Shown here in pieces: positions 1-64,000 of a stretch of 64,000 bases of DNA. The translations under genes were made by a program, and so were the position numbers. This DNA comes from Candidatus Latescibacterota bacterium (GTDB lineage: Bacteria > Latescibacterota > UBA2968 > GCA-2709665): positions 4,832,001 to 4,896,000 of the forward strand of contig OZ242358.1 in NCBI GenBank assembly GCA_965208835.1. Direction: 5' to 3'. The notes under the pieces are model-generated. The model worked only from the letters and a program-made list of their open reading frames with translations, searched no databases and was not told the origin of the DNA. Each line of letters starts with the position of its first letter. The stretch's first letter is position 1.

Positions 1-2
1 CC

Positions 3-443
3 GCCGCACATTTCGGACTCGGGGTTCGCGCGCGCTGCGCGGCCGTCGCGCCCGGAGACCGATATGTGGACCTGATGATTCAGAGACAAATCGTCCATCA
101 TCTTGAAACCGGCAAACCACGCTACACCGCCGCTGAACTCGATCCCGTCCGGTACCGCGCACACGAGGAGAACGCGAGCCACGCGAAACTGCGCTTCCGC
201 CGTGAGCGTTTCATGATTCTGAACCGGCTTGCGGCATCAGGGGACCGGACTTTCCGTGCTGTCGTGCTCCATACCGGCCGCAATGGCGCCCTTGTTGAAC
301 TCGAGGCGTTTCCCATCAAGACCCGGGTCCACGCGCCATGGCCCGTGACCGCGGGCGACACGCTTCAACTTCGCCTGACCGGCGTCGATCGCTGGCGCTG
401 CAACCCCCGTTTTCTTGTTTTGCAGGCATCCCTGGAAACTTGA
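3..443 (+). CDS. RNase II/R (RNB domain) family protein, C-terminal part (5' truncated by window)
   Basis: Frame open from position 3 reads HFGLG...RYVDLMIQRQI, resembling the RNB C-terminal motif, followed by an S1-like tail. Confidence 0.7.
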   Translation, partial: AAHFGLGVRARCAAVAPGDRYVDLMIQRQIVHHLETGKPRYTAAELDPVRYRAHEENASHAKLRFRRERFMILNRLAASGDRTFRAVVLHTGRNGALVELEAFPIKTRVHAPWPVTAGDTLQLRLTGVDRWRCNPRFLVLQASLET

Positions 444-480
444 ACCGGGACGGACAGACGTACCAACGAGGGAGAACCCG

Positions 481-2046
481 ATGAACCATGACTCAGCCTT
501 GATCGCACACTGGAAACTAAATGGCGACTGCCGGGACCATGCCGGCGTCAGCCACGGCGAGAATCACGGCGTGGCCTTTTTACCCGACGGCGCGCGGTTC
601 GACGGCCGCGGCGCCCATATCCTGGTGCCCTCCACCCGGCCGCTGGGCTTCGGTTCGGATGACTTCTCCATATCCGTTCACATACATACCGACGCAATTC
701 TGGACGACATACCGGGAGACATCCTCAGTAAATACGATCCCGACGCGCGCACCGGCGTCAACTTCGGCCTGGCGAACAACGCCGGCGTTACGGCGGCCCA
801 GGCCAACTACCGCCACCTTCATTTCGGGATCGACAGCGGGCATACGGGCGAATGGATCGACTGCGGCCGCCCCGGAAACAACCTGCGCGTCTATTCTCTT
901 TGCGTCTTCGAGGGCGATCTCTACGCCGGGACGTTCGAGACCGGCGCACACGAGTCCGGAGGCGTCTACAGATACGATGGAGACGCGGGATGGATCGACT
1001 GCGGGCACCCGGACAGGTGTAATACCATGGCATCGCTATGCGTGTTCAACGGCACGCTGTACGCGGGTTCGTCCCGCTACAAGGCCGGAGGTTCAGCCCT
1101 CCCGGAATCCGAGAACCAGAACCCGGGCGGCAACATGTTCAGGTACGAGGGCGGCTCCGACTGGACACCCATCGGCCACATGGAAGGCGCCGACTCCTGC
1201 GCCGGAATGGCCGTCTACCGGGGCAACCTCTACGCAATCCCCCTCTACAGCCAGGGCGTTTTCCGCTACGACGGCGGCGAGGTGTGGAGCCACTGCGGCA
1301 CCCCGGGTCGACGCATGATGTCCCTGGGCGTCTTCAACGGACATCTATATGGCGCGGGAAACGAAGGGGAAAGCGCCGGCGGCGTCTTCCAATACGACGG
1401 CGGGACCGGGTGGGCGCACGCCGGCGGTCAGGAGGGCGTGAACCAGGTCTATTCCTTCGCCGCCCACAACGGCAGACTCCACGTGGGCACCTGGCCGGAG
1501 GGCAAGGTCTTCAGGGACGACGGCAATGATCCATGGACGTGCGCCGGACGCCTGGGAGAAGAAATGGAAGTCATGGCGATGGCCGTGTACAACGGCAAGC
1601 TCTACGCCGGCACATTGCCCCTTGGCCAGGTCTACCGGTACGACGGGGGTGACACCTGGACCCTGACCGGCCAGCTCGATACGACCCCGGACGTCAGATA
1701 CCGCCGGGTCTGGTCCATGGCCGTCTACCGGGGAAAACTGTTCGGAGGCACGCTGCCTTCCGGTCGCGTCTACGCGATGGAGGCCGGCGCCAACGTGAGT
1801 CACGATCACGAACTCGCGCCGGGTTGGCGGCATCTCGTGGCGGTCCGCCGGAACAACCGACTCCTCCTGTACGTCGACGGCGAGCAGGTTTCCGCCTCTT
1901 CGACCTTCAATGCATCGGAATTCGATCTTTCAAACGATAAGCCCCTCAAGATCGGCGCCGGAGGCGTCGACACCTTCAACGGGCGGCTCAGGGACCTTCG
2001 ACTCTACCGCCGCGCACTCACCGCGGAGGAGATCGCAAACTCGTAG
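481..2046 (+). CDS. LamG-like jellyroll protein with inserted beta-propeller repeats
   Basis: ATG 481 after GGGAG. N-term AHWKLNG..FDG..FSIS and C-term WRHLVAVR..LYVDG..LKIG..FNGRLRDLRLYRRALT are LamG features. The centre has repeats of the form AVYNGKLYAG..VYRYDGG.W. Confidence 0.75.
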   Translation: MNHDSALIAHWKLNGDCRDHAGVSHGENHGVAFLPDGARFDGRGAHILVPSTRPLGFGSDDFSISVHIHTDAILDDIPGDILSKYDPDARTGVNFGLANNAGVTAAQANYRHLHFGIDSGHTGEWIDCGRPGNNLRVYSLCVFEGDLYAGTFETGAHESGGVYRYDGDAGWIDCGHPDRCNTMASLCVFNGTLYAGSSRYKAGGSALPESENQNPGGNMFRYEGGSDWTPIGHMEGADSCAGMAVYRGNLYAIPLYSQGVFRYDGGEVWSHCGTPGRRMMSLGVFNGHLYGAGNEGESAGGVFQYDGGTGWAHAGGQEGVNQVYSFAAHNGRLHVGTWPEGKVFRDDGNDPWTCAGRLGEEMEVMAMAVYNGKLYAGTLPLGQVYRYDGGDTWTLTGQLDTTPDVRYRRVWSMAVYRGKLFGGTLPSGRVYAMEAGANVSHDHELAPGWRHLVAVRRNNRLLLYVDGEQVSASSTFNASEFDLSNDKPLKIGAGGVDTFNGRLRDLRLYRRALTAEEIANS

Positions 2047-2138
2047 GGCCTGCGATCCAATTCACACATTCGACGATGGCCGGAACCGCTCCGGGGGAGG
2101 CATTGAAGCCGGACGCCGGCGAATTCTGGAGAACAACC

Positions 2139-3320
2139 ATGCTCAGGGCAGGCGCCTCAAAAGTCAACATCACCCCGTTTCTGGGCGGTCCGATGGCCGG
2201 TTATTCGGCACGCGACCGCGGAAGCGAGAGTATCCACGACGAACTTCACGCAAAAGCACTGGTGCTGGATGACGGGAGCACCGGCGTCGCGCTGATTACC
2301 ACCGACCTCATCGGCATCCACCGGGAGCTCGCGGCGCAGGTCCGCGGGCTCGTCGAAGCAAGTGTCGGACTTGGCCCCGACCGGGTGTGGATGACCGGGT
2401 CCCACACCCACTTCGGTCCGGCCGTCAGCCCTGGCGGGACCGAGGACGAACAGGCGGGCCCGCATGACCGGTCGTATGCGGACGTACTGGCGGCGAAGCT
2501 GACAACCGCCGTCAAGCTCGCGCACGACCGGCTTCGCCCCGCCCGCCTCGGCGCGGGCGCCACCCGCGCCGAAGGCATCAGCTACAACCGGCGGCTTATC
2601 CGCCAGGACGGAAAGGTGGAAATGAGTCTCACGCTGCCGCCCCCCTACGAGGGTTTGAAGTTCGGTCCGGTGGATCCGGAGGTGGGCGTGCTTAAAGTGG
2701 AAGGCGAAGCCGACGGCGAATCCATCGCCTCGCTCGTCAACTTTGCCTGTCACCCCGTCTCCAGCACGGACCGCAGGTACGAAATCACCGCCGACTATCC
2801 CGGTTACGCCATGGACCTCATCGAGTCCGTGGAAGGCGGCACCTGTCTGTTCGCCCTGGGCTGTGCGGGCAATATCGTACCCATCCAACGCCAGGGCCGG
2901 TCCAAACGCCAGGTGGGTCTGTCGCTTGGCGGCTGCGCGTTGAACGCGCTTCAGTGGATCCGGACGACCGACCGGGTCCGAATCCGCGCGGCCAGAAGAT
3001 CGATCGAATTGCCGCTGCGCAATCGTCGAGGGCGGGGGCGCAAAACCCGCCCTACGGAAGTCCAGGTGTTCTGGCTCGGCGATATCCCCGTGGTCGGGCT
3101 GCCGGGAGAGGCCTTCGTCGAACTCGGACTTCGTATCAAGAAAGCCCTGGATGCCTCTCCGGTCCTGGTTGTGAGTCTCAGCAACGACAGTGCAGGATAC
3201 ATTCCGGTCCGCCGGGCGTACCGGGAGGGCGGCTATGAATCCCGCGTGTCTCCCTACGCCCCGGGCTGTGGTGAGCTGCTCGTGAAAGAAGCACTGGAAC
3301 TGGCCGAATCGATACGTTAG
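2139..3320 (+). CDS. neutral/alkaline ceramidase-like hydrolase
   Basis: RAGASKVNITP, SHTHFGP, NRR, NFACHP, GCAGN, LPGEAF and GGYE motifs. Confidence 0.8.
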   Translation: MLRAGASKVNITPFLGGPMAGYSARDRGSESIHDELHAKALVLDDGSTGVALITTDLIGIHRELAAQVRGLVEASVGLGPDRVWMTGSHTHFGPAVSPGGTEDEQAGPHDRSYADVLAAKLTTAVKLAHDRLRPARLGAGATRAEGISYNRRLIRQDGKVEMSLTLPPPYEGLKFGPVDPEVGVLKVEGEADGESIASLVNFACHPVSSTDRRYEITADYPGYAMDLIESVEGGTCLFALGCAGNIVPIQRQGRSKRQVGLSLGGCALNALQWIRTTDRVRIRAARRSIELPLRNRRGRGRKTRPTEVQVFWLGDIPVVGLPGEAFVELGLRIKKALDASPVLVVSLSNDSAGYIPVRRAYREGGYESRVSPYAPGCGELLVKEALELAESIR

Positions 3321-3364
3321 AACGAATCGGGTCTGCTTGCTCGGCCCGGGACAAGGCAACGCTT

Positions 3365-4678
3365 ATGTCGATACTTGCGATTCTTCTACTTTTTGCCGTG
3401 GTGCTGCACGTTACAAGATCTCGTGCGTCAGCCGCTGATGTCACACTTGCAGCCGGCGCGGCAAGGACCGACGTCACACCCGATCCGGCGATGGTGAACT
3501 GGGTGGATGACAGACCCTACGACGGCGTTCTGGATCCGCTCGCCCTGCGGGGACTCGTTCTCTCGGACGGCACTACCGAGTTCGGCTTGATTTGCTGGGA
3601 CCTCATCGACGCCACGGAGGAGTGTGTCATCGACGTGCGCCGGGCGGTTCGGGACGCAACGGGCATCCCCGATTCGCATGTCCTCGTGGCCGCATCGCAC
3701 ACCCATTCCTCGCCCCGGTCTCCGTTTGCCCCATCCACGTTTACCGGCCGCAAGAGCGAACGGCTGAGAGCGATCCTGGACGATCCCGTCTTCGAGGCCT
3801 GGAGCCGGCGTCTGCCCGGACAATGCGCGGAGGTGCTGAAGCGCGCCCGCGACCGCCTGCAGCCCGTCACGATGAACATCGGCCGTGCGAATGCCTCGGA
3901 ATGGCTGTTCAACCGGCGGCCGCTGGATCCCGACGGCAACGTCGTTACGATGTTTCGGCCCGGCGATCCGCATTCGCTGCCCGACGGCCTGCGTTTCGGA
4001 TCGCTGGATCCCACCCTGACCGTCCTCTCCCTTCAGAACCCCGGCGGCGCAAACGTCGCAACGCTGTACAGCGTTCCCTGCCATCCCGTTTCCATCTATC
4101 CCTATCACCGCGGCGTCTCGGCGGACTGGCCCGGGCCGGCCAATGAGCGGATTTCGGAAGTCCTGGGAGGCGAGACCTTCTTCCTGCAGGGCTGCGCCGG
4201 AGACATCGTCCCGGCCGTTCGGGGAGAAGAAGCGCGCACGGAAATGGCCCGTTTCTTCGCGGAACGGGCCATCGCGGCGGCTGGGAATTCGCACTGCCTG
4301 CCGTCTTCACCGCTGAAAGTCGCTACCGGAATTGTCGGCTTGCCGCTCGTATCCGAAGCGCGAAACATTGCAGGCGCCGACATCCGGCCGGTCGAGATTC
4401 AGGTGGTCGTCTGCGGACCCTACGGCCTGGCCGTCCTTCCCGGAGAACCCCTCAACGGACTCGCGCGCGAGATTCAGGCGCGCTCACCGCTCCCGCACAC
4501 GCTTGCCATCGGCTATGCCAATGGGCGCGGCGTGAGCTACGTGGGACTTCCCGGAGAAAAAGCCAGGGGCGGATACGAAGCAGGGGCGGGACAGGGTACC
4601 GAAGAAGCCGGCGACTTTATGGTCCGGACCGCCGTTCGGCTTCTGCAGGAAACGGTTGACGGCACTTCAGAGGGTTAA
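3365..4678 (+). CDS. neutral/alkaline ceramidase-like hydrolase with signal peptide
   Basis: Hydrophobic N-terminus; AGAARTDVTP, SHTHSSP, NRR, CHP, QGCAGD, LPGEP and GGYE motifs; paralog of the upstream gene. Confidence 0.8.
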   Translation: MSILAILLLFAVVLHVTRSRASAADVTLAAGAARTDVTPDPAMVNWVDDRPYDGVLDPLALRGLVLSDGTTEFGLICWDLIDATEECVIDVRRAVRDATGIPDSHVLVAASHTHSSPRSPFAPSTFTGRKSERLRAILDDPVFEAWSRRLPGQCAEVLKRARDRLQPVTMNIGRANASEWLFNRRPLDPDGNVVTMFRPGDPHSLPDGLRFGSLDPTLTVLSLQNPGGANVATLYSVPCHPVSIYPYHRGVSADWPGPANERISEVLGGETFFLQGCAGDIVPAVRGEEARTEMARFFAERAIAAAGNSHCLPSSPLKVATGIVGLPLVSEARNIAGADIRPVEIQVVVCGPYGLAVLPGEPLNGLAREIQARSPLPHTLAIGYANGRGVSYVGLPGEKARGGYEAGAGQGTEEAGDFMVRTAVRLLQETVDGTSEG

Positions 4679-5630
4679 ACGACGAATTCCCCGAGATGGC
4701 GTCGATCATCTCCATCGTCTTCACCGCGTCGTCCATACCGCAGGCCGGGAACGGAAGTGCGCCTCCATTCCCGACCCATCTCAAGAACGTGCGATCCTGC
4801 TGATAGAATCCTGGTTTGTAGCGGCGATCAAAGTCATCCCCTTCGACGTTCTCAGGCTGTACATCCCTGCGTTTGATCGTTGCGGACTGCCCAGGAGCGG
4901 ACGTGAAGGTAACCCCGTTGCCGCGCACTTCCACACGGTGCCCTCCCGGAGCGAACCAGTCCATAGAGGCACGCCCGACAGCCCCGCCCGCGAAGGTCAA
5001 CAGCGCCGAACAGCAGTCCGGCATGGGACCTTCCACCGTGTGGTGAATCGGCTGGACGCTCGCCACGTCACCTCCGAAGAATCGCAACAGGTCCAGGGCG
5101 TGGATGCCGTTTGCTACGCTCCAGCGTTTCAGTACCTCTTCCGGAAATTTCGGGTTTACCCGGACCCGCTGGATATCTTCGTGGGCTTCCACGGTGACAC
5201 TTTGAACCGGCCCGGATTCGAGGATCAGCTCCCTGCCCTTGAGAAGCGTGGAATAGAACCGGCGATTTACACCCACCATCGCCGGCGTACCCGCCGCTCG
5301 CGCCAGATCGGCCAGCGCACGGGTCTCGGACGTATAGAGGCCGGGAGGCTTTTCCAGAAAGGTCGGGATACCGGACCGAATGAAGTCTGCCGCGACCGCC
5401 GCGACCTGGAGAACACTCACGAGAACGAAGACGGCGTCGGGCCGATCCCCTTCCAGAAGGCTCTCGTGCGAGTTCAGGCGATTCGCCACGCCGAACCGCG
5501 CTCCAGTCTCTTCCAGAACGCGGAGGTTGGTGTCCACAAGCGTCGTCACACACCCCTCGTGAAGGTCGGTGAGTACTTTCAGGTGCCTCTGGGCAATGTT
5601 TCCGGCTCCGACTACCGCAATGTTCAGCAT
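4617..5630 (-). CDS. Gfo/Idh/MocA family oxidoreductase
   Basis: IAVVGAGNIA Rossmann motif, LEKP, VGVNRRF, GIHALD. Confidence 0.9.
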   Translation of the reverse strand: MLNIAVVGAGNIAQRHLKVLTDLHEGCVTTLVDTNLRVLEETGARFGVANRLNSHESLLEGDRPDAVFVLVSVLQVAAVAADFIRSGIPTFLEKPPGLYTSETRALADLARAAGTPAMVGVNRRFYSTLLKGRELILESGPVQSVTVEAHEDIQRVRVNPKFPEEVLKRWSVANGIHALDLLRFFGGDVASVQPIHHTVEGPMPDCCSALLTFAGGAVGRASMDWFAPGGHRVEVRGNGVTFTSAPGQSATIKRRDVQPENVEGDDFDRRYKPGFYQQDRTFLRWVGNGGALPFPACGMDDAVKTMEMIDAISGNSSFNPLKCRQPFPAEAERRSGP

Positions 5631-5695
5631 CTGGTCCTGTTTCCTGTTAGCATTACCCGCCATAATGTACTATTCGGGCGACCGCCGGTCGCATA

Positions 5696-5912
5696 AAGGC
5701 GGTAAGACGGTAGAGGGTAGAAGAAATGCGGGGAGACGGTAGAGGTGAGATGGTAGAAGAAGCCCTTGCGCGGTATATTCTTCCTCTTTGCCTTTGGCAC
5801 GAGAAGAATCCTCACACGGCAGGCAATCTCTCCCGTCTAACGTCTCCCCTCTCACCAGGTGGTGAGGTGGGGTGTGGTCCTCTCCCCTCTACCGTCTTCC
5901 CTCTCCCCGCTC
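5696..5912 (+). repeat. dispersed palindromic repeat, copy 1 of 7
   Basis: Core GGTAGAAGAAGCCCTTGC..TGCCTTTGGCACGAGAAGAATCCTCAC..GGCAGGCAATCTCTCCC with heptamer-repeat arms; shared with 6 other loci. Confidence 0.9.
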
Positions 5913-6071
5913 TTATTCCTTTTCATCCTCGATCCGATGCTGGCGATCGATGGATTCGAAAAGGGACCGGACGTTGAAAAAGCCGCCGATTCCCACGATA
6001 ACGGCGACCATTGCGAAAATCAGCAATCCGATGAGGAGCACGGCGCCCCAGAAAGGAACCCAGAATGCCAT
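5913..6071 (-). CDS. 52-aa single-pass membrane protein, probable accessory subunit of the SSS symporter
   Basis: Read manually: MAFWVPFWGAVLLIGLLIFAMVAVIVGIGGFFNVRSLFESIDRQHRIEDEKE*. ATG lies 3 nt after the SSS stop, with AGGAG upstream. Confidence 0.8.
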   Translation of the reverse strand: MAFWVPFWGAVLLIGLLIFAMVAVIVGIGGFFNVRSLFESIDRQHRIEDEKE

Positions 6072-6074
6072 GGA

Positions 6075-7622
6075 TCACGTCTCCTTTTCGTCTCGTGAAC
6101 GGTCGGGAAACAGAAGAGAGCCGAGAACCATCAGGACGAGCGCCAGAACGGTCACCCCCAGGCCGATGTGCGCACCGGTGAAGGCGTCCAGACCCAGTGC
6201 CCTTTTCACCGGAGTCAGGCCGGTAACGGCAGCGGCGCCGGCCACAAGGGCGAGGTACGCCCCGGCGGTGCTGGCGCGCTTCCAGTAGAGGCCGGTGAGA
6301 AGCAGGGCGAACGCGCCCGTGAAGTAGATGGCGCCGCTCACGAGCATGTAGTCCCAGAGGTCCTGACCGAGCTCGTACCAGAGCCCCCACACAAGCAGAA
6401 AGGCACCGATGACAAATATAAAGATCCGGGAGAGCGTCAGGCGCGCGCGCGTGGAAAGGGTATCGCCGGTGGCGGGGGCGACCACGTCGTGCGTGAGCAC
6501 AGAGGACCAGCAAAGCAGGTAGCTGTCGTGGGTGGACATGAATGCGGCAAGCAGCCCCGCGCCTATCAGACCAATCAGACCTGCGGGCAGGATCTGGCTG
6601 AGGAAGACGGGCATGGCCATAAGGGTCAGGTCGGCGTTCCCCGTGGGTGCGCCGGCGGCGGAGAAGAAGACCGAACGGGTCACATCGTTCTGGTAGAGAT
6701 AGACAAGGGCGCAGATTCCCAGAAACTGGGGCACCATGAATCGAACGAGGAATCCGATGGCCGACCAGGCGTAGAGTTTTTTCACCACCGAGGTACTCTC
6801 GGCGGCGCATGCTCTCATGACAGCGGTCTGCCACACGGCGCAGGAGACGATCCCGGCAGTGAAGATCATCCAGACGACGTACGACGGTCCGAACCCACCC
6901 CCCGCGTGAAGTGGATCGAACCCGGGCTCGCCGTGAATTGACGCAACCGTATCCACGATCGCCGACCAGCCAAGCCTGTCCACGGCGATACCGCAGGTGA
7001 CGATAACGCCCACGGAAAGCACGATAAACTGGATGTAGTCGGTGAGCACAACCGAGACCATGCCCCCGAGAATGGTATATATCAGAACCAGCAGGAGCAT
7101 CACGGTCATGATCAGGCCGACCGACGTGGGGTTTGTGATACCGGTCAGGCCCGCAACAAAGATCGCGCCCGCTTTGAGGAACAGACCCATATTGAGGATC
7201 CCGGAAAGGGCGAGAAGCAGGCCGCCGAAGATGCGGACGCCCCGGCTGAAGCGCTTTTCGTAGAACTCGGGAATCGTCATCACGCCCAATTCGCGAAGCG
7301 GGACCACGATGAACCCGGTCAGGCCGATGATCAGAGTCACAATGCCTGCGATGAGACCGATGTGAAAGGCGGCGAACCCGCCCGTGAATCCCTTCTGGGC
7401 GGAATACATGACCGTCACGAGCCCCAGTTCGCTGCCGATCATGGTGGCGACGGCGAGATACGGTTTCAACGAACGGCCGGCGACGATATAGTCGCTCATG
7501 TTGCGAATGTAACGGTTGGCGTACAGACCGATCGCAACCGTGCCCAGCATATACAGGCCGACAATCGCCCAATCGATTGCGCCGAAGTTGGAACTGATGC
7601 TGTTCAGGAGATCGGATGACAT
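6075..7622 (-). CDS. sodium:solute symporter (SSS) family transporter
   Basis: About 13 hydrophobic segments; DYIVAGRSL, TIPEFYEKRF, YTILGGMVSVVLTDYIQ, LAAFMSTHDS. Confidence 0.92.
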   Translation of the reverse strand: MSSDLLNSISSNFGAIDWAIVGLYMLGTVAIGLYANRYIRNMSDYIVAGRSLKPYLAVATMIGSELGLVTVMYSAQKGFTGGFAAFHIGLIAGIVTLIIGLTGFIVVPLRELGVMTIPEFYEKRFSRGVRIFGGLLLALSGILNMGLFLKAGAIFVAGLTGITNPTSVGLIMTVMLLLVLIYTILGGMVSVVLTDYIQFIVLSVGVIVTCGIAVDRLGWSAIVDTVASIHGEPGFDPLHAGGGFGPSYVVWMIFTAGIVSCAVWQTAVMRACAAESTSVVKKLYAWSAIGFLVRFMVPQFLGICALVYLYQNDVTRSVFFSAAGAPTGNADLTLMAMPVFLSQILPAGLIGLIGAGLLAAFMSTHDSYLLCWSSVLTHDVVAPATGDTLSTRARLTLSRIFIFVIGAFLLVWGLWYELGQDLWDYMLVSGAIYFTGAFALLLTGLYWKRASTAGAYLALVAGAAAVTGLTPVKRALGLDAFTGAHIGLGVTVLALVLMVLGSLLFPDRSRDEKET

Positions 7623-7682
7623 AGGTGATACCGAGGAAAACCGGAAGCGCGCCCGGCACTTGCCGGGTTCTTTTAAATCAGC

Positions 7683-8300
7683 TTAAGGCCAGGTGGGGCG
7701 TTCCATCGAGAAGGATTCGTTGACGCAGACGTAGTCCAGGTACCCGAGACGCCCCACGGGTCTCAGCGCCACGGTGTCGACGTGGCCATCCTTAATTGCC
7801 CAATCGGCAATGTGGATGCCAACCACATGACCGAAGACAACCGTGTTCGGATCGTCCGGATCGCCCGTGGGCAGTTCCACCGTCCGGGTATGGATACACT
7901 CCAGATGGACCGGGCTTTCCGCCACGCGGGGCGGCTTTACAAGCACCGACGGCGCCTGGGTGACGCCGGCGTATTCGAATTCGTTGACGTGACCCGGGGC
8001 GGGCACGGCAGTGGCGTTCATCTGCGCCCGAAGCTCCCAGGTGGCGAGGTTGACGACGAATTCGCCGGTTTCCTGCGCATTCCTGATCGAATCCTTCAAA
8101 CCGCCATGGCTGTGCGTGGTTGTCGCGGCGAACATGACCTGCGGCGGCACGTAGGCCACCGCGTTGAAGAACGAGTACGGCGCGAGGTTGATCGTACCCT
8201 TTGCGTCCATGGATGAAATCCATCCGATCGGTCGAGGCACGACGATGGCGTTGAATGGATCCCGGGGCAGTCCGTGGCCATCCGACGTCCTGTAAAACAT
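7683..8300 (-). CDS. flavin reductase-like FMN-binding protein (DIM6/NTAB family)
   Basis: PRPIGWIS, NLAPYSFFN, KDSIRNA..GEFVVN, PPRVAESPVHLEC. Confidence 0.9.
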   Translation of the reverse strand: MFYRTSDGHGLPRDPFNAIVVPRPIGWISSMDAKGTINLAPYSFFNAVAYVPPQVMFAATTTHSHGGLKDSIRNAQETGEFVVNLATWELRAQMNATAVPAPGHVNEFEYAGVTQAPSVLVKPPRVAESPVHLECIHTRTVELPTGDPDDPNTVVFGHVVGIHIADWAIKDGHVDTVALRPVGRLGYLDYVCVNESFSMERPTWP

Positions 8301-8350
8301 GTTTGCGGCCTCCCTTTCCGGATGTCAAGCCGCTTTCTTTGCAGCAGGTA

Positions 8351-9352
8351 CTACTTCCACTTGAACACAACGCCCAGCGCATCTGTCGGATCGTCGGCGA
8401 GCATGGTGTAGATCTCCTGGCACTGTTCCGGATCCGCGACGTGGGTGATAAGGTCTTCTACCGGCAATTTGCCCTCGCCCATCAGGCGCATCACCAGCCT
8501 GCGGTCCCGTTCCTTCGCCCATCGGTAGTAAATGTGGTCGGCCTCCGGCGTCTTGGGCTGGTGGGCGCCCAGGATGCTGACTTCCCGCAGATGCACGTCG
8601 GCCAGAAAATCCATGTCGACGGTGCCGCGCGGGGAGCCCAGCGCAACCACACGGCCTGCCGTACACGCGAGCCGGACGGCGGTGGGATACACGGCGGGTT
8701 TGCCGGTCGCTTCGATGACGACGTTGACGCCGTCTTCCACGCAGTATTGTCCGACCGCGTCCCTGACGTCGTCCACGTCACCGGGATTGATACAGACGCC
8801 GGCGCCGCGGCTGCGGGCAATATCCAGGCGAAAAACGTCCAGATCCATGGCGATAACGGGAAGGGCGCCGGAGAGCCGCGCGAGGGTTGCCGCGAACTGA
8901 CCGACAATTCCCAGGCCGATGACGAGGACAACCTCGCCCAGTTCAATGCGCGCCACGCGGACTCCGTGGATGGCGATAGCGCCCATGACCATAAAGGCGG
9001 CGGCCCTGGACGACACGGAATCCGGGACCTTCACGTAGAAGGCCCTCCCGCCGTAGAGAATGCAATGGCTGGCGTGGTTACCCTGGCCGGCGACGCGGTC
9101 GCCCGGGCGGATGCCTTCAACGTCTTTGCCGACTTCCAGCACGGTGCCGACGTTGCAATACCCGGTGGCGCGGGGAAACCTTACGGGATTCCCGGGTTCT
9201 CCGCCGTGGGTCCATCCGTGGATCTCGGTGCCCACGCTGACGGCGGTGTACTCGTTTTCGAGAAGAATGCCGTCATCCGGCAAGGGCCCCGTTTCGAACG
9301 GTGCGACCTCCATCCGTCGAATACCGGGAATCAGGAGACGACTCGCTTTCAT
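8351..9352 (-). CDS. zinc-binding (MDR) alcohol dehydrogenase family protein
   Basis: SVGTE, GYCNVGTV, VLVIGLGIVGQ, VIEATG. ATG 9352 follows an AAGGA RBS; the longer ORF upstream is probably spurious. Confidence 0.88.
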   Translation of the reverse strand: MKASRLLIPGIRRMEVAPFETGPLPDDGILLENEYTAVSVGTEIHGWTHGGEPGNPVRFPRATGYCNVGTVLEVGKDVEGIRPGDRVAGQGNHASHCILYGGRAFYVKVPDSVSSRAAAFMVMGAIAIHGVRVARIELGEVVLVIGLGIVGQFAATLARLSGALPVIAMDLDVFRLDIARSRGAGVCINPGDVDDVRDAVGQYCVEDGVNVVIEATGKPAVYPTAVRLACTAGRVVALGSPRGTVDMDFLADVHLREVSILGAHQPKTPEADHIYYRWAKERDRRLVMRLMGEGKLPVEDLITHVADPEQCQEIYTMLADDPTDALGVVFKWK

Positions 9353-9438
9353 CTGTATGTCCTTTCGGGTGCTTGAAGACCGGCAGGTACCCGTATCAGC
9401 AGCGGATGCAGGTACCAGCCAGGGGCCGGGCGCGGTCT

Positions 9439-10476
9439 CTACGCCTGCCCGCGGTCCAGGGTTTGACGGAAGAGCCGAAGGAAGTTCCCTCCCCATACCT
9501 TTCGGATTTCTTCCTCGGCGAGGCCGCGAGCGAGCATGGCGCGGGTGAGGCGCACAAGCTTCGAGACATCCCCGAAAACAGGCGTCTTTGAACCCATGCC
9601 GTCGTAATCGGAACCGACGCCGACATGGTCGATGCCGACCAGGTCCGCCACGTGGCAGATATGGTCGACCATCCGGTCCACGGAAGGATTCTCCGGATCG
9701 ATAAACCCCGGGAGAAACGCGATGCCCATCACCCCGCCGACCCCGGCCAGCGCCCTGAGCTGATCGTCGGTCAGGCAGCGCCAGTGGTTGCAGACGGAGA
9801 AGGCCGCGGTGTGGGTCATCGTCACCGGGAGCGAAGACCGCTCCAGCACCTGGTAGAAAGCCTTGTCGTTTATATGGGCCAGGTCCGTGATGATGCCCAG
9901 CCGGTTGCTCTCCTCGAGTACGGACCTCCCGAAGTCCGTCAACCCGACGGCATTTCTGCGTTCGCGGTCGCGGTCTACAGGCGTGCACGGCCCGAAAGAA
10001 CTCCTGCTGCCCTGCAGCAGCGACGGGTCGTCGCCACCTTCGCCGTGGGTGATTCCGATACACCGAACTCCCAGACGGTAGTAGAGACGCAGTGTATCCA
10101 TTTCGCCTTCCAGCCAGCGTCCGGCGCCTTCGATAGTGAGCAGGATCCCGATTTTTCCGGATGTTCTTGCCCGTTCAACATCCCGTGACGAGAACACCAG
10201 CATCAGGTCGTCGGGATAAAGCTCCACCGACGCCAGGGTCTGCTCCAGGGTAACCCTGACGTTCGCCGTGGGCCCGTTACCGACCACGAAGAAGCCGGCG
10301 TCGAACCCGCCTTCCCGCATCCGCGGAATGTCCATGTGATACGCGAGGTCCCGTCTTTTCAGGTCCATGGGACGATCGCCCCGGTGTACGTGCTCCACCG
10401 GCGTGTCGTTGTGGCCGTCGACGATAAGGCAGCGGTCGTGTACCGCCTGCGCTTCTTCAAGGGTGATTTCCGGCAT
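9439..10476 (-). CDS. membrane dipeptidase (peptidase M19) family
   Basis: VDGHND, IEG, DLAH, TH..R, HVGVGSDYDG, GGNFLR. Confidence 0.92.
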   Translation of the reverse strand: MPEITLEEAQAVHDRCLIVDGHNDTPVEHVHRGDRPMDLKRRDLAYHMDIPRMREGGFDAGFFVVGNGPTANVRVTLEQTLASVELYPDDLMLVFSSRDVERARTSGKIGILLTIEGAGRWLEGEMDTLRLYYRLGVRCIGITHGEGGDDPSLLQGSRSSFGPCTPVDRDRERRNAVGLTDFGRSVLEESNRLGIITDLAHINDKAFYQVLERSSLPVTMTHTAAFSVCNHWRCLTDDQLRALAGVGGVMGIAFLPGFIDPENPSVDRMVDHICHVADLVGIDHVGVGSDYDGMGSKTPVFGDVSKLVRLTRAMLARGLAEEEIRKVWGGNFLRLFRQTLDRGQA

Positions 10477-10537
10477 GTGGTTTATCCTGGGCTGAGTGGT
10501 GGCTTCGCAGAACGGATGGATGGGTCTTGCACGTGCG

Positions 10538-11860
10538 CTACGGCGGATCGACGGGTACTTTCTGTCTCTTGCTGACCAGCGGATCGTATGTAAATCCGTC
10601 GGCGCGTTTTTCGAACTCCGCGCGCGCTTTTTTCAATTTCTCCGGGTCCCGGCACAGGTCGACAGCGCTCCCTGCGAAGACTTTGGCTGTCTGACGGACC
10701 GCGCGCTCGGCAAAGGGCAGGGCGGCCTGCGCAGCCATGTCCCGGTGGTGGCCTGGGGTTCCCTTCGCATAACAGACCATCTCGAAGCGTCCCAGAGGGG
10801 CCAGCCAGGATACGTTATCCTCGTCCGTAGATCCCCTGCCCTGCGAGCCGCTGCCCTTGGCGATCTTCGTGTTGAATCCCTTCTTGTAGCCGAGGGCTTC
10901 GGCGTGCTTCACGTCGGCTTCCGTCGGCTTGGGAGGCCCGAAAAGCTTGAGGTTCTTGCGGACGATCTCACACATCGCCTTGTTCGGCAGACGCGGGTAC
11001 ACGGCGGTGATTCGCGACCATTTCATCTTCGTATCCGTCGCCCTGGCGGCGCCCCGGGCGCAGGCGGTGAGGCGTTCACGCACTTCGTCGACCTGCGCGC
11101 GGTCCTTGCCTCGAACGAAGTACCAGATCTTGGCATAGGCCGGCACCACGTTGGGTGCGTCGCCTCCATCGCGGATCACGGAGTGGATCCTGACGTTTTC
11201 GGGGACATGCTCCCGGAGATAGTTGGCGGCGATATCCGTGAGCATCACCCCGTCCAGCGCGCTGCGGCCCCGGTGGGCCGACGCGCCGTGGGCGGTACGG
11301 CCGAAGAACTCATAGACGAGGGAGTCCAGCGACGACCCGCCGAAGTTGTTGACGCCCGAAGCATCGTCCGGATGCCACGCAAGGCAGACGTCCAGGTCCC
11401 GGATGGCGCCGTCGCGGGCCATGTACACTTTGCCTCCCAGGGTTTCCTCCGCCGGACAGCCATAATAGACGATCTTGCCCGGTGTTCCGGTTGATTCGAG
11501 GACTTTCGCAGCGGCGACCGCACCCACGGCCGGGGCAACGCCCAAGAGGTTGTGACCTCAGCCGTGACCCCATTGACCTTCTTCGGGGCCGCAGTTGGGC
11601 AGCGCGTCGTACTCCCCCAGCAGTCCGACCGCCGGTTCTCCGGTTCCCCTGGTAGCGCGAAATGCTGTGGGAATTTTCTTGAAAGGGAATTCGACCTCGA
11701 AGCCCCGTGAGGTCAGGTATTCCCCGATAGCCCGGGAGGACTTGACCTCGCGGAAGGGCCGCTCCGCCCAGCCGTGCACCTTCCTCGAAAGTACCCTTGC
11801 CCGTTTCGACTCGGCGGCGACGGCGCGGTTAACGAGACGCTTCTTTTCTTTTCCGGTCAT
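10538..11860 (-). CDS. M20 amidohydrolase (AbgB-like) with in-frame TGA at the metal-binding Cys; candidate selenoprotein
   Basis: Two track ORFs share one frame and are separated by a single TGA (11558-11560): GEYDALP..GHG*GHNLLG. Also GCPAEE, WHP, TAHG, GRSALD, PNVVP and GSTD motifs. Confidence 0.85.
11513..11542 (-). promoter_or_regulatory. candidate bacterial SECIS hairpin
   Basis: mRNA +16..+45 after UGA, GGCGUUGCCCC-GGCCGU-GGGUGCGGUCGCC, folds into a stem with two bulged U and an apical loop starting with G. Confidence 0.5.
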
Positions 11861-11967
11861 GTGAAATCTCTCTTGTGAACACCCGGATTCGCGAACGATC
11901 GGGTTGACGAAATCTCTCGTCGAGCGTACCGGCTCGAACACTTTCCCGGGTAATCAATCGATGGTTT

Positions 11968-13056
11968 CTACGGATGAACGATGGCATCCACGACCGCGTC
12001 GCCCACCCCGGTTGTCCCGGCGGCGCCTCCGAGATCGGCCGGGTGGTTCTTCGGATTCTCCAGCGCCCGATCGACGGCGCGGTCGATTGTGTCAGAGGCG
12101 GCGATGGCCTCCTGATCCTCATGGCGGGCGCCCAGCCAGGACAGCATCATCCCGGCGGAGAGGATCTGGGCCATGGGGTTGGCGATACCGTTCCCGGCGA
12201 TATCCGGCGCGGTGCCGTGGGATGGCTGGAAGACGCCGTAACGGTCGCCGACGTCGGCCGAGGGCGCCATCCCCATGCCGCCGATGGTTGCGGCGGCCAG
12301 GTCCGAGATGATGTCGCCGAACATATTCTCGGCGACGACGACGTCGTACCAGGAGGGGTTGCGCAACTGGTACACGGTAAACGCGTCCACATAGGCATAA
12401 TCCCGTTCGACGTCGGGATAGGATTCCGCGACCTCGTCGTAGATCTGTCTGAAAAACGCCATGCTCTTCAGAATGTTGGCCTTGTCGACGGAGGTGACGC
12501 GGCTCCTGCCGTCGGCGGGCGCCCCCTTCCGCTGCTTTGCGATTTCAAAGGCGTATCTGACGATCCGCTCGGTACCGGCGCGGGTGATGACCATGTTATC
12601 CACGGCAAGGCTGTCTCCAAGCCGGACCCCGGCGCCGCGGGAGGCGTAGAGGCCCTCGGTATTCTCACGCAGGATAACGTAGTCGAGCGGCGGATTCCCG
12701 TCCAGAAGCGGCGGCACGCCATGATATTTCTTGATTGGCCTGATCCCGGCGTAGAGGTCCAGTTCAAAGCGCAGCGTCAGTTGCGGCGCGATTTCAGTAC
12801 CGTCGGGGAAGCGGATGTCCGGGTCGCCGGCGGAACCAAAAAACACGGCGTCGGCCGCCTTGCAGGCGTCGAGCGTGGCTTTCGGGAGATCTTCTCCGGT
12901 TTCCGCGTAACACCCGGCGCCGACCGGATGCTCGGAGAAGGTGAAACGAAGATCGGGATGCGGCTCCTCGAGCGCCAGAAGCACTTTGAGCGCTTCCGCG
13001 ACGACTTCCGGGCCGACGCCGTCTCCTGGGAGTACGGCGATGTTGTACGTGGGCAT
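11968..13056 (-). CDS. isocitrate/isopropylmalate/tartrate dehydrogenase family protein
   Basis: IAVLPGDGVGPEV, RENTEGLY, DKANI, NMFGDIISD, HGTAPDIAG..ANP. Confidence 0.9.
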   Translation of the reverse strand: MPTYNIAVLPGDGVGPEVVAEALKVLLALEEPHPDLRFTFSEHPVGAGCYAETGEDLPKATLDACKAADAVFFGSAGDPDIRFPDGTEIAPQLTLRFELDLYAGIRPIKKYHGVPPLLDGNPPLDYVILRENTEGLYASRGAGVRLGDSLAVDNMVITRAGTERIVRYAFEIAKQRKGAPADGRSRVTSVDKANILKSMAFFRQIYDEVAESYPDVERDYAYVDAFTVYQLRNPSWYDVVVAENMFGDIISDLAAATIGGMGMAPSADVGDRYGVFQPSHGTAPDIAGNGIANPMAQILSAGMMLSWLGARHEDQEAIAASDTIDRAVDRALENPKNHPADLGGAAGTTGVGDAVVDAIVHP

Positions 13057-13080
13057 GCACGTCCTTTCTGGATTTGTGGA

Positions 13081-14235
13081 TCAGCGGGATCGCTGGCGAT
13101 CATCGATGCTGACACGGAATCCGCCCTCCGACTTCACGCCCCGTTCCAGCGCGTCCGGTTCGACGTCGAATCCCGCGCCGGGCGTATCGGGCACGATCAG
13201 CCTGCCGTTGCGCATCTGCCATCCGTCCAGGGCGATGCCCGGCAAGTCCGCCGGGGCCGCTTCCAGGAGGCTGTAGTTGGAAATGGAAGCGGCGAAGTGG
13301 GCGTGGGCGTATCGTTCGACGACACTTCCCCAGCAATGAGGGGCGCACTTCGCACCCCAGGGCCCGATTCGGTCCGCGGCGGCTTTCCACCACGTCAGCC
13401 CCTTGTAACGAAAATCGTGCTGCACGATGTCGATCCATCCACTTTCGACCATATCGAAGAAATCGGGCGGAGGCGGCCCGGACTCCCCGTCCGCCACGAG
13501 CGTATTGTAACCCTTCCGGTCAATCGCTTCCTTGAACGCCTCGTTGAACGCCCGGTCTTCCGGGAAGGGCTCTTCGAACCAATAGACTCCGGCGTCCCGG
13601 CAGCGTTCGAGGATGTCCAGCGCGATATTGAGCGTGGTTCCGTTGTTGGCGTCTATAAGGATTTTCGCATCCGGTCCCGCGGCCTCCCGGACCGCGTGGA
13701 TCACCAGCACGTCCCGGTCCGTTCCTTCCCGGACGGGCATCCACCGCGCGCCGCGCCCGATCTTGATTTTGAAATTTCGGTAGCCGTAATCGTGCCCGGT
13801 TCGGACTTCCTCTCGGAAGATCCGCCGCGCCTGGTCGTCGGTGGCTCCCAGATCGTCGATGTAGACGGAGCCGTCGTAGAGTTCGACTTCCCGGGAACCG
13901 CGCGCGCCCAGCAGTCGATAGAGGGGCACGCCTTCACATCTGGCGGCCAGATCCCACAGGGGAAGGTCTATGGCCGCGCCATCGCCGGTTGACCCGACCG
14001 GAAATTGAAAAAGCTCCGGGGGGCGCATTCCGAGAAGTGCTTCGGCGCGCGCCCTGTCAAGGGTAGACCAGCCGATGCCCACGCCGCCGCCAGCGGTGCC
14101 GATGCGCACGACCGGATCGGTGACCGCCGGACCGTGTACGCCGATACGCGCGTTGGATCCGATGTTGCGCGGGCGCGTGCCGTGCAGGACCGCCTTTTCG
14201 ATTATGACGATGGGATCGGAGAATGAGCCGCACAT
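13081..14235 (-). CDS. mandelate racemase/muconate lactonizing enzyme (enolase superfamily)
   Basis: DLPLWDL, FKIKIG, IDAN, WFEEP, ADGE, PGAG. Confidence 0.88.
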   Translation of the reverse strand: MCGSFSDPIVIIEKAVLHGTRPRNIGSNARIGVHGPAVTDPVVRIGTAGGGVGIGWSTLDRARAEALLGMRPPELFQFPVGSTGDGAAIDLPLWDLAARCEGVPLYRLLGARGSREVELYDGSVYIDDLGATDDQARRIFREEVRTGHDYGYRNFKIKIGRGARWMPVREGTDRDVLVIHAVREAAGPDAKILIDANNGTTLNIALDILERCRDAGVYWFEEPFPEDRAFNEAFKEAIDRKGYNTLVADGESGPPPPDFFDMVESGWIDIVQHDFRYKGLTWWKAAADRIGPWGAKCAPHCWGSVVERYAHAHFAASISNYSLLEAAPADLPGIALDGWQMRNGRLIVPDTPGAGFDVEPDALERGVKSEGGFRVSIDDRQRSR

Positions 14236-14357
14236 AAGGGGTTCCTGTGCCCGTAACAGAACAGAACGATCCGGTAAAGTACGCCAAAAACCGGCGGTTG
14301 GAAATCAAAAAAGCCGGTGTCGAAAGGCCCCGTCTGTCGCACACGGGAATTAGGTCT

Positions 14358-14386
14358 TGACGGGCGCTACAAGATGTAGTACTTTT
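14358..14386 (+). promoter_or_regulatory. putative sigma70 promoter upstream of smc
   Basis: TTGACG-17 nt-TACTTT. Confidence 0.35.
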
Positions 14387-14621
14387 CGGACACCGCAGCG
14401 GATTATTCCCCAATCTGTTGCGTATTCCTCACCTCCCCTTCATTCCCCTTTCATTCCCATACTCGCTATTTCAGGCCAATAGCGAGCGTCCGGCGCAGTC
14501 CGGGTCATCATACGGCGGATCGGCGCGGCCTCGTTTCCTCCTTGCCGTCGCGCAGCATCTGACTCGTCCCGTTCGTATGTACCTACAGGCCGGATGCGTG
14601 TGTCTTTCAGGAGGCAGAACT

Positions 14622-17600
14622 TTGTACCTTTCCCGACTGACGGCATTGGGTTTCAAATCCTTCGTACAACAACTGGATCTCTCGCTGCAGAAGGGCATTA
14701 CGTGCGTTGTGGGTCCCAACGGCTGCGGCAAATCCAACGTGGTGGACGCCCTTCGCTGGGCGCTGGGCGAGCAGCGGGTCAGGTCGCTGCGCAGCAACAA
14801 TATGGAGGATGTGATCTTTTCAGGGACGCGGAACCGGAAACCGCTGGGCATGGCCGAGGTGTCCATCACCGTCGACAATGCGGAACGAATTCTGCCGGTT
14901 GACTACACCGAAGTGACCGTGACCCGCCGGCTGTTCCGGTCCGGAGACAGCGACTATCTGCTCAACAAGGTCCCCTGCAGGTTGAAGGATATTCAGAATC
15001 TCCTGATGGATACTGGGCTGGGCGCACACGCCTATTCCGTAATCGAGCAGGGGATGATGGACGAGATCATCAGCGACAAACCCGAAGAGAGGCGGCGGCT
15101 GTTCGAAGAGGCGGCGGGCGTAACGCGGTACAAAGTACAGCGCCGGGCGGCGTGGAACCGTCTGGAGTCCGTCAGGCAGGACCTGCAGACAGTGGATGCC
15201 GTGATGGCGGAAGTCGAGCGTCAGGTGAAGTCACTCGCCCGGCAGGAGCGGAAAGCCCGCCTCTACGGGCAGCTATCGGACCAGATGAAGGACCTCGAAG
15301 TCCGGCTGGGAAGATACCGGTTCTTTCGGATGTCCGAAAGGTCCCGCCCGATCGCGGATGAGACGGCATCCCTGAAAGAGGACGTCGAGGTGGCCGCGGG
15401 GGACATCGTCCGACTGGAAGCCCGACTCGAGGAAGTCAGGTCTGAACTGACCAGACGTGATCAGGCGCTCAGAGAAGCGAACGCGGAAGTGAGCAGGCAG
15501 AGTCAACTCGTGCACAGGAAAGACACGCATATCCAGGTGGCGCAGGAGAGAATCCGATCCATTGACGCCTTCCTGAAGCAGGCGGACCGGCGACAGGTAG
15601 ACATGGCGGACCGGCGGGATACGGCACGGAAGGAAGCAGCGGAGGCGCGGCGGCTGGGGGTGGAGGCCCGCGAGACATTGCAGCACGCGGAAGGCGCATT
15701 GGAGGCGGAGCGCGACGAACTGGAAGCCAGGAACCGGGCGCTTGACGCGCGGAGAACGCGCGCGGACGAACAAAATACCCAGCTGATAAGCGCCATGGAT
15801 GAACTCAGTGAAGGAAGCGTCCGGCTGGAACGCGGACGGGAAAGACTGGAGGGAATTGAGCAACGTCAGGCCCGCCTTCAAGCCGACGCGAGGCAGTCGG
15901 CGCTACGCAAAGAGGAGGCGGACGCCACAAGCCTGGAGGCGGAACGGCAGATCGATCGCCTGGAACGCGACGTGGCCGACAAAGTCCGTCTCAGGAAAGC
16001 TGACGCCGCGGAGTACGGACGGCTACGCGAACAACTGGAGAGAATGACGGAAGAGCGCAACCGGCTGCTGGCCAGCAGGGAGGCCGACGATGCGAGGATT
16101 GGACTGCTGAAAAAGCTTCGCGAGGGATTCGAGGGGTATTCAAGCGGCGTCCGCGCGCTGGTTGTGGAATCTCCATTTGTCGATCGCGTGCGCGGCGTGG
16201 TTGCGGACCGGATTGAAGTGGACGGGCGATACGCGACAGCCATCGAAGCTGCCCTGGGGCGTGCGCTGGAATGTCTGCTGGTGGACGAAGCGGCAGATGC
16301 ATTGAAAGCCATCGACTATTTGCAGGCGGGCGACCTCGGTTCGGCGGCATTTCTGCCCCTGGACTCCCTTTCGAACGGTAACGGCGCGCCCTGGACCGCG
16401 CCGGATGCGGAAGGCGTGGTGGGCAGAGCGTCTGACCTCCTGAAGGGCGAGGACTCTCCGGTACACGCGCTGCTTCACCGGACACTCGTGGTGAGAGAAA
16501 CCGAAAACGCGCTTGCGCTGTTGGAAGAGATGAGGTCTCTCGGCGTCGACCTGGTTACCGAGAGCGGCGAGTTATTCTCGGCTGACGGTACGATATACGG
16601 GGGTAAGACAACTGAGAATGGAACGGGCCTGATCGGGCGCAGGCAGGAAATCGAAACGCTGGAAGCAAACCTGAGCGCCGCAGGCGCGGATCTGCAGTCG
16701 CTGGATACGAGACTCGAGGAGACCTCTACGTCGCTGGCCGAAATTCAGACCCGAATAGAAGAAACAGACGGGATTCTGGCGGACCTGAACACCCGCCTGG
16801 CCGCACTCCGCAGGGACCTGCAGATCGCGCAGGAGGAAGAACAGCGACAGTTGCGCGTGGAGGTGGACTTGCGGAATGAAATCGCTGCGGTGATGTCCGA
16901 CGAAACCGGGCTGAGAGAAGCAATCGCTTCCGAGGCAGCGGAATTGAACGTGCTCGAGAAACGCCGGGAGCAGCTGGAAGCGGCGACACGTGACGCGGAC
17001 GCGGCGCTGCGGGAGCAGGAACATCAGCAGCGGGCCGGACAGGATGCGTTCTCTAGCCGGCAGGTGGAAATTGCTTCGTTGACAGCCAGAGTGGACCGTC
17101 ACGAACACGAAGGACAAAGGTGGACGCGGGACCTGACGGATACCGACAGAGAGATGAAACGACTGGCCGCCGACTGCGAGGAACGGCGTAAGGAAAGACT
17201 CGGACTGGAGAATGCCGCGCAGGTTTCCGGGAAGGAACTGCAGACCCTGCATCGTACACAGGACGAACTGGAAGCAAAGCGGGACAAGCAGGCGGAGCGC
17301 CAACAGGCGTTGTTGACGGATGCCCGGCAACTGGAAGAAGAAGTGAGGGACAAGAACCGTCGCGCGAATCAGAACCGGGACCGGCTGGGTGAACTGCAGG
17401 CAGAGATGGCGGAACTGAAAACCGGAGCCGAGGCATTGCGGGCGCGAATCCTGGATGAGTACGAAGTGGACGTCAGAGAAGCGGGCGCATTGGACGATCC
17501 GGAATTCAACGAAGACACAACGGAATTGCAAAAAGACGAGCTTCGCGATCGCATCCGGCGGATGGGTCCGGTAAATCCGGGCGCCGTGGAAGAATACGAG

Positions 17601-18218
17601 GAACAGAAGAAACACCACGAGTTTATGTCAAAACACAGGAGCGATCTGCTCGAGGCGGCCGAAACCCTCCAGAGGACCATATCCCGGATCGACCGGACGG
17701 CCCGCGGACGATTCATGGCCACGTTCGATCAGATCAAGGAGAACTTCCGGAATACTTTCGAGGCGTTTTTCGACGGAGGCCAGGCGGACCTCCTGATGCC
17801 CCCGGACGAGGATCCGCTGGAAGCGCCGCTGGAGATCATCGCCCGCCCGAGAGGCAAGCGGCTCCAGCACATCAATCTCCTTTCAGGGGGAGAGCGTGCG
17901 CTCACCGCGATAGCACTCTTGTTCGCGATCTACCTGGTCAAACCCAGTCCGTTCTGTATCCTCGACGAGGTCGACGCCCCTCTGGACGACGCCAACGTCA
18001 CCCGCTTCGTGCGGGTGCTCAAGCGGTTCGCGGCCGACACCCAGTTCATCGTGGTAACTCACAACAAGGTTACGATGGACGCGGCGGACTGCCTGCACGG
18101 GATCACAATGGAAGAACCGGGGGTGTCCAGGCTGGTATCGGTCAGGCTAGACCACGAAACCCACGGCGGCAACGGGCAGGCGGAAGCGGTGGCGGAGTCC
18201 ACGGCCGCGGACGATTGA
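14622..18218 (+). CDS. smc: chromosome segregation protein SMC
   Basis: TTG start after AGGAGG; GFKSF, Walker A GPNGCGKS, long coiled coils, hinge GX6GX3GG, LSGGE, ILDEVDAPLD, VVTHN. Confidence 0.97.
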   Translation: MYLSRLTALGFKSFVQQLDLSLQKGITCVVGPNGCGKSNVVDALRWALGEQRVRSLRSNNMEDVIFSGTRNRKPLGMAEVSITVDNAERILPVDYTEVTVTRRLFRSGDSDYLLNKVPCRLKDIQNLLMDTGLGAHAYSVIEQGMMDEIISDKPEERRRLFEEAAGVTRYKVQRRAAWNRLESVRQDLQTVDAVMAEVERQVKSLARQERKARLYGQLSDQMKDLEVRLGRYRFFRMSERSRPIADETASLKEDVEVAAGDIVRLEARLEEVRSELTRRDQALREANAEVSRQSQLVHRKDTHIQVAQERIRSIDAFLKQADRRQVDMADRRDTARKEAAEARRLGVEARETLQHAEGALEAERDELEARNRALDARRTRADEQNTQLISAMDELSEGSVRLERGRERLEGIEQRQARLQADARQSALRKEEADATSLEAERQIDRLERDVADKVRLRKADAAEYGRLREQLERMTEERNRLLASREADDARIGLLKKLREGFEGYSSGVRALVVESPFVDRVRGVVADRIEVDGRYATAIEAALGRALECLLVDEAADALKAIDYLQAGDLGSAAFLPLDSLSNGNGAPWTAPDAEGVVGRASDLLKGEDSPVHALLHRTLVVRETENALALLEEMRSLGVDLVTESGELFSADGTIYGGKTTENGTGLIGRRQEIETLEANLSAAGADLQSLDTRLEETSTSLAEIQTRIEETDGILADLNTRLAALRRDLQIAQEEEQRQLRVEVDLRNEIAAVMSDETGLREAIASEAAELNVLEKRREQLEAATRDADAALREQEHQQRAGQDAFSSRQVEIASLTARVDRHEHEGQRWTRDLTDTDREMKRLAADCEERRKERLGLENAAQVSGKELQTLHRTQDELEAKRDKQAERQQALLTDARQLEEEVRDKNRRANQNRDRLGELQAEMAELKTGAEALRARILDEYEVDVREAGALDDPEFNEDTTELQKDELRDRIRRMGPVNPGAVEEYEEQKKHHEFMSKHRSDLLEAAETLQRTISRIDRTARGRFMATFDQIKENFRNTFEAFFDGGQADLLMPPDEDPLEAPLEIIARPRGKRLQHINLLSGGERALTAIALLFAIYLVKPSPFCILDEVDAPLDDANVTRFVRVLKRFAADTQFIVVTHNKVTMDAADCLHGITMEEPGVSRLVSVRLDHETHGGNGQAEAVAESTAADD

Positions 18219-18331
18219 CCAGGATTCGTATGTCTTCGGGGACGTAAATCCAAATATAGGCAAGTAGATTAAGGCGATTAGACTGCGGATTGCCAGGATA
18301 CACCAAGTTGCTGGACGTGAACGGAAAAACG

Positions 18332-18366
18332 AAAGGATCGGCTGCTCACAAGCTGCCGATCCTTTT
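18332..18366. terminator. probable bidirectional intrinsic terminator
   Basis: AAAGGATCGGC..GCCGATCCTTTT between convergent smc and TlpA genes. Confidence 0.7.
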
Positions 18367-18441
18367 CTATTTGCGCGAAGCCAGGTCGATACCGTACTCC
18401 CACGCGAGCCTGACGTCAGGGTTGACGTATACGGGATGTGT

Positions 18442-20520
18442 TCACACGGTACCCAGGCTCTTCAGGATCTTCGCGAAAACGCCGTCGGTATCCGTCTTCA
18501 ACTCGATCTGGGACAGTCGCTCCAGGATCCGCCCTTGCGGATCCACCAAAAAGTACGCCGGTATCCCGCGAACATTGTAGTCGCTGGCTGGTCCGGAACC
18601 GGAGACCCCGGAGCGCACGTGCACGCCTTCGATCCCGTGTTCCTCGATGGCCTTGCGCCATGCCGCCTCGTTCGAATCCAGTGAAAGGTTGAGGAAAACC
18701 ACCGGTAGATCGGTGGTCTTCTTCTTCAATTTCCGGATGTGCGGCAAGTTGGCGATGCAGGGACCGCACCAACTCGCCCAGAAATCCAGCAGCACCACCT
18801 TTCCCCTGAACTGGCTCAAAGACACGGGTTGTCCGTCCAGGTCCCTCAATGTGAAATCCGGCGCCGGACGGCCCGGCCGCAGCGCCATCGCCTTGTCCAG
18901 AGCCGCCAGTACCGCCGCGTTGTATTCCGGATAGGGGTTGGCCGCCTGGAATTCCCTCCACATACGGTTGACGGCCGCAAAGCTCGCCCCTCCGCGCTGA
19001 AAACCGCTGATCAGCTGTCCGGCCAGAAACCAGTATCGCACCCGCCCCTTCAGTTTCTCCTCGGCCAGATCGAACCTGCGTGGAAGTGCCGGTATCGACC
19101 GTCTCTTGATTGCATAGATCGAGTCGAGCTTCGCCTCCATCGCCTGCGACAAACCCAGGCCAGCGAGATCGAGGATTTGAGACAACCTGAGCGGCTGTCG
19201 ATTTTCGTAAAGTGAATCCAGATAGGCGCCATTCTCAGTGGATAGACCCAATCCCGCCAGATCGACCATATCGGACAACTTGCGTTTCCTTTTGAAGGAG
19301 CGCAACCCTTCCATTCCACTCGCGCCATCCTTCGCCGGTAGCCGGAAAACAAGCGCGCCGCTCGTGGTGTCTATCTCGGGCTCTTGGAGTTTGCTTGACG
19401 TGGTAATTCTGTACGATCCATCACTCTTCGCGTAGAAGGAGTCGATCTCTGCCCGGGCCGGTTCCGACAGGCCCATTTTCTCCAGGTCAAACATCTGAGA
19501 AAGGTTGGGTCTCCCTCTGCTGGCGTACAATGAGTCGAGTCTGGTTTCGACCGCGGCTGACAGACCCAACGTTGACAGGTCGATCATCTTCGACAGGCCG
19601 GGATGCCACCCGAACCGCGCATAGAGTGAATCCAGCACGGTGAGAGTCTCCTTCGACAGTTCCAGGCTTGTAAAATCGTACAAGTCCGACAGCGTTTTCG
19701 ACCTGGGCATCTTCATCATTTCCAGATCCATTGTCCTAACCAGGTAGGTTGCATATGGATCCACACCGATCGCCTTCTCGTCCACCAGCGGGATCTGTCT
19801 AAGGAAGTCATAGAATTCAGGTGGGATATTCTTGTTCTCCCGGCCTGTGGCGCGCCGGTAGTTGGCAGAGTATGAGATCTTCAGGAAAGCGTACGTGTAG
19901 TTGAAATAGCGTTCCACATGTTCGATGAATCCCGGCGAGAACGCGTATCTCGTACGTCGCCGGTCCAGGAATTCAAGCTGGTCCGCGCGCCATCCGTCCG
20001 CCAGGCGAGAAAAGTCTTCCGCCTCCATTTCCCTGGAATCCCTGATTTTACGCTGGAATTCCCCGAACCTGGGGTACCACTCGGCAATAAAGCGGCTGTT
20101 GTCCGCATTCCTGCCGCTGAACCGGTAGGAGGTAGAAAGATGGCCGGGATGGATCCTGATATGCAGGCTGTCGCCGGGCTCGACAAACAGCACCAGCGGA
20201 CTGCGTTTGACGACGTACGACGCGGCCTGCCGGGCCCATTTCCACGGGACGCTTCTGCCCTTGTAGCTTCCCCGTACAAGTGTTCCGCGAACAACTGGAA
20301 TCTCCAGCGCGAAGCGGTTCCGGCTGTCCAGGTCAACGCGCTGTTCGGTCTGTCTCCCCAGCGCCGTCGGCGAGTTGTACCTGAACGTGATTTCCCGTGC
20401 GGTCGGGTTCCGGACTTCACCCGTGACAATCGCGACCGACGACTCGCTGCCTTCCGCCGCCGGACCGGCAGTTGACATTGCGAGTATGGTGACGAGGATA
20501 AGTCTGGATATATTCTCCAT
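18442..20520 (-). CDS. exported TlpA/ResA-family thiol:disulfide oxidoreductase with long N-terminal region
   Basis: Signal peptide; C-term APDFTL..GKVVLLDFWASWCGPC..GIPAYFLVDPQG. Confidence 0.88.
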   Translation of the reverse strand: MENISRLILVTILAMSTAGPAAEGSESSVAIVTGEVRNPTAREITFRYNSPTALGRQTEQRVDLDSRNRFALEIPVVRGTLVRGSYKGRSVPWKWARQAASYVVKRSPLVLFVEPGDSLHIRIHPGHLSTSYRFSGRNADNSRFIAEWYPRFGEFQRKIRDSREMEAEDFSRLADGWRADQLEFLDRRRTRYAFSPGFIEHVERYFNYTYAFLKISYSANYRRATGRENKNIPPEFYDFLRQIPLVDEKAIGVDPYATYLVRTMDLEMMKMPRSKTLSDLYDFTSLELSKETLTVLDSLYARFGWHPGLSKMIDLSTLGLSAAVETRLDSLYASRGRPNLSQMFDLEKMGLSEPARAEIDSFYAKSDGSYRITTSSKLQEPEIDTTSGALVFRLPAKDGASGMEGLRSFKRKRKLSDMVDLAGLGLSTENGAYLDSLYENRQPLRLSQILDLAGLGLSQAMEAKLDSIYAIKRRSIPALPRRFDLAEEKLKGRVRYWFLAGQLISGFQRGGASFAAVNRMWREFQAANPYPEYNAAVLAALDKAMALRPGRPAPDFTLRDLDGQPVSLSQFRGKVVLLDFWASWCGPCIANLPHIRKLKKKTTDLPVVFLNLSLDSNEAAWRKAIEEHGIEGVHVRSGVSGSGPASDYNVRGIPAYFLVDPQGRILERLSQIELKTDTDGVFAKILKSLGTV

Positions 20521-20831
20521 AAAACGATCCCTCTGTTCGGATTCCGTTTTACCGGCAACCTGATGAGAAGCCTTCTACAAAGCTACGATTCCCCACGGAC
20601 GGATTTCCCACATCGTGAGCGCTGGCAATGGACGCTACACCCGAACATCACCTGTGTTCCCAACTCACGGGGCCTGTGGCGATTGGACCTGATTCGACGG
20701 GCATGATTCCGTCACCACCGGCACCCTAAAGATAGCCAATTCGCTTATCTGAAGCGAATGGAAACGTGGAATCGACGGTATCATCACGTCGGGCTATATA
20801 TCGCGGCGGCGTTTGACGGCATGGCCGTGAA

Positions 20832-22904
20832 TTATTCCGTTTTCCTCGGATTCTCAAAGATTGCCAGATTATTCTTGAGTATGGCGTAGATGTGATCGCC
20901 TTTAACAATGAACCTGTCTCGCGCCACGTGATTCGCTACAGTCTCCAGGTTTACCATTTCGAGTCCGCGCAGATACGCGTCATAGCCTTCAAGACCCAGT
21001 TTCTCGTGCGAAGAATAGGTGCCGTAGCTGGTCTTTGCATAGGTCTTGATATCTCCCCCATGCATAGCGTATGCGGAAGCCCCCACGACGGTCATCCGTC
21101 GCGGAAGATGTGTCCAGGGGATGTAATCGACCTCAAGCGGTTTCCGGGGGTCGCTGATGTCCAAGACGGCAATCTCGCGGGGCAGGTGTCGTTCAACATA
21201 GACCCTCTCGTTCCCGACGGCAAGAGGCCCTAACCCGGGCGGTGCTTCGAAATTTGAACTTCTAAACTCACGAGGACCGAGCATCGGAAAATGCGGTGAC
21301 CCAGACTTCCCATCTGATTTTCTCGCCTGCTGTGCGAGAAGCTCTTTGTACGAACTGGAATTGACTATTCCGTGAACTTCGTCCACCAATCTTTCATAGT
21401 TTTTTGAACGTCCGAAACGCCTCACTGGCGTCCGGCTTAAGACCTGGAGCCGTCCGGGATCTGACAGATCAAGCACCACGAAGTCGTGACCAAGCACCAT
21501 AAACGCGTGAGAATCCACAATCCGCATCTCCCATCCGTTATTCCAGAGATGTTCGGTCGTTTGTTCAATTTGTAGTTCTTGAATTCGTCTGGGCGAAGCT
21601 GAATTCCGCACGTCGAAGCTGTGCATTTCCAGGAATTCATCCCTGATAAGTCCGACGTACAGATGATTCTTCCAAATCCCCCACCCCACGAGCCTGGGAA
21701 TGCGACGTAGCCAAGCGGTGGTGCCTTTTTCGACAGGGTACATCAGACTCTTCATCTGTAACCGGGGGCGACTTGGTTGACTGAGGTCAAATGTCATGAC
21801 ACCTACGCTGTCCCGAACCTCGCCCCACACATAGGCACCGGCGCCTGACAACGCCAACCGTTCGAGCCGGCATCCATCCGTTTCCACCCGACCGATCTCG
21901 ACGGGCGCCTCCGGGTCTGTCACGTCCGCCACGCTCAGACCCTGTTCAAGCAACACGACAGCAAGTCCATCTTTCAACGCCATGTCCACCATATTGAGAT
22001 CGTACTTTTGGCTTCCGATCGGCGCAATTGGGGTGCGCCAATTGCGGGAACGGTCGATGTTCAATCCAATGACGACAATCGTACCAATGATTGCGAGGGT
22101 AACAACGGTCCATTGGAATCTTTGGTCCGACCGTGTACGTAACGCTTTGCAAGCCCAAAGCAACGTGCATCCAGTGAGCAGGGCGGTCGCGCCGGTTCTT
22201 ATTAGTAGAAGGGACGTGTCGAACGCCTGTCGGACAATCTCCGCGTCTGTCATTATCTTAAGAAAGAACAACAGTCTAAAATAGAACTTGGCTATCGGCG
22301 GGGCCAGCGTCCAGCATAGGATAAAGAGAACGAACGCGACCCAAACTGCCATCAGGCTCGTCATCGCCGCCTTATAAGGGTGGTCGGCCAGAGTCGATGC
22401 CAACGCCGAAACCCCGTACGCGATCAGATATACCAGAAACCACAATGACAACACCCGTATGTACCCAATTTCCGATAGTATTCCGGCCTCTGGAATAAAC
22501 GTCCGTACTGAGAAATCTGGGTATCGAATCTGACTCTGTAATGACACCCAACCCGCGCTTGTTGCAATCTCAATGAATACGGCACCCCAATACACGGCCA
22601 ACACCAATAGTAATCCAATAGCTCCCACCGCGAATTTTACCGTCATTATCTTCCACGACTCCACGGGTCGGCATAGCAGGTACGACAGCGTCATCCGATT
22701 GCGTTCGCGCGCGACCGCGTCCATCCCGAACAGAACCGCGCCAAAGAGACCTACCAGGTGGCCGAAAATCTGCATTCCGGAGTCGTTATACTCCTCCTTG
22801 CCGGCGCTGACTAACGCCACAATCATCGCCAACCCCGCGCATGCGGCGATTTTGTAGGCGGCCTCGCGTCCTTCTTTCCAGAACAGAGCCAGAGTCGGGT
22901 TCAT
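20832..22904 (-). CDS. ABC-2 type permease fused to a LVIVD-like repeat (beta-propeller) domain
   Basis: ALFWKE, ERNRMTLSYLLCRP..KF; about 6-7 TM segments; repeats VADVTDPEAP, TFDLSQPSRP, VLDLSDPG, VLDISDPRKP. Confidence 0.75.
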   Translation of the reverse strand: MNPTLALFWKEGREAAYKIAACAGLAMIVALVSAGKEEYNDSGMQIFGHLVGLFGAVLFGMDAVARERNRMTLSYLLCRPVESWKIMTVKFAVGAIGLLLVLAVYWGAVFIEIATSAGWVSLQSQIRYPDFSVRTFIPEAGILSEIGYIRVLSLWFLVYLIAYGVSALASTLADHPYKAAMTSLMAVWVAFVLFILCWTLAPPIAKFYFRLLFFLKIMTDAEIVRQAFDTSLLLIRTGATALLTGCTLLWACKALRTRSDQRFQWTVVTLAIIGTIVVIGLNIDRSRNWRTPIAPIGSQKYDLNMVDMALKDGLAVVLLEQGLSVADVTDPEAPVEIGRVETDGCRLERLALSGAGAYVWGEVRDSVGVMTFDLSQPSRPRLQMKSLMYPVEKGTTAWLRRIPRLVGWGIWKNHLYVGLIRDEFLEMHSFDVRNSASPRRIQELQIEQTTEHLWNNGWEMRIVDSHAFMVLGHDFVVLDLSDPGRLQVLSRTPVRRFGRSKNYERLVDEVHGIVNSSSYKELLAQQARKSDGKSGSPHFPMLGPREFRSSNFEAPPGLGPLAVGNERVYVERHLPREIAVLDISDPRKPLEVDYIPWTHLPRRMTVVGASAYAMHGGDIKTYAKTSYGTYSSHEKLGLEGYDAYLRGLEMVNLETVANHVARDRFIVKGDHIYAILKNNLAIFENPRKTE

Positions 22905-23800
22905 AGCTGTCCTCCTGTGTCAGGCCGGACATGAGCGACGAATGCCTCCTCCAGGCCCACGTCCAAGACATCCTCGATTTGCCCGCCCTGCGCCTTGATG
23001 CGCGCGGCCTGCGCCTCGCCATATCCCACCACCGTCAGCTGCCGCCGCGGCCCCTCTCCCTGCACCTGGCGCAGGCCCTCGATATCCGACAGATCATCCG
23101 CGCCATCCCGCATGCGCACAACCACGCGTTTGACCGACCCCTTCACCTCGTCCACGGTGCCGTCGGCCACCAGGCGGCCGTTATCGATGATGGCGACGCG
23201 GTCGGCCACGCGCTCCACCTCGTGGACGAGATGCGAAGACAGGAAGACCGTGCGCCCCTCCTCCTGGATGAGACCGATAATGCTCTCCAGAAAATCGCGG
23301 CGCACCACCACGTCCAGCCCCGAGGCCGGCTCGTCCAGGATCAGCAGCCGGGGCTCGTGGCCTAAAGCCAATGCGAGGGCCAGTTGGGCGTTCATCCCGC
23401 GGGACAGATGCTTGACCTTCTGTTCCGGGTCCAGACCGAACCGGCTGATGAGGGCATCCACCCTTTTCTGATTCCAGGTCTCGTAGAACTGCCCGGTGAA
23501 CCAGACGATTTCACGCACCTTCATCCAGCCGTACATCACACGATTCTCAGCCACGTACCCGACCTGCCGTCTGAGCACCATGGAGTCCGCAGCGGGATTA
23601 AGCCCCAGGACCTCGACCGTCCCGGCTGTAGGCCGCAGCAGGTTCATGAGTATCTGGATCGTGGTGGTCTTGCCGGCGCCGTTGCGGCCAAGGAAGCCGC
23701 ACACGTTGCCCGCGGGCACCTCCAGCCGCAGATCGTCCACGGCAGTGAGTTTGCCGAAGCGATGGGTCAGGTCCTCTGTAGCGATCGCTGTACCGTTCAT
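22901..23800 (-). CDS. ABC transporter ATP-binding protein (YtrB-like)
   Basis: GRNGAGKTT, LSRG, LILDEP, SSH. Confidence 0.95.
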   Translation of the reverse strand: MNGTAIATEDLTHRFGKLTAVDDLRLEVPAGNVCGFLGRNGAGKTTTIQILMNLLRPTAGTVEVLGLNPAADSMVLRRQVGYVAENRVMYGWMKVREIVWFTGQFYETWNQKRVDALISRFGLDPEQKVKHLSRGMNAQLALALALGHEPRLLILDEPASGLDVVVRRDFLESIIGLIQEEGRTVFLSSHLVHEVERVADRVAIIDNGRLVADGTVDEVKGSVKRVVVRMRDGADDLSDIEGLRQVQGEGPRRQLTVVGYGEAQAARIKAQGGQIEDVLDVGLEEAFVAHVRPDTGGQL

Positions 23801-23819
23801 AAAGACTCCTTCCTCACGG

Positions 23820-24218
23820 TCAATCGTCTTCCCCCTGCTGCCGAAACCGGTCGAGGCGTTCCCGGATCACCTGCGCCATCTCCTCCGGGCTCAATTCCAG
23901 CTCCACGCCCTGTACGAGCGCCCTGTCGAGCAGTTCTCTGACAATCTCCAGCTTTTCCTCCCTGGAAATGGTCACATCCCGGTCCGCGACGTACGTGCCC
24001 ATCCCCCGCTTCTTGTAGATGAAGCCCTCTCGCTCCAGCTCCAGATAGGCGCGCACCACGGTATTCGGGTTGATCAGGTACTGGCCGGCGAGTTCCCGCA
24101 CCGAGGGCAGTTCTTCGTGCGGCTTCAGCACACCACGGGCCATCTGGTACCTGATTTGTTCGATCATCTGCAGGTATATGGGTACCCCATTGGCTGAATC
24201 GATGCGCAAGGGCAGCAT
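23820..24218 (-). CDS. GntR family regulator, YtrA subfamily
   Basis: PIYLQ..LPSVRELA..INPNTVVRAYLELE..GMGTYV with short C-terminus; first gene of an ABC operon. Confidence 0.93.
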   Translation of the reverse strand: MLPLRIDSANGVPIYLQMIEQIRYQMARGVLKPHEELPSVRELAGQYLINPNTVVRAYLELEREGFIYKKRGMGTYVADRDVTISREEKLEIVRELLDRALVQGVELELSPEEMAQVIRERLDRFRQQGEDD

Positions 24219-24344
24219 GAAGACGCTCCTGGTCCGTGGCGAAACTGCACGACCGGCGAAGCCAAATCCGGATGCCGGCGGACAGCTACCGGAGGGTGGT
24301 CGGCAAGGGAACTGACATCACGCCCTCGCACGAAGCCTCCGTCG

Positions 24345-24376
24345 TATTACTGTATCGGTTAACCGATACAGTAATA
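24345..24376. promoter_or_regulatory. perfect 32-bp palindromic operator, probably bound by the YtrA-like GntR
   Basis: TATTACTGTATCGGTT|AACCGATACAGTAATA. It abuts a minus-strand promoter TTGCAT-17-TAGTAT (24404..24376). Confidence 0.75.
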
Positions 24377-24455
24377 TACTAGCGAATCGCGTCAGGGAAT
24401 GCAAGCAGTTTTTTTCTGAGAGGAAAATAAAATCTGTCGACAGACGCGGAAGGCA

Positions 24456-24480
24456 GGGCGCCCGCGAGGGACGCCCCTAC
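24456..24480 (-). repeat. GTAG-type REP-like palindrome
   Basis: Minus strand reads GTAG-GGGCGTCC-CTCGC-GGGCGCCC; a second hairpin CAGTACGGTG..CACCGTACTG lies just to the right. Confidence 0.5.
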
Positions 24481-24698
24481 AAAGGATGAAGATTCAATCA
24501 GTACGGTGAAGGCGCACCGTACTGTCGCGCGAATCGACAATTCGCGGCACGGATATGGGGTAATGCGAACCGATCCGGCTTGATCGGCGCCGCGATCCGT
24601 GTTATATAATCACGTCTACACGCCGTGGCGTGGATAGAGATGACAACACAGTCGACCGATTCTCACTGGGGAGCCGGTTCGAACAGGAGCAGGATATC

Positions 24699-25376
24699 TT
24701 GTTGACCTCCGAAGAGTGGACGGTTCTGGCCCTGTCGCTACGCGTGGGGCTGGTTTGCGTCCTGTTGAGCCTGCCGGCCGCGGTGGTTCTGGGATGGGTA
24801 CTCGCCCGGCGCGAATTCAGAGGCAAAGTGCTGCTGGACGGGCTGTGCCACCTGCCCCTGGTGCTGCCTCCCGTCGTGACCGGATACGTGCTTCTGCTGC
24901 TGTTCAGCCGTCGAGGGATTCTGGGCGGTTTTCTGGAGGAGGCCATGGGTATCCAGGTGGCCTTTTCGTGGAAGGGGGCCGCGCTGGCGTCGGCCGTCGT
25001 AGGGTTTCCCCTGGCCCTGCGCGCCGTCCGTCTGGCCATAGAGCACGTGGACCCCCGGCTGGAGCAGGCTGCGCGTACATTGGGTGCCGGCCCGCTCCGG
25101 GTCTTTTATACGGTAACGATGCGGCTGGCCGCGCCGGGATTGCTGGTCGGCGCGCTGCTGGCGTTCGCAAGAAGCCTGGGTGAGTTCGGCGCGACAATCA
25201 CCTTTGTGTCGAACATCGACGGGGAAACCCGTACACTGCCCCTTGCGATCTTCACGTACATCAATCGGCCCGGCGGTGACGCCGCGGTCACCCGCCTGGC
25301 GATATTGTCCGTGATCCTGTCATTTGCGGCGCTGGTGGCCAGCGAGGCGGTGGCCCGGCGCACGAGGAGAAAATGA
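24699..25376 (+). CDS. modB: molybdate ABC transporter permease
   Basis: HLPLVLPPVVTGY, LEQAARTLGA, FARSLGEFGATI, TRTLPLAI. Confidence 0.93.
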   Translation: MLTSEEWTVLALSLRVGLVCVLLSLPAAVVLGWVLARREFRGKVLLDGLCHLPLVLPPVVTGYVLLLLFSRRGILGGFLEEAMGIQVAFSWKGAALASAVVGFPLALRAVRLAIEHVDPRLEQAARTLGAGPLRVFYTVTMRLAAPGLLVGALLAFARSLGEFGATITFVSNIDGETRTLPLAIFTYINRPGGDAAVTRLAILSVILSFAALVASEAVARRTRRK

Positions 25377-25377
25377 C

Positions 25378-26457
25378 GTGCTGTCCATCCGTGTGAAGCG
25401 GGCGCTGTCGGGATTCACCCTCGACGTGGCGGTGGATTGTTCCTACCCCGTGACGGCCATTTTCGGTCCTTCCGGAGCCGGGAAGACCACGCTGCTGAAC
25501 CTCGTGGCGGGTCTGCTGCGGCCGGACGCGGGGGAGATCCGTCTGGGCGACCGCGTGCTTTTTTCCTCCGAAACGGGTGTCAGTCTGCCGCCCGAGGCGC
25601 GCCGGGTGGGGTACGTATTTCAGGAGGACCTGTTGTTTCCCCACCTGACCGTGTTGGAAAACCTGCGGTACGGGTACGATCTCCTGTCTCCCCGGTCGCG
25701 CCGGTTCGACGTGGCGCCGATCGCGGACCTGATGGGATTGATGGGGCTGATGGACCGACGTCCCGCGCGTCTGTCCGGCGGCGAGCGGCAGCGGGTGGCG
25801 CTTGCGCGGGCGATTCTGACATCGCCGGACCTGCTCCTGATGGATGAGCCCCTCGCTTCGCTGGATCAGGAGCTGAAAGATCGCATCATCCCGTACCTGC
25901 GGCATATCAGATCGGACCTGGGCATACCGATCCTCTACGTGAGCCACTCGGTGGCGGAGATCCTGGAGTTGACGGGTCAGGTGATTGTGCTGAAAGGCGG
26001 GCGGGTGCTCGCGCACGGCGACTTCTTTCACGTAGTCCATCATCCCGAGGTGCTGCCGCTGGCCGAGGCGCACGGGTTCGAAAACGTCTTGCCGGTAGAG
26101 GTGGTGGCACAGGGCGGGATCCGAGACGGCTGCCGCGTGCGTTTTGGAGATCAGGACCTGCGGGTGCCCCCGTGCGACAGGCCGGTGGGAAGCCGCATTT
26201 TCATCGGCATCCGGGCAAACGACATCATCCTGAGCAGGAGACGGCCCGAAGGGTTGAGCATTCGCAACGCGATGCGTGGCCGGATCCTTGACATGCAGGA
26301 CGTGGACGGAAAGCAACTGGTCTACGTGGACGTGGGAAAACGCCTTGCCGTGGAGGTAACTCTGGAGGCGCTGGAAGAGTTGGGCCTTGAGGTGGGTGAC
26401 TCCGTGATGTGTCTTGTGAAAGCTCACTCGATCCGGATCGGACCGGACGTGGATTGA
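25378..26457 (+). CDS. modC: molybdate ABC transporter ATP-binding protein
   Basis: GPSGAGKTT, GYVFQE..LFPHLTV, LSGGERQRVA, LMDEP; C-terminal TOBE domains (LSIRN). Confidence 0.92.
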   Translation: MLSIRVKRALSGFTLDVAVDCSYPVTAIFGPSGAGKTTLLNLVAGLLRPDAGEIRLGDRVLFSSETGVSLPPEARRVGYVFQEDLLFPHLTVLENLRYGYDLLSPRSRRFDVAPIADLMGLMGLMDRRPARLSGGERQRVALARAILTSPDLLLMDEPLASLDQELKDRIIPYLRHIRSDLGIPILYVSHSVAEILELTGQVIVLKGGRVLAHGDFFHVVHHPEVLPLAEAHGFENVLPVEVVAQGGIRDGCRVRFGDQDLRVPPCDRPVGSRIFIGIRANDIILSRRRPEGLSIRNAMRGRILDMQDVDGKQLVYVDVGKRLAVEVTLEALEELGLEVGDSVMCLVKAHSIRIGPDVD

Positions 26458-26491
26458 AGGTCGGCGGGCGGGCGGCCGCCGCCCGCGATCT

Positions 26492-27445
26492 TCATTCGCC
26501 CGCTTCCTCATCTTCATAGAACAGCTTGAGCAGCGCAAGGAAGTGCCGGTCCCGCCGGTTTCGTACCCGATCGATGGACTCAGGCGTGTAATGATGAAAA
26601 CCGCGACCGGTTTTTACGCCGTAGTGCCCGTCCTCAACCAGCTTCCGGATGCTGCCCGGGAGTTCGGTGTCGGAACGGATTTCAGGAACCAGAATCCCGT
26701 AGACCAGCGCCGAGACGTCCAGACCCCCGAAGTCCCGAACCGAAAGGGGCCCCGTAGCGGCCAGGCGGAACCCCACGCTGGCTCGAACCGCCCGGTCGAT
26801 GTCCTCGGGCGCGGCCACGCCCCGGTCAAGCAGGTCCCAGACCTCACGCTGCATGGCGACCTGAATTCTGTTGACCAGGAAACCCGGAAGCTCCTTCTTG
26901 AGGCGGACCGGCACCTTGCCGATTTTCTTCAGGACATCTACCGCGGTCTGTGCCGTCCGCTCGGTCGTACGTTCACCGGGCACGACTTCCACGAGCGGTA
27001 CGATATGCGGCGGATTGAACCAGTGGGTCACCACGGCTCGCCCGGGATGCAAAAGGCCCCGGGCAATGTCGGTCATGGGAAAAGACGACGTGTTGCTGGC
27101 CAGTATCGTCTCCCGTGAGACGTTTTTTTCCAGTCCGGCGAAGAGTTCCCGCTTGACGTCGAGGTCCTCTCGAACGGCTTCCGTGACGAATCCGGCGGGT
27201 TCCACGGCTTCGCGTTCGCTGCTGAAAACCATAATGCGACCAAGTGTTTCCCTGGCGGAATCGGGCGTGTCCATCCCCGCCTGAATGCGTTGCCGCAGAT
27301 TCGACTCAATGCGGCCGTAAAGAGAGTCACGGGCCGCAGGGGATTCGTCGTAGCAGCGGACAGGGTGGCCTGCCGCCGCGAATGCCTGCGCGATCCCATG
27401 GCCCATCGTGCCCAGGCCGAGGACGGCAACTGTCTGGAGCGCCAT
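26492..27445 (-). CDS. 3-hydroxyacyl-CoA dehydrogenase family protein
   Basis: GLGTMGHGIA, EAVREDLDVK, SNTSS, HWFNPP, PGFLVNR. Confidence 0.92.
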   Translation of the reverse strand: MALQTVAVLGLGTMGHGIAQAFAAAGHPVRCYDESPAARDSLYGRIESNLRQRIQAGMDTPDSARETLGRIMVFSSEREAVEPAGFVTEAVREDLDVKRELFAGLEKNVSRETILASNTSSFPMTDIARGLLHPGRAVVTHWFNPPHIVPLVEVVPGERTTERTAQTAVDVLKKIGKVPVRLKKELPGFLVNRIQVAMQREVWDLLDRGVAAPEDIDRAVRASVGFRLAATGPLSVRDFGGLDVSALVYGILVPEIRSDTELPGSIRKLVEDGHYGVKTGRGFHHYTPESIDRVRNRRDRHFLALLKLFYEDEEAGE

Positions 27446-27491
27446 TTCAGTAATCCCCGGATTCGCTGCCGGAAGCAGATTCTGGCATGGG

Positions 27492-28232
27492 TTAAAGCGT
27501 CTTACCGCCGTCCACAACCAGGACCTGCCCGGTGACCAGTTCGTTGATGACCAGGCCCAGGATCGCGTTGGCGATATCTTCAGGTTCCGCAACACGCTGG
27601 AGGGGAGTGGCTTCGCGATTTTCGCGAATGAATTCGTCCCATCCCTTCACCCAGCGCGTGTTGACGATGCCGGGGGCCACGGCGTTCACCCGAATGCGGG
27701 GCGCCTGGCTGATGGCCAGGGATCTGGTGAGAGAAATCAACGCCGCCTTGGAGGCGCAATAGGCGATGGAACTCCCCTGCCCGCAGGTGCCGGCGATCGA
27801 AGCCACGTTGACGATCTGCCCCCCCGCTTCGGGCATCTTAGGTATCGCGGCCCTGGCGCAATAGAAGGCGCCCTTGACGTTGACGTCGAAGACCGGGTCC
27901 CAGGCCTCGTCGGTAAGGGCCTCGAGGTCGGCAAGCGGCACGAAGACGGTAGTACCCGCGTTGTTGACCAGGATATCCAGTCGACCCAGTTCCTCACCCA
28001 CGCGGTCCACCATTTCACGGACGGCGCTTTCGTCCGACACGTCTGTGCGGACTGCGATCGAGTTTCTGCCCAGCGCACGAATATCCGCGGCCGTGGCTTC
28101 GGCCTCGGTCCTGGAACGCGAATAGTTGACGGCCACGTCGGCCCCTTCGGAGGCGAGGAGCAGCGATGTCGCTCTGCCGATTCCCGTGCCGCCGCCGGTG
28201 ACAAGCGCAACCCTTCCGTCCATGCGGCCCAT
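27492..28232 (-). CDS. SDR family oxidoreductase
   Basis: TGGGTGIG, NNAG, YCASK, VNAVAPG. Confidence 0.93.
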   Translation of the reverse strand: MGRMDGRVALVTGGGTGIGRATSLLLASEGADVAVNYSRSRTEAEATAADIRALGRNSIAVRTDVSDESAVREMVDRVGEELGRLDILVNNAGTTVFVPLADLEALTDEAWDPVFDVNVKGAFYCARAAIPKMPEAGGQIVNVASIAGTCGQGSSIAYCASKAALISLTRSLAISQAPRIRVNAVAPGIVNTRWVKGWDEFIRENREATPLQRVAEPEDIANAILGLVINELVTGQVLVVDGGKTL

Positions 28233-28285
28233 ATTGAATCCTTTCGATTTGGTTAATATTGGTTGTTCTCAGGGGTTACGAGTCG

Positions 28286-28535
28286 TCAACTTCAATTCGA
28301 AAAAAGACCACGGTCAAATTGGCCACGAAAAACCTGAATGCGGGTAGAGGGTAGAGGGAAGACGGTAGACCAAGAGCGGTGAGACGGGAGCCGGTAGACG
28401 GTAGAAGAAATCCTTGCCCGGTATGTTTTTCCTTCTTGTCTTCGACACGAATAGAATCCTCACGAGGCAGGCAATCTCTCCCCTCTCCCGTCTTACGTCT
28501 CACCCGGTGATAGGGCGGCCGGGGGGAGAGGTCCC
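28286..28535 (+). repeat. dispersed palindromic repeat, copy 2 of 7 (long subtype shared with copy 4)
   Basis: Same core; hairpin variant TGTC-TTC-GACA; about 50 bp extra 5' segment shared with copy 4. Confidence 0.9.
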
Positions 28536-28626
28536 GAAAGCGTCCAGCGATCTGGTGTATTCTGGTAATCCGCCGTCTAATCGCCTTTATTAACTGGCAT
28601 ATATTCGAATTAACGTGCACGAAGAC

Positions 28627-29916
28627 TTACGAATCAAGGCTAAACGGAATGGCGACCACGTCGCGGATGTGCCTTGCATCGGTAAGCACCATCAAGAGAC
28701 GATCGACGCCCAGCGCGATTCCGCCGGCGGGCGGCATTCCGGCTTCGAGCGCCCCCAGAAATTCTTCGTCGATCGGGTAAGCCGGACGACCGGCGTGTTT
28801 TCGCTGCGCGGCTTCGTTTTCCAGCCGGGCTCTCTGTTCGGCGGGATTGTTCAGTTCCGTAAAGGCGTTGGCGAGTTCCACGCCCGAGACGTAGAGTTCG
28901 AACCGTTCCGCGATGCCGGGCGCATTCTGTTTCAACCTGGCAAGAGCAGCCATTTCCGCGGGATAATCCATGAGAAAGGTGGGCCGCCCCGCGCCGAGTT
29001 GCTTTTCCACGGCATCCAGGAACACCTTGAAGTAAGCGACCTCGAAAGGATCGTCAGGGGATACCGAACGGTGGCCATGCTGCCTGGCTTCGCGAATAAA
29101 CGCATCGAGGTCGGCAGCCGGGTCGGCGTACACGCCGGCGTACCTGGCGAATGCTTCCCGCACGGTCAGACGTTGCCACGGCGGCGTGAAATCGATGGTT
29201 CGACCCCTGTACACAACCGAAGAATCGCCGGTAACTTCGCGTACCAGGCCGTGAATCAGATTCTCCGTGTCCGCCATGATCGTCGTGTAGTCGGCAAACG
29301 CCCGGTACCATTCCAGGAGGGTGAATTCGGGGCTGTGCATCGGACCGGGTGCGTCCTGCCGAAAGGATTTGCAGATCTGGAAGATGCGTTCGTACCCGGA
29401 CGACAGGAGACGCTTCATCGCGTATTCGGGTGAAGTAGGCAGGTAGTAGCGCCTGACGTGTCCGTTGTCGCTGTAGACGGTTTCGAAGGCGTCCAGATGG
29501 GGTTCCATCCCGGGGCTCCGGACGAGCAACGGGGTCTCGACCTCAAGGAAGCCCGCGTTCTCAAAAAACCGCCGTATAAACGAGAGAATCCGTGCGCGGG
29601 TACGCAGAATCCCGGGGGCGCGACCGGCTTCCGGAGCGCGCAGCGCCGGCGCAAGCACGCGGTGGGTTCGGACTTGAAAAACCGGGGGCTGCCAGGTCCC
29701 GCGCAACTCGACAACGTCTCCATTGCGCGGTCTTTCAGGTGTCTGGCCGAATGCCAGGGAGACTTCGCCGGATTCATCTTTCAGTCGCGGTCCGTCCGTT
29801 CCGATGCCCGAGGCGATCCGGCCGGCCAGTACTGCTTCGTCGCCGGGCGCAAGTTCGGCGATGAGATGGGTCCGGGCGCACCCGGCGGGGTAGACTGCAG
29901 ATTCAGTCATGGACAT
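28627..29916 (-). CDS. epmA: EF-P lysine aminoacylase EpmA (GenX/PoxA) with N-terminal OB-fold-like extension
   Basis: FLEVETPLL, YLPTSPEYAMKRLL, IFQICKSFR, HSPEFTLLEWYR, ERFELY..GVELANAFTEL, GIALGVDRL. Confidence 0.9.
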   Translation of the reverse strand: MSMTESAVYPAGCARTHLIAELAPGDEAVLAGRIASGIGTDGPRLKDESGEVSLAFGQTPERPRNGDVVELRGTWQPPVFQVRTHRVLAPALRAPEAGRAPGILRTRARILSFIRRFFENAGFLEVETPLLVRSPGMEPHLDAFETVYSDNGHVRRYYLPTSPEYAMKRLLSSGYERIFQICKSFRQDAPGPMHSPEFTLLEWYRAFADYTTIMADTENLIHGLVREVTGDSSVVYRGRTIDFTPPWQRLTVREAFARYAGVYADPAADLDAFIREARQHGHRSVSPDDPFEVAYFKVFLDAVEKQLGAGRPTFLMDYPAEMAALARLKQNAPGIAERFELYVSGVELANAFTELNNPAEQRARLENEAAQRKHAGRPAYPIDEEFLGALEAGMPPAGGIALGVDRLLMVLTDARHIRDVVAIPFSLDS

Positions 29917-30102
29917 GGCCGAACGGTACGGGAACTTCCTGCAACAGGTCCAGGAAGCAGTTTTGGAATTCTCAGCTTTTTAAAAAGGCGATTGAGAATA
30001 TAGGATAACCGGTGTCGAGGAGCAACAGGCATCCGTACGGGACGGGATCTCCGGCGGAAAAATCCCTTGCCGCCACTACATTTCTCGCGATATATTTTCA
30101 CT

Positions 30103-30303
30103 AGGCGGGGAGAGGTGAGAGGGTAGACGGTAGATGAGATCCTTGCCCGACATCTAATCCTCGTTGCCTTCGGCACGAGAGGAAGCCTCACAGGGCAGGT
30201 AATCTCTAACCTCTCCCGGCTTACGTCTCACCAGGTGGTGGGGCGGGGTGTGGTCCTCTCCCGTCTAACGTCTTCCGTCTCCCCGCTCTTTGCTGACAGC
30301 TTC
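30103..30303 (+). repeat. dispersed palindromic repeat, copy 3 of 7
   Basis: AGGCGGGGAGAGGTGAGA..CTCGTTGCCTTCGGCACGAG..TCTCCCCGCTCTT. Confidence 0.9.
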
Positions 30304-30345
30304 TTGAAGCAGTATACTGTTTCTGCACAGGAGAACCTGGCTGAT

Positions 30346-30927
30346 ATGAGACTTCGAATAGCACGGTATTCCATTTCACTGCATTTCGCCCTTGTCGCCG
30401 TATTGGCCGTTCTCCCTCGAAGCCTGCCCGTGTCGGCCGGTACATTCCGGGCGAGCGGCGGGATGTTCTTCAACAACAATGAGCCGGGCGGAGGTATTTC
30501 CGTCGATCTTGGCGACAAGGGGATGATGCTCTCGCCCTACGTGGATTTTTTCGGCAAGTCCGGCTCGCGCATTTTCGGCGGCGGGCTCAACCTCGTCGTC
30601 AAACGCACCGGAGGCGAACAATCGCAACTCTATGTGGGCCTGGGAGGAGGCATCGCCTCCGTTAGAATGGAAGAGAGCTCGAGCGGCATCACCGGTTCGG
30701 CGTCAAAGACGCAGGCAATGGCGGATCTCGTGCTGGGTGTGGAGTTCGACCTGCACGAAAACGTCGGCGGGTTCGTCCAGGTCAAGTGGCTGGGGACATT
30801 CGGCGGCGGCCGGGTGGACATTACGGGTCAGGTTGAAGGACTGACGGTTACGATACCGGACGCGATTGACCTGGAACTCAGAAATTTCGCGGTCCAGGCA
30901 GGAATTACGGTCGGTTTCTGGCGATGA
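30346..30927 (+). CDS. outer membrane beta-barrel protein (8-strand OmpA/OmpW-like)
   Basis: Signal peptide, alternating amphipathic strands, YVGLGGG, C-terminal AGITVGF. Confidence 0.75.
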   Translation: MRLRIARYSISLHFALVAVLAVLPRSLPVSAGTFRASGGMFFNNNEPGGGISVDLGDKGMMLSPYVDFFGKSGSRIFGGGLNLVVKRTGGEQSQLYVGLGGGIASVRMEESSSGITGSASKTQAMADLVLGVEFDLHENVGGFVQVKWLGTFGGGRVDITGQVEGLTVTIPDAIDLELRNFAVQAGITVGFWR

Positions 30928-31112
30928 CTGCGAATCCGGCGGCCGGCGGATGTAAACGGTTCGCCGCACAGCATCTGTTGAGCCGTAGAAGCGCGTCAGG
31001 CCGTTTTTGGGTTGATTTCCGGCGGTATTTTGGCGATTATTATTGTTGTTGAAACGTCCTTCTATCCCGACGATCCGGAAGTCAATACCACGGCAGCCGC
31101 AGGGAGGCTTGA

Positions 31113-31715
31113 ATGCAGGCGCTTTTCCGCGTACTCTTTGTCATCTGCTTGACTGTAATGCTCACCACTTCCACCACGTGGGCGCAGCACGCGCTGAAGT
31201 TGGGCGCGGGTGTACACTTGGATGAACAGACGCCGGGCATCGGACTCGCGTATGACATCAGCGCCTCCGAGGGCCTGGTCGCGTTTTCGCCGTTTATCGA
31301 TTTCTTTACCAAATCCGAAAACAGGGTCTTCGGCGGCGGCCTGAATTTAGTCGTCAAACGTCCCACCGGTGAAAAAGGGATCATCTACTTCGGAGGCGGA
31401 GGTGGCATAGGCAGCGTGACGTCAAAGAGGGAATTTGACGTTGACATTGGCGAAACCACCGACAGATCCGTAGAGACGGTTGAAGCTTCAAGAACCCAGG
31501 CCATGGTCACTGTGCTGGCCGGCCTGGAATTCGCCACAACCGAGACGGCGTCGGTCTTCCTGCAAGGCAAGTGGATTGGCATGTACAGCGGAGATCCCGA
31601 AGTCATCACACTCTCCAGCGGCCAGGAGGTGGCGCCACAACTGGATGTGAAGAGTTTTGCATTTCAGATTGGCCTGTCTCTCAATATCGGCCGATCGGAA
31701 TATGAGGACTATTAG
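31113..31715 (+). CDS. outer membrane beta-barrel protein (paralog)
   Basis: Shares SP.[VI]DFF.KS..R.FGGGLNLVVKR and TQAM with the upstream gene; signal peptide. Confidence 0.75.
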   Translation: MQALFRVLFVICLTVMLTTSTTWAQHALKLGAGVHLDEQTPGIGLAYDISASEGLVAFSPFIDFFTKSENRVFGGGLNLVVKRPTGEKGIIYFGGGGGIGSVTSKREFDVDIGETTDRSVETVEASRTQAMVTVLAGLEFATTETASVFLQGKWIGMYSGDPEVITLSSGQEVAPQLDVKSFAFQIGLSLNIGRSEYEDY

Positions 31716-31778
31716 GCAACACACGCCGCGCCTGAATCATCAATCTGGCCGGGGCTGAACGCGAATATTGGAGGCATA

Positions 31779-32447
31779 ATGAGAATCCGAATTAGAAGCT
31801 GTCTTAAAATTCCCAGCGGTCTTCGCGCGGCTGCAAAAGCGCCGGTCGGCGTTGGTCAAACCCGCCCGTATAGACAAATATGGGCGGATTCTCCCGCCTT
31901 GACCGCCACTTTTTCGCTCGCGCTCGGGATCTCACCGGTAATTTTAAAACAGCTTCTGCTGGTTTTGCTGTCCGGCTTCGCCTTATTGGCTGCCACGCCC
32001 GCCCACACGCGAGATTTCGGGATGAATCTGGGAGGCGGTACCCTCCTGGACCCCACCAGGCCGGGCGGTCATTTTTCGTTCGAGATGTCGCTCAGCGACG
32101 AGTATCCCACTCACCTGGCGCCTTTCTGCGAACTCTACAGCAAGTCGGGTACAAGGATCATGCCGATAGGCATCTCGCTGCTATACAAGCCACCGCTTTC
32201 GGAATACGGGGGCACGATATATTTCGGCGCCGGCGGCGGCGCGCTGCTCATCCGGGGTCAACCCACCGCGGGCCAGGCAACCGGCACCGACGGGATGATC
32301 ACCGTGGCGGGCGGGTTGTCGTTTGGCGTGGGACCCCGTGCGGGGGTGTTCGTTCAGGTACGCTGGTTCAGATCTTTCGAAGACCAGACAGCAGAGAACG
32401 AAGTCGGCCTTCAGGCGGGCATACGTTTCAGCCTCCCGGGAGATTGA
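31779..32447 (+). CDS. outer membrane beta-barrel protein (third paralog); true start uncertain, possibly near 31940
   Basis: Signal-like KQLLLVLLSGFALLAATPAHT, YFGAGGG, VFVQVRW, AGIRF. Confidence 0.7.
   Translation: MRIRIRSCLKIPSGLRAAAKAPVGVGQTRPYRQIWADSPALTATFSLALGISPVILKQLLLVLLSGFALLAATPAHTRDFGMNLGGGTLLDPTRPGGHFSFEMSLSDEYPTHLAPFCELYSKSGTRIMPIGISLLYKPPLSEYGGTIYFGAGGGALLIRGQPTAGQATGTDGMITVAGGLSFGVGPRAGVFVQVRWFRSFEDQTAENEVGLQAGIRFSLPGD
31794..31840 (+). repeat. 47-bp repeat, second family, copy A
   Basis: 37/47 identical without gaps to 47484-47530. Confidence 0.6.
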
Positions 32448-32482
32448 GTACTTTACAACTGACGGATGGAATTCAGAACACC

Positions 32483-32518
32483 AAAGCGCCGGGACCCTCT
32501 TAAGGATCCCGGCGCTTT
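32483..32518. terminator. intrinsic terminator-like hairpin
   Basis: AAAGCGCCGGGA..TCCCGGCGCTTT after the OMP cluster. Confidence 0.65.
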
Positions 32519-32531
32519 CCTTTGGTCCGCA

Positions 32532-32773
32532 TCAACCTCAATACGAATAAAGATAACCGTTAAATTGGCCACCAAGAGCCTGAATGCGGGTAGAGGGAAG
32601 ACGGTAGACCAAAAGCGGTGAGACGGGAACCGGTAGACGGTAGAAGAAATACTCGCCCGCTTTTTATGTTCCTTCTTGCCTTCGGCACGAAAAGAACCCT
32701 CACGAGGCAGGCAATTTCTACCCTCTCCCGTCTCACGTCTCACCGATTCTGAGGGGCCGGGGGGAGAGGTCCT
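32532..32773 (+). repeat. dispersed palindromic repeat, copy 4 of 7
   Basis: Same core TGCCTTCGGCACGAAAAGAACCCTCACGAGGCAGGCAAT; ends next to the pepA stop. Confidence 0.9.
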
Positions 32774-32774
32774 G

Positions 32775-34277
32775 TCAACACCTGTTGCGCAGCAGATCAA
32801 CCAGGAGTCGCACGCCCACGCCCGTGCCGCCCCTGGGGATGTGCGGCTGGTCTTTCTGCGCCCAGGCGGTGCCGGCAATGTCGAGGTGAGCCCAGGGGAA
32901 GTCCTGCACGAAGGCTTCGATGAAAGCCGCGCCCGTGATGGCGCCGCCGCCGCGGCCACCCGTGTTTTTCAGATCCGCAATATCGCTCTTCATCTGCTCG
33001 CGATGGCCGTCCAGAATGGGCAGGCGCCACGCGATCTCCCCCGTCCTTTCTCCGGCCGCGGCGATTTCGGACGCCAGTGCGTCATCGTTGGAGAAGAGCC
33101 CGCTGGCCTCGTGCCCAAGGGCAATGATGCAGGCGCCCGTGAGCGTGGCAAGATCGATCGCGGCGCAGGGTTTGTAGCGGGCGGCATAGGCGACGGCGTC
33201 GGCCAGAACCAGGCGGCCTTCGGCGTCCGTGGATCGGATCTCGATGGTTTTTCCCAGCATGGAGCGGATGATGTCGCCGGGCTTGAGCGCGCGGCTGCCT
33301 GGCATGTTTTCCGAGGCCGCCACCAGGCCGATCGTGCGCACCGGCAGGTCCAGGCGCGCCACCGCCTGCATCGCGCCGATGACGGCGGCGGCGCCACCCA
33401 TGTCGAATTTCATATCCCACATGCCCTCGGAGCCTTTGATTGAAATACCGCCGGAGTCGAACGTGATGCCCTTTCCGATCAGCACCGCGGGCGCCGCTTC
33501 CGGATCTTCGCCACCGTGTTCGAGGACGATGAATCTGGGGGGTTGCGCGCTGCCCTGCGCCACGGCCTGAATCGTGCGCATACCTTCCGCATCAATCCGC
33601 TCGTCGTCGAAAACCTCGCATCGAAGGCCCGTTTCACGGGCCATGGCTTCGGCGCGTCCGGCGAGTATTTCGGGCGTCATTTCGTTGCCCGGATGGCTTG
33701 CCAGGTCCCGGGCCAAACATGCGGCTTCGGCGATGATTCGCCCTGCATGCGATCCGTTTTCGATGTCGGTCTGTTTGGCCGCATCGAATTCGACCAGTGT
33801 AAGTCCTTCGAGTTCGTTGTTGTTGTCGTCGTCTTCCACGCTCTTGTACGGCGTAAAGCGGTACGTGCCGAGAACGGCGCCCTCGACCACTGCCTGAGCC
33901 GCGGCGCCAACCTCCAGGCCGCCCACGCCGCCGCCGTGAACCACCGTGGCCAGCTGTTCCGCGCCCAGTCCGCGGGCACGCCGCGCGGCCGCGGCGGAGA
34001 CCTGCCGCACCCGGTCGAGGGTGAATTCCTCGCGTTTGCCCAGACCCACGAGGAGGAGGCGATTTGCGGAAATGCCACCCCTCGGATAAAGGACCGCGAT
34101 CTCTTTGAATTTGCCCGTGAAGTCGCCGCCTGCAATCAGGTCCCGGATCTGGCCGTTCAATGCCGCGTCCACTGCGCCGGTGGCTCCGCCGGGTACCGTG
34201 ACGCCGTCGAACAGATTCAACACAATCGCGTCCGTTTCCCATTTTACGATGTTTTCAATCGCTACAGATATGTCCAC
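32775..34277 (-). CDS. pepA: leucyl aminopeptidase (M17)
   Basis: GKGITFDSGGISIK, MKFDMGGAA, STDAEGRLVLADA, DLATLTGA, WAHLDIAG; GTG start after GGGAGG. Confidence 0.95.
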   Translation of the reverse strand: MDISVAIENIVKWETDAIVLNLFDGVTVPGGATGAVDAALNGQIRDLIAGGDFTGKFKEIAVLYPRGGISANRLLLVGLGKREEFTLDRVRQVSAAAARRARGLGAEQLATVVHGGGVGGLEVGAAAQAVVEGAVLGTYRFTPYKSVEDDDNNNELEGLTLVEFDAAKQTDIENGSHAGRIIAEAACLARDLASHPGNEMTPEILAGRAEAMARETGLRCEVFDDERIDAEGMRTIQAVAQGSAQPPRFIVLEHGGEDPEAAPAVLIGKGITFDSGGISIKGSEGMWDMKFDMGGAAAVIGAMQAVARLDLPVRTIGLVAASENMPGSRALKPGDIIRSMLGKTIEIRSTDAEGRLVLADAVAYAARYKPCAAIDLATLTGACIIALGHEASGLFSNDDALASEIAAAGERTGEIAWRLPILDGHREQMKSDIADLKNTGGRGGGAITGAAFIEAFVQDFPWAHLDIAGTAWAQKDQPHIPRGGTGVGVRLLVDLLRNRC

Positions 34278-34417
34278 AAAACCTCCCATTGATGACGGTT
34301 GGCGCTGCCCGGGACTCCGCATTCGCCCCGGCATGACGGTCTTTCCGGGTTGCTCTCATTGCGCTGGCGCGGGATCCGATGGTTCGTACGGCCGGTATGA
34401 GCGCGGCGTCCCCGGAA

Positions 34418-35056
34418 TCACCACACGCCTGAACCTCCCGCGAAAAAGGGATTGCTCGACTTCTCGATGCCCACTGTGGTGAAGGGTCCATGGCCGGGGT
34501 AGATCTTCGTCTCATCGTCCAGAATCAGAATCTTCTCCCGTATTGACTTGAGCAGAAGGTCCGTATCGCCGCCCGGAAGGTCGGTGCGGCCGATGGAGCC
34601 GGCAAAAAGGCTGTCCCCGACTACCGCGTGGCCCGGCCACTTGAGGGTGATATTGCCCCGTGCGTGGCCCGGCGTGTGGACAATCTCAAGGGTTTCTTCA
34701 CCCATCCTGACGACGTCTCCCTCCTGGAGAAAACGATCGATGCGCGGGGGCGGCTCCGCGTCCATGCCGATGGATCCTGCGATTTCGACGAGGTTTTCGA
34801 CCTCGAAGCGGTCGGCCGGATGTATCGCAAACGGGGCGCCGGTCTCGCGGACAGCCGAGGCCGCATGCGCAATGTGGTCGTAATGTCCGTGGGTGGCCAC
34901 GACTTCCACGATGCGGATGTCGTCTTCCAGGACCAGTTCAATAACTTCCGGGACGTTGTCGCCCGGATCGACGATAATGCCCTCGAGGGTCTTTTCACAG
35001 GCCAGGACGAAACAGTTCACCTGCAACGGACCGACGACGATTGACTTGAAGATCAA
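34418..35056 (-). CDS. MBL-fold metallo-hydrolase (glyoxalase II/YcbL-like)
   Basis: THGHYDH, HTPGH, GDSLF.GSIGRTD, PGHG. Confidence 0.93.
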   Translation of the reverse strand: MIFKSIVVGPLQVNCFVLACEKTLEGIIVDPGDNVPEVIELVLEDDIRIVEVVATHGHYDHIAHAASAVRETGAPFAIHPADRFEVENLVEIAGSIGMDAEPPPRIDRFLQEGDVVRMGEETLEIVHTPGHARGNITLKWPGHAVVGDSLFAGSIGRTDLPGGDTDLLLKSIREKILILDDETKIYPGHGPFTTVGIEKSSNPFFAGGSGVW

Positions 35057-35154
35057 GAGATACCTCGTGTTGGGAACTGCACAGGGCGACGCATGAACAT
35101 GTAGCGCAAATTGGCAATTTGCGCTACGATCCCAGGAACGACGCCGTGAATGTA

Positions 35155-36486
35155 TTAAGCGAGCCCCAAGCCCTCTTCGCCGGCGTGGATGGACGCGAGG
35201 ACCCATGGATCCCGGGTTTCGACCCGGAACGCCTTGACCTTCCGCCGCATCGTCTCCGCGACCTCCGCAACCACCGGATCGTGGATCAGATTGGTGGACT
35301 CTTCCGGGTCGGCCTCAACGTCGAACAGTGCTTCTCCATCCTGATGCAGAAACCGTTCCGTGGGCCGCCTCCCCATCATCCCGATCCTCTCAGCCAGGAC
35401 TGTCTGCCAGGTCGGTGACGCCCACAGATCGCCCGGAATCGGCGTTGTCAACTCGGGATAGAGATTGCGGACGTATTTATACTTTCTTCCCCTCAGCACA
35501 CGGTACGGATAGTAGTTCGTCACCTCGTGGAACGAATGAGAAAAAAACGTCTCTTCCCACCCTTCCGGGTGGGCCTCGTCCAGAATCGGGACCAAGGAAC
35601 GCTCCGGAAGGCCCTCCGGTGGTTCCACCCCGCACCAATCCAGAACCGTCGGCGCGATATTGCACCAATTTACGAGCGCGTCGGAACGAACGGACGCCGC
35701 GTCGGGCCGTACCAGAATCAACGGACAGCGATGCCCGGAGTCAAACGAGGATCCCTTGGCGCCGGGAAACGGCATCCCGTGATCGCTCATCACGACGATC
35801 AGCGTGTCCGCCGCCCTCCCGGCGGCTTCCAGCGCATCCACCGCCATCCCGATCCCCTGATCCAGTCTGGATATCGACTGGTAATATTCGGCCAGCTCTT
35901 TCCGCACAGCCGGATGGTCGGGCAGGAAATCGGGCACCACCACCTCGTCCGGCGAATAACGCACCTCCTCCACGTCAGGATAGGTCTCCCTGTTTCCGAA
36001 ATTCCGATGCGGATCTCCAAATCCCATGTGCAGATAGAACGGCCTGTCACCCGTTTGAGAAAGGAACTCACCGGCCTGCCGGGCCATCTCGGCCACGTTG
36101 CGGGTCCCGCCGCGCACATGCTGCCGGTCGAACGTCCACGGATATACTTCCTCCGGCTGTACGTGCAGCTTGCCCACAATCCCGGTGGCAATCCCCGACG
36201 ATCCGAGGGTCCTTGGAATGGAGGGCATGGACAGTTGCGTATGGAAATTGTGGATCCCGTGCGTATGGCCGTACTGCCCGTGGGTGTGGCTGTAGTGTCC
36301 CGTCAACACGCACGCCCGGCTGGCCGCGCAGGATGGCGTTGTACAGAAAGCCTGGGTAAACACCGTTCCGCGCGATGCCAGTGCGTCCACGTTCGGTGTC
36401 CGGATCGCCAAATTTCCGTAACACCCGGCGATCGGACTCCAGTCGTCGGCAATCAAAAGCAGCACGCTGCGATAATCTGTGGCCAT
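35155..36486 (-). CDS. sulfatase (N-sulfoglucosamine sulfohydrolase-like)
   Basis: LIADD, CAASRA..LTG, GKLH, DPH, SDHG. Confidence 0.9.
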   Translation of the reverse strand: MATDYRSVLLLIADDWSPIAGCYGNLAIRTPNVDALASRGTVFTQAFCTTPSCAASRACVLTGHYSHTHGQYGHTHGIHNFHTQLSMPSIPRTLGSSGIATGIVGKLHVQPEEVYPWTFDRQHVRGGTRNVAEMARQAGEFLSQTGDRPFYLHMGFGDPHRNFGNRETYPDVEEVRYSPDEVVVPDFLPDHPAVRKELAEYYQSISRLDQGIGMAVDALEAAGRAADTLIVVMSDHGMPFPGAKGSSFDSGHRCPLILVRPDAASVRSDALVNWCNIAPTVLDWCGVEPPEGLPERSLVPILDEAHPEGWEETFFSHSFHEVTNYYPYRVLRGRKYKYVRNLYPELTTPIPGDLWASPTWQTVLAERIGMMGRRPTERFLHQDGEALFDVEADPEESTNLIHDPVVAEVAETMRRKVKAFRVETRDPWVLASIHAGEEGLGLA

Positions 36487-36550
36487 GGCAGTCCCGCTTC
36501 GATCTATTTATGGGTGAATCGGCTTGTCAGGCCGGGTGAGATAATTTATC

Positions 36551-36994
36551 TTATGCGCGTTCCGCCGCATCATCGTGGAACCCGAGGATCCGGCGTTTCA
36601 ATGCCGCGTTTTCCCCGTTCCTGATTTTCCATAACAGATAAACCATCAGCAGGGCGCCGGCGGCGTCATACAGGACGTCGGTCCAGGTTCCCAGCCGCTC
36701 CGGAACGGCATACTGATGGAACTCGTCTGTCACGGCGTAACATACGGATAGCGCAGCGCTCCATGCCAGACATGGGCCGAACCGCCGCGGTTCCGTCCGG
36801 ATTGAACGCAGCCAGAGGTACGTCAGAATCGCATATTCCGCCAGATGCGCGAGCTTGCGGACGACGTAATTCAACACGCCGAACCAGGCCTCCGTCGCAT
36901 CCGCGGACATCCCGAAAGCCATCCATCTGCTCGACATCAGAAAGATCAGTCCCATCCAACCCGCCAGTGCGATTCTCCACCGTGTGACTGTCAA
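36551..36994 (-). CDS. VanZ family membrane protein
   Basis: VRKLAHLAEYAIL, YAVTDEFHQ..VP.R, DVLYD. Confidence 0.88.
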   Translation of the reverse strand: MTVTRWRIALAGWMGLIFLMSSRWMAFGMSADATEAWFGVLNYVVRKLAHLAEYAILTYLWLRSIRTEPRRFGPCLAWSAALSVCYAVTDEFHQYAVPERLGTWTDVLYDAAGALLMVYLLWKIRNGENAALKRRILGFHDDAAERA

Positions 36995-37130
36995 TCCGAC
37001 CTCGATTCGCCGTTTAGCCGTTTCGCCTCCAGTGTCCTCTAAGATCGCCTTTTGACAAAAATGCGTCAAGCACAAACCCGGCCGTCAACCGATTTTTCGG
37101 AGCGGGTTCCATTCATCGGGAGCGCCTGCG

Positions 37131-37805
37131 ATGCAAGCCTATCAGCAAGACTTCATTGACTTTCTGGTTGAAACCCGCGCCCTCCGTTTCGGCGAATTCA
37201 CGCTCAAGAGCGGTCGAAAGTCCCCTTACTTCTTCAATGCCGGGCAATTCAACACCGGCGCGGAAATCGAGCGCCTCGGCTACTACTATGCCTGCGCCAT
37301 CCGGGAGTTCGACGTTGAACCCACGCTTGTCTTCGGTCCGGCATACAAGGGCATTCCCCTGTGCATCGCCGCGGCCATCGCACTTCGACAGCGGTTCGAC
37401 ATGGATACCAGCTTTGCTTTTGACCGGAAGGAGATCAAGGAACATGGGGAAGGGGGCTGGCTCGTTGGAAAGGAACCCGCCCCTCAGGACCGCGTCGTAC
37501 TGGTAGACGACGTTGTTACCGACGGCGCCACCAAGATTCAGATGATCCGCAGGCTGAAAACGGCGTGCAGCGCCCGGATAACGGGTCTCGTTATCGCTCT
37601 GGACCGCAAGGAAAAAAACGCCGATGGTGAAGATGCCGTGTCGGCCCTCCAGTCAGCCGCCGGTGTGCCCGTGCGGTCCATTATCAGCATCCATGACATT
37701 CTTGCATACCTGCCAGGCCGCCGCATCGGCGGACGAATCGCCCTTACTGCCGACATGAAGGGACGAATCGAAACCTACCTGGATGAACACGGAATCACCG
37801 TGTGA
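37131..37805 (+). CDS. pyrE: orotate phosphoribosyltransferase
   Basis: FGEFTLKSGRKSPYFFNAG, FGPAYKGIP, DRKE.K.HGEGG, VDDVVTDG. Confidence 0.96.
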   Translation: MQAYQQDFIDFLVETRALRFGEFTLKSGRKSPYFFNAGQFNTGAEIERLGYYYACAIREFDVEPTLVFGPAYKGIPLCIAAAIALRQRFDMDTSFAFDRKEIKEHGEGGWLVGKEPAPQDRVVLVDDVVTDGATKIQMIRRLKTACSARITGLVIALDRKEKNADGEDAVSALQSAAGVPVRSIISIHDILAYLPGRRIGGRIALTADMKGRIETYLDEHGITV

Positions 37806-37847
37806 ACGGACGGTCGCCGTTCCACCCAGAAAAGCAGGTGGTTTCGC

Positions 37848-39050
37848 TTATTCAGGGCTCTGAACCCCCCCTCCGCAGTACGCCACGGCCGTCATCGCGT
37901 ACACCCGCGCCACCCGCACCAGCTCGTCCACCTCGACGACCTCGGACAGCGTATGCGCCCCTCTCCCATCCGGCCCGTGTGTCAGCGCGGGAATGCCGGC
38001 AAGGGCCGCATAGGTATTGCCGTCGTCAACGAACGGTTTGCCGCCGAACGGCAGTTCTCCACCCGAAACCGCTTTGTACGCCGTCTGAAACGCGCTGACG
38101 ATCGCGTCTTCGCGTGAGACCCGGAACGCGTCCCCCTGAACCTGGAAGTCGACCGTCGCGGACGTCCCGGCCTCCACCGCGAGTTCGTCGACCAGCTCGC
38201 GGAACCCGGATTCGACGGCTCCCGTACGGCCGGGCGTGACCCACCGTCTCGTGCCCCTGACGCTGCACGCCACCGGGGCCTGATTGTAGATCTCGCCCGA
38301 CTCGAAGAGCCCCACGAATACCGTATCGCGCCCCGACCACGGGTCGGAAGTCTTCGCCAGCGATCGATTCATGTTCCGGAGCCGGCATACCAGTTCGGCG
38401 CCGGCTGCAAGCACATCGGGCGTCTCCGGCGCACGAAGGACCTCGTGTACCGGATCCCCCTCCCTGCGAAACGAAACCTCGAAAATGGCCATTCCCCGTC
38501 CGGCCAGAGGCAGTCGATCCGCCAGATACTCAGGGAGCATCACGGCGTCACCCACGAGACCCTCCGCCACGAGGGCCCTCACCTGACGCCGGTCTCCCCA
38601 GGGACCTTCGTGATGGTCGTGCGCGGTAAGCAGTACACCCCCGCCGGCAAGCGCTTCGGATTCGCGCAGCGCCCGGAGCGCTTCGACGGCCGCCGCGATT
38701 CCACCCTTCATATCCGACGCGCCGGAACCGTACAGAACGCCTTCTTCCAACCGGGGAGGGACAAAGGGCAGATGAACCGTATCCAGATGGCCGTCGAACT
38801 GCAGGGTTGGTCCCGGTCGATCCGATTTCAGTCGAACCACAACCGCCGGCGCTTCCGGCCAGTCCGCGACCGGCCGTTGCACTTCGAATCCGTCGTTGGC
38901 CAGTATCTCCGCGAGACGATCCGCCACGGCGCCGGCGCTTCGTGTGGGGCTGGGCACCGAGATCAGCGACATCGCCGTTTCGACAAGCCGTTCCCGGTTC
39001 ACCGCGGACCGCACTTTTTCCATCCGGCCGGCTTCTGAAGTGTTGTCCAT
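37848..39050 (-). CDS. M20 family metallopeptidase (ArgE/DapE-like)
   Basis: DGHLDTV, LYGSGASDMKGG, GAHT..E. The usual DEE motif reads DHHE. Confidence 0.85.
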   Translation of the reverse strand: MDNTSEAGRMEKVRSAVNRERLVETAMSLISVPSPTRSAGAVADRLAEILANDGFEVQRPVADWPEAPAVVVRLKSDRPGPTLQFDGHLDTVHLPFVPPRLEEGVLYGSGASDMKGGIAAAVEALRALRESEALAGGGVLLTAHDHHEGPWGDRRQVRALVAEGLVGDAVMLPEYLADRLPLAGRGMAIFEVSFRREGDPVHEVLRAPETPDVLAAGAELVCRLRNMNRSLAKTSDPWSGRDTVFVGLFESGEIYNQAPVACSVRGTRRWVTPGRTGAVESGFRELVDELAVEAGTSATVDFQVQGDAFRVSREDAIVSAFQTAYKAVSGGELPFGGKPFVDDGNTYAALAGIPALTHGPDGRGAHTLSEVVEVDELVRVARVYAMTAVAYCGGGVQSPE

Positions 39051-39313
39051 GATACCCTCCCTTGCGGAGCGACCGTTAAACTCGTACCGCACGCGGAAAT
39101 CAGAAGTTGAGAAAAAGGAAAATGGTTGCGTTGCAAGAGGCAAATGTGGTATACATACTACCCGGCCGGCGGCAAACGGCAGGTGGGCCGCAAAAGATAT
39201 ATCGCAACCAGGGTACACTTCAAGTACACAAACGAGTGCCGCTGTTCGGACCGAAGGCCGGCATCGGGATTGAAAAAGCTGTTTTAAAACCACCAGCGAC
39301 TCGAGGAGGCAGA

Positions 39314-40480
39314 GTGGAGCAGGTCAAAAGCGACGATCCCCTTGCAATTACGCTCGGGGTCGAGGAAGAGTTCTTCCTTGTAGATCCGGGCACACGCGAT
39401 CTGCTGCCGGATCCGGACCGCGGAATTTTCGAAGCTTGCGAAAAAAACCTCGGGCCGCACCAGGTTGTGGCGGAATTCCTCCGATCCCAGATAGAAACCA
39501 CCACCAGGGTCTGCCAATCCGTGGCGGAAGTCCGCAAAGCCCTGTTGGAAACCCGACGCCTCGTCATCAATGCAGCCGCAAATCACGGGGCCGCGGTCAT
39601 GGCCGCCTCGACGCATCCCTTTGCAGCCTGGCATAACCAGGTCGTGACCGCCGGACGACGTTACGAACAATTCGCGACGACCTATCAACAGGCGGTTCGG
39701 GAACTGCTCGTCGGCGGGATGCACATTCACGCCGGATTCGGCGACGCGGACAGCCGCGTCAGGGTGATGACGGCGCTCCGGCAGCACCTCCCGTTGCTCC
39801 ATGCGCTGTCGGCCTCCTCACCGTTCAGCAGCGGGGGGGAAACGGGTTTCAAGTCCTACAGGATCACGCTCTTCAGCAGTCTGCCGCGCACGGGACTCCC
39901 GGCGCCACTCCGGACCTGGGACGAATTCGACCGTCTCGTATCCGACTACCGGCGCATGGAGTTCATCCGGGACAGCACCGAACTGTGGTGGCACATCCGA
40001 CCCTCCCGCGCCTTTCCTACCGTGGAGTTGCGCATCTGCGACATCTGCCACACCGTTGAAGAAGCGGTTTGCGTGGTGGCGTTGTATGCTTCTCTCGTGC
40101 GCCACCTGCTCAGGCTGGATATGGAGGGTCGTCTTCCGCCGGATCCGCCAACCGAGCTGATCGCCGAGAACTGCTGGCTCGCGCAGCGATACGGCGTGCT
40201 TGCATTCCTGGGAGATACCGGCGGAAAGGGGCGCATGGACATCGACGAACTGGCCCATTCGCTCGTGGACGAGCTTTCGGAAGACGCGCGGGCGCTGGGT
40301 TGCGAGCCGGAACTGCGCCACGCCCTGGACATTATCCGCAGCGGCACCGGCGCGGACCGGCAGATCGATCATTTCCGCCTGCGCCGCCTGGAAGGCGATT
40401 CGAAACCTGAAGCCCTTCGCGAAGTGGTCGACCTCGTGGTCGAGGACACCGGGCGCGGCATCGCGGACCTGAAGAACTGA
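39314..40480 (+). CDS. glutamate-cysteine ligase family 2 / carboxylate-amine ligase (YbdK-like)
   Basis: TLGVEEEFFLVD, STHPF, GMHIH, ALSASSPF, IRPS..FPTVELRICD. Confidence 0.92.
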   Translation: MEQVKSDDPLAITLGVEEEFFLVDPGTRDLLPDPDRGIFEACEKNLGPHQVVAEFLRSQIETTTRVCQSVAEVRKALLETRRLVINAAANHGAAVMAASTHPFAAWHNQVVTAGRRYEQFATTYQQAVRELLVGGMHIHAGFGDADSRVRVMTALRQHLPLLHALSASSPFSSGGETGFKSYRITLFSSLPRTGLPAPLRTWDEFDRLVSDYRRMEFIRDSTELWWHIRPSRAFPTVELRICDICHTVEEAVCVVALYASLVRHLLRLDMEGRLPPDPPTELIAENCWLAQRYGVLAFLGDTGGKGRMDIDELAHSLVDELSEDARALGCEPELRHALDIIRSGTGADRQIDHFRLRRLEGDSKPEALREVVDLVVEDTGRGIADLKN

Positions 40481-40586
40481 CGGCGCCCGGACCGGCCTTC
40501 GCATTCCATCGCTCGGGGCGCCGCGTTGCTGTTCCTGTCGAAGTCAGGCTGAATCTTACTCCCTCATCAGGACGATTGCAGAAAAC

Positions 40587-41669
40587 GTGAACACCTGCGC
40601 TACAGTGAAGCTGAAGACGGGTGAGGCGCTCGTCGTCAGGGAAGTCGAGCCCCCTCTCGGGCGCTACGCGGGGAGTGTGGGATGCTGGTGGGACGCGGTA
40701 GACCCGGACCTTCTCGATGGCACCCTCGCGCCATGGCTTCGTTGCCCTTACTATATTGGCGAAATTGACGAAAGCGTCGCCGGGTACATGACCTGCCTCA
40801 CATCCGTGCGGAATCCAGAGGTAGGGCTCGTGGAATTCGTCAGCACAGCGAACGAGCACAGGCGCAAGGGCGTGGGGACAGTCCTGCTGCGGCAACTGAT
40901 CGACAGCTTCGAAGCAAACGGCGGACTGGCCCTCTACCTGTGCACCACGAATCCGGTTGCCGGAAAGTTGTACGAAAATTGCGGGTTCGACTATTTCATC
41001 GGTGACGGTATGCGGTACCTGTCGGCATCGGCCGGCGACTTCGATGCCCGGTACCTGACACGCGAGGGCGACGCGATCGCGCGCGAGGCAGACTGGGGAG
41101 ACCTTCCCGGCGCCACCGTCCTGTTCTGCCACCCGCATCCATCCTGGGAAATCAAGGAATACCTGAGCCACTGTTTCCGCGAAACCCGTTTCGAGGGCCA
41201 CTACGTGAAGCTGATGCGCCGCGTCGAGGAGGACCGCGGCGTCATCATCGTACTCGAGAATCGCCGGAAACGGGTGGTGGGATGTGCCGTCATCGAACGC
41301 CTGCCCACGTTTCAACAGCAGCACGTGGGTCAGTTGAGCTTCCGGACCGCCCCGGAGTACAACGACCAGGCGACCGAGCTTCTGGAGGCTGCCGGAGCCC
41401 GTGCATGCGGCATCGGTATTTCCGTACTTCAGACGTACGTCTCGGACGAGGATTCGGACGCAGGGAGCATGCTCCAGGAGGCCGGTTTCGAACGCGAAGC
41501 TGTCCTGCCAGGCCGTCTGCGAACCGCATGCGGACTGACAGGCATCGCCGTGTACGGAAGGGAACTCGGAGACACCGGCCCGTGGCGTCCCCCGGAGGAT
41601 TACTACGGTGAGAGGAAACCCTGGCAGGAGCAGAGAGTCCGCGCCGCGGTGAAAAACGGCACGCCATGA
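40587..41669 (+). CDS. tandem GNAT family acetyltransferase
   Basis: HRRKGVGT..NPVAGKLYENCGF in the first domain; second RimJ-like GNAT domain (AGFEREA). Confidence 0.75.
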   Translation: MNTCATVKLKTGEALVVREVEPPLGRYAGSVGCWWDAVDPDLLDGTLAPWLRCPYYIGEIDESVAGYMTCLTSVRNPEVGLVEFVSTANEHRRKGVGTVLLRQLIDSFEANGGLALYLCTTNPVAGKLYENCGFDYFIGDGMRYLSASAGDFDARYLTREGDAIAREADWGDLPGATVLFCHPHPSWEIKEYLSHCFRETRFEGHYVKLMRRVEEDRGVIIVLENRRKRVVGCAVIERLPTFQQQHVGQLSFRTAPEYNDQATELLEAAGARACGIGISVLQTYVSDEDSDAGSMLQEAGFEREAVLPGRLRTACGLTGIAVYGRELGDTGPWRPPEDYYGERKPWQEQRVRAAVKNGTP

Positions 41670-41711
41670 GACATCCGTTTATGAATTCACAGCTGAGAAA
41701 GGTCCAGTAAA

Positions 41712-42524
41712 TTGTCTTACCAGGAAGTGATTACCCAACTACAGACGAAGATCCAGCAAATCGCCCACCAGCTGGTCGACGCCGGGCCGCGGATTGCAGG
41801 CGCCCTTGCCCTGGTGTTACTCGGGCTGGGGCTGGCTTATCTGGTGCGCGCTCTGAGCCGCAGGTTGATCGCCGGGTTGGACCGGCTGATTCCGCGTCTC
41901 AGACTGCACACCCGGCGGGGGGAGGAATTCCGGAACGCAGCCGGCTGGGCCGTGGGCCGCGTGCTCTTCTGGATGGTTCTCCTCTTCTTCCTCACGGTGG
42001 CCACGGAAATACTCGGGCTGCCCGTGGTGTCCGTCTGGCTCAACGGCATCGTCGTCTATCTGCCGCAGTTCCTCGCCGCCGTTCTGATTCTGTTCGCCGG
42101 CCTTGTCGGCGGACAGTTTCTCAGGGACGTCATCTTGTCGACGGGAATTGCCTACGCGACGGCCCTTGCGCGCCTGGGTCAGGTGTCTGTGGTGGTCGCG
42201 AGCTCCCTTATCGCCGTGAGACAGGCAGGACTCAACGTAGATCTTCTCACCAGCGGACTGCTTCTTGTTCTGGGTATCGTCTTACTTGGCAGCGCCTTGA
42301 CGTTTGCGCTGGGAGCCCGAACCACCGTGGCCAATATCCTGGCTTCGTACTATCTGCAGAAGACCTACAGTGTCGGCCACCGGGTCAGCGTTGGAAACTA
42401 CCAGGGAGAGATAGTCCGGATCACGGCCACCGCCGTGTTGCTGGATGCAGAGGAAGGACGAGTCTCGGTACCGGCGTCGGTCTTTGCCGAACAGGCGTCC
42501 ATATTGCTTGTAGAGAGGAAATGA
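41712..42524 (+). CDS. mechanosensitive channel MscS/TM-helix family protein
   Basis: P.I.GALALV and YLPQFLAAVLIL TM-helix repeats, NILASYY, G.RVSV..GEIVRI beta domain. Confidence 0.8.
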   Translation: MSYQEVITQLQTKIQQIAHQLVDAGPRIAGALALVLLGLGLAYLVRALSRRLIAGLDRLIPRLRLHTRRGEEFRNAAGWAVGRVLFWMVLLFFLTVATEILGLPVVSVWLNGIVVYLPQFLAAVLILFAGLVGGQFLRDVILSTGIAYATALARLGQVSVVVASSLIAVRQAGLNVDLLTSGLLLVLGIVLLGSALTFALGARTTVANILASYYLQKTYSVGHRVSVGNYQGEIVRITATAVLLDAEEGRVSVPASVFAEQASILLVERK

Positions 42525-42528
42525 CACA

Positions 42529-43371
42529 ATGATCGAGTCATCGAATCTGGTGCATCGCTTTGTCCGCAACCACGCCGCGGAAGCTGCCCGCGTTCTGGAA
42601 AACTGCTCACTGGACGATATGACGCAGTTCTTTTTACAGACTCCGTCAGAACTGGCCGCCCCCCTTCTCGACACGATGGAATCGAGTACTGCCGCTGCCT
42701 GTGTAGAGCGCATGCCGGCTTCGCAAGCTGCGGGCGCTCTGGGCGGATTGGCGGCGAATCGCGCTGCCCACATCGTTCGCCGGGTGAACCCGGAGACGAA
42801 ATCGCAGATTCTGGAAATGCTGTCCAAAGATTTCTTCAGGCAGCTGAGTCGACTCCTGGGTTACCGCGAGGAGACGGCGGGAGCGCTGATGGAGTCACTG
42901 GTTTTCACGGTGCCGCCCGAAATCTCCGCTGGCGAGGCGTTATCCAGATTGCAAACCAGTCCGGTCCCGGTATTGAACTACGTCTACGTTGTGTCGCGGG
43001 ACAACACACTGACGGGCGTATTCAGCCTCCGGGAGCTTCTCGCTGCCGATGAAGCGGAAGCCGCATCGGTGATCATGCACAAAGACGTGATGTTTCTGCG
43101 AACGGACGATTCGCTGGCGTCGGTGTCCGCACACCCGTCGTGGAAGGACTTCCACACGCTCCCCGTTCTCGATGAGCAGGATCTCTTCGCCGGCGCATTG
43201 AGGCACAAAACCCTCCGCCAGTTGGCGAGAGTCGCGGACCAGTTTCAGCATGCCGGACAAGCCGGCGCGGCACTCGGTGAACTCTATCGCATCGGGCTGA
43301 CGGCCCTTGCGAAGGGCGCCATGGGAGCAGAAGACCTCCCGGCGCCCGCAGCGGATCAAACCGGTCGTTAG
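42529..43371 (+). CDS. MgtE intracellular N-domain plus CBS pair, no membrane domain
   Basis: Helical N repeats, Y.EETAGALM, YVYVV, LPVLD. Confidence 0.8.
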   Translation: MIESSNLVHRFVRNHAAEAARVLENCSLDDMTQFFLQTPSELAAPLLDTMESSTAAACVERMPASQAAGALGGLAANRAAHIVRRVNPETKSQILEMLSKDFFRQLSRLLGYREETAGALMESLVFTVPPEISAGEALSRLQTSPVPVLNYVYVVSRDNTLTGVFSLRELLAADEAEAASVIMHKDVMFLRTDDSLASVSAHPSWKDFHTLPVLDEQDLFAGALRHKTLRQLARVADQFQHAGQAGAALGELYRIGLTALAKGAMGAEDLPAPAADQTGR

Positions 43372-43491
43372 AGCCAGTTTCGCAGCACAACGCAACTTGA
43401 CCGAACCGCAGTTTACATTTACCGGTCCATGGGAATGCATGAGATCTTCGAAACAGTAACAGATGGGCGCCAATCCGGCAAGGAGTCAGAC

Positions 43492-44811
43492 ATGACCGAT
43501 GACACGAAGGCCTCGCGGGCCCTGATCAGGGCCTTTTTTCGTCTGCATCCAGGTGAGGCCGCGCGCGCGCTGGCCGCCACGCCCGTGTCTGAAGCGATCA
43601 GACTGCTGGAAGGCCAGGCCGGCGAACGGGCCGCTCAGGTCTTCGAGCGAATGGACCCGGATCGGGCCGTCGTGCTCGTGGAGCACATGGAGGAGGCACT
43701 CTTCCGGCGACTATGGACGGCGATGGACGAAAACGTCGCGGCTTCAATCCTGGCCCGTCTTTCGCCTGGAAGCCGTACCGAGCGCCTGGCCGTTCTGTCT
43801 TCCAGAATGGCTGACGAAATGAAGGTGCTGATGAGCTATCCGCCCGGATCGGCGGGCCAGATTATGGACAGCGCGGTGACGGTATTCAGCGTCGAGGAGA
43901 CGGCGGACGATGCGCTCACCCGGATCCGTTCATTGCCCGAAAGGCGCATTTTCGATCTGTGCGTGGTGGACGACGACGGGGCGCTGACCGCGGTACTTTC
44001 GCTTCAGGAGGTCGCCGTTGCGCAGCCCGAAGTCCGCCTCGGACAACTGGCGCAGGGTCCGCCTGTATGCGTGCAGGCCATGTCATCGAGAGAGGAAGTG
44101 GTAGAACTCCTCGAGGCGCACAAACTGGCGTCACTGCCGGTTATCGGCGGGGTGGACGGCAGGCTCTGCGGAATCATCCGCCACGATGCGCTCGTGGAGG
44201 CCGCCAGACACGAGGCCAGCGGGAACGTGCAGGCCATGTTCGGCGCGGGAAGAGAGGAACGCGCCCTTTCAGGGCCCGTACTGGCGGTGCGCAAACGTCT
44301 GCCATGGCTGCAGGTCAATCTGGGCACGGCCTTTCTGGCCGCCGCCGCTGTGGCCCTTTTCGAGGATACCATCGCCCGGTTTACCGCCCTGGCGGTATTT
44401 CTGCCCGTGGTCGCCGGGCAGGCGGGCAATACCGGCGCACAGGCGCTGGCGGTCGCCTCTCGTGGCCTGGCGCTGCGAGAGTTCAGGCCGCGCCGCTGGT
44501 TTTACGTTGCACGCAAGGAACTGCTGGCAGGGTTTGTCAACGGGGTGGCCATAGCGCTGGTCGCGGCGCTTGCGGCTTACCTGTGGTCCGGAACGACCGG
44601 GCTTCCCCTGGTACTGGGCGTGTCCATGGTATTCTCCATGTCCATGGCCAGCCTCACCGGAGCGCTCATTCCCATCGTTCTCACGGCTCTGGGCAAGGAC
44701 CCGGCCCAGTCGGCGTCAATTTTCCTCACAACCGTCACCGACGTTATCGGGTTCGTCAGTTTCCTGGGCCTGGCCACCCTGATTGCCACATCCTTCGGCA
44801 TGGCCCTTTAA
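43492..44811 (+). CDS. mgtE: magnesium transporter MgtE
   Basis: YPPGSAGQIM, CBS pair, RLPWL, GNTGAQA, DPA..S..LTTVTD. Confidence 0.9.
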   Translation: MTDDTKASRALIRAFFRLHPGEAARALAATPVSEAIRLLEGQAGERAAQVFERMDPDRAVVLVEHMEEALFRRLWTAMDENVAASILARLSPGSRTERLAVLSSRMADEMKVLMSYPPGSAGQIMDSAVTVFSVEETADDALTRIRSLPERRIFDLCVVDDDGALTAVLSLQEVAVAQPEVRLGQLAQGPPVCVQAMSSREEVVELLEAHKLASLPVIGGVDGRLCGIIRHDALVEAARHEASGNVQAMFGAGREERALSGPVLAVRKRLPWLQVNLGTAFLAAAAVALFEDTIARFTALAVFLPVVAGQAGNTGAQALAVASRGLALREFRPRRWFYVARKELLAGFVNGVAIALVAALAAYLWSGTTGLPLVLGVSMVFSMSMASLTGALIPIVLTALGKDPAQSASIFLTTVTDVIGFVSFLGLATLIATSFGMAL

Positions 44812-44860
44812 AAAACGACTGTGGAACCGAATTCTCCGCGGGGGGCCGGATTTTGACGTT

Positions 44861-45634
44861 CTATTCTTTGGGCAGCGTCGACTTCGTCGTCTTGATCAAG
44901 TCGATAATATCGTCGGTCACGTCCATCACATGGACCCCCGCCGGCACGACAAAGTCGAACTGGTCTTCGTCCACCTTTACGTTTGTATTCAACGTCTCGA
45001 ATTCCCGTGACAACAGCTCCTTGCCCTCGGCGTTATAATACCCCACCTCCCGCAACAGCCCGTCCTCCGGATGGACCGAGAACCGGACCCTGGAAGGCGG
45101 CTCCGGGAGGTCGGCATAGAGCAGTGTAACCTCAGGGACAGCTTCGAACACCCGAAGGATCTCGCCCTTCAATGTGTCCGTCCCGGAGTAACGGATGGAC
45201 TTCCACTCCAGCGCCCGAAAGGGACGTATGGGATTCGGCTGGTCGGCGTCCGCTTCCACCTGTGTTGACCTGTAGACTCTTGCCATGTTGATCCGGTAGA
45301 CGATCTTCTCCTCGGGGTCGTAACGCCACAAAAGGCTGCCGTCCGACACAATCGTCTGGCGGATCCGGCCGGCAAGCACGCGCGACACGCGCATCCTTGC
45401 CGGGGCCTGAATCGCGATGTCGTCCACGATTTCATATTGTTGGCCTTCTACCGTCAACAGGGTCCTGACGCGGGTTTCACACGTCTTGATCGACTTCAGC
45501 TTTTCCTGAATTGCGACCATCAGACCATCGGTCTTCGAATCCCCGGTTGACATCTTGTCCGCGACCGCCCGCCCGCCAATCGCCATCGTACACAGCGCAA
45601 GGCAGGCCGCCAGCGTCGTCCGAACGGTAAACAT
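44861..45634 (-). CDS. LolA-like outer membrane lipoprotein carrier
   Basis: Signal peptide, IVSDGSLLWRYDP, F.FVVPAGV.V.D. Confidence 0.75.
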   Translation of the reverse strand: MFTVRTTLAACLALCTMAIGGRAVADKMSTGDSKTDGLMVAIQEKLKSIKTCETRVRTLLTVEGQQYEIVDDIAIQAPARMRVSRVLAGRIRQTIVSDGSLLWRYDPEEKIVYRINMARVYRSTQVEADADQPNPIRPFRALEWKSIRYSGTDTLKGEILRVFEAVPEVTLLYADLPEPPSRVRFSVHPEDGLLREVGYYNAEGKELLSREFETLNTNVKVDEDQFDFVVPAGVHVMDVTDDIIDLIKTTKSTLPKE

Positions 45635-45741
45635 GCCGGTACTCCTTTCGCGGGCGGCAGGTTCCTGGCTGCCATATCAGCCGGACAGGCGTCGTCTTCA
45701 CGCCGGACGACCCCGCCCCGACATCGATCCTGATGTGCCCG

Positions 45742-46482
45742 TTACAATTTACGGAATATCATCCCCACAACCAACCCAGCGGCCAGCGCCACGACAACCG
45801 AGACAACGCCGTAGAGACCCCCGTGTTGAAAGGCGACTTCGGAAAGCACCCGAACGAGCCCGGTTTTTTCGACGGTAACCGACTGTACTGTTTCCGAGAC
45901 CAGACGGTGTTCGTTGAAACAATACAGCGTGGCGCGATAGGTTCCGGGCCGCACAGCGGGCGGAACCCGGAATTCCGTACGAAAACCGGCGACTGCGCCT
46001 CCCTCGTCGGACAACGCCACCGACTCTGGCCGCAGCGCGTACAACCCCCGCCGGATTTTCAGACGCAGGAACTCGTCGAACACGAACCCGTCATCGCCGG
46101 GCGGCGATTGTTCAACGGTGGCGCTGCGCCGAAGCGCGCCAAACCCCTCCCCGACGACGTCCAGCTGCCGTACGAGATCAGCAGAATCACTGGAGGCGGC
46201 GACCATATACAGCCCGGGGAGAGCGTCGAACTCGACACGACCCGTACTCACCCACAAAGGTCCGCGTCTGTCCTTTCTGCGATACGCGGCGGCACGGCGT
46301 TCCCCTTCCAGTTTCAAAACGACGCCGCAGTCCTTCGGAACCGTCCCGGTCGCGACAAGCCCGGCGCCCCGGAAAAAGAGGTCGACCTCAACGCGCGAGG
46401 GAAACAGCTGAAGCGACGGCTCCGCCGCGCACGGCACGGCAAGAAACGTCGCCAACAAACCGGTCCAGACCCGGAAGCTCAT
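45742..46482 (-). CDS. TIGR02186-like putative transmembrane protein (TSUP partner)
   Basis: Signal peptide, RRKDRRGPLWV, PGTY, C-terminal TM (LYGVVSVVVALAAG); ATGA overlap with the TSUP stop. Confidence 0.75.
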   Translation of the reverse strand: MSFRVWTGLLATFLAVPCAAEPSLQLFPSRVEVDLFFRGAGLVATGTVPKDCGVVLKLEGERRAAAYRRKDRRGPLWVSTGRVEFDALPGLYMVAASSDSADLVRQLDVVGEGFGALRRSATVEQSPPGDDGFVFDEFLRLKIRRGLYALRPESVALSDEGGAVAGFRTEFRVPPAVRPGTYRATLYCFNEHRLVSETVQSVTVEKTGLVRVLSEVAFQHGGLYGVVSVVVALAAGLVVGMIFRKL

Positions 46483-47471
46483 ACGCGCCCGCCCCAGTCG
46501 GCAAGCAGATTGACCGGCGCCGACAGAAGATCCGTCAGCATGATTCCCATCACCAGGAGCACAATTGCCGCCAGAAGCACTTTGAACTGTTCCGCCCCCA
46601 GACGCCTGCCAATCCGGACGCCCGCCTGGGTTCCCAGCGTTGACCCTGCAAGCAGCATCAATGCCAGCACGAAATCCACCGTATGGTTCGTATAGGCGTG
46701 CATCAGGGTGACGTTGATACACGTGAACATCACCTGCAGCAGGCTGGTTCCCACCACCACGGGCATGGGCATCTTCAGCAGGTACAACATGGTCGGCACC
46801 ATGATGAAACCGCCGCCCACCCCCATAATCGCGGCGAGTATACCCACAAGGGTTCCCAGGCCTAACGGAACGAGCAGGGACATGGTGGTTCCGGCCGTCT
46901 CGAAACGGGTTCGCCAGGGCAGCGCGCGGTTGAGTTTGACGAACCAGGACGCCACGCCCGCCATTTTGTTCACCCAGGCCAGCGGCCGCTCCGCCCAGGT
47001 TATCCGCAATTCCGCTCTGGCGCGGCCCCCCTCTCTGGCTATCTTCCCCGCGCGCAGACCCAGAAGCCCGTCCACGAACATGATGCCGCCCACCGACGCC
47101 AGCATCAGGACGTAGCTGACTTGTATGGCAAGGTCCGCGCTGCCGGCGGCCCGCAGCACCTTGATGAGCTGCACGCCGCCAGTGCCGCCGGCGAACCCGC
47201 CGACAATCAACAAAACGGCCATCCGCAGATCCACGTTCCTGAGCCTCCAATGCGCATAGACTCCGGATGCCGAAGCCGCCACGATCTGATTGGCATCGGA
47301 TGCCGCGGCAATCGTGGGAGGTATCCCGATCATGATCAACAGAGGTGTCAGCAGAAACCCGCCACCCACGCCGAACAGACCGGAAAGCAGTCCAACACCG
47401 GCACCCAGCGTGAGCAACAACCAGAGGTTGACGCTCGTGCCGGCAATAGGCAGATACAGAGATAGATCCAA
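46479..47471 (-). CDS. sulfite exporter TauE/SafE (TSUP) family protein
   Basis: LYLPIA, GLFGVGGGFLLTP, MGVGGGFIMVP..VVGTSL. Confidence 0.92.
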   Translation of the reverse strand: MDLSLYLPIAGTSVNLWLLLTLGAGVGLLSGLFGVGGGFLLTPLLIMIGIPPTIAAASDANQIVAASASGVYAHWRLRNVDLRMAVLLIVGGFAGGTGGVQLIKVLRAAGSADLAIQVSYVLMLASVGGIMFVDGLLGLRAGKIAREGGRARAELRITWAERPLAWVNKMAGVASWFVKLNRALPWRTRFETAGTTMSLLVPLGLGTLVGILAAIMGVGGGFIMVPTMLYLLKMPMPVVVGTSLLQVMFTCINVTLMHAYTNHTVDFVLALMLLAGSTLGTQAGVRIGRRLGAEQFKVLLAAIVLLVMGIMLTDLLSAPVNLLADWGGRV

Positions 47472-47483
47472 GCCGACCTCGTG

Positions 47484-47530
47484 AGAAGCTGCGTTGAGAA
47501 TTCCAGCGGTCTACGCACGGCTGCAGCAGC
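47484..47530 (+). repeat. 47-bp repeat, second family, copy B
   Basis: 37/47 identical to 31794-31840. Confidence 0.6.
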
Positions 47531-47869
47531 CTTCATAATCTCCCACGCACGGTGAAAAGTCAAGCGGAAACGCCCGGTTCAGCGCCGGGAAAGGAGACCG
47601 AAGACCCCGCCGGAAACGAAAAAAAACGAGACGGAGGGACGGTGATCGGCCATTCCCATCTGTTCGGGCCGTCCCGTTTTCACTTTCGAATTCTACCGGC
47701 GCGGCTTAGATTTCCATCCGCGGACGCTCCGGTCTCCGTCTGAAAAACCCGCTGGTCCGCGACCGACGGCGGGTTCTCCAGGCCTGAGGTTGACAAGGGC
47801 TTAGTATACTGTCCCAAAGGTATCTAAACGTCCTCTCTACGTTCATTCCGTCTCGCTTAAACGTGGTCA

Positions 47870-47950
47870 TTGAGCTTGTCGAAATGCCCGCGTTTCACTA
47901 TCCGAAAAGGGCAATTCGACATCCCTTCGCCGACCCTTCGACAGGCCCAG
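47870..47950. repeat. TGAGCTTGTCGAA..TTCGACAGGCCCA inverted-repeat element
   Basis: Imperfect 13-bp inverted arms, resembling a widespread REP-like intergenic repeat. Confidence 0.45.
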
Positions 47951-48021
47951 GGAGCGGCTCAGGGCTGACGCGCTGTTACGTGATCTTTTCGAGGCTCCTT
48001 CAACACCAGAGGAGAGGATAT

Positions 48022-49698
48022 ATGCCACGCCTGACCGGCGGCCGGTTCATCGCCGAAACGGTCCACGGATACGGCATCACGCACGTGTTTTTCATGCCCG
48101 TCATCGCGCCCCGGGCCCTGATGGAAATGGAACGGCTGGGAATCCGGCGTATCATGACCCACGGCGAAAAAAGCGCCGCCTATATGGCCGACGCCTATGC
48201 GCGCGTCCGCCGTGGCGCCGGCATCTGCATGGCGCAATCCGTGGGCGCCGCAAACCTCGCCGCCGGGCTTCAGGACGCGTACCTCGCATGTTCTCCCGTT
48301 GTCGCAATCACCGGCCGTCAGACACAGATCAACAGGCACCGGCACGCCTATCAGGAAGTGGACCATGTGGCGCCATTCGACGCGGTCACCAAATACAACG
48401 TTCTGGTGGACCGTCCCGAGCAACTTCCCTATTTCCTGAGGCAGGCCTTCCGGGAAGCCACCACGGCAACGCCCGGGCCCGTTCATCTAGACATGGCGGG
48501 TTTCATCGGAGACGTGGTCGCGAACGCTGAAGCCGATCTGGATGTGGTCGCCGAGGAACCCTTCGCCCAACTGCCCCCCTTCCGGCCCGAGCCCGAACCG
48601 GAGTCCGTCCGCAAGGCGGTGGACCTGCTGACCGCCGCGGAACGTCCCCTCATGGTCGCCGGCGGCGGGGTCATTGCCTCCGAGGCCGGCGCCGCACTTC
48701 GGGCGTTCGCGGAAAAGCTCTCCATCCCCGTAGCCACGTCGTTGAACGCCAAGGAAGCCTTCCCTTACGACCATCCCCTCGCCGTGGGCGTCTGCGGATT
48801 GTACTCCCGCGAATGCGCCAACCGCGCCGTCTGCGAGGCGGATCTTGTCTTCTTTGTGGGAAGCCACACCGGCGGTCAGGTCACGAACGACTGGACCGTC
48901 CCTCCGGCCGGCACCCACGTTATTCAACTGGACATCAATCCGGCTGAAATCGGACGCTCCTATCCCATCCGGCTCGGTATTCAGGCCGACGCGAGGGCCG
49001 GGCTGTCCAGGTTGATCGACGCTGCGCCCGACGCCGTCACGCGCAGCGCCTGGACGTCGCGCGTCCGGCAGCTCACGTCCGAGTGGCAGGAGCGCGTGGC
49101 CCCGCTCGTCAATTCGGAGGAGGTACCCATTCGTCCGGAGCGCCTGTGCAGGGAGCTGACCAGGCACCTGCCCTCCGACGCCATCCTCGTTTCCGATACC
49201 GGCCACTCGGGAATCTGGACGGGTACCATGATCGATCTCATCCACCCGGGTCAGTCCTATATCCGATGTTCAGGATCCCTGGGCTGGGGCATTCCCGCGG
49301 CCGTGGGCGCCCGGTGCGCCGCTCCGGACCGGCCGGTTATCTGCTTTACCGGCGACGGGGGCATCTGGTATCACGTCACGGAACTGGACACCGCCGTTCG
49401 GAACGACATTCCCGTTGTCGTTGTCGTCAACAACAATCATTCCCTCAACCAGGAGCAGGAACTCAACGAGGATGTCTACGGAGGCCCGGAACCGGGGTCC
49501 GACGAACTCTGGCATATGACGGACGGCGACTTTGCGAAAATGGCAGAGTCGATGGATTGCGTCGGCATCACTGTACATCGGGCGGGCGCGTTCGGGAGCG
49601 CACTCGACCAGGCGATTTCGTCGGGAAAACCGGCCGTGATCGACGTCAAGACCCACATCGAGGGCATCGCGCCGCCCGCGTGGTCTCCATCCGCCTGA
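48022..49698 (+). CDS. thiamine pyrophosphate-binding protein (acetolactate synthase-like)
   Basis: HGEKSAAYMADAYAR, PGPVHLD, GSLGWG, FTGDGG..VVNN. Confidence 0.93.
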   Translation: MPRLTGGRFIAETVHGYGITHVFFMPVIAPRALMEMERLGIRRIMTHGEKSAAYMADAYARVRRGAGICMAQSVGAANLAAGLQDAYLACSPVVAITGRQTQINRHRHAYQEVDHVAPFDAVTKYNVLVDRPEQLPYFLRQAFREATTATPGPVHLDMAGFIGDVVANAEADLDVVAEEPFAQLPPFRPEPEPESVRKAVDLLTAAERPLMVAGGGVIASEAGAALRAFAEKLSIPVATSLNAKEAFPYDHPLAVGVCGLYSRECANRAVCEADLVFFVGSHTGGQVTNDWTVPPAGTHVIQLDINPAEIGRSYPIRLGIQADARAGLSRLIDAAPDAVTRSAWTSRVRQLTSEWQERVAPLVNSEEVPIRPERLCRELTRHLPSDAILVSDTGHSGIWTGTMIDLIHPGQSYIRCSGSLGWGIPAAVGARCAAPDRPVICFTGDGGIWYHVTELDTAVRNDIPVVVVVNNNHSLNQEQELNEDVYGGPEPGSDELWHMTDGDFAKMAESMDCVGITVHRAGAFGSALDQAISSGKPAVIDVKTHIEGIAPPAWSPSA

Positions 49699-49721
49699 AT
49701 CCGGAAGGGAACTGACCCATC

Positions 49722-50612
49722 ATGCTACAGACTGGAGATGAGAACCTCCAACTCCTGGTGGTGGTCGCCCATCCGCACGACGTGTGCCACATGGGAGGCA
49801 CGTGCGCCCACCACCTGGACCGCGGCGACAGCGTCTCCGTGGTGGCGATAACCGGAGGACAGCGCACCCATAACGAGAAACTGGCGGACGAACTGCGCAA
49901 GCCGCCCGACCAGCGGGACAGGAACGTCGTCCAGGGATCGCAGGAAGATTACGCGAAACGAAAGAAAGAGGAATTCGCGAGGGCATGCGCCGTCTTCGGC
50001 ATCACGGACGTAACCGTGTTGCCGTTTTCCGATCATCCCCTCGAAGTCACGGAAGACGTGGTGTCGGCGCTGGCAGAGCGTCTGTACGTCGTCCGACCTC
50101 AAATCATCCTGACCCACGCGCCCTACACCCTTCCCGACCGCCGATTGCAATACGCGTGGGTGAACGACCATACCGCGACCGGAATCGCCGTGCAAAAGGC
50201 GCTCAACCAGGTGTCCATCCCCGACACCGAATTGGGCCGCGCACCTCACAGAGTGGCCGCCGTCTACTATACGGGCATCGACTACGGGTTCCACGAGGTC
50301 GACGTCTGTATCGACATCTCCGATCAGGTGGAGAACCGGATCAGGGCGGAGCAGGTCTTCGAATCCCAGGGGCACACGGCGGAGTTCGCAAGAAAGCGGA
50401 TCGAGTCCAGCGCGGGATTCCAGGGGTGGAAGGCCGGCACCGGCTACGCCGAGACCTTCATCCGCGGATACCGGGAGATTTCGCGGTGTCTGTCCGTCAC
50501 GAAGGAGAACCTCCTGCTCGCCGGGAGTTCACACGAGGAGCGCCTGCGCTGGATCACCGGCGATAGCCCTCATGGCGACGGGCAGGACGTGAGTCAGCAG
50601 CGGCGCGAATGA
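49722..50612 (+). CDS. PIG-L family deacetylase
   Basis: VVAHPHD..GGT, RPQIILTH, DH, DISD, YAE.F. Confidence 0.85.
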   Translation: MLQTGDENLQLLVVVAHPHDVCHMGGTCAHHLDRGDSVSVVAITGGQRTHNEKLADELRKPPDQRDRNVVQGSQEDYAKRKKEEFARACAVFGITDVTVLPFSDHPLEVTEDVVSALAERLYVVRPQIILTHAPYTLPDRRLQYAWVNDHTATGIAVQKALNQVSIPDTELGRAPHRVAAVYYTGIDYGFHEVDVCIDISDQVENRIRAEQVFESQGHTAEFARKRIESSAGFQGWKAGTGYAETFIRGYREISRCLSVTKENLLLAGSSHEERLRWITGDSPHGDGQDVSQQRRE

Positions 50613-50760
50613 GCCGAACGGCCTGAAAGGCGCCTGGTGTTCGAGCGGTCCGGTCGCGAGGGATTGCTGTTGCCTGTACTCGCGGGATTCCACATATTCA
50701 CGCACGCAACCTGCGCTCATCACCTGCGCATCCCACAACCCGATGGCAAGGAAGGTCTTT

Positions 50761-52326
50761 ATGCACAGAGTCAATCGTCGTCCCTTTGTCATAATCAGTT
50801 CGATCCTTTTCCTGGCGCTCGTGTTTCCCGTCATGGCGTGTGCGCAGGAAACCGCCGCTCCTGAATCGGCAAACAGCTGGATACAGACCAACCTTGCCGA
50901 CCTGGACAGGCTCTTCGGAAACACGGTCGAACTTCTGGCAGCGGTCCTCTTCGCGTCGTTCGGCACCGGGATTCCGCTGATCGTCGTGGTGCTTCTTCTG
51001 GGCGGCATCTATTATTCCTTCTTCTTCGGATGGATATCCCTGAAGGGGTTCCGCCATTCCATCGACATCATCCGCGGCCGCTACGACAACCCTGACGATC
51101 CCGGGGAAATCTCGCACTTCCAGGCCCTCACCAGCGCACTCTCGGCCACGGTGGGGCTCGGAAACATCGCCGGAGTCGCCATCGCCGTAAGTCTCGGCGG
51201 ACCGGGCGCGATTTTCTGGATGCTCGTCACCGCGATCTTCGGCATGTCCTCCAAGCTCGCTTCCTGCACCCTGGCGGTCATGTACAGGAAGATTCACCCC
51301 GACGGCCGTGTCTCCGGCGGACCTATGTATTACCTGGAAAACGGCCTCAAATTAAAGGGCATGGGGGAGTTCGGCCGCACGCTCGCGGTGATGTTCGCCT
51401 TTCTGACCGTGGGAGGAAGCCTGGGCGGCGGCAATATGTTCCAGGCCAACCAGACGCTGGAGATTCTGGGCACCGTTTCGCCGGTTTTCAAAGACTACAA
51501 CTGGCTGGTCGGCATCGTACTCGCCGCAATGGTCGCCGTTGTGATCATCGGCGGGATCAGGCGAATCGGACGCGTCACGTCTCGTGTGGTGCCCACGATG
51601 TGCGTCTTGTACGTTGCCACCTGCCTGCTGATCATCCTGACCAACTTTACCCGCATTCCTGAAATGCTGGGCACCATCTTCAGCCAGGCCTTCTCGCCCC
51701 AGGCGCTCTACGGCGGGTTCATCGGCGTGCTGGTAACCGGCATCCGACGCGCCGCCTTTTCCAACGAAGCCGGCCTCGGATCCGCTGCGTTCGCACACGC
51801 GGCCGCCAAGACCGACGAGCCGGCCAGGGAGGGCATGGTCGCGATGATCGGTCCGTTTATCGACACGATCATCATCTGCCTGATGACGGGGCTCGTCTGC
51901 CTCATCACCGGCGTCTACGCGGATCCACAGTTCCTCGGCCAGGCCCAGCAGGGTCAGCCGGTCGGCGCCGCGATGACGGCCGCTGCATTCGAAACGTTCA
52001 TCCCGGGCGCCCGGCACGTACTCGCCATCGCCGTCGTCCTCTTCGCCTATTCCACCATGATCTCCTGGTCCTATTACGGGGAGCGGGCGTGGGAGTATCT
52101 CTTCGGTACGGGCACCATTATCGTGTACCGCGTCATCTTCGTCGTATTCGTCTTCCTGGGCGCCGTCACCGCGCTGACGAACGTACTCAACTTCACCGAC
52201 ATGATGATCCTGGGAATGGCCTTCCCCAATATCATCGGCGGTGTGATCCTGAGCCCGCACATCAAGGCCACCCTCAACGAATACTGGGACCGGTTGAAAT
52301 CTGGCCAGATGAAAGTTTACAAGTAA
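50761..52326 (+). CDS. alanine/glycine:cation symporter (AGCS)
   Basis: GEISHFQAL..ATVGLGNIAGVA, GGPMYY, FSNEAGLGS, DTIIIC. Confidence 0.95.
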   Translation: MHRVNRRPFVIISSILFLALVFPVMACAQETAAPESANSWIQTNLADLDRLFGNTVELLAAVLFASFGTGIPLIVVVLLLGGIYYSFFFGWISLKGFRHSIDIIRGRYDNPDDPGEISHFQALTSALSATVGLGNIAGVAIAVSLGGPGAIFWMLVTAIFGMSSKLASCTLAVMYRKIHPDGRVSGGPMYYLENGLKLKGMGEFGRTLAVMFAFLTVGGSLGGGNMFQANQTLEILGTVSPVFKDYNWLVGIVLAAMVAVVIIGGIRRIGRVTSRVVPTMCVLYVATCLLIILTNFTRIPEMLGTIFSQAFSPQALYGGFIGVLVTGIRRAAFSNEAGLGSAAFAHAAAKTDEPAREGMVAMIGPFIDTIIICLMTGLVCLITGVYADPQFLGQAQQGQPVGAAMTAAAFETFIPGARHVLAIAVVLFAYSTMISWSYYGERAWEYLFGTGTIIVYRVIFVVFVFLGAVTALTNVLNFTDMMILGMAFPNIIGGVILSPHIKATLNEYWDRLKSGQMKVYK

Positions 52327-52343
52327 GCCGGGTCAAGCAACAG

Positions 52344-52380
52344 AAAAGGGGGCGCTGCAAAACCGCAGCGCCCCCTTTTT
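52344..52380. terminator. intrinsic (bidirectional) terminator
   Basis: AAAAGGGGGCGCTGC..GCAGCGCCCCCTTTTT. Confidence 0.85.
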
Positions 52381-52392
52381 ATTATGACCTAT

Positions 52393-52630
52393 AGGCGGGG
52401 AGAGGTGAGACGGGAGACGTTAGAAGAAAGGCGGGTAGAGGTGAGAGGGTAGACGGTAGATGAGATCATTGCCGGGTATGTTATTCCTCGTTGCCTCCGG
52501 CACGAGAAGAATCCTTTCAAGGCTGGAAATCTCTCCCGTCTCACTTCTTGCGTCTCACCAGGTGGTGGGCTGGGGTGAGGTTTTCTACCCTCTCCCGTCT
52601 TGCGTCTTCCCGCCTTTAGCTGACAGCTTC
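52393..52630 (+). repeat. dispersed palindromic repeat, copy 5 of 7
   Basis: Ends AGGCGGGGAGA../..TCTTCCCGCCT; hairpins TGCC-TCC-GGCA and CCTT-TC-AAGG. Confidence 0.9.
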
Positions 52631-52631
52631 T

Positions 52632-53606
52632 CTATACATCCGCAATCGATACGGGTTCGCCGGTTTCGAGCGAACGGTTTACCGCCACCACAACCTGCTG
52701 GGTCTTCACGGCGTCCGAGTACGGACATCGCAGCTTCGATCCGTCGCCCGTGCGCACCGCCTCGATAAAGGCGTTGTCCATCTCCTGCCAGTACGGATTG
52801 CCGACCTCGAATATCTCGGACCGGTCTCCCTGCACAACCGTAATCGACTTTCTCTCTTTGTACTCGATGACCATATCCTTCGTGTAAATATCCAATCCGC
52901 CCCGATGGCCGCACGACAGAAAACAGGCCGAAAAGAGCGTCGCCAGCGTGCCGTTCTCGAAAATCAGCGTGGCCGCGCTCGCGTCTTCGATATCGTAGTC
53001 CTCCACATCCGTCATCAACCCCGTACGGCCCCCCGCGAAAACGGTTTTCACGTCCCCGAAGAGATACCGGGCCATGTCCGTCACGTGAACCGTCTGCTCC
53101 ACGGCCTGCCCGCCGGACAGCTGCTTCCGCCGCCACCAGTATGCGCCCGGCAACCCCCCCATCCAGTACCCGATCGCCAGCCCGACCTGGCGGTCCGCAA
53201 GCAGGTCCCGCGTCTTGTCGATAATGTCCAGGTACCGACCCTGGAAGCCCACGCAGGAAATCACGCCGTGTTCCCGGATTGCCGCGTCCGCCTCCCGCGC
53301 CGTGTCCATGTGCAGAGAGATCGGTTTCTCGACGAAAAGCGCGATTCCCTTCTCCGCGGCAAGGATCTCCTGCGTCTCGTGGGCGAATGGAGGAACGCAG
53401 ACGTATACCGCATCCAGCTCCACTTCGTTCAACATGGACCTGTAGTCCGTGAATACCCCGGCGTTCCACTCCGCAGCGGCCTCGTCCGCCTTCGCCCGAT
53501 CCAGATCGCAAACGGCCACGACCGCCACGTCGTCCATGCGCTTCAAATGCCGCCGATGCCCGCGTGAGATGTTCCCCGCGCCGATAAAACCGACCTTCAC
53601 CGTCAT
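52632..53606 (-). CDS. Gfo/Idh/MocA family oxidoreductase
   Basis: VGFIGAGNI, VEKP, GG..VEQTVHVTD. Confidence 0.92.
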   Translation of the reverse strand: MTVKVGFIGAGNISRGHRRHLKRMDDVAVVAVCDLDRAKADEAAAEWNAGVFTDYRSMLNEVELDAVYVCVPPFAHETQEILAAEKGIALFVEKPISLHMDTAREADAAIREHGVISCVGFQGRYLDIIDKTRDLLADRQVGLAIGYWMGGLPGAYWWRRKQLSGGQAVEQTVHVTDMARYLFGDVKTVFAGGRTGLMTDVEDYDIEDASAATLIFENGTLATLFSACFLSCGHRGGLDIYTKDMVIEYKERKSITVVQGDRSEIFEVGNPYWQEMDNAFIEAVRTGDGSKLRCPYSDAVKTQQVVVAVNRSLETGEPVSIADV

Positions 53607-53645
53607 CCGCAGATCCCTTTACCGTAATGACAGGGCAACCGGTTG

Positions 53646-56420
53646 TTATTTCAACTCTTCCTTCAGCGCCCGGATCGTCGCCTCCAGCGCCTTCATCTCC
53701 TTGCCGGCCTGCTCCCAGTCCCACTGCTGCAGCGCCGTTCGCACGCGCGAGTAGTGCGCATCCGCCTTTGCCGCCAGTTCGGCCGCTGAACGCCCGGCCT
53801 GAACCGCAACCTGAGTCGCCGGCGTTTCCACCCTGTCTTCCGCCAGGGTGGCGCCAACCCCCTCCCCGAACAGGACCGTCAGCGCTTCTTCGAACGTATT
53901 CCGCATCACCACCTGCCCGCCAAACGCGACGATCACCTGCTTCAATTCGGGAATCGCCGAACTGCGTTCCTGCTGCCGCCTCGGCTGGGGCTGGCTTCCC
54001 GGCAAGCCTTCCTCCTGCCCGTACGCCTGCTGGTCGGGCTCCTGCCTCGCCTGCAGATAGATGGGTTCCACGTAGATGAACGAACTCTCCACCGGAATGG
54101 CCAGCAGGTTCCCGCGGATCACCTCCGATCCGCGCTGCCCCCACAGTGTCAACTGGCTGGAGATGTCCGGCTGCTGGTCCACCCTCGCTTCGATCTGCAT
54201 CGGACCGTAGATGAGCTTGTCCTTGGGCAGCTTGTACACCAGCAGGTGTCCGTAGTTCTCACCGTCGGACCGCGCCGCGAGCCAGGCGATCATATTGTCT
54301 CTCTTCGTGGGCGTAAAGGGCACCATCAGCAGGAATTCCTCCTGGCTCTCACCCGGCAGCTTGACGATGATATAATAGGGCAGCATCGGCTGAGGCTGGT
54401 CGCTGTAAATCTCGTTCGGGATCTCCCAGAGGTCCTCCTGGTTGAAGAAGACGTTGACGTCTTCCATGTGATAACTCCGGTACATGGAGGCCTGCGCGTA
54501 AAACAGGTCGATCGGATACCTCACGTGCGCCCTCAGATTCTCCGGCATGTCGGACATCGGCCGGAACACCCCCGGGAACATCTCGCCATAAGATCGAATC
54601 AGCGGATCTTCCGCATCCACCTGATAGAACGTTACCGTGCCGTTGTAGGCGTCGACCACCACCTTCACGGAGTTTCTGATATAGTTGATCCTCATTCGCC
54701 CCGAGCGCGTGGAATACGGGTACATATCGGAAATCGTGTACGCATCCTGTATCCAGTAGAGCCTGCCCTCGGACGCCACGATATAGGGATCGGTATCGTA
54801 CATGAGGAAGGGAACCAGCGTCTGGACACGCTCCCGAATCTGCCGGCGGAACATGATGCGGCTTTCGGGCAAGATGTAACCGCTCAGCAGGAGGCTTACG
54901 TCCCAGAATCGAATGGCGAACGCCAGCCGATTGATGAAGCTGCCCGCGGGCACGCCCCCTGCCCCCTCATACGTCGAATACTGGTTCTCGTCGCCCTTCG
55001 GGTAGTCGAATTCCTCGATCCCGGTCTTCACCACCACGTAAGCGTAGGTCCTTTCTCCGTAGTAGATCTCGGGCCGATCGACCTCCAGCCCCGGATCCGA
55101 AACCGGCGGAATATCCTTGACCATGAACGCCGGCAGGCCCTCCGGGGTGACGTGGTTGACCGGGCTGATGGTCACCCCGTATCCGTGGGTGTACTGCAGA
55201 CGCTCGTTGACCCAGTTCCTGGCCTGAGACGGCAGGCGGTTGGTGTCCAGCTCCCGGGCGGACAACATGACCTGCCGGTACACGCCATCCACCGTGTATC
55301 GGTCCACGTCCACGCTCGGAAATACGTAGTAGGGCCGGATTTCCTGCACCTGCTGGTAGGTCTGCTTCAGGGGCCGTTCGTCCCAGATCCGGATGTTTCG
55401 CATCGTAAGCGGGTTCGCCTGTATATCCGCCAGCGTCAGGTCCTCCGACGCCTCAAACGGCTGCTCAACGATCCGGTCCAGCCCGTATGCCCGATTGGTC
55501 GCTTCGATGTTGTACTTGATATATGGCCCTTCACGGCGGAGTTCGCTCGGCTCCACCACAAGCTTCTGGACCACCGTGGCGGGCACCGCACCCACCACGA
55601 TCGTGCCGATAACCAGCACGCCGACACCCCTGAGCGGCAGCCGGGTATTCGGCGATCTGACATTCAGAAAGAGGAAGACCGCCGCGGCCAGGAAGACGAT
55701 CACCATCACCCAGTATGCCCAGATCTGAACGTTGACGTCCACGTAACCGGCCCCGAAGAACCGCCCCTGCGAATACAGCAAGGCATAAATCTTGAGACGG
55801 TACTTCCATGCCAGCGCGACGAGGAATACGCCGCCCAATCCCGAAAGATGGGCCATGGGCCGTTCCCCAACCTCCAGCCCCTCACGGATTCCGATACCAC
55901 CCGCCGTTACGTACATCATTACGACGACCAGCGCCGACAGTACAAGAGCCGCAATCAGAAATCCGGACAGAAAATCGTAGAACGGAAGCAGGAATACATA
56001 AAACCCCACCTCCCGGTCGAAGATCGGATCGGTCGCGCCGAACGGCTGTTCGTACAGGTACCGCAGCAGGACCGGCCACTGACTGGCGCCGATGTTGCCC
56101 AGGATGAATACAAGCACGGCCGCGATGAAGACCTGCGTCTTCCTGGACTGCAACACGCCTCCGGGTTCGCCTTCCACCCGCATCGCCCGCTGTGTAATCT
56201 TCCCGGCAATCCACAGGTTCACCCCCACCACGACGGCCGCGATCGCGCCGAATAACATGCCCGACCCGAAGCGGGCGCGAATGATACGCCAGAAGACCGA
56301 ATCGAAATCCAGACTCCTGAACCACAGCCAGTCCGTATAGTACGACACCAGAAAACTGATTCCGAAGAATCCGCCAATCAGCACGCCAAGAACCACCCAT
56401 CCCTTCGGACGCCGATCCAT
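53646..56420 (-). CDS. UPF0182 family membrane protein
   Basis: YTDWLWF, FG.TDPIF, NIRIWD, YTHGYG, NYIRNSVK, IYGPMQIE, VIRGNLL. Confidence 0.95.
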   Translation of the reverse strand: MDRRPKGWVVLGVLIGGFFGISFLVSYYTDWLWFRSLDFDSVFWRIIRARFGSGMLFGAIAAVVVGVNLWIAGKITQRAMRVEGEPGGVLQSRKTQVFIAAVLVFILGNIGASQWPVLLRYLYEQPFGATDPIFDREVGFYVFLLPFYDFLSGFLIAALVLSALVVVMMYVTAGGIGIREGLEVGERPMAHLSGLGGVFLVALAWKYRLKIYALLYSQGRFFGAGYVDVNVQIWAYWVMVIVFLAAAVFLFLNVRSPNTRLPLRGVGVLVIGTIVVGAVPATVVQKLVVEPSELRREGPYIKYNIEATNRAYGLDRIVEQPFEASEDLTLADIQANPLTMRNIRIWDERPLKQTYQQVQEIRPYYVFPSVDVDRYTVDGVYRQVMLSARELDTNRLPSQARNWVNERLQYTHGYGVTISPVNHVTPEGLPAFMVKDIPPVSDPGLEVDRPEIYYGERTYAYVVVKTGIEEFDYPKGDENQYSTYEGAGGVPAGSFINRLAFAIRFWDVSLLLSGYILPESRIMFRRQIRERVQTLVPFLMYDTDPYIVASEGRLYWIQDAYTISDMYPYSTRSGRMRINYIRNSVKVVVDAYNGTVTFYQVDAEDPLIRSYGEMFPGVFRPMSDMPENLRAHVRYPIDLFYAQASMYRSYHMEDVNVFFNQEDLWEIPNEIYSDQPQPMLPYYIIVKLPGESQEEFLLMVPFTPTKRDNMIAWLAARSDGENYGHLLVYKLPKDKLIYGPMQIEARVDQQPDISSQLTLWGQRGSEVIRGNLLAIPVESSFIYVEPIYLQARQEPDQQAYGQEEGLPGSQPQPRRQQERSSAIPELKQVIVAFGGQVVMRNTFEEALTVLFGEGVGATLAEDRVETPATQVAVQAGRSAAELAAKADAHYSRVRTALQQWDWEQAGKEMKALEATIRALKEELK

Positions 56421-56506
56421 GATTGCTCCTTTTCCAAAAACATGACGAAGTGATGATTTCCTTCACAAGTAAACAAAAAAACCGCTTCCTGTCAGCAAAA
56501 ACATTC

Positions 56507-56697
56507 AAAGGCGGTTAGGCGTAAGACGCAAGACGGTAGAAGAGATCCCTGCCCGGTATGTTCTTCCTCCTTGCCTTCGGCACGAAAAGAACCCTCACGA
56601 GGCAGCCAATCTCTCCCCTTTCCCATCTAACGTCTCACCGATTTTAGCTGACGGCTGACGGCTGATAGCTCTGTGTGAGGTGTGGGGGGAGAGGTCC
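56507..56697 (+). repeat. dispersed palindromic repeat, copy 6 of 7
   Basis: Same core; carries extra GCTGACG/GCTGATA heptamers. Confidence 0.9.
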
Positions 56698-56797
56698 GCA
56701 GGACCCAACACTAACATTTGACATCCGGCGCCCGCTTTGTCTTATTGTCCATGTCGCACCTGTGTCTACGCGGCCCGAACATAACCAGGAGTGCGCC

Positions 56798-57586
56798 ATG
56801 TCGGAATTTCAGGATAAAGTGGTCATCGTCACCGGTGGCGCCAAGGGTATCGGCAGCGGCATCTGCCTGGCTTTCGCCCGGGAGGGCGCCCGCGTCCTCT
56901 GCGCCGACGTGGACGTGAAGGCCGGAGATCGGCTCGCCGCGGAAAGCGGCCCTCTACCCGGCCATATCCGCTTTCAGGCGGCGGACGTGGCGCAAGACGA
57001 CGCATGCCGGGGGCTCGCGGCGACCGCAGTTTCAGATTGGGGCGGCGTGGACATCCTCTGCAACAACGTGGGCGTCCAGCCCGTCAGCAGCTACCAGCCC
57101 GCCCATGAAATGCCGGAAGAAACCTGGGACTACATCCTGAACGTCAACCTGAAGAGCGCCTTCCTGATGACCCGTCACTGCATACCCGAAATGATCAAAC
57201 GCGGAGGCGGCGTGATCATCAACACGGCCAGCGTCCAGGGGCTGCAATCCACGAAGGGCGTCTGCGCATACGCCGCCAGCAAAGGCGGCATCCTCTCACT
57301 GACGCGACAACTCGCCCTGGAATACGCGGAAGACAACGTGCGCGTGCTGGCCGTCAACCCCGGCACCATCGACACGCCGATGGTGGAGGAAGCCCTGCAG
57401 GCCATGGGTGGCGACGAGACGGAACATCGTGAACAGATGAGCCGGGCCCATCCCATCGGCCGGATCGGCACGCCCGACGACATCGCGAATGCCGTGCTGT
57501 TCCTCGCCAGCGAAAAAGCCTCCTTCATGACCGGCGAAAACGTCTGCGTGGACGGCGGGATGATGGCCAAGGGCGCGTGGAGCTGA
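56798..57586 (+). CDS. SDR family oxidoreductase
   Basis: TGGAKGIG, NNVG, YAASK, PGTIDT. Confidence 0.93.
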   Translation: MSEFQDKVVIVTGGAKGIGSGICLAFAREGARVLCADVDVKAGDRLAAESGPLPGHIRFQAADVAQDDACRGLAATAVSDWGGVDILCNNVGVQPVSSYQPAHEMPEETWDYILNVNLKSAFLMTRHCIPEMIKRGGGVIINTASVQGLQSTKGVCAYAASKGGILSLTRQLALEYAEDNVRVLAVNPGTIDTPMVEEALQAMGGDETEHREQMSRAHPIGRIGTPDDIANAVLFLASEKASFMTGENVCVDGGMMAKGAWS

Positions 57587-57616
57587 TCGTCCGGGTCCCG
57601 GATTTCAACCCCCTCT

Positions 57617-58096
57617 ATGGACTTCCATCCGTTTATCGTCCACTTCCCCCTGGCCCTGCTCACCGTGGGCTTTTTCTGCGACGCCGCCGGCATTCTGTTT
57701 CGCAGGGATCACCTTCTCCGCACCGGATACCTCCTCCTTGTCCTCGGCGCAGTCTCGGCGATTGCGGCCTCGCTGACCGGAAACGCGGCAGAGGAAACAG
57801 CAGCCCGAATCCCCGGCATCGCGGCCGCGCTGGAACAGCACGAATCCATCTCCACCGCCGCCACGTGGCTCGCCATCGTTCTGGTTCTCCTCCGAACCCA
57901 CCTCATCCTCAAGCGAAAGTTCACAGGAACCGTTCGGTTCGCGTATCTCGCGGGCGCCGCGGCAACGGCAGTCCTCGTTGCCCTCAGCGGATATACGGGG
58001 GGTAAAATGACGTACGAATACGGTCCGGGCATCCGGCCTGTGATGGAAGCGCTCACGCACCCCAAAGGCGGGGAGAGGGAAGACGTAAGACGGTAG
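57617..58096 (+). CDS. DUF2231-like membrane protein
   Basis: HPFIVHFPLAL, four TM segments, GYTGGKM.Y.YG; the last ~10 codons lie inside repeat copy 7. Confidence 0.8.
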   Translation: MDFHPFIVHFPLALLTVGFFCDAAGILFRRDHLLRTGYLLLVLGAVSAIAASLTGNAAEETAARIPGIAAALEQHESISTAATWLAIVLVLLRTHLILKRKFTGTVRFAYLAGAAATAVLVALSGYTGGKMTYEYGPGIRPVMEALTHPKGGEREDVRR

Positions 58097-58237
58097 AAGA
58101 AAGGCGGGGAGACGGGAGAGGTGAGACGGTAGAAGAAGCCCTTGCCGATCTGTTCTTCCGACTTGCCTGCGGCAGGAAAAGAACCCTCACGAGGCAGGCA
58201 ATCTCTCCCGTCTAACGTCTTAGGTCTTCCCGCTCTT
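58064..58237 (+). repeat. dispersed palindromic repeat, copy 7 of 7
   Basis: AAAGGCGGGGAGA..TGCC-TGC-GGCA..CCTCACGAGG..TCTTCCCGCTCTT. Confidence 0.9.
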
Positions 58238-58756
58238 AAGGAACACGCCGTAGGCAGGGAATATGAACAGAAATACGAACGATGGGATTTGCTTAATGCA
58301 GGTCTCTGTTTTTTGAATCAAATCATTATTTTTCTTTCTTTTACGTCCTTTTTCTTATGCGCGGAAGAAAAAGGACCAAAAAGAACCGCGCCCTTCGGCA
58401 GGGGGCCGGTTTTTCCGTAAATCACTCCAGAGGCTCAGATGGGGTTTTGGTGGCCTACCAATCGTTCAGAATTACCAATACGAGTGCGCTGGACGGATCG
58501 GCACGGAAAAACCCCCCATACCCCCGGTCGCCAGTTGTGAACACCATTGATTGGGCGAAACCTGCCATTCCTCCCTCTCTCCCGCGCGCATGGGGCAGGG
58601 GGGAGAGGTCCCGCGACGCACCGGATCATGCGTTTCGTTCTTGATCGGGGAACCTTTGTACGCTACCTTTCGGGGCATCGTGCAGGCCCGCCTGTGCCGA
58701 TACTTCCCGCAACGCGAGAAACTCTCTCCAGAACCTGTCCGGAAAAGTGAGCCCGA

Positions 58757-61110
58757 ATGCATCCCGCAGCACATTCCCCGTTCCGCACCGCCGCCGTTCT
58801 GGGCGCGGGTGTGATGGGATCGCAGATTGCCGCACACCTGGCAAACGCCGGCCTGTCCGTCCATCTTCTGGATCTTCCCGGCGACGGGAAGAACAGGAAC
58901 GCGATCGTCGAAGGCGCGTTGAAAGGCCTCGAGCGCGTCAGCCCGGCCCCCCTTTTTACGGAAGAAACCGTCCGCCGCATTACCCCCGGCAACATTGAAG
59001 ATGACTTCCATCGCACGACCGAAGCGGACTGGATCATCGAAGCCGTTGTCGAGAAGCCCCTCGTCAAACAACAGATGATGGCTCGCGTGGAGGCCGCCGC
59101 GAACAGCCGTGCCGTTATCTCCACCAACACGAGCGGCATTCCGATCCACCTGATCGCGCAGGACCGGTCCCCGGACTTCAAGAGCCGTTTCCTGGGAACG
59201 CACTTCTTCAACCCGCCGCGCTACCTCAAGCTCCTCGAACTCATCCCTCTTCCCGAAACCGATCCGGCCGTTGTCGAACGCGTCTCCGGGTTCGGCCGGG
59301 TACGGCTTGGCAAGGGCATCGTAATCGCAAACGACACCCCGGCTTCATCGGCAACCGCATCGGCGTGTACGCGATGATGCAGTGTATCCGGGCCTTTACG
59401 GATGGCGGATATACGATCGAGGAAATAGACGCCCTCACCGGACCGCTGCTGGGACGTCCGAGGTCGGCCACGTTCAGGACGGCCGACGTCGTCGGACTGG
59501 ACACCCTCACGCACGTCGCCGAATACCTGTATCGTGCTCTGCCGGAAGACGAAAGCCGCGACCTGTTCCAGGTTCCCGCGCCGGTCGCGCAACTCGTCGA
59601 GGACGGAGCCACCGGCGCCAAGGCGGGCAGGGGCTTCTACAGGAAAGAAGGCCGGGACATCCTCTCGTTCAACCCGGTTACCGGCGCCTACGAACCGCCC
59701 CGGGAACCGGTACTGGGCGATCTCGAACCCATTCGCAGCCAGAGAGAGCTCTCCCGACGCCTGCGCGACCTTTACGCGCTAGGTGGACGGGCGGGCGATT
59801 TCTTCCGGGAGCATCTCCTTGATACTCTGGGTTACAGCGCCCGCCGCATCCCCGAAATCACGACGAACCCCGCGGACATAGATCGGGCCCTTCGCTGGGG
59901 ATTCGGTTGGGAGGTCGGGCCCTTTGAAATGTGGGATATCATCGGGTTCGACAAGATCCTGGCGGACATGAAGGCTGAAAAGACCGCTCTGCCGGAATGG
60001 ATCGAAACCATGGCCGGGTCGGGAGCCGGAGGATTTCGCGATCGCTCACGGGTCTATCTCCCCGACCGCGGATACGTGCGGGAGTCCGGAACCACGGATG
60101 AATTCACGGCGCCCGCCGTCGACTCTGAAAAACAGCACGTCCACTGGCAAAACGAGGAAGCCGCTCTGCTGGACCTGGGCGACGATATCGCCCACTTTGA
60201 ATACCGCTCCAAGGCGAACTCGATGGGAGAAACCCTCGTACGCGGTCTCATCGACGCGGTCGACGTCGTCGAAGCGGGGAATTTCCGGGGAATGGTCATC
60301 TGCAACACGGGGAAGAACTTCTCAGTTGGCGCGAACCTGGGAGAAATGGTCGCGCACGCGGAACGGAAACGCTTCGACCTGATGGACCGGCTCCTGGTCA
60401 ATTTTCAACAGATGATCCAGCGTGTCCACTACGCCGCCAAACCCGTCGTGGTCGCCACCCACGGCCGCGTACTCGGCGGCGGCTGCGAACTCACGATGGC
60501 CTGCGCCAGCTCCGTGGCCGCGGCGGAATCCTACATCGGTCTTGTGGAACTCGCCGTAGGCCTCATCCCCGGCGGGTGCGGCACCATGCGCATGGCGGCG
60601 ATTTCGCACGAACGCGCCTCATCCGAACACGACAGTCACATCCAGCCCTTTCTGACCAGGGCCTTCGAAACGGTGGCCATGGCGAAGGTATCCAACAGCG
60701 CCCATCAGGCGCGGGAATACGGATTTCTGGCCGCCGGTTCGCCCATCGTCATGAACCAGGACCTCCGGCTCCAGGCCGCCCGTCAGGAAGTTCTGCGCCT
60801 TTCCGGCCAGGGGTACGCGCCGCCCCCGGTCCGCAATGCCATCCGGGTTCTCGGGCAGCCGGCACGCGCGCGGTTCGAGGTGACAACCCACAATATGCTC
60901 CGCTCGGGTTTCATCAGCGAATACGACCGCTTTCTGGCCAACCGGTTCGCCTACGTGCTGACCGGCGGCGATCTCACAGGCCCGGCGAACGTACACGAGG
61001 ACTACCTTCTCGAACTGGAGCGCGAAGTCTTTGTCGCCCTGACCGGCGAAGCAAAGACCCGGGAACGGATCCACAGCATTCTGCGCACCAACAGACCCCT
61101 GCGAAACTGA
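58757..61110 (+). CDS. 3-hydroxyacyl-CoA dehydrogenase/enoyl-CoA hydratase (FadN-like), frameshifted near 59340
   Basis: LGAGVMGSQIA, HFFNPPRY. The motif NDTPGFIGNR is broken by one missing C. C-terminal crotonase domain (LGGGCE, GLVE..GLIP.G.G). Confidence 0.85.
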
Positions 61111-61231
61111 CCGGGATTCATCGTTTTTCAGGAACGTTACACCGAATATATGCAAAATGCAGGTCCCCTTCTCTTGGCCACGGCTGTCCAGGATCAGTAC
61201 CGATTTGGGACCGGTGTGGTTGGCGTTCCCG

Positions 61232-61258
61232 GGAGCGAGGGCAGGATGCCCTCGCTCC
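61232..61258. repeat. perfect REP-like hairpin in an intergenic gap
   Basis: GGAGCGAGGGCA-GGA-TGCCCTCGCTCC. Confidence 0.6.
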
Positions 61259-61364
61259 GGTTACAGGTGGATCATGTCGTGATAGTGGTTGGAAAAGACG
61301 TTTTTGGACAGGTGTGGATTACCTGGATACAACAGGTCACTGGACGTGAGAGGTGTTGTCCGCC

Positions 61365-62552
61365 ATGAGCGAGGAAACATACATCGTCAGCAGCGTTCGC
61401 ACGGCCGTGGGCAAAGCCGGGAGAGGGGTCCTGCGCAACGTGCGGCCCGAAACCATGGGCGCGGCCGCCGTCAACGGCGCCATCGGCCGCGTGGAGGGCC
61501 TTCAGCCCGAAAGTATCGACGACGTGATCATGGGCTGCGCGTTTCCGGAAGCGCAGCAGGGCATGGTTCTCGGTCGCGTCGTCGCACAGAAGGCGGGCCT
61601 GCCAGATACGGTTCCCGGCGTAACCATCAACCGTTTTTGCGCATCCGGGCTGCAATCCATCGCGATGGCGCACCAGGCGGTCTCCGCGGGGCAGGCCGAC
61701 GTGATCGTGGCCGGCGGCGCCGAGTCCATGAGCCTGGTGCCCATGGGCGGAAACAATTTCATGCCGGACCCGGACATCACACGGGAAGACCCCGACCTCT
61801 ACATTGACATGGGAAACACCGCTGAAAACCTGGCGGAAAGCGAGAACATCTCCCGTGAGGAACAGGACCTCTTCGCCCTGCGTTCCCACCAGCGCGCACT
61901 CGCCGCCGCCGCGGAAGGCCGCTTCAACGACGAGATCGTGCCCCTCCACGTGGTGGACACGGTGTACGACAACGGACGGACGACATCCACCGAGACGACG
62001 TTCAGGGCCGACGAAGGGCCTCGCGCAGATACCAGCGCGGACGCCCTTGCCCGGCTGCGGCCGGTCTTTCGCGCGGGCGGCACCGTCACCGCGGGGAATG
62101 CCTCGCAGGTCTCGGACGGCGCTGCCGCAACGGTGGTGATGAGCGGGCGGACGGCAAGGGAACTGCAAGTGGAACCCATAGCGCGGCTCGCGGGTTATGC
62201 CGTGGCCGGCGTCGCGCCGGAAGTCATGGGCATCGGCCCGGCCGAAGCCGTGCCGAAAGCACTCCGGCAGGCGGGCCTCACCCAGGGAGATATCGGCCTG
62301 ATCGAACTGAACGAGGCCTTTGCGGCGCAGGCGCTCGCCGTCATCGGCAAACTGGACCTGGACCAGGATATCGTCAATGTCAACGGCGGGGCCATCGCGC
62401 TCGGCCATCCGCTGGGCTGCACCGGCGCCAAGCTCACCGCCACCCTTCTGCATGAGATGGCCCGCCGCAACGTCCGCTACGGCATCTGTACCATGTGTAT
62501 CGGCAGCGGTATGGGCGCCGCGGGTATTTTCGAAAACCTGACAGCCCGTTGA
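61365..62552 (+). CDS. fadA: acetyl-CoA C-acyltransferase (thiolase)
   Basis: [31 protein letters not shown]. Confidence 0.93.
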
Positions 62553-62587
62553 AAAAGCCCATCCGGGCAGCTAAAGGTGTGAAATGC

Positions 62588-64000
62588 ATGGACGTTCTGA
62601 CTTCCTCCTTCGGCGTCCTTTCCCTTTCGTACGTCGAAACCACTGGCATCGCGGTTCTCGTATGCGTCCTGGGTTTCACGGGCGCGCCGCTGTGGCTGTG
62701 CACGGTCCTCTCGGCCGCGGGTCTATGGACATTCGGCGCTCCCGGCGGCCTCTGGTGGGGCTTCGGCGCCCTTGCGCTGCTCCTTAACGTGCGGCCGCTG
62801 CGCCGCAACCTGATTTCCTCTCCGATCCTCAAAATCATCAAAGCGCTCCGCCTCCTTCCCGTCATCTCGCCCACCGAACAGGCCGCCATCGAAGCCGGAA
62901 GCGTATGGATCGACGCCGACCTCTTCTCCGGCAAACCCGACTTCAGCCGTCTGAACGCCGAACCCTACCCCGATCTGAACGAAAGGGAACGCGCATTCCT
63001 CAGCGGCCCCGTGGAAGCCGCGTGCCGGCTGGCAGACGACTGGCGGATTCACCGGGACCGGGACCTGCCGCGGGAACTCTGGGATTATCTCAAAGAACAA
63101 AGATTCTACGGGATCATCATCCCCGAAGAATTCGGCGGCCTTGGATTCTCCGTCTCGGCTCACAGCGCCATTGTCGGCAAGCTGGCCTCCCGCTCCATGC
63201 CGCTCGCCGTTACCGTTATGGTGCCCAATTCGCTCGGACCGGCCGAACTGCTGATCCATTACGGCACCCGGGAACAGAAAGACCACTTCCTGCCGCGCCT
63301 TTCGCGCGGTGAGGAGATCCCCTGCTTCGCCCTCACCGAGCCGAACGCCGGTTCCGACGCCGGTAGCATCCGGTCCAGCGGGGTCGTCTTCATGGGCGAA
63401 GATGGGCGGCCGTATCTGCGTTTGAACTGGGACAAGCGATATATCACGCTCGCTTCGATCTCCACACTGATCGGCCTGGCCTTCAAACTCAAGGATCCGG
63501 ACAATCTGCTCGGCAGAGGCGCCAACCCGGGCATCACCTGCGCCCTCGTACCCCGCGACACGCCGGGCATTGTGGTGGACAGACGGCACGATCCAATGGG
63601 CGTGCCCTTTCACAATGCCCCCACCGAGGGCAGGGACGTCGTCGTTCCGGCCGATGCCATCATCGGCGGTACGGAAGGCGCCGGCCAGGGGTGGCGCATG
63701 CTCATGGAATCCCTGGCCGCGGGGCGCGGCATCTCGCTGCCGGCAACCGCGGCCTTCGGCGCCAAGCTGACCGCGCGGGTGGCGGGCGCCCACGCCACCG
63801 TACGCAAACAGTTCGGCCTTTCCATCGGCCGTTTCCAGGGCGTGGAGGAGCCGCTCGCGCGTATCGGCGGCTTTACCTACCTGATGGAAGCGGCGAGGCG
63901 TTTCACCTGCGGCGGCCTGGACGCGGGCGAGAAATCGGCGGTTGTCTCCGCCATCGTCAAGTTCAATCTCACGGAGCTCCATCGGCGCGCCATTCTGGAC
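62588..64000 (+). CDS. fadE: acyl-CoA dehydrogenase FadE-type (3' truncated by window)
   Basis: Read manually: N-terminal TM segments, LP.ISPTEQAAIEAGSVW..DLFSGKPDF, VMVPNSLGPAELL, PCFALTEP.AGSDA, WDKRYITLA. Confidence 0.9.
   Translation, partial: MDVLTSSFGVLSLSYVETTGIAVLVCVLGFTGAPLWLCTVLSAAGLWTFGAPGGLWWGFGALALLLNVRPLRRNLISSPILKIIKALRLLPVISPTEQAAIEAGSVWIDADLFSGKPDFSRLNAEPYPDLNERERAFLSGPVEAACRLADDWRIHRDRDLPRELWDYLKEQRFYGIIIPEEFGGLGFSVSAHSAIVGKLASRSMPLAVTVMVPNSLGPAELLIHYGTREQKDHFLPRLSRGEEIPCFALTEPNAGSDAGSIRSSGVVFMGEDGRPYLRLNWDKRYITLASISTLIGLAFKLKDPDNLLGRGANPGITCALVPRDTPGIVVDRRHDPMGVPFHNAPTEGRDVVVPADAIIGGTEGAGQGWRMLMESLAAGRGISLPATAAFGAKLTARVAGAHATVRKQFGLSIGRFQGVEEPLARIGGFTYLMEAARRFTCGGLDAGEKSAVVSAIVKFNLTELHRRAILD

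Follow-up and report, generated by a model that had tools for sequence, protein, structure and literature searches.

A candidate selenocysteine-containing M20D amidohydrolase with an in-frame UGA at its metal-site cysteine position in Candidatus Latescibacterota

In the 64,000-nt stretch of Candidatus Latescibacterota DNA analysed here (hereafter the window), a single in-frame TGA divides a gene of the M20D amidohydrolase family at a metal-binding motif, and the question is whether this codon ends translation or is decoded as selenocysteine (Sec). A sequence-only reading had merged two minus-strand open reading frames, 11558..11941 and 10538..11545, into one frame split by the TGA at 11558..11560 and had proposed a 440-residue read-through protein. 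Both the single frame and the product were recovered in our analysis. Translation from the ATG at 11858..11860 (first base 11860) across the context GGT CAC GGC TGA GGT CAC AAC CTC TTG yielded 440 residues, with U101 within the peptide GHGUGHNLLG; the coding sequence, which matches M20D/TIGR01891, spans 10538..11860 on the minus strand (440 codons plus a TAG stop, one UGA read through). On comparative sequence evidence, we consider it highly probable that this is the gene of a complete M20D-type metal-dependent amidohydrolase/dipeptidase, in which UGA codon 101 would be decoded as Sec by SelA, SelB, tRNA-Sec and SelD via a downstream RNA element, giving a selenolate-bridged metal centre.

The gene is intact, and purifying selection acts on it to either side of the UGA. 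Diversity at codon positions 1, 2 and 3 was 0.205, 0.147 and 0.515 in the 95 codons upstream of the UGA and 0.163, 0.106 and 0.490 downstream, and a start codon lay 98–101 codons before the TGA in all 15 of the Sec forms (TGA-containing orthologues) examined. Among the sequencing runs listed, twenty matched the locus, all as Logan contigs and none of them RNA. Contigs covering the site came from runs X5, X6, X8 and X1, the last possibly being the source sample itself, and no TGA difference was seen among the matches listed for assembled contigs from two other studies, contigs being a form of data that drops rare variants. Run X6 also held one joint that skips 11429..11593, in a single contig with a 20-nt side.

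The protein scored 183.5 bits against the NCBIfam model TIGR01891 (cut-off 153.75), with residues 25–373 covered. A Pfam search at E ≤ 0.001 matched M20_dimer (PF07687) and gave no match to the catalytic domain PF01546, which is precomputed for many relatives at 55–72% identity. Foldseek on an AlphaFold2 model (pLDDT 91.8) recovered the two-domain M20 fold, with HmrA (3RAM) as the top match (E 3e-35, TM 0.82/0.92), followed by PM20D2, CsAga (6SLF), ILL2 (1XMB) and YxeP (1YSJ). HmrA, an M20D peptidase/aminoacylase of Staphylococcus aureus, was also the best sequence match (E 2.5e-40 with the single protein, 2.8e-98 with a profile), and its G-H-x-C-G-H-N motif aligned with U101; however, HmrA has Cys at this position and 26–27% identity, and the window protein is ~45 residues longer, including an insert at ~310–340 and a C-terminal tail. 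PM20D2, the human cytosolic beta-alanyl-lysine / Xaa-Arg dipeptidase (7YH4, 8ZEI), was second best in both sequence and fold, its alignment covering almost the full length (profile positions 9–430), and has Cys in the same motif, but is eukaryotic with 24–25% identity, and its substrate is not simply transferable to the window protein. AbgB (p-aminobenzoyl-glutamate hydrolase subunit B, 3IO1) belongs to the same superfamily and lends its name to several JGI relatives at 57–73% identity, but matched far more weakly than HmrA (E 4.6e-25); as a label, the name has probably been carried over.

The UGA falls on the invariant Cys position of the family. In 3RAM, 7YH4, 8XZC, 1YSJ and 3IO1, U101 aligned with the Cys of a GHACGHN or MHACGHD motif, the column was C in 104/104 full-length database relatives, and the 17 full-length proteins missed by the motif regular expression all had Cys. 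The other M20D motifs were present as first read: columns U/C101, H103, E138, E139, H163 and H371, which we take from the family to be the metal-ligand/catalytic set, were invariant across 25 aligned sequences. According to a review that covers CsAga (PMC11511702), the bridging ligand is Asp in M20A, while in M20D, represented by CsAga, a Cys bridges two zinc ions. The 'Acy1-like' part of the initial label 'AbgB/Acy1-like' is loose. Judged from the family and from that statement on CsAga, Sec would replace Cys in the M20D set Cys, His, Glu-Glu, His, His and would itself ligate the metals. Two candidate parallels were rejected: Sapep as an example of a Cys metal ligand, the cysteines of which form a regulatory disulfide outside the active site (PMC2937973), and the enzyme of PMC12017989, which is a TIM-barrel amidohydrolase rather than an M20 protein.

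We then asked how this genome reads UGA. The search for selA, selB, selC and selD that had been suggested as a check found all four: SelA scored 483 bits, SelB 361 bits and SelD 359 bits, the last encoded by a gene with its own in-frame TGA (a Sec-containing selD), and tRNA-Sec adjoined selB in a cluster with selA (G000:C1:3536430-3539724, G000 being this genome). The exclusion of a global UGA reassignment, initially argued from neighbouring genes, was borne out both locally, where four of the ten genes checked around the locus ended in TGA and the nine besides the M20D gene had no internal in-frame TGA, and genome-wide, where TGA terminated 2090 of 3886 stop-to-stop frames of at least 300 codons. 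UGA is reassigned in some uncultured bacteria, and selenium at codon 101 is a prediction from sequence, both of which count towards suppression or an altered code by which one of the standard amino acids Trp, Cys and Gly is placed at the UGA. We nevertheless regard this as very unlikely, given that TGA is the commonest ordinary stop, that the only tRNA found with a tca anticodon is tRNA-Sec, and that, as described below, the UGA is followed by an element consistent with the SECIS model and the TGA form tracks SelA.

A second alternative is that the locus holds a split gene, with a 100-aa N-terminal peptide and a ~335-aa C-terminal protein that assemble without Sec. A TTG lies four codons past the TGA, at the start of ORF 10538..11545, and gene callers do find C-terminal ORFs: the window's own public gene call falls in a 329-aa cluster, that is, a cut-down protein, and a 320-aa relative is named 'peptidase dimerization domain-containing protein' by NCBI. 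The break, however, would sit inside the H-x-C-G-H metal motif and remove the invariant Cys, and the restart is unconserved: among the 52 unique Sec forms, codon 106 is CTG 34 times and TTG 18 times. The database calls also begin variously (e.g. MGAVAAAK, MLGVAPAAG, MQQNKLKGK and MARDGAF), and two proteins would leave both the nucleotide conservation confined to TGA forms and the link to SelA unexplained. A split gene is on these grounds highly improbable, and public records mis-annotate the gene as a truncated protein of 320–336 aa.

If the UGA is decoded as Sec, an RNA signal would be expected in the codons behind it, and the conservation of synonymous positions was concentrated there. Across 50 unique genes, synonymous codon entropy averaged 1.21 bits and reached its minimum, 0.22 bits, in the window of codons 107–115, and all of the 12 lowest-entropy windows lay within codons 99–122. 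Codons 107–114 had 0–0.63 bits in the 52 unique Sec forms against 1.35–1.82 bits for the same amino acid in 50 unique Cys forms, while entropy at codons 102–105 was similar in the two. Five Cys forms that encode the same G[VT]APAxGA peptide lacked the constraint. Two adjacent hairpins on the minus strand account for the conserved nucleotides: hairpin 1 at 11533..11543 (GGGC-NNN-GCCC, nt 18–28 counted from the U of the UGA) and hairpin 2 at 11515..11532 (nt 29–46), with a 7-bp stem CGGCCGY/GCGGYCG and a 4-nt RGGY loop at nt 36–39. Both were fully paired in 51/52 Sec forms and in 0/50 Cys forms. The proposed check for a conserved hairpin thus returned a downstream element kept only in TGA forms, and the comparison indicates an RNA-level constraint that is tied to the TGA.

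The two hairpins differ from the structures originally described. The first was a stem-loop at +16..+45, corresponding to a long stem at 11513..11542 (minus strand; 12 pairs, bulged U39 and U44, GCCG loop), which does exist: RNAfold gives it as the minimum free energy (MFE) structure for the window's copy of the element (11513..11543, −16.1 kcal/mol). It was, however, the MFE fold in just 2 of the 18 unique elements, and although 92.2% of its cells were paired, its apical C-G pair was lost in 34/50 sequences. By contrast, hairpin 1 lay within the MFE fold in 16/18 unique elements and kept its four pairs invariant in 50/50 sequences with a varying loop (GUU, GUA or ACA), and hairpin 2 had 99.7% of cells paired, with one pair appearing as G-C, G-U or A-U (three sequences) and one A-C mismatch. 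The second, a hairpin across the UGA itself (GAGGU-CACA-ACCUC), was likewise predicted in the window but was not conserved, its inner pair being lost in 35/50 and its outer pair in 10/50 sequences. The functional fold is most likely the pair of adjacent hairpins, with the RGGY tetraloop of the second bound by SelB.

Bacterial SECIS criteria, as given in the legend to Fig. 2 of a 2026 review (PMC13188914), are a loop of 3–9 nt, an upper stem of 4–16 bp, a G in the first two loop positions, a distance of 16–37 nt from the UGA and an MFE of −7.5 kcal/mol or lower. Hairpin 2 lies within all of these ranges (4-nt RGGY loop, 7 bp, 32 nt from UGA to loop, −9.3 kcal/mol), its spacing being near the upper end, and so does the long stem (GCCG loop, ~27–28 nt spacing, −16.1 kcal/mol). 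Heuristic scans of G000 for further genes with an in-frame TGA had too much noise, giving 429, 766 and finally 17 candidates, the last list without selD, and the within-genome comparison was therefore made with the selD SECIS only. The selD element likewise has a G+C-rich stem of 6–7 bp and a 4-nt loop containing GGU (GGUC in selD) in the coding region after the UGA, but its loop starts at 17 nt, against 32 nt in the M20D gene, and it has no counterpart of the additional invariant mini-hairpin, hairpin 1, that precedes hairpin 2 in the M20D element.

The conserved nucleotides might instead have a purpose unrelated to decoding, for example as part of a small RNA, as a DNA site to which a protein binds or through codon bias. 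The folding statistics leave some room for this, as folds of this single sequence were at chance level (z = −0.73 for the 31-nt element, with 48/200 shuffles folding as well; z = −0.57 for an 86-nt stretch), and support for the RNA element accordingly comes from the comparison with relatives rather than from folding energy. Covariation was too weak to prove an RNA structure because the element is nearly invariant: the observed score of the two-hairpin model was reached by 42/500 and 56/500 shuffles, with one pair changing on both sides (three sequences), and that of the long stem by 500/500. Against such a purpose, the constraint is limited to ~10 codons straight after the UGA and is missing in the five Cys forms with the same peptide, the variable positions of the element sit in loops or preserve pairs, and hairpin 2 alone beat its shuffles (z = −2.76; 2/200 as stable). 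We regard a role other than decoding as extremely unlikely.

We examined the distribution of the TGA among relatives in 168 Ca. Latescibacterota genomes, of which 80 had a match to the protein. The 55 hits at 67–100% identity had exactly one TGA each, except that in G154, which had TGC at the Sec column in a genome that gave no SelA; the 27 hits at ≤45% identity had no TGA. The TGA-form genomes, about 55, fall in three family-level groups (f1, f2 and f4). The expected alternation of TGA and Cys codons at one column was observed: the TGA occupied it in 38/38 fetched Sec-form loci, the 12 aligned Cys-form loci had TGC or TGT there, and a metagenome scan gave 28 TGA, 47 TGC and 5 TGT among the 80 loci listed of 87 stretches. 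SelA was found at E ≤ 1e-60 in 54/55 TGA-form genomes and in 0/2 genomes of the Cys orthologue's genus; no SelA was found in the remaining TGA-form genome, G032 (91% complete, 430 contigs). All of these counts come from related genomes and so represent non-independent events. In a tree of the relatives, three Cys proteins (P0004, P0005 and P0009) were nested in the Sec clade. The tree was built with FastTree, excluding loci with fewer than 90 residues before or 320 after the codon, database proteins shorter than 430 aa and the 17 proteins missed by the regular expression.

When all genome contigs were scanned for the pattern, 52 of the 57 hits were the M20D orthologue. Hits L075, L096, L102 and L114 were chance matches with no similarity to the protein, and L078, a homologue from a Priestia assembly that also has a TGA at the motif, was genuinely broken, its pieces lying in three frames with extra stops. 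The chance that the window TGA is likewise a sequencing error or a recent nonsense mutation, leaving a pseudogene in which it simply stops translation, is negligible: public calls do shorten the protein and L078 demonstrates that such accidents occur, but the TGA recurs in ~55 genomes that were assembled separately, at identities as low as 67%, and in 28 metagenome contigs, the gene has no further stops or frameshifts, unlike L078, its 95 upstream codons match the rest of the gene in codon-position diversity, and its start is conserved. The evidence speaks against a sequencing error, a pseudogene, a split gene and an altered code alike.

In the favoured Sec reading, the SelA/SelB/tRNA-Sec/SelD system would insert Sec at codon 101, directed by the RNA element 15–43 nt after the UGA, where SelB is predicted to bind the RGGY tetraloop of hairpin 2. 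With Sec at the metal-bridging Cys position, the enzyme would have a selenolate-bridged binuclear metal centre, which would activate water for amide hydrolysis. The usual rationale for Sec over Cys is redox chemistry, and to our knowledge the selenoproteins characterised so far are almost all oxidoreductases. The sequence-only reading had called a Sec metal ligand in a non-redox hydrolase unusual; the ligand role itself has precedent, since PMC13188914 describes Sec coordinating the catalytic metal in FdhA (Mo/W-Se) and in F420-reducing hydrogenase subunits, also with a UGA, a downstream SECIS and Cys homologues, but those are redox enzymes, whereas the window protein has a hydrolytic binuclear metallopeptidase fold in which no change of oxidation state is expected in metal or ligand, and it is this hydrolase setting that stands out. 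If confirmed, Sec in place of a metal-bridging Cys in a hydrolytic metallopeptidase would bring a metal site without redox function into selenium biology.

The same review, by its own description the most comprehensive inventory, reports more than 110 prokaryotic selenoprotein families, and the words peptidase, hydrolase, amidohydrolase and M20 are all absent from its main text. The selenoproteome literature searched names no peptidase or amidohydrolase family, although the supplements of BSepDB, deep-Sep and a groundwater MAG study could list one; a Campylobacter avium genome note (PMC5658510) was rejected as a prior M20 selenoprotein, the terms merely co-occurring. It is possible, and we suggest it tentatively, that this enzyme is the first metallohydrolase in nature whose binuclear metal centre is bridged by a selenolate, with Sec kept for a non-redox reason, and that its SECIS forms a distinct composite class in which two hairpins abut, both are needed and the loop bound by SelB lies 32 nt past the UGA. 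Sec may tune metal affinity or selectivity, tune Lewis acidity or keep the bridging ligand from being oxidised irreversibly where the habitat is oxic. Because natural Sec and Cys orthologues exist at ~67–76% identity, the benefit of Sec outside redox catalysis is directly testable, and the M20D selenoprotein family and its SECIS could join selenoprotein annotation pipelines.

Ten genes around the locus were scanned, nine of which matched MR_MLE, Iso_dh, M19, Zn-ADH, flavin reductase, SSF symporter, GFO/IDH/MocA, SMC and redoxin families and one of which had no family match; an AbgA-type second M20 gene and an AbgT-type transporter were absent among them. Relatives and neighbours point to a dipeptide or an N-acyl amino acid as the probable substrate. 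All of the four neighbours detailed here are on the minus strand, and their conservation was counted among Sec-form loci with enough flank. An M19 membrane-type dipeptidase (9439..10476; PF01244, 271.7 bits) was directly downstream in 14/54 such loci. Upstream were a gene of the isocitrate/isopropylmalate dehydrogenase family (11968..13056; PF00180, 306.4 bits) in 22/46 loci and, further upstream, an enolase-superfamily (MR/MLE) enzyme (13081..14235; PF13378, 130.2 bits) in 12/36. The most conserved neighbour was a zinc-binding dehydrogenase (8351..9382; PF00107), found downstream in 33 of 41 loci.

The gene under study, on the minus strand at window positions 10538..11860, was found to be one reading frame of 440 codons with a single TGA at codon 101 (11558..11560, minus strand; context GGT CAC GGC TGA GGT CAC AAC CTC TTG). 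Sequence and translation confirmed that the two open reading frames joined in the sequence-only reading are the halves of this frame. The read-through protein matched NCBIfam TIGR01891 'amidohydrolase' with 183.5 bits (curated cut-off 153.75) and Pfam M20_dimer, and the Pfam catalytic-domain model PF01546 gave no match to it at E <= 0.001. With 25 aligned sequences as input, AlphaFold2 gave a confident model (pLDDT 91.8, pTM 0.90), and its closest structures were the M20D enzymes HmrA (3RAM, TM 0.82/0.92) and PM20D2, followed by CsAga, ILL2, YxeP and an AbgB-like protein. We regard this as a genuine conserved selenoprotein gene, whose UGA very probably encodes selenocysteine (Sec).

The proposed Sec residue, U101, falls on the Cys of the motif GHACGHN in HmrA and PM20D2 and of MHACGHD in YxeP and 3IO1, and Cys occupied the same column in 104/104 full-length relatives from the databases (at least 400 aa, 55–76% identical). 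The invariant columns of the 25-sequence alignment included U/C101, H103, E138, E139, H163 and H371. Because column 101 was the sole Cys column invariant across the alignment, it would correspond to the Cys of CsAga that a review describes as bridging the two zinc ions in M20D (PMC11511702), and residue 101 is given a putative metal-bridging role.

Exactly one TGA was found in all 37 matches among 41 related genomes. In a wider search of all 168 genomes of the phylum, named Candidatus Latescibacterota in their record titles, the gene was matched in 80 genomes; 55 matches at 67–100% identity had one TGA each, and no stop was found in the match of genome G154 (67%) or in 27 matches at 45% or below. 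Among 50 fetched loci, the TGA lay at the same column in 38/38 Sec forms, that is, orthologues with TGA at codon 101, while the codon was TGC in G154 and TGC or TGT in 11 distant forms. The alternation of TGA and Cys codons that the sequence-only reading had proposed to look for was thus observed (38 versus 12). We also scanned one genome per species, for about 185,000 species, with the degenerate pattern G-H-[GA]-TGA-G-H-[NH]-L-x-G and obtained 57 matches, 52 of which were orthologues of the Sec gene, mostly from the same genomes as the phylum set and hence not independent of it. Four others had no similarity to the M20D protein and were chance matches. The last, on a Priestia megaterium assembly contig (L078:5492-6707), was an M20D homologue with TGA at the same motif, but its coding sequence is scattered over three frames and holds additional in-frame stops, which points to a broken gene or a poor assembly and makes it a useful negative contrast. 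A metagenome scan accepting TGA, TGC or TGT at the column yielded 80 loci of 87 stretches (28 TGA, 47 TGC and 5 TGT).

Contigs titled Gemmatimonadota or Gemmatimonadetes (L073, L077, L087, L091, L107, L113 and L119) and one titled Planctomycetota (L079) carried both the Sec-form gene and its SECIS block; these titles may be outdated or wrong, because the contigs share an orthologue otherwise seen in Latescibacterota genomes. Public gene calls for Sec forms (P0015, P0043, P0053, P0055, P0060, P0068, P0075, P0085 and others) were truncated to 294–336 aa with differing, non-homologous starts, and one NCBI record of a truncated form was named only 'peptidase dimerization domain-containing protein'.

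A split gene, with the two halves made separately, is disfavoured: the break would fall inside the metal motif, no restart is conserved (codon 106 was CTG in 34/52 forms and TTG in 18/52) and database calls for the C-terminal part begin at differing places. A changed genetic code for UGA is unlikely, in line with the sequence-only argument against global reassignment: TGA is an ordinary stop that terminates 4/10 of the genes examined around the locus and closes more of the long frames than any other stop (2090/3886). So many genomes and contigs, each assembled separately, share the TGA that a sequencing error or a recent nonsense mutation is excluded. Diversity by codon position also speaks against it, as the values before the UGA (0.205/0.147/0.515) matched those after it (0.163/0.106/0.490), with a start codon 98–101 codons upstream of the TGA kept in 15/15 forms.

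The machinery for Sec insertion, which had been named as a check on the selenoprotein claim, was complete in the 5.18-Mb, single-contig genome that contains the window. SelA (483 bits), SelB (361 bits) and one tRNA-Sec, with no other tRNA having the anticodon tca, were encoded next to one another in a single cluster outside the window (G000:C1:3536430-3539724, minus strand; loci L001 and L006). SelD (359 bits) was encoded at G000:C1:4401300-4402223 (plus strand, outside the window; locus L013) with one in-frame TGA of its own near the N-terminus, and is itself a selenoprotein in this genome. At E <= 1e-60, SelA was detected in 131/168 phylum genomes and in 54/55 genomes with the TGA form, the sole exception being a 430-contig assembly, 91% complete (G032); it was found in 0/2 genomes of the genus of G154 (completeness 86% and 90%).

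Synonymous constraint was concentrated just after the UGA. Across 50 unique Sec-form genes, synonymous codon entropy averaged 1.21 bits; of all 8-codon windows in the gene, the one at codons 107–115 scored lowest (0.22 bits), and each of the 12 lowest-scoring windows fell within codons 99–122. At codons 107–114, the entropies were 0, 0.63, 0, 0.39, 0, 0.21, 0.14 and 0 bits in Sec forms (n = 52 unique) versus 1.71, 1.76, 1.70, 1.37, 1.72, 1.35, 1.70 and 1.82 bits in Cys forms (n = 50 unique), which were counted only where they encoded the same amino acid; the two sets were similar at codons 102–105. The peptide G[VT]APAxGA was encoded by five Cys forms with many third positions differing. Since Cys forms vary freely here, the synonymous constraint is tied to the TGA and not to the protein. 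One Cys form (TGC) on metagenome contig L132 differed from the Sec-form element at about four third-codon positions over the ∼60 nt downstream, and may be a recent Sec-to-Cys conversion still carrying SECIS remnants.

Counting the U of the UGA codon as nt 1, RNAalifold gave two abutting hairpins, GGGC-NNN-GCCC at nt 18–28 and CGGCCGY-RGGY-GCGGYCG at nt 29–46, and 16 of the 18 unique elements of 31 nt also folded this way (15 completely, 1 in part). This model paired 99.8% of cells in 50 sequences, with variation confined to loops or keeping pairs (U-G/C-G at one pair; G-C/G-U/A-U and one A-C mismatch at another), and both hairpins were complete in 51/52 Sec forms versus 0/50 Cys forms. The long stem at +16..+45 of the sequence-only reading was indeed the minimum free energy (MFE) fold of the window's own element (-16.1 kcal/mol), but in only one other of the 18; it paired 92.2% of cells and lost its apical pair in 34/50 sequences, and the further hairpin drawn over the UGA was not conserved. 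Covariation was too sparse to decide the fold, 42/500 shuffles reaching the observed score. Hairpin 2 (loop RGGY, 7 bp, 32 nt, -9.3 kcal/mol) lay within the bSECIS limits in the Fig. 2 legend of PMC13188914 (loop 3–9 nt, stem 4–16 bp, G in the first two loop positions, 16–37 nt spacing, MFE <= -7.5 kcal/mol), and is a candidate functional SECIS fold; its z was -2.76. The selD gene of this genome has a comparable hairpin that is a textbook SECIS, CAGUCC-GGUC-GGACUG, whose loop is 17 nt after the UGA versus 32 nt for hairpin 2. GGUC-type loops are bound by the SelB of E. coli and Moorella.

A FastTree phylogeny, computed after masking column 101 from 196 unique proteins (69 with Sec, 127 with Cys) and rooted on distant Cys forms, grouped all Sec forms together with three Cys proteins in a single clade (support 92); the sister groups of this clade were Cys forms, and at least 3 Cys/Sec state changes were needed. 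Our interpretation is a single gain of Sec from Cys and two reversions, which depends on the root and the quick tree, the nested Cys forms being seen as protein only.

No M20, amidohydrolase, peptidase or hydrolase selenoprotein was named in the main texts of PMC13188914 (a 2026 review with an inventory of >110 families), PMC12013277 (deep-Sep), PMC13326102 (BSepDB; 111 families), PMC9312934, PMC2398784, PMC1976440, PMC1088965, PMC5658510 and bioRxiv 10.1101/2022.07.06.499078 and 10.1101/2021.03.15.435355. A full-text literature search returned nothing relevant on an M20-type selenoprotein, though an unindexed listing may exist. Metal coordination by Sec is not novel as such, since predictions assign binding of atoms or moieties, mostly metals (Zn among them), to ∼20% of selenoprotein families (PMC13188914); what appears new is the use of Sec in a hydrolytic M20 centre.

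The gene belongs to a series of co-directional minus-strand genes, in the order MR/MLE enolase-superfamily enzyme, Iso_dh, M20D gene, M19 dipeptidase, Zn-dehydrogenase, flavin reductase, SSF symporter and GFO/IDH/MocA oxidoreductase. Among Sec-form loci with enough flank, Zn-dehydrogenase was downstream in 33/41 and M19 in 14/54, and Iso_dh was upstream in 22/46 and MR/MLE in 12/36. These neighbours and their recurrence suggest a role in catabolism of a small amide, and nothing more specific; the putative substrate would be, for example, a dipeptide or an acylated amino acid, and relatives of the protein are dipeptidases or N-acyl-amino-acid amidohydrolases.

Elsewhere in the window, a 437-aa open reading frame (3365..4678, plus strand) had no Pfam match at E <= 1e-5 and, given the 59% G+C genome, may not be a real gene. 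A 692-aa protein (18442..20520, minus strand) combined a long N-terminal part matching no Pfam family with a C-terminal redoxin/AhpC-TSA/thioredoxin-like domain, and its gene ended in TGA without an internal one. Outside the window, a heuristic scan flagged a possible further selenoprotein gene (G000:C1:3605923-3607572, minus strand) of 390 and 159 codons joined by a TGA (VLQDAG-U-ASPCTG); an 8-bp hairpin lies 15 nt beyond it.
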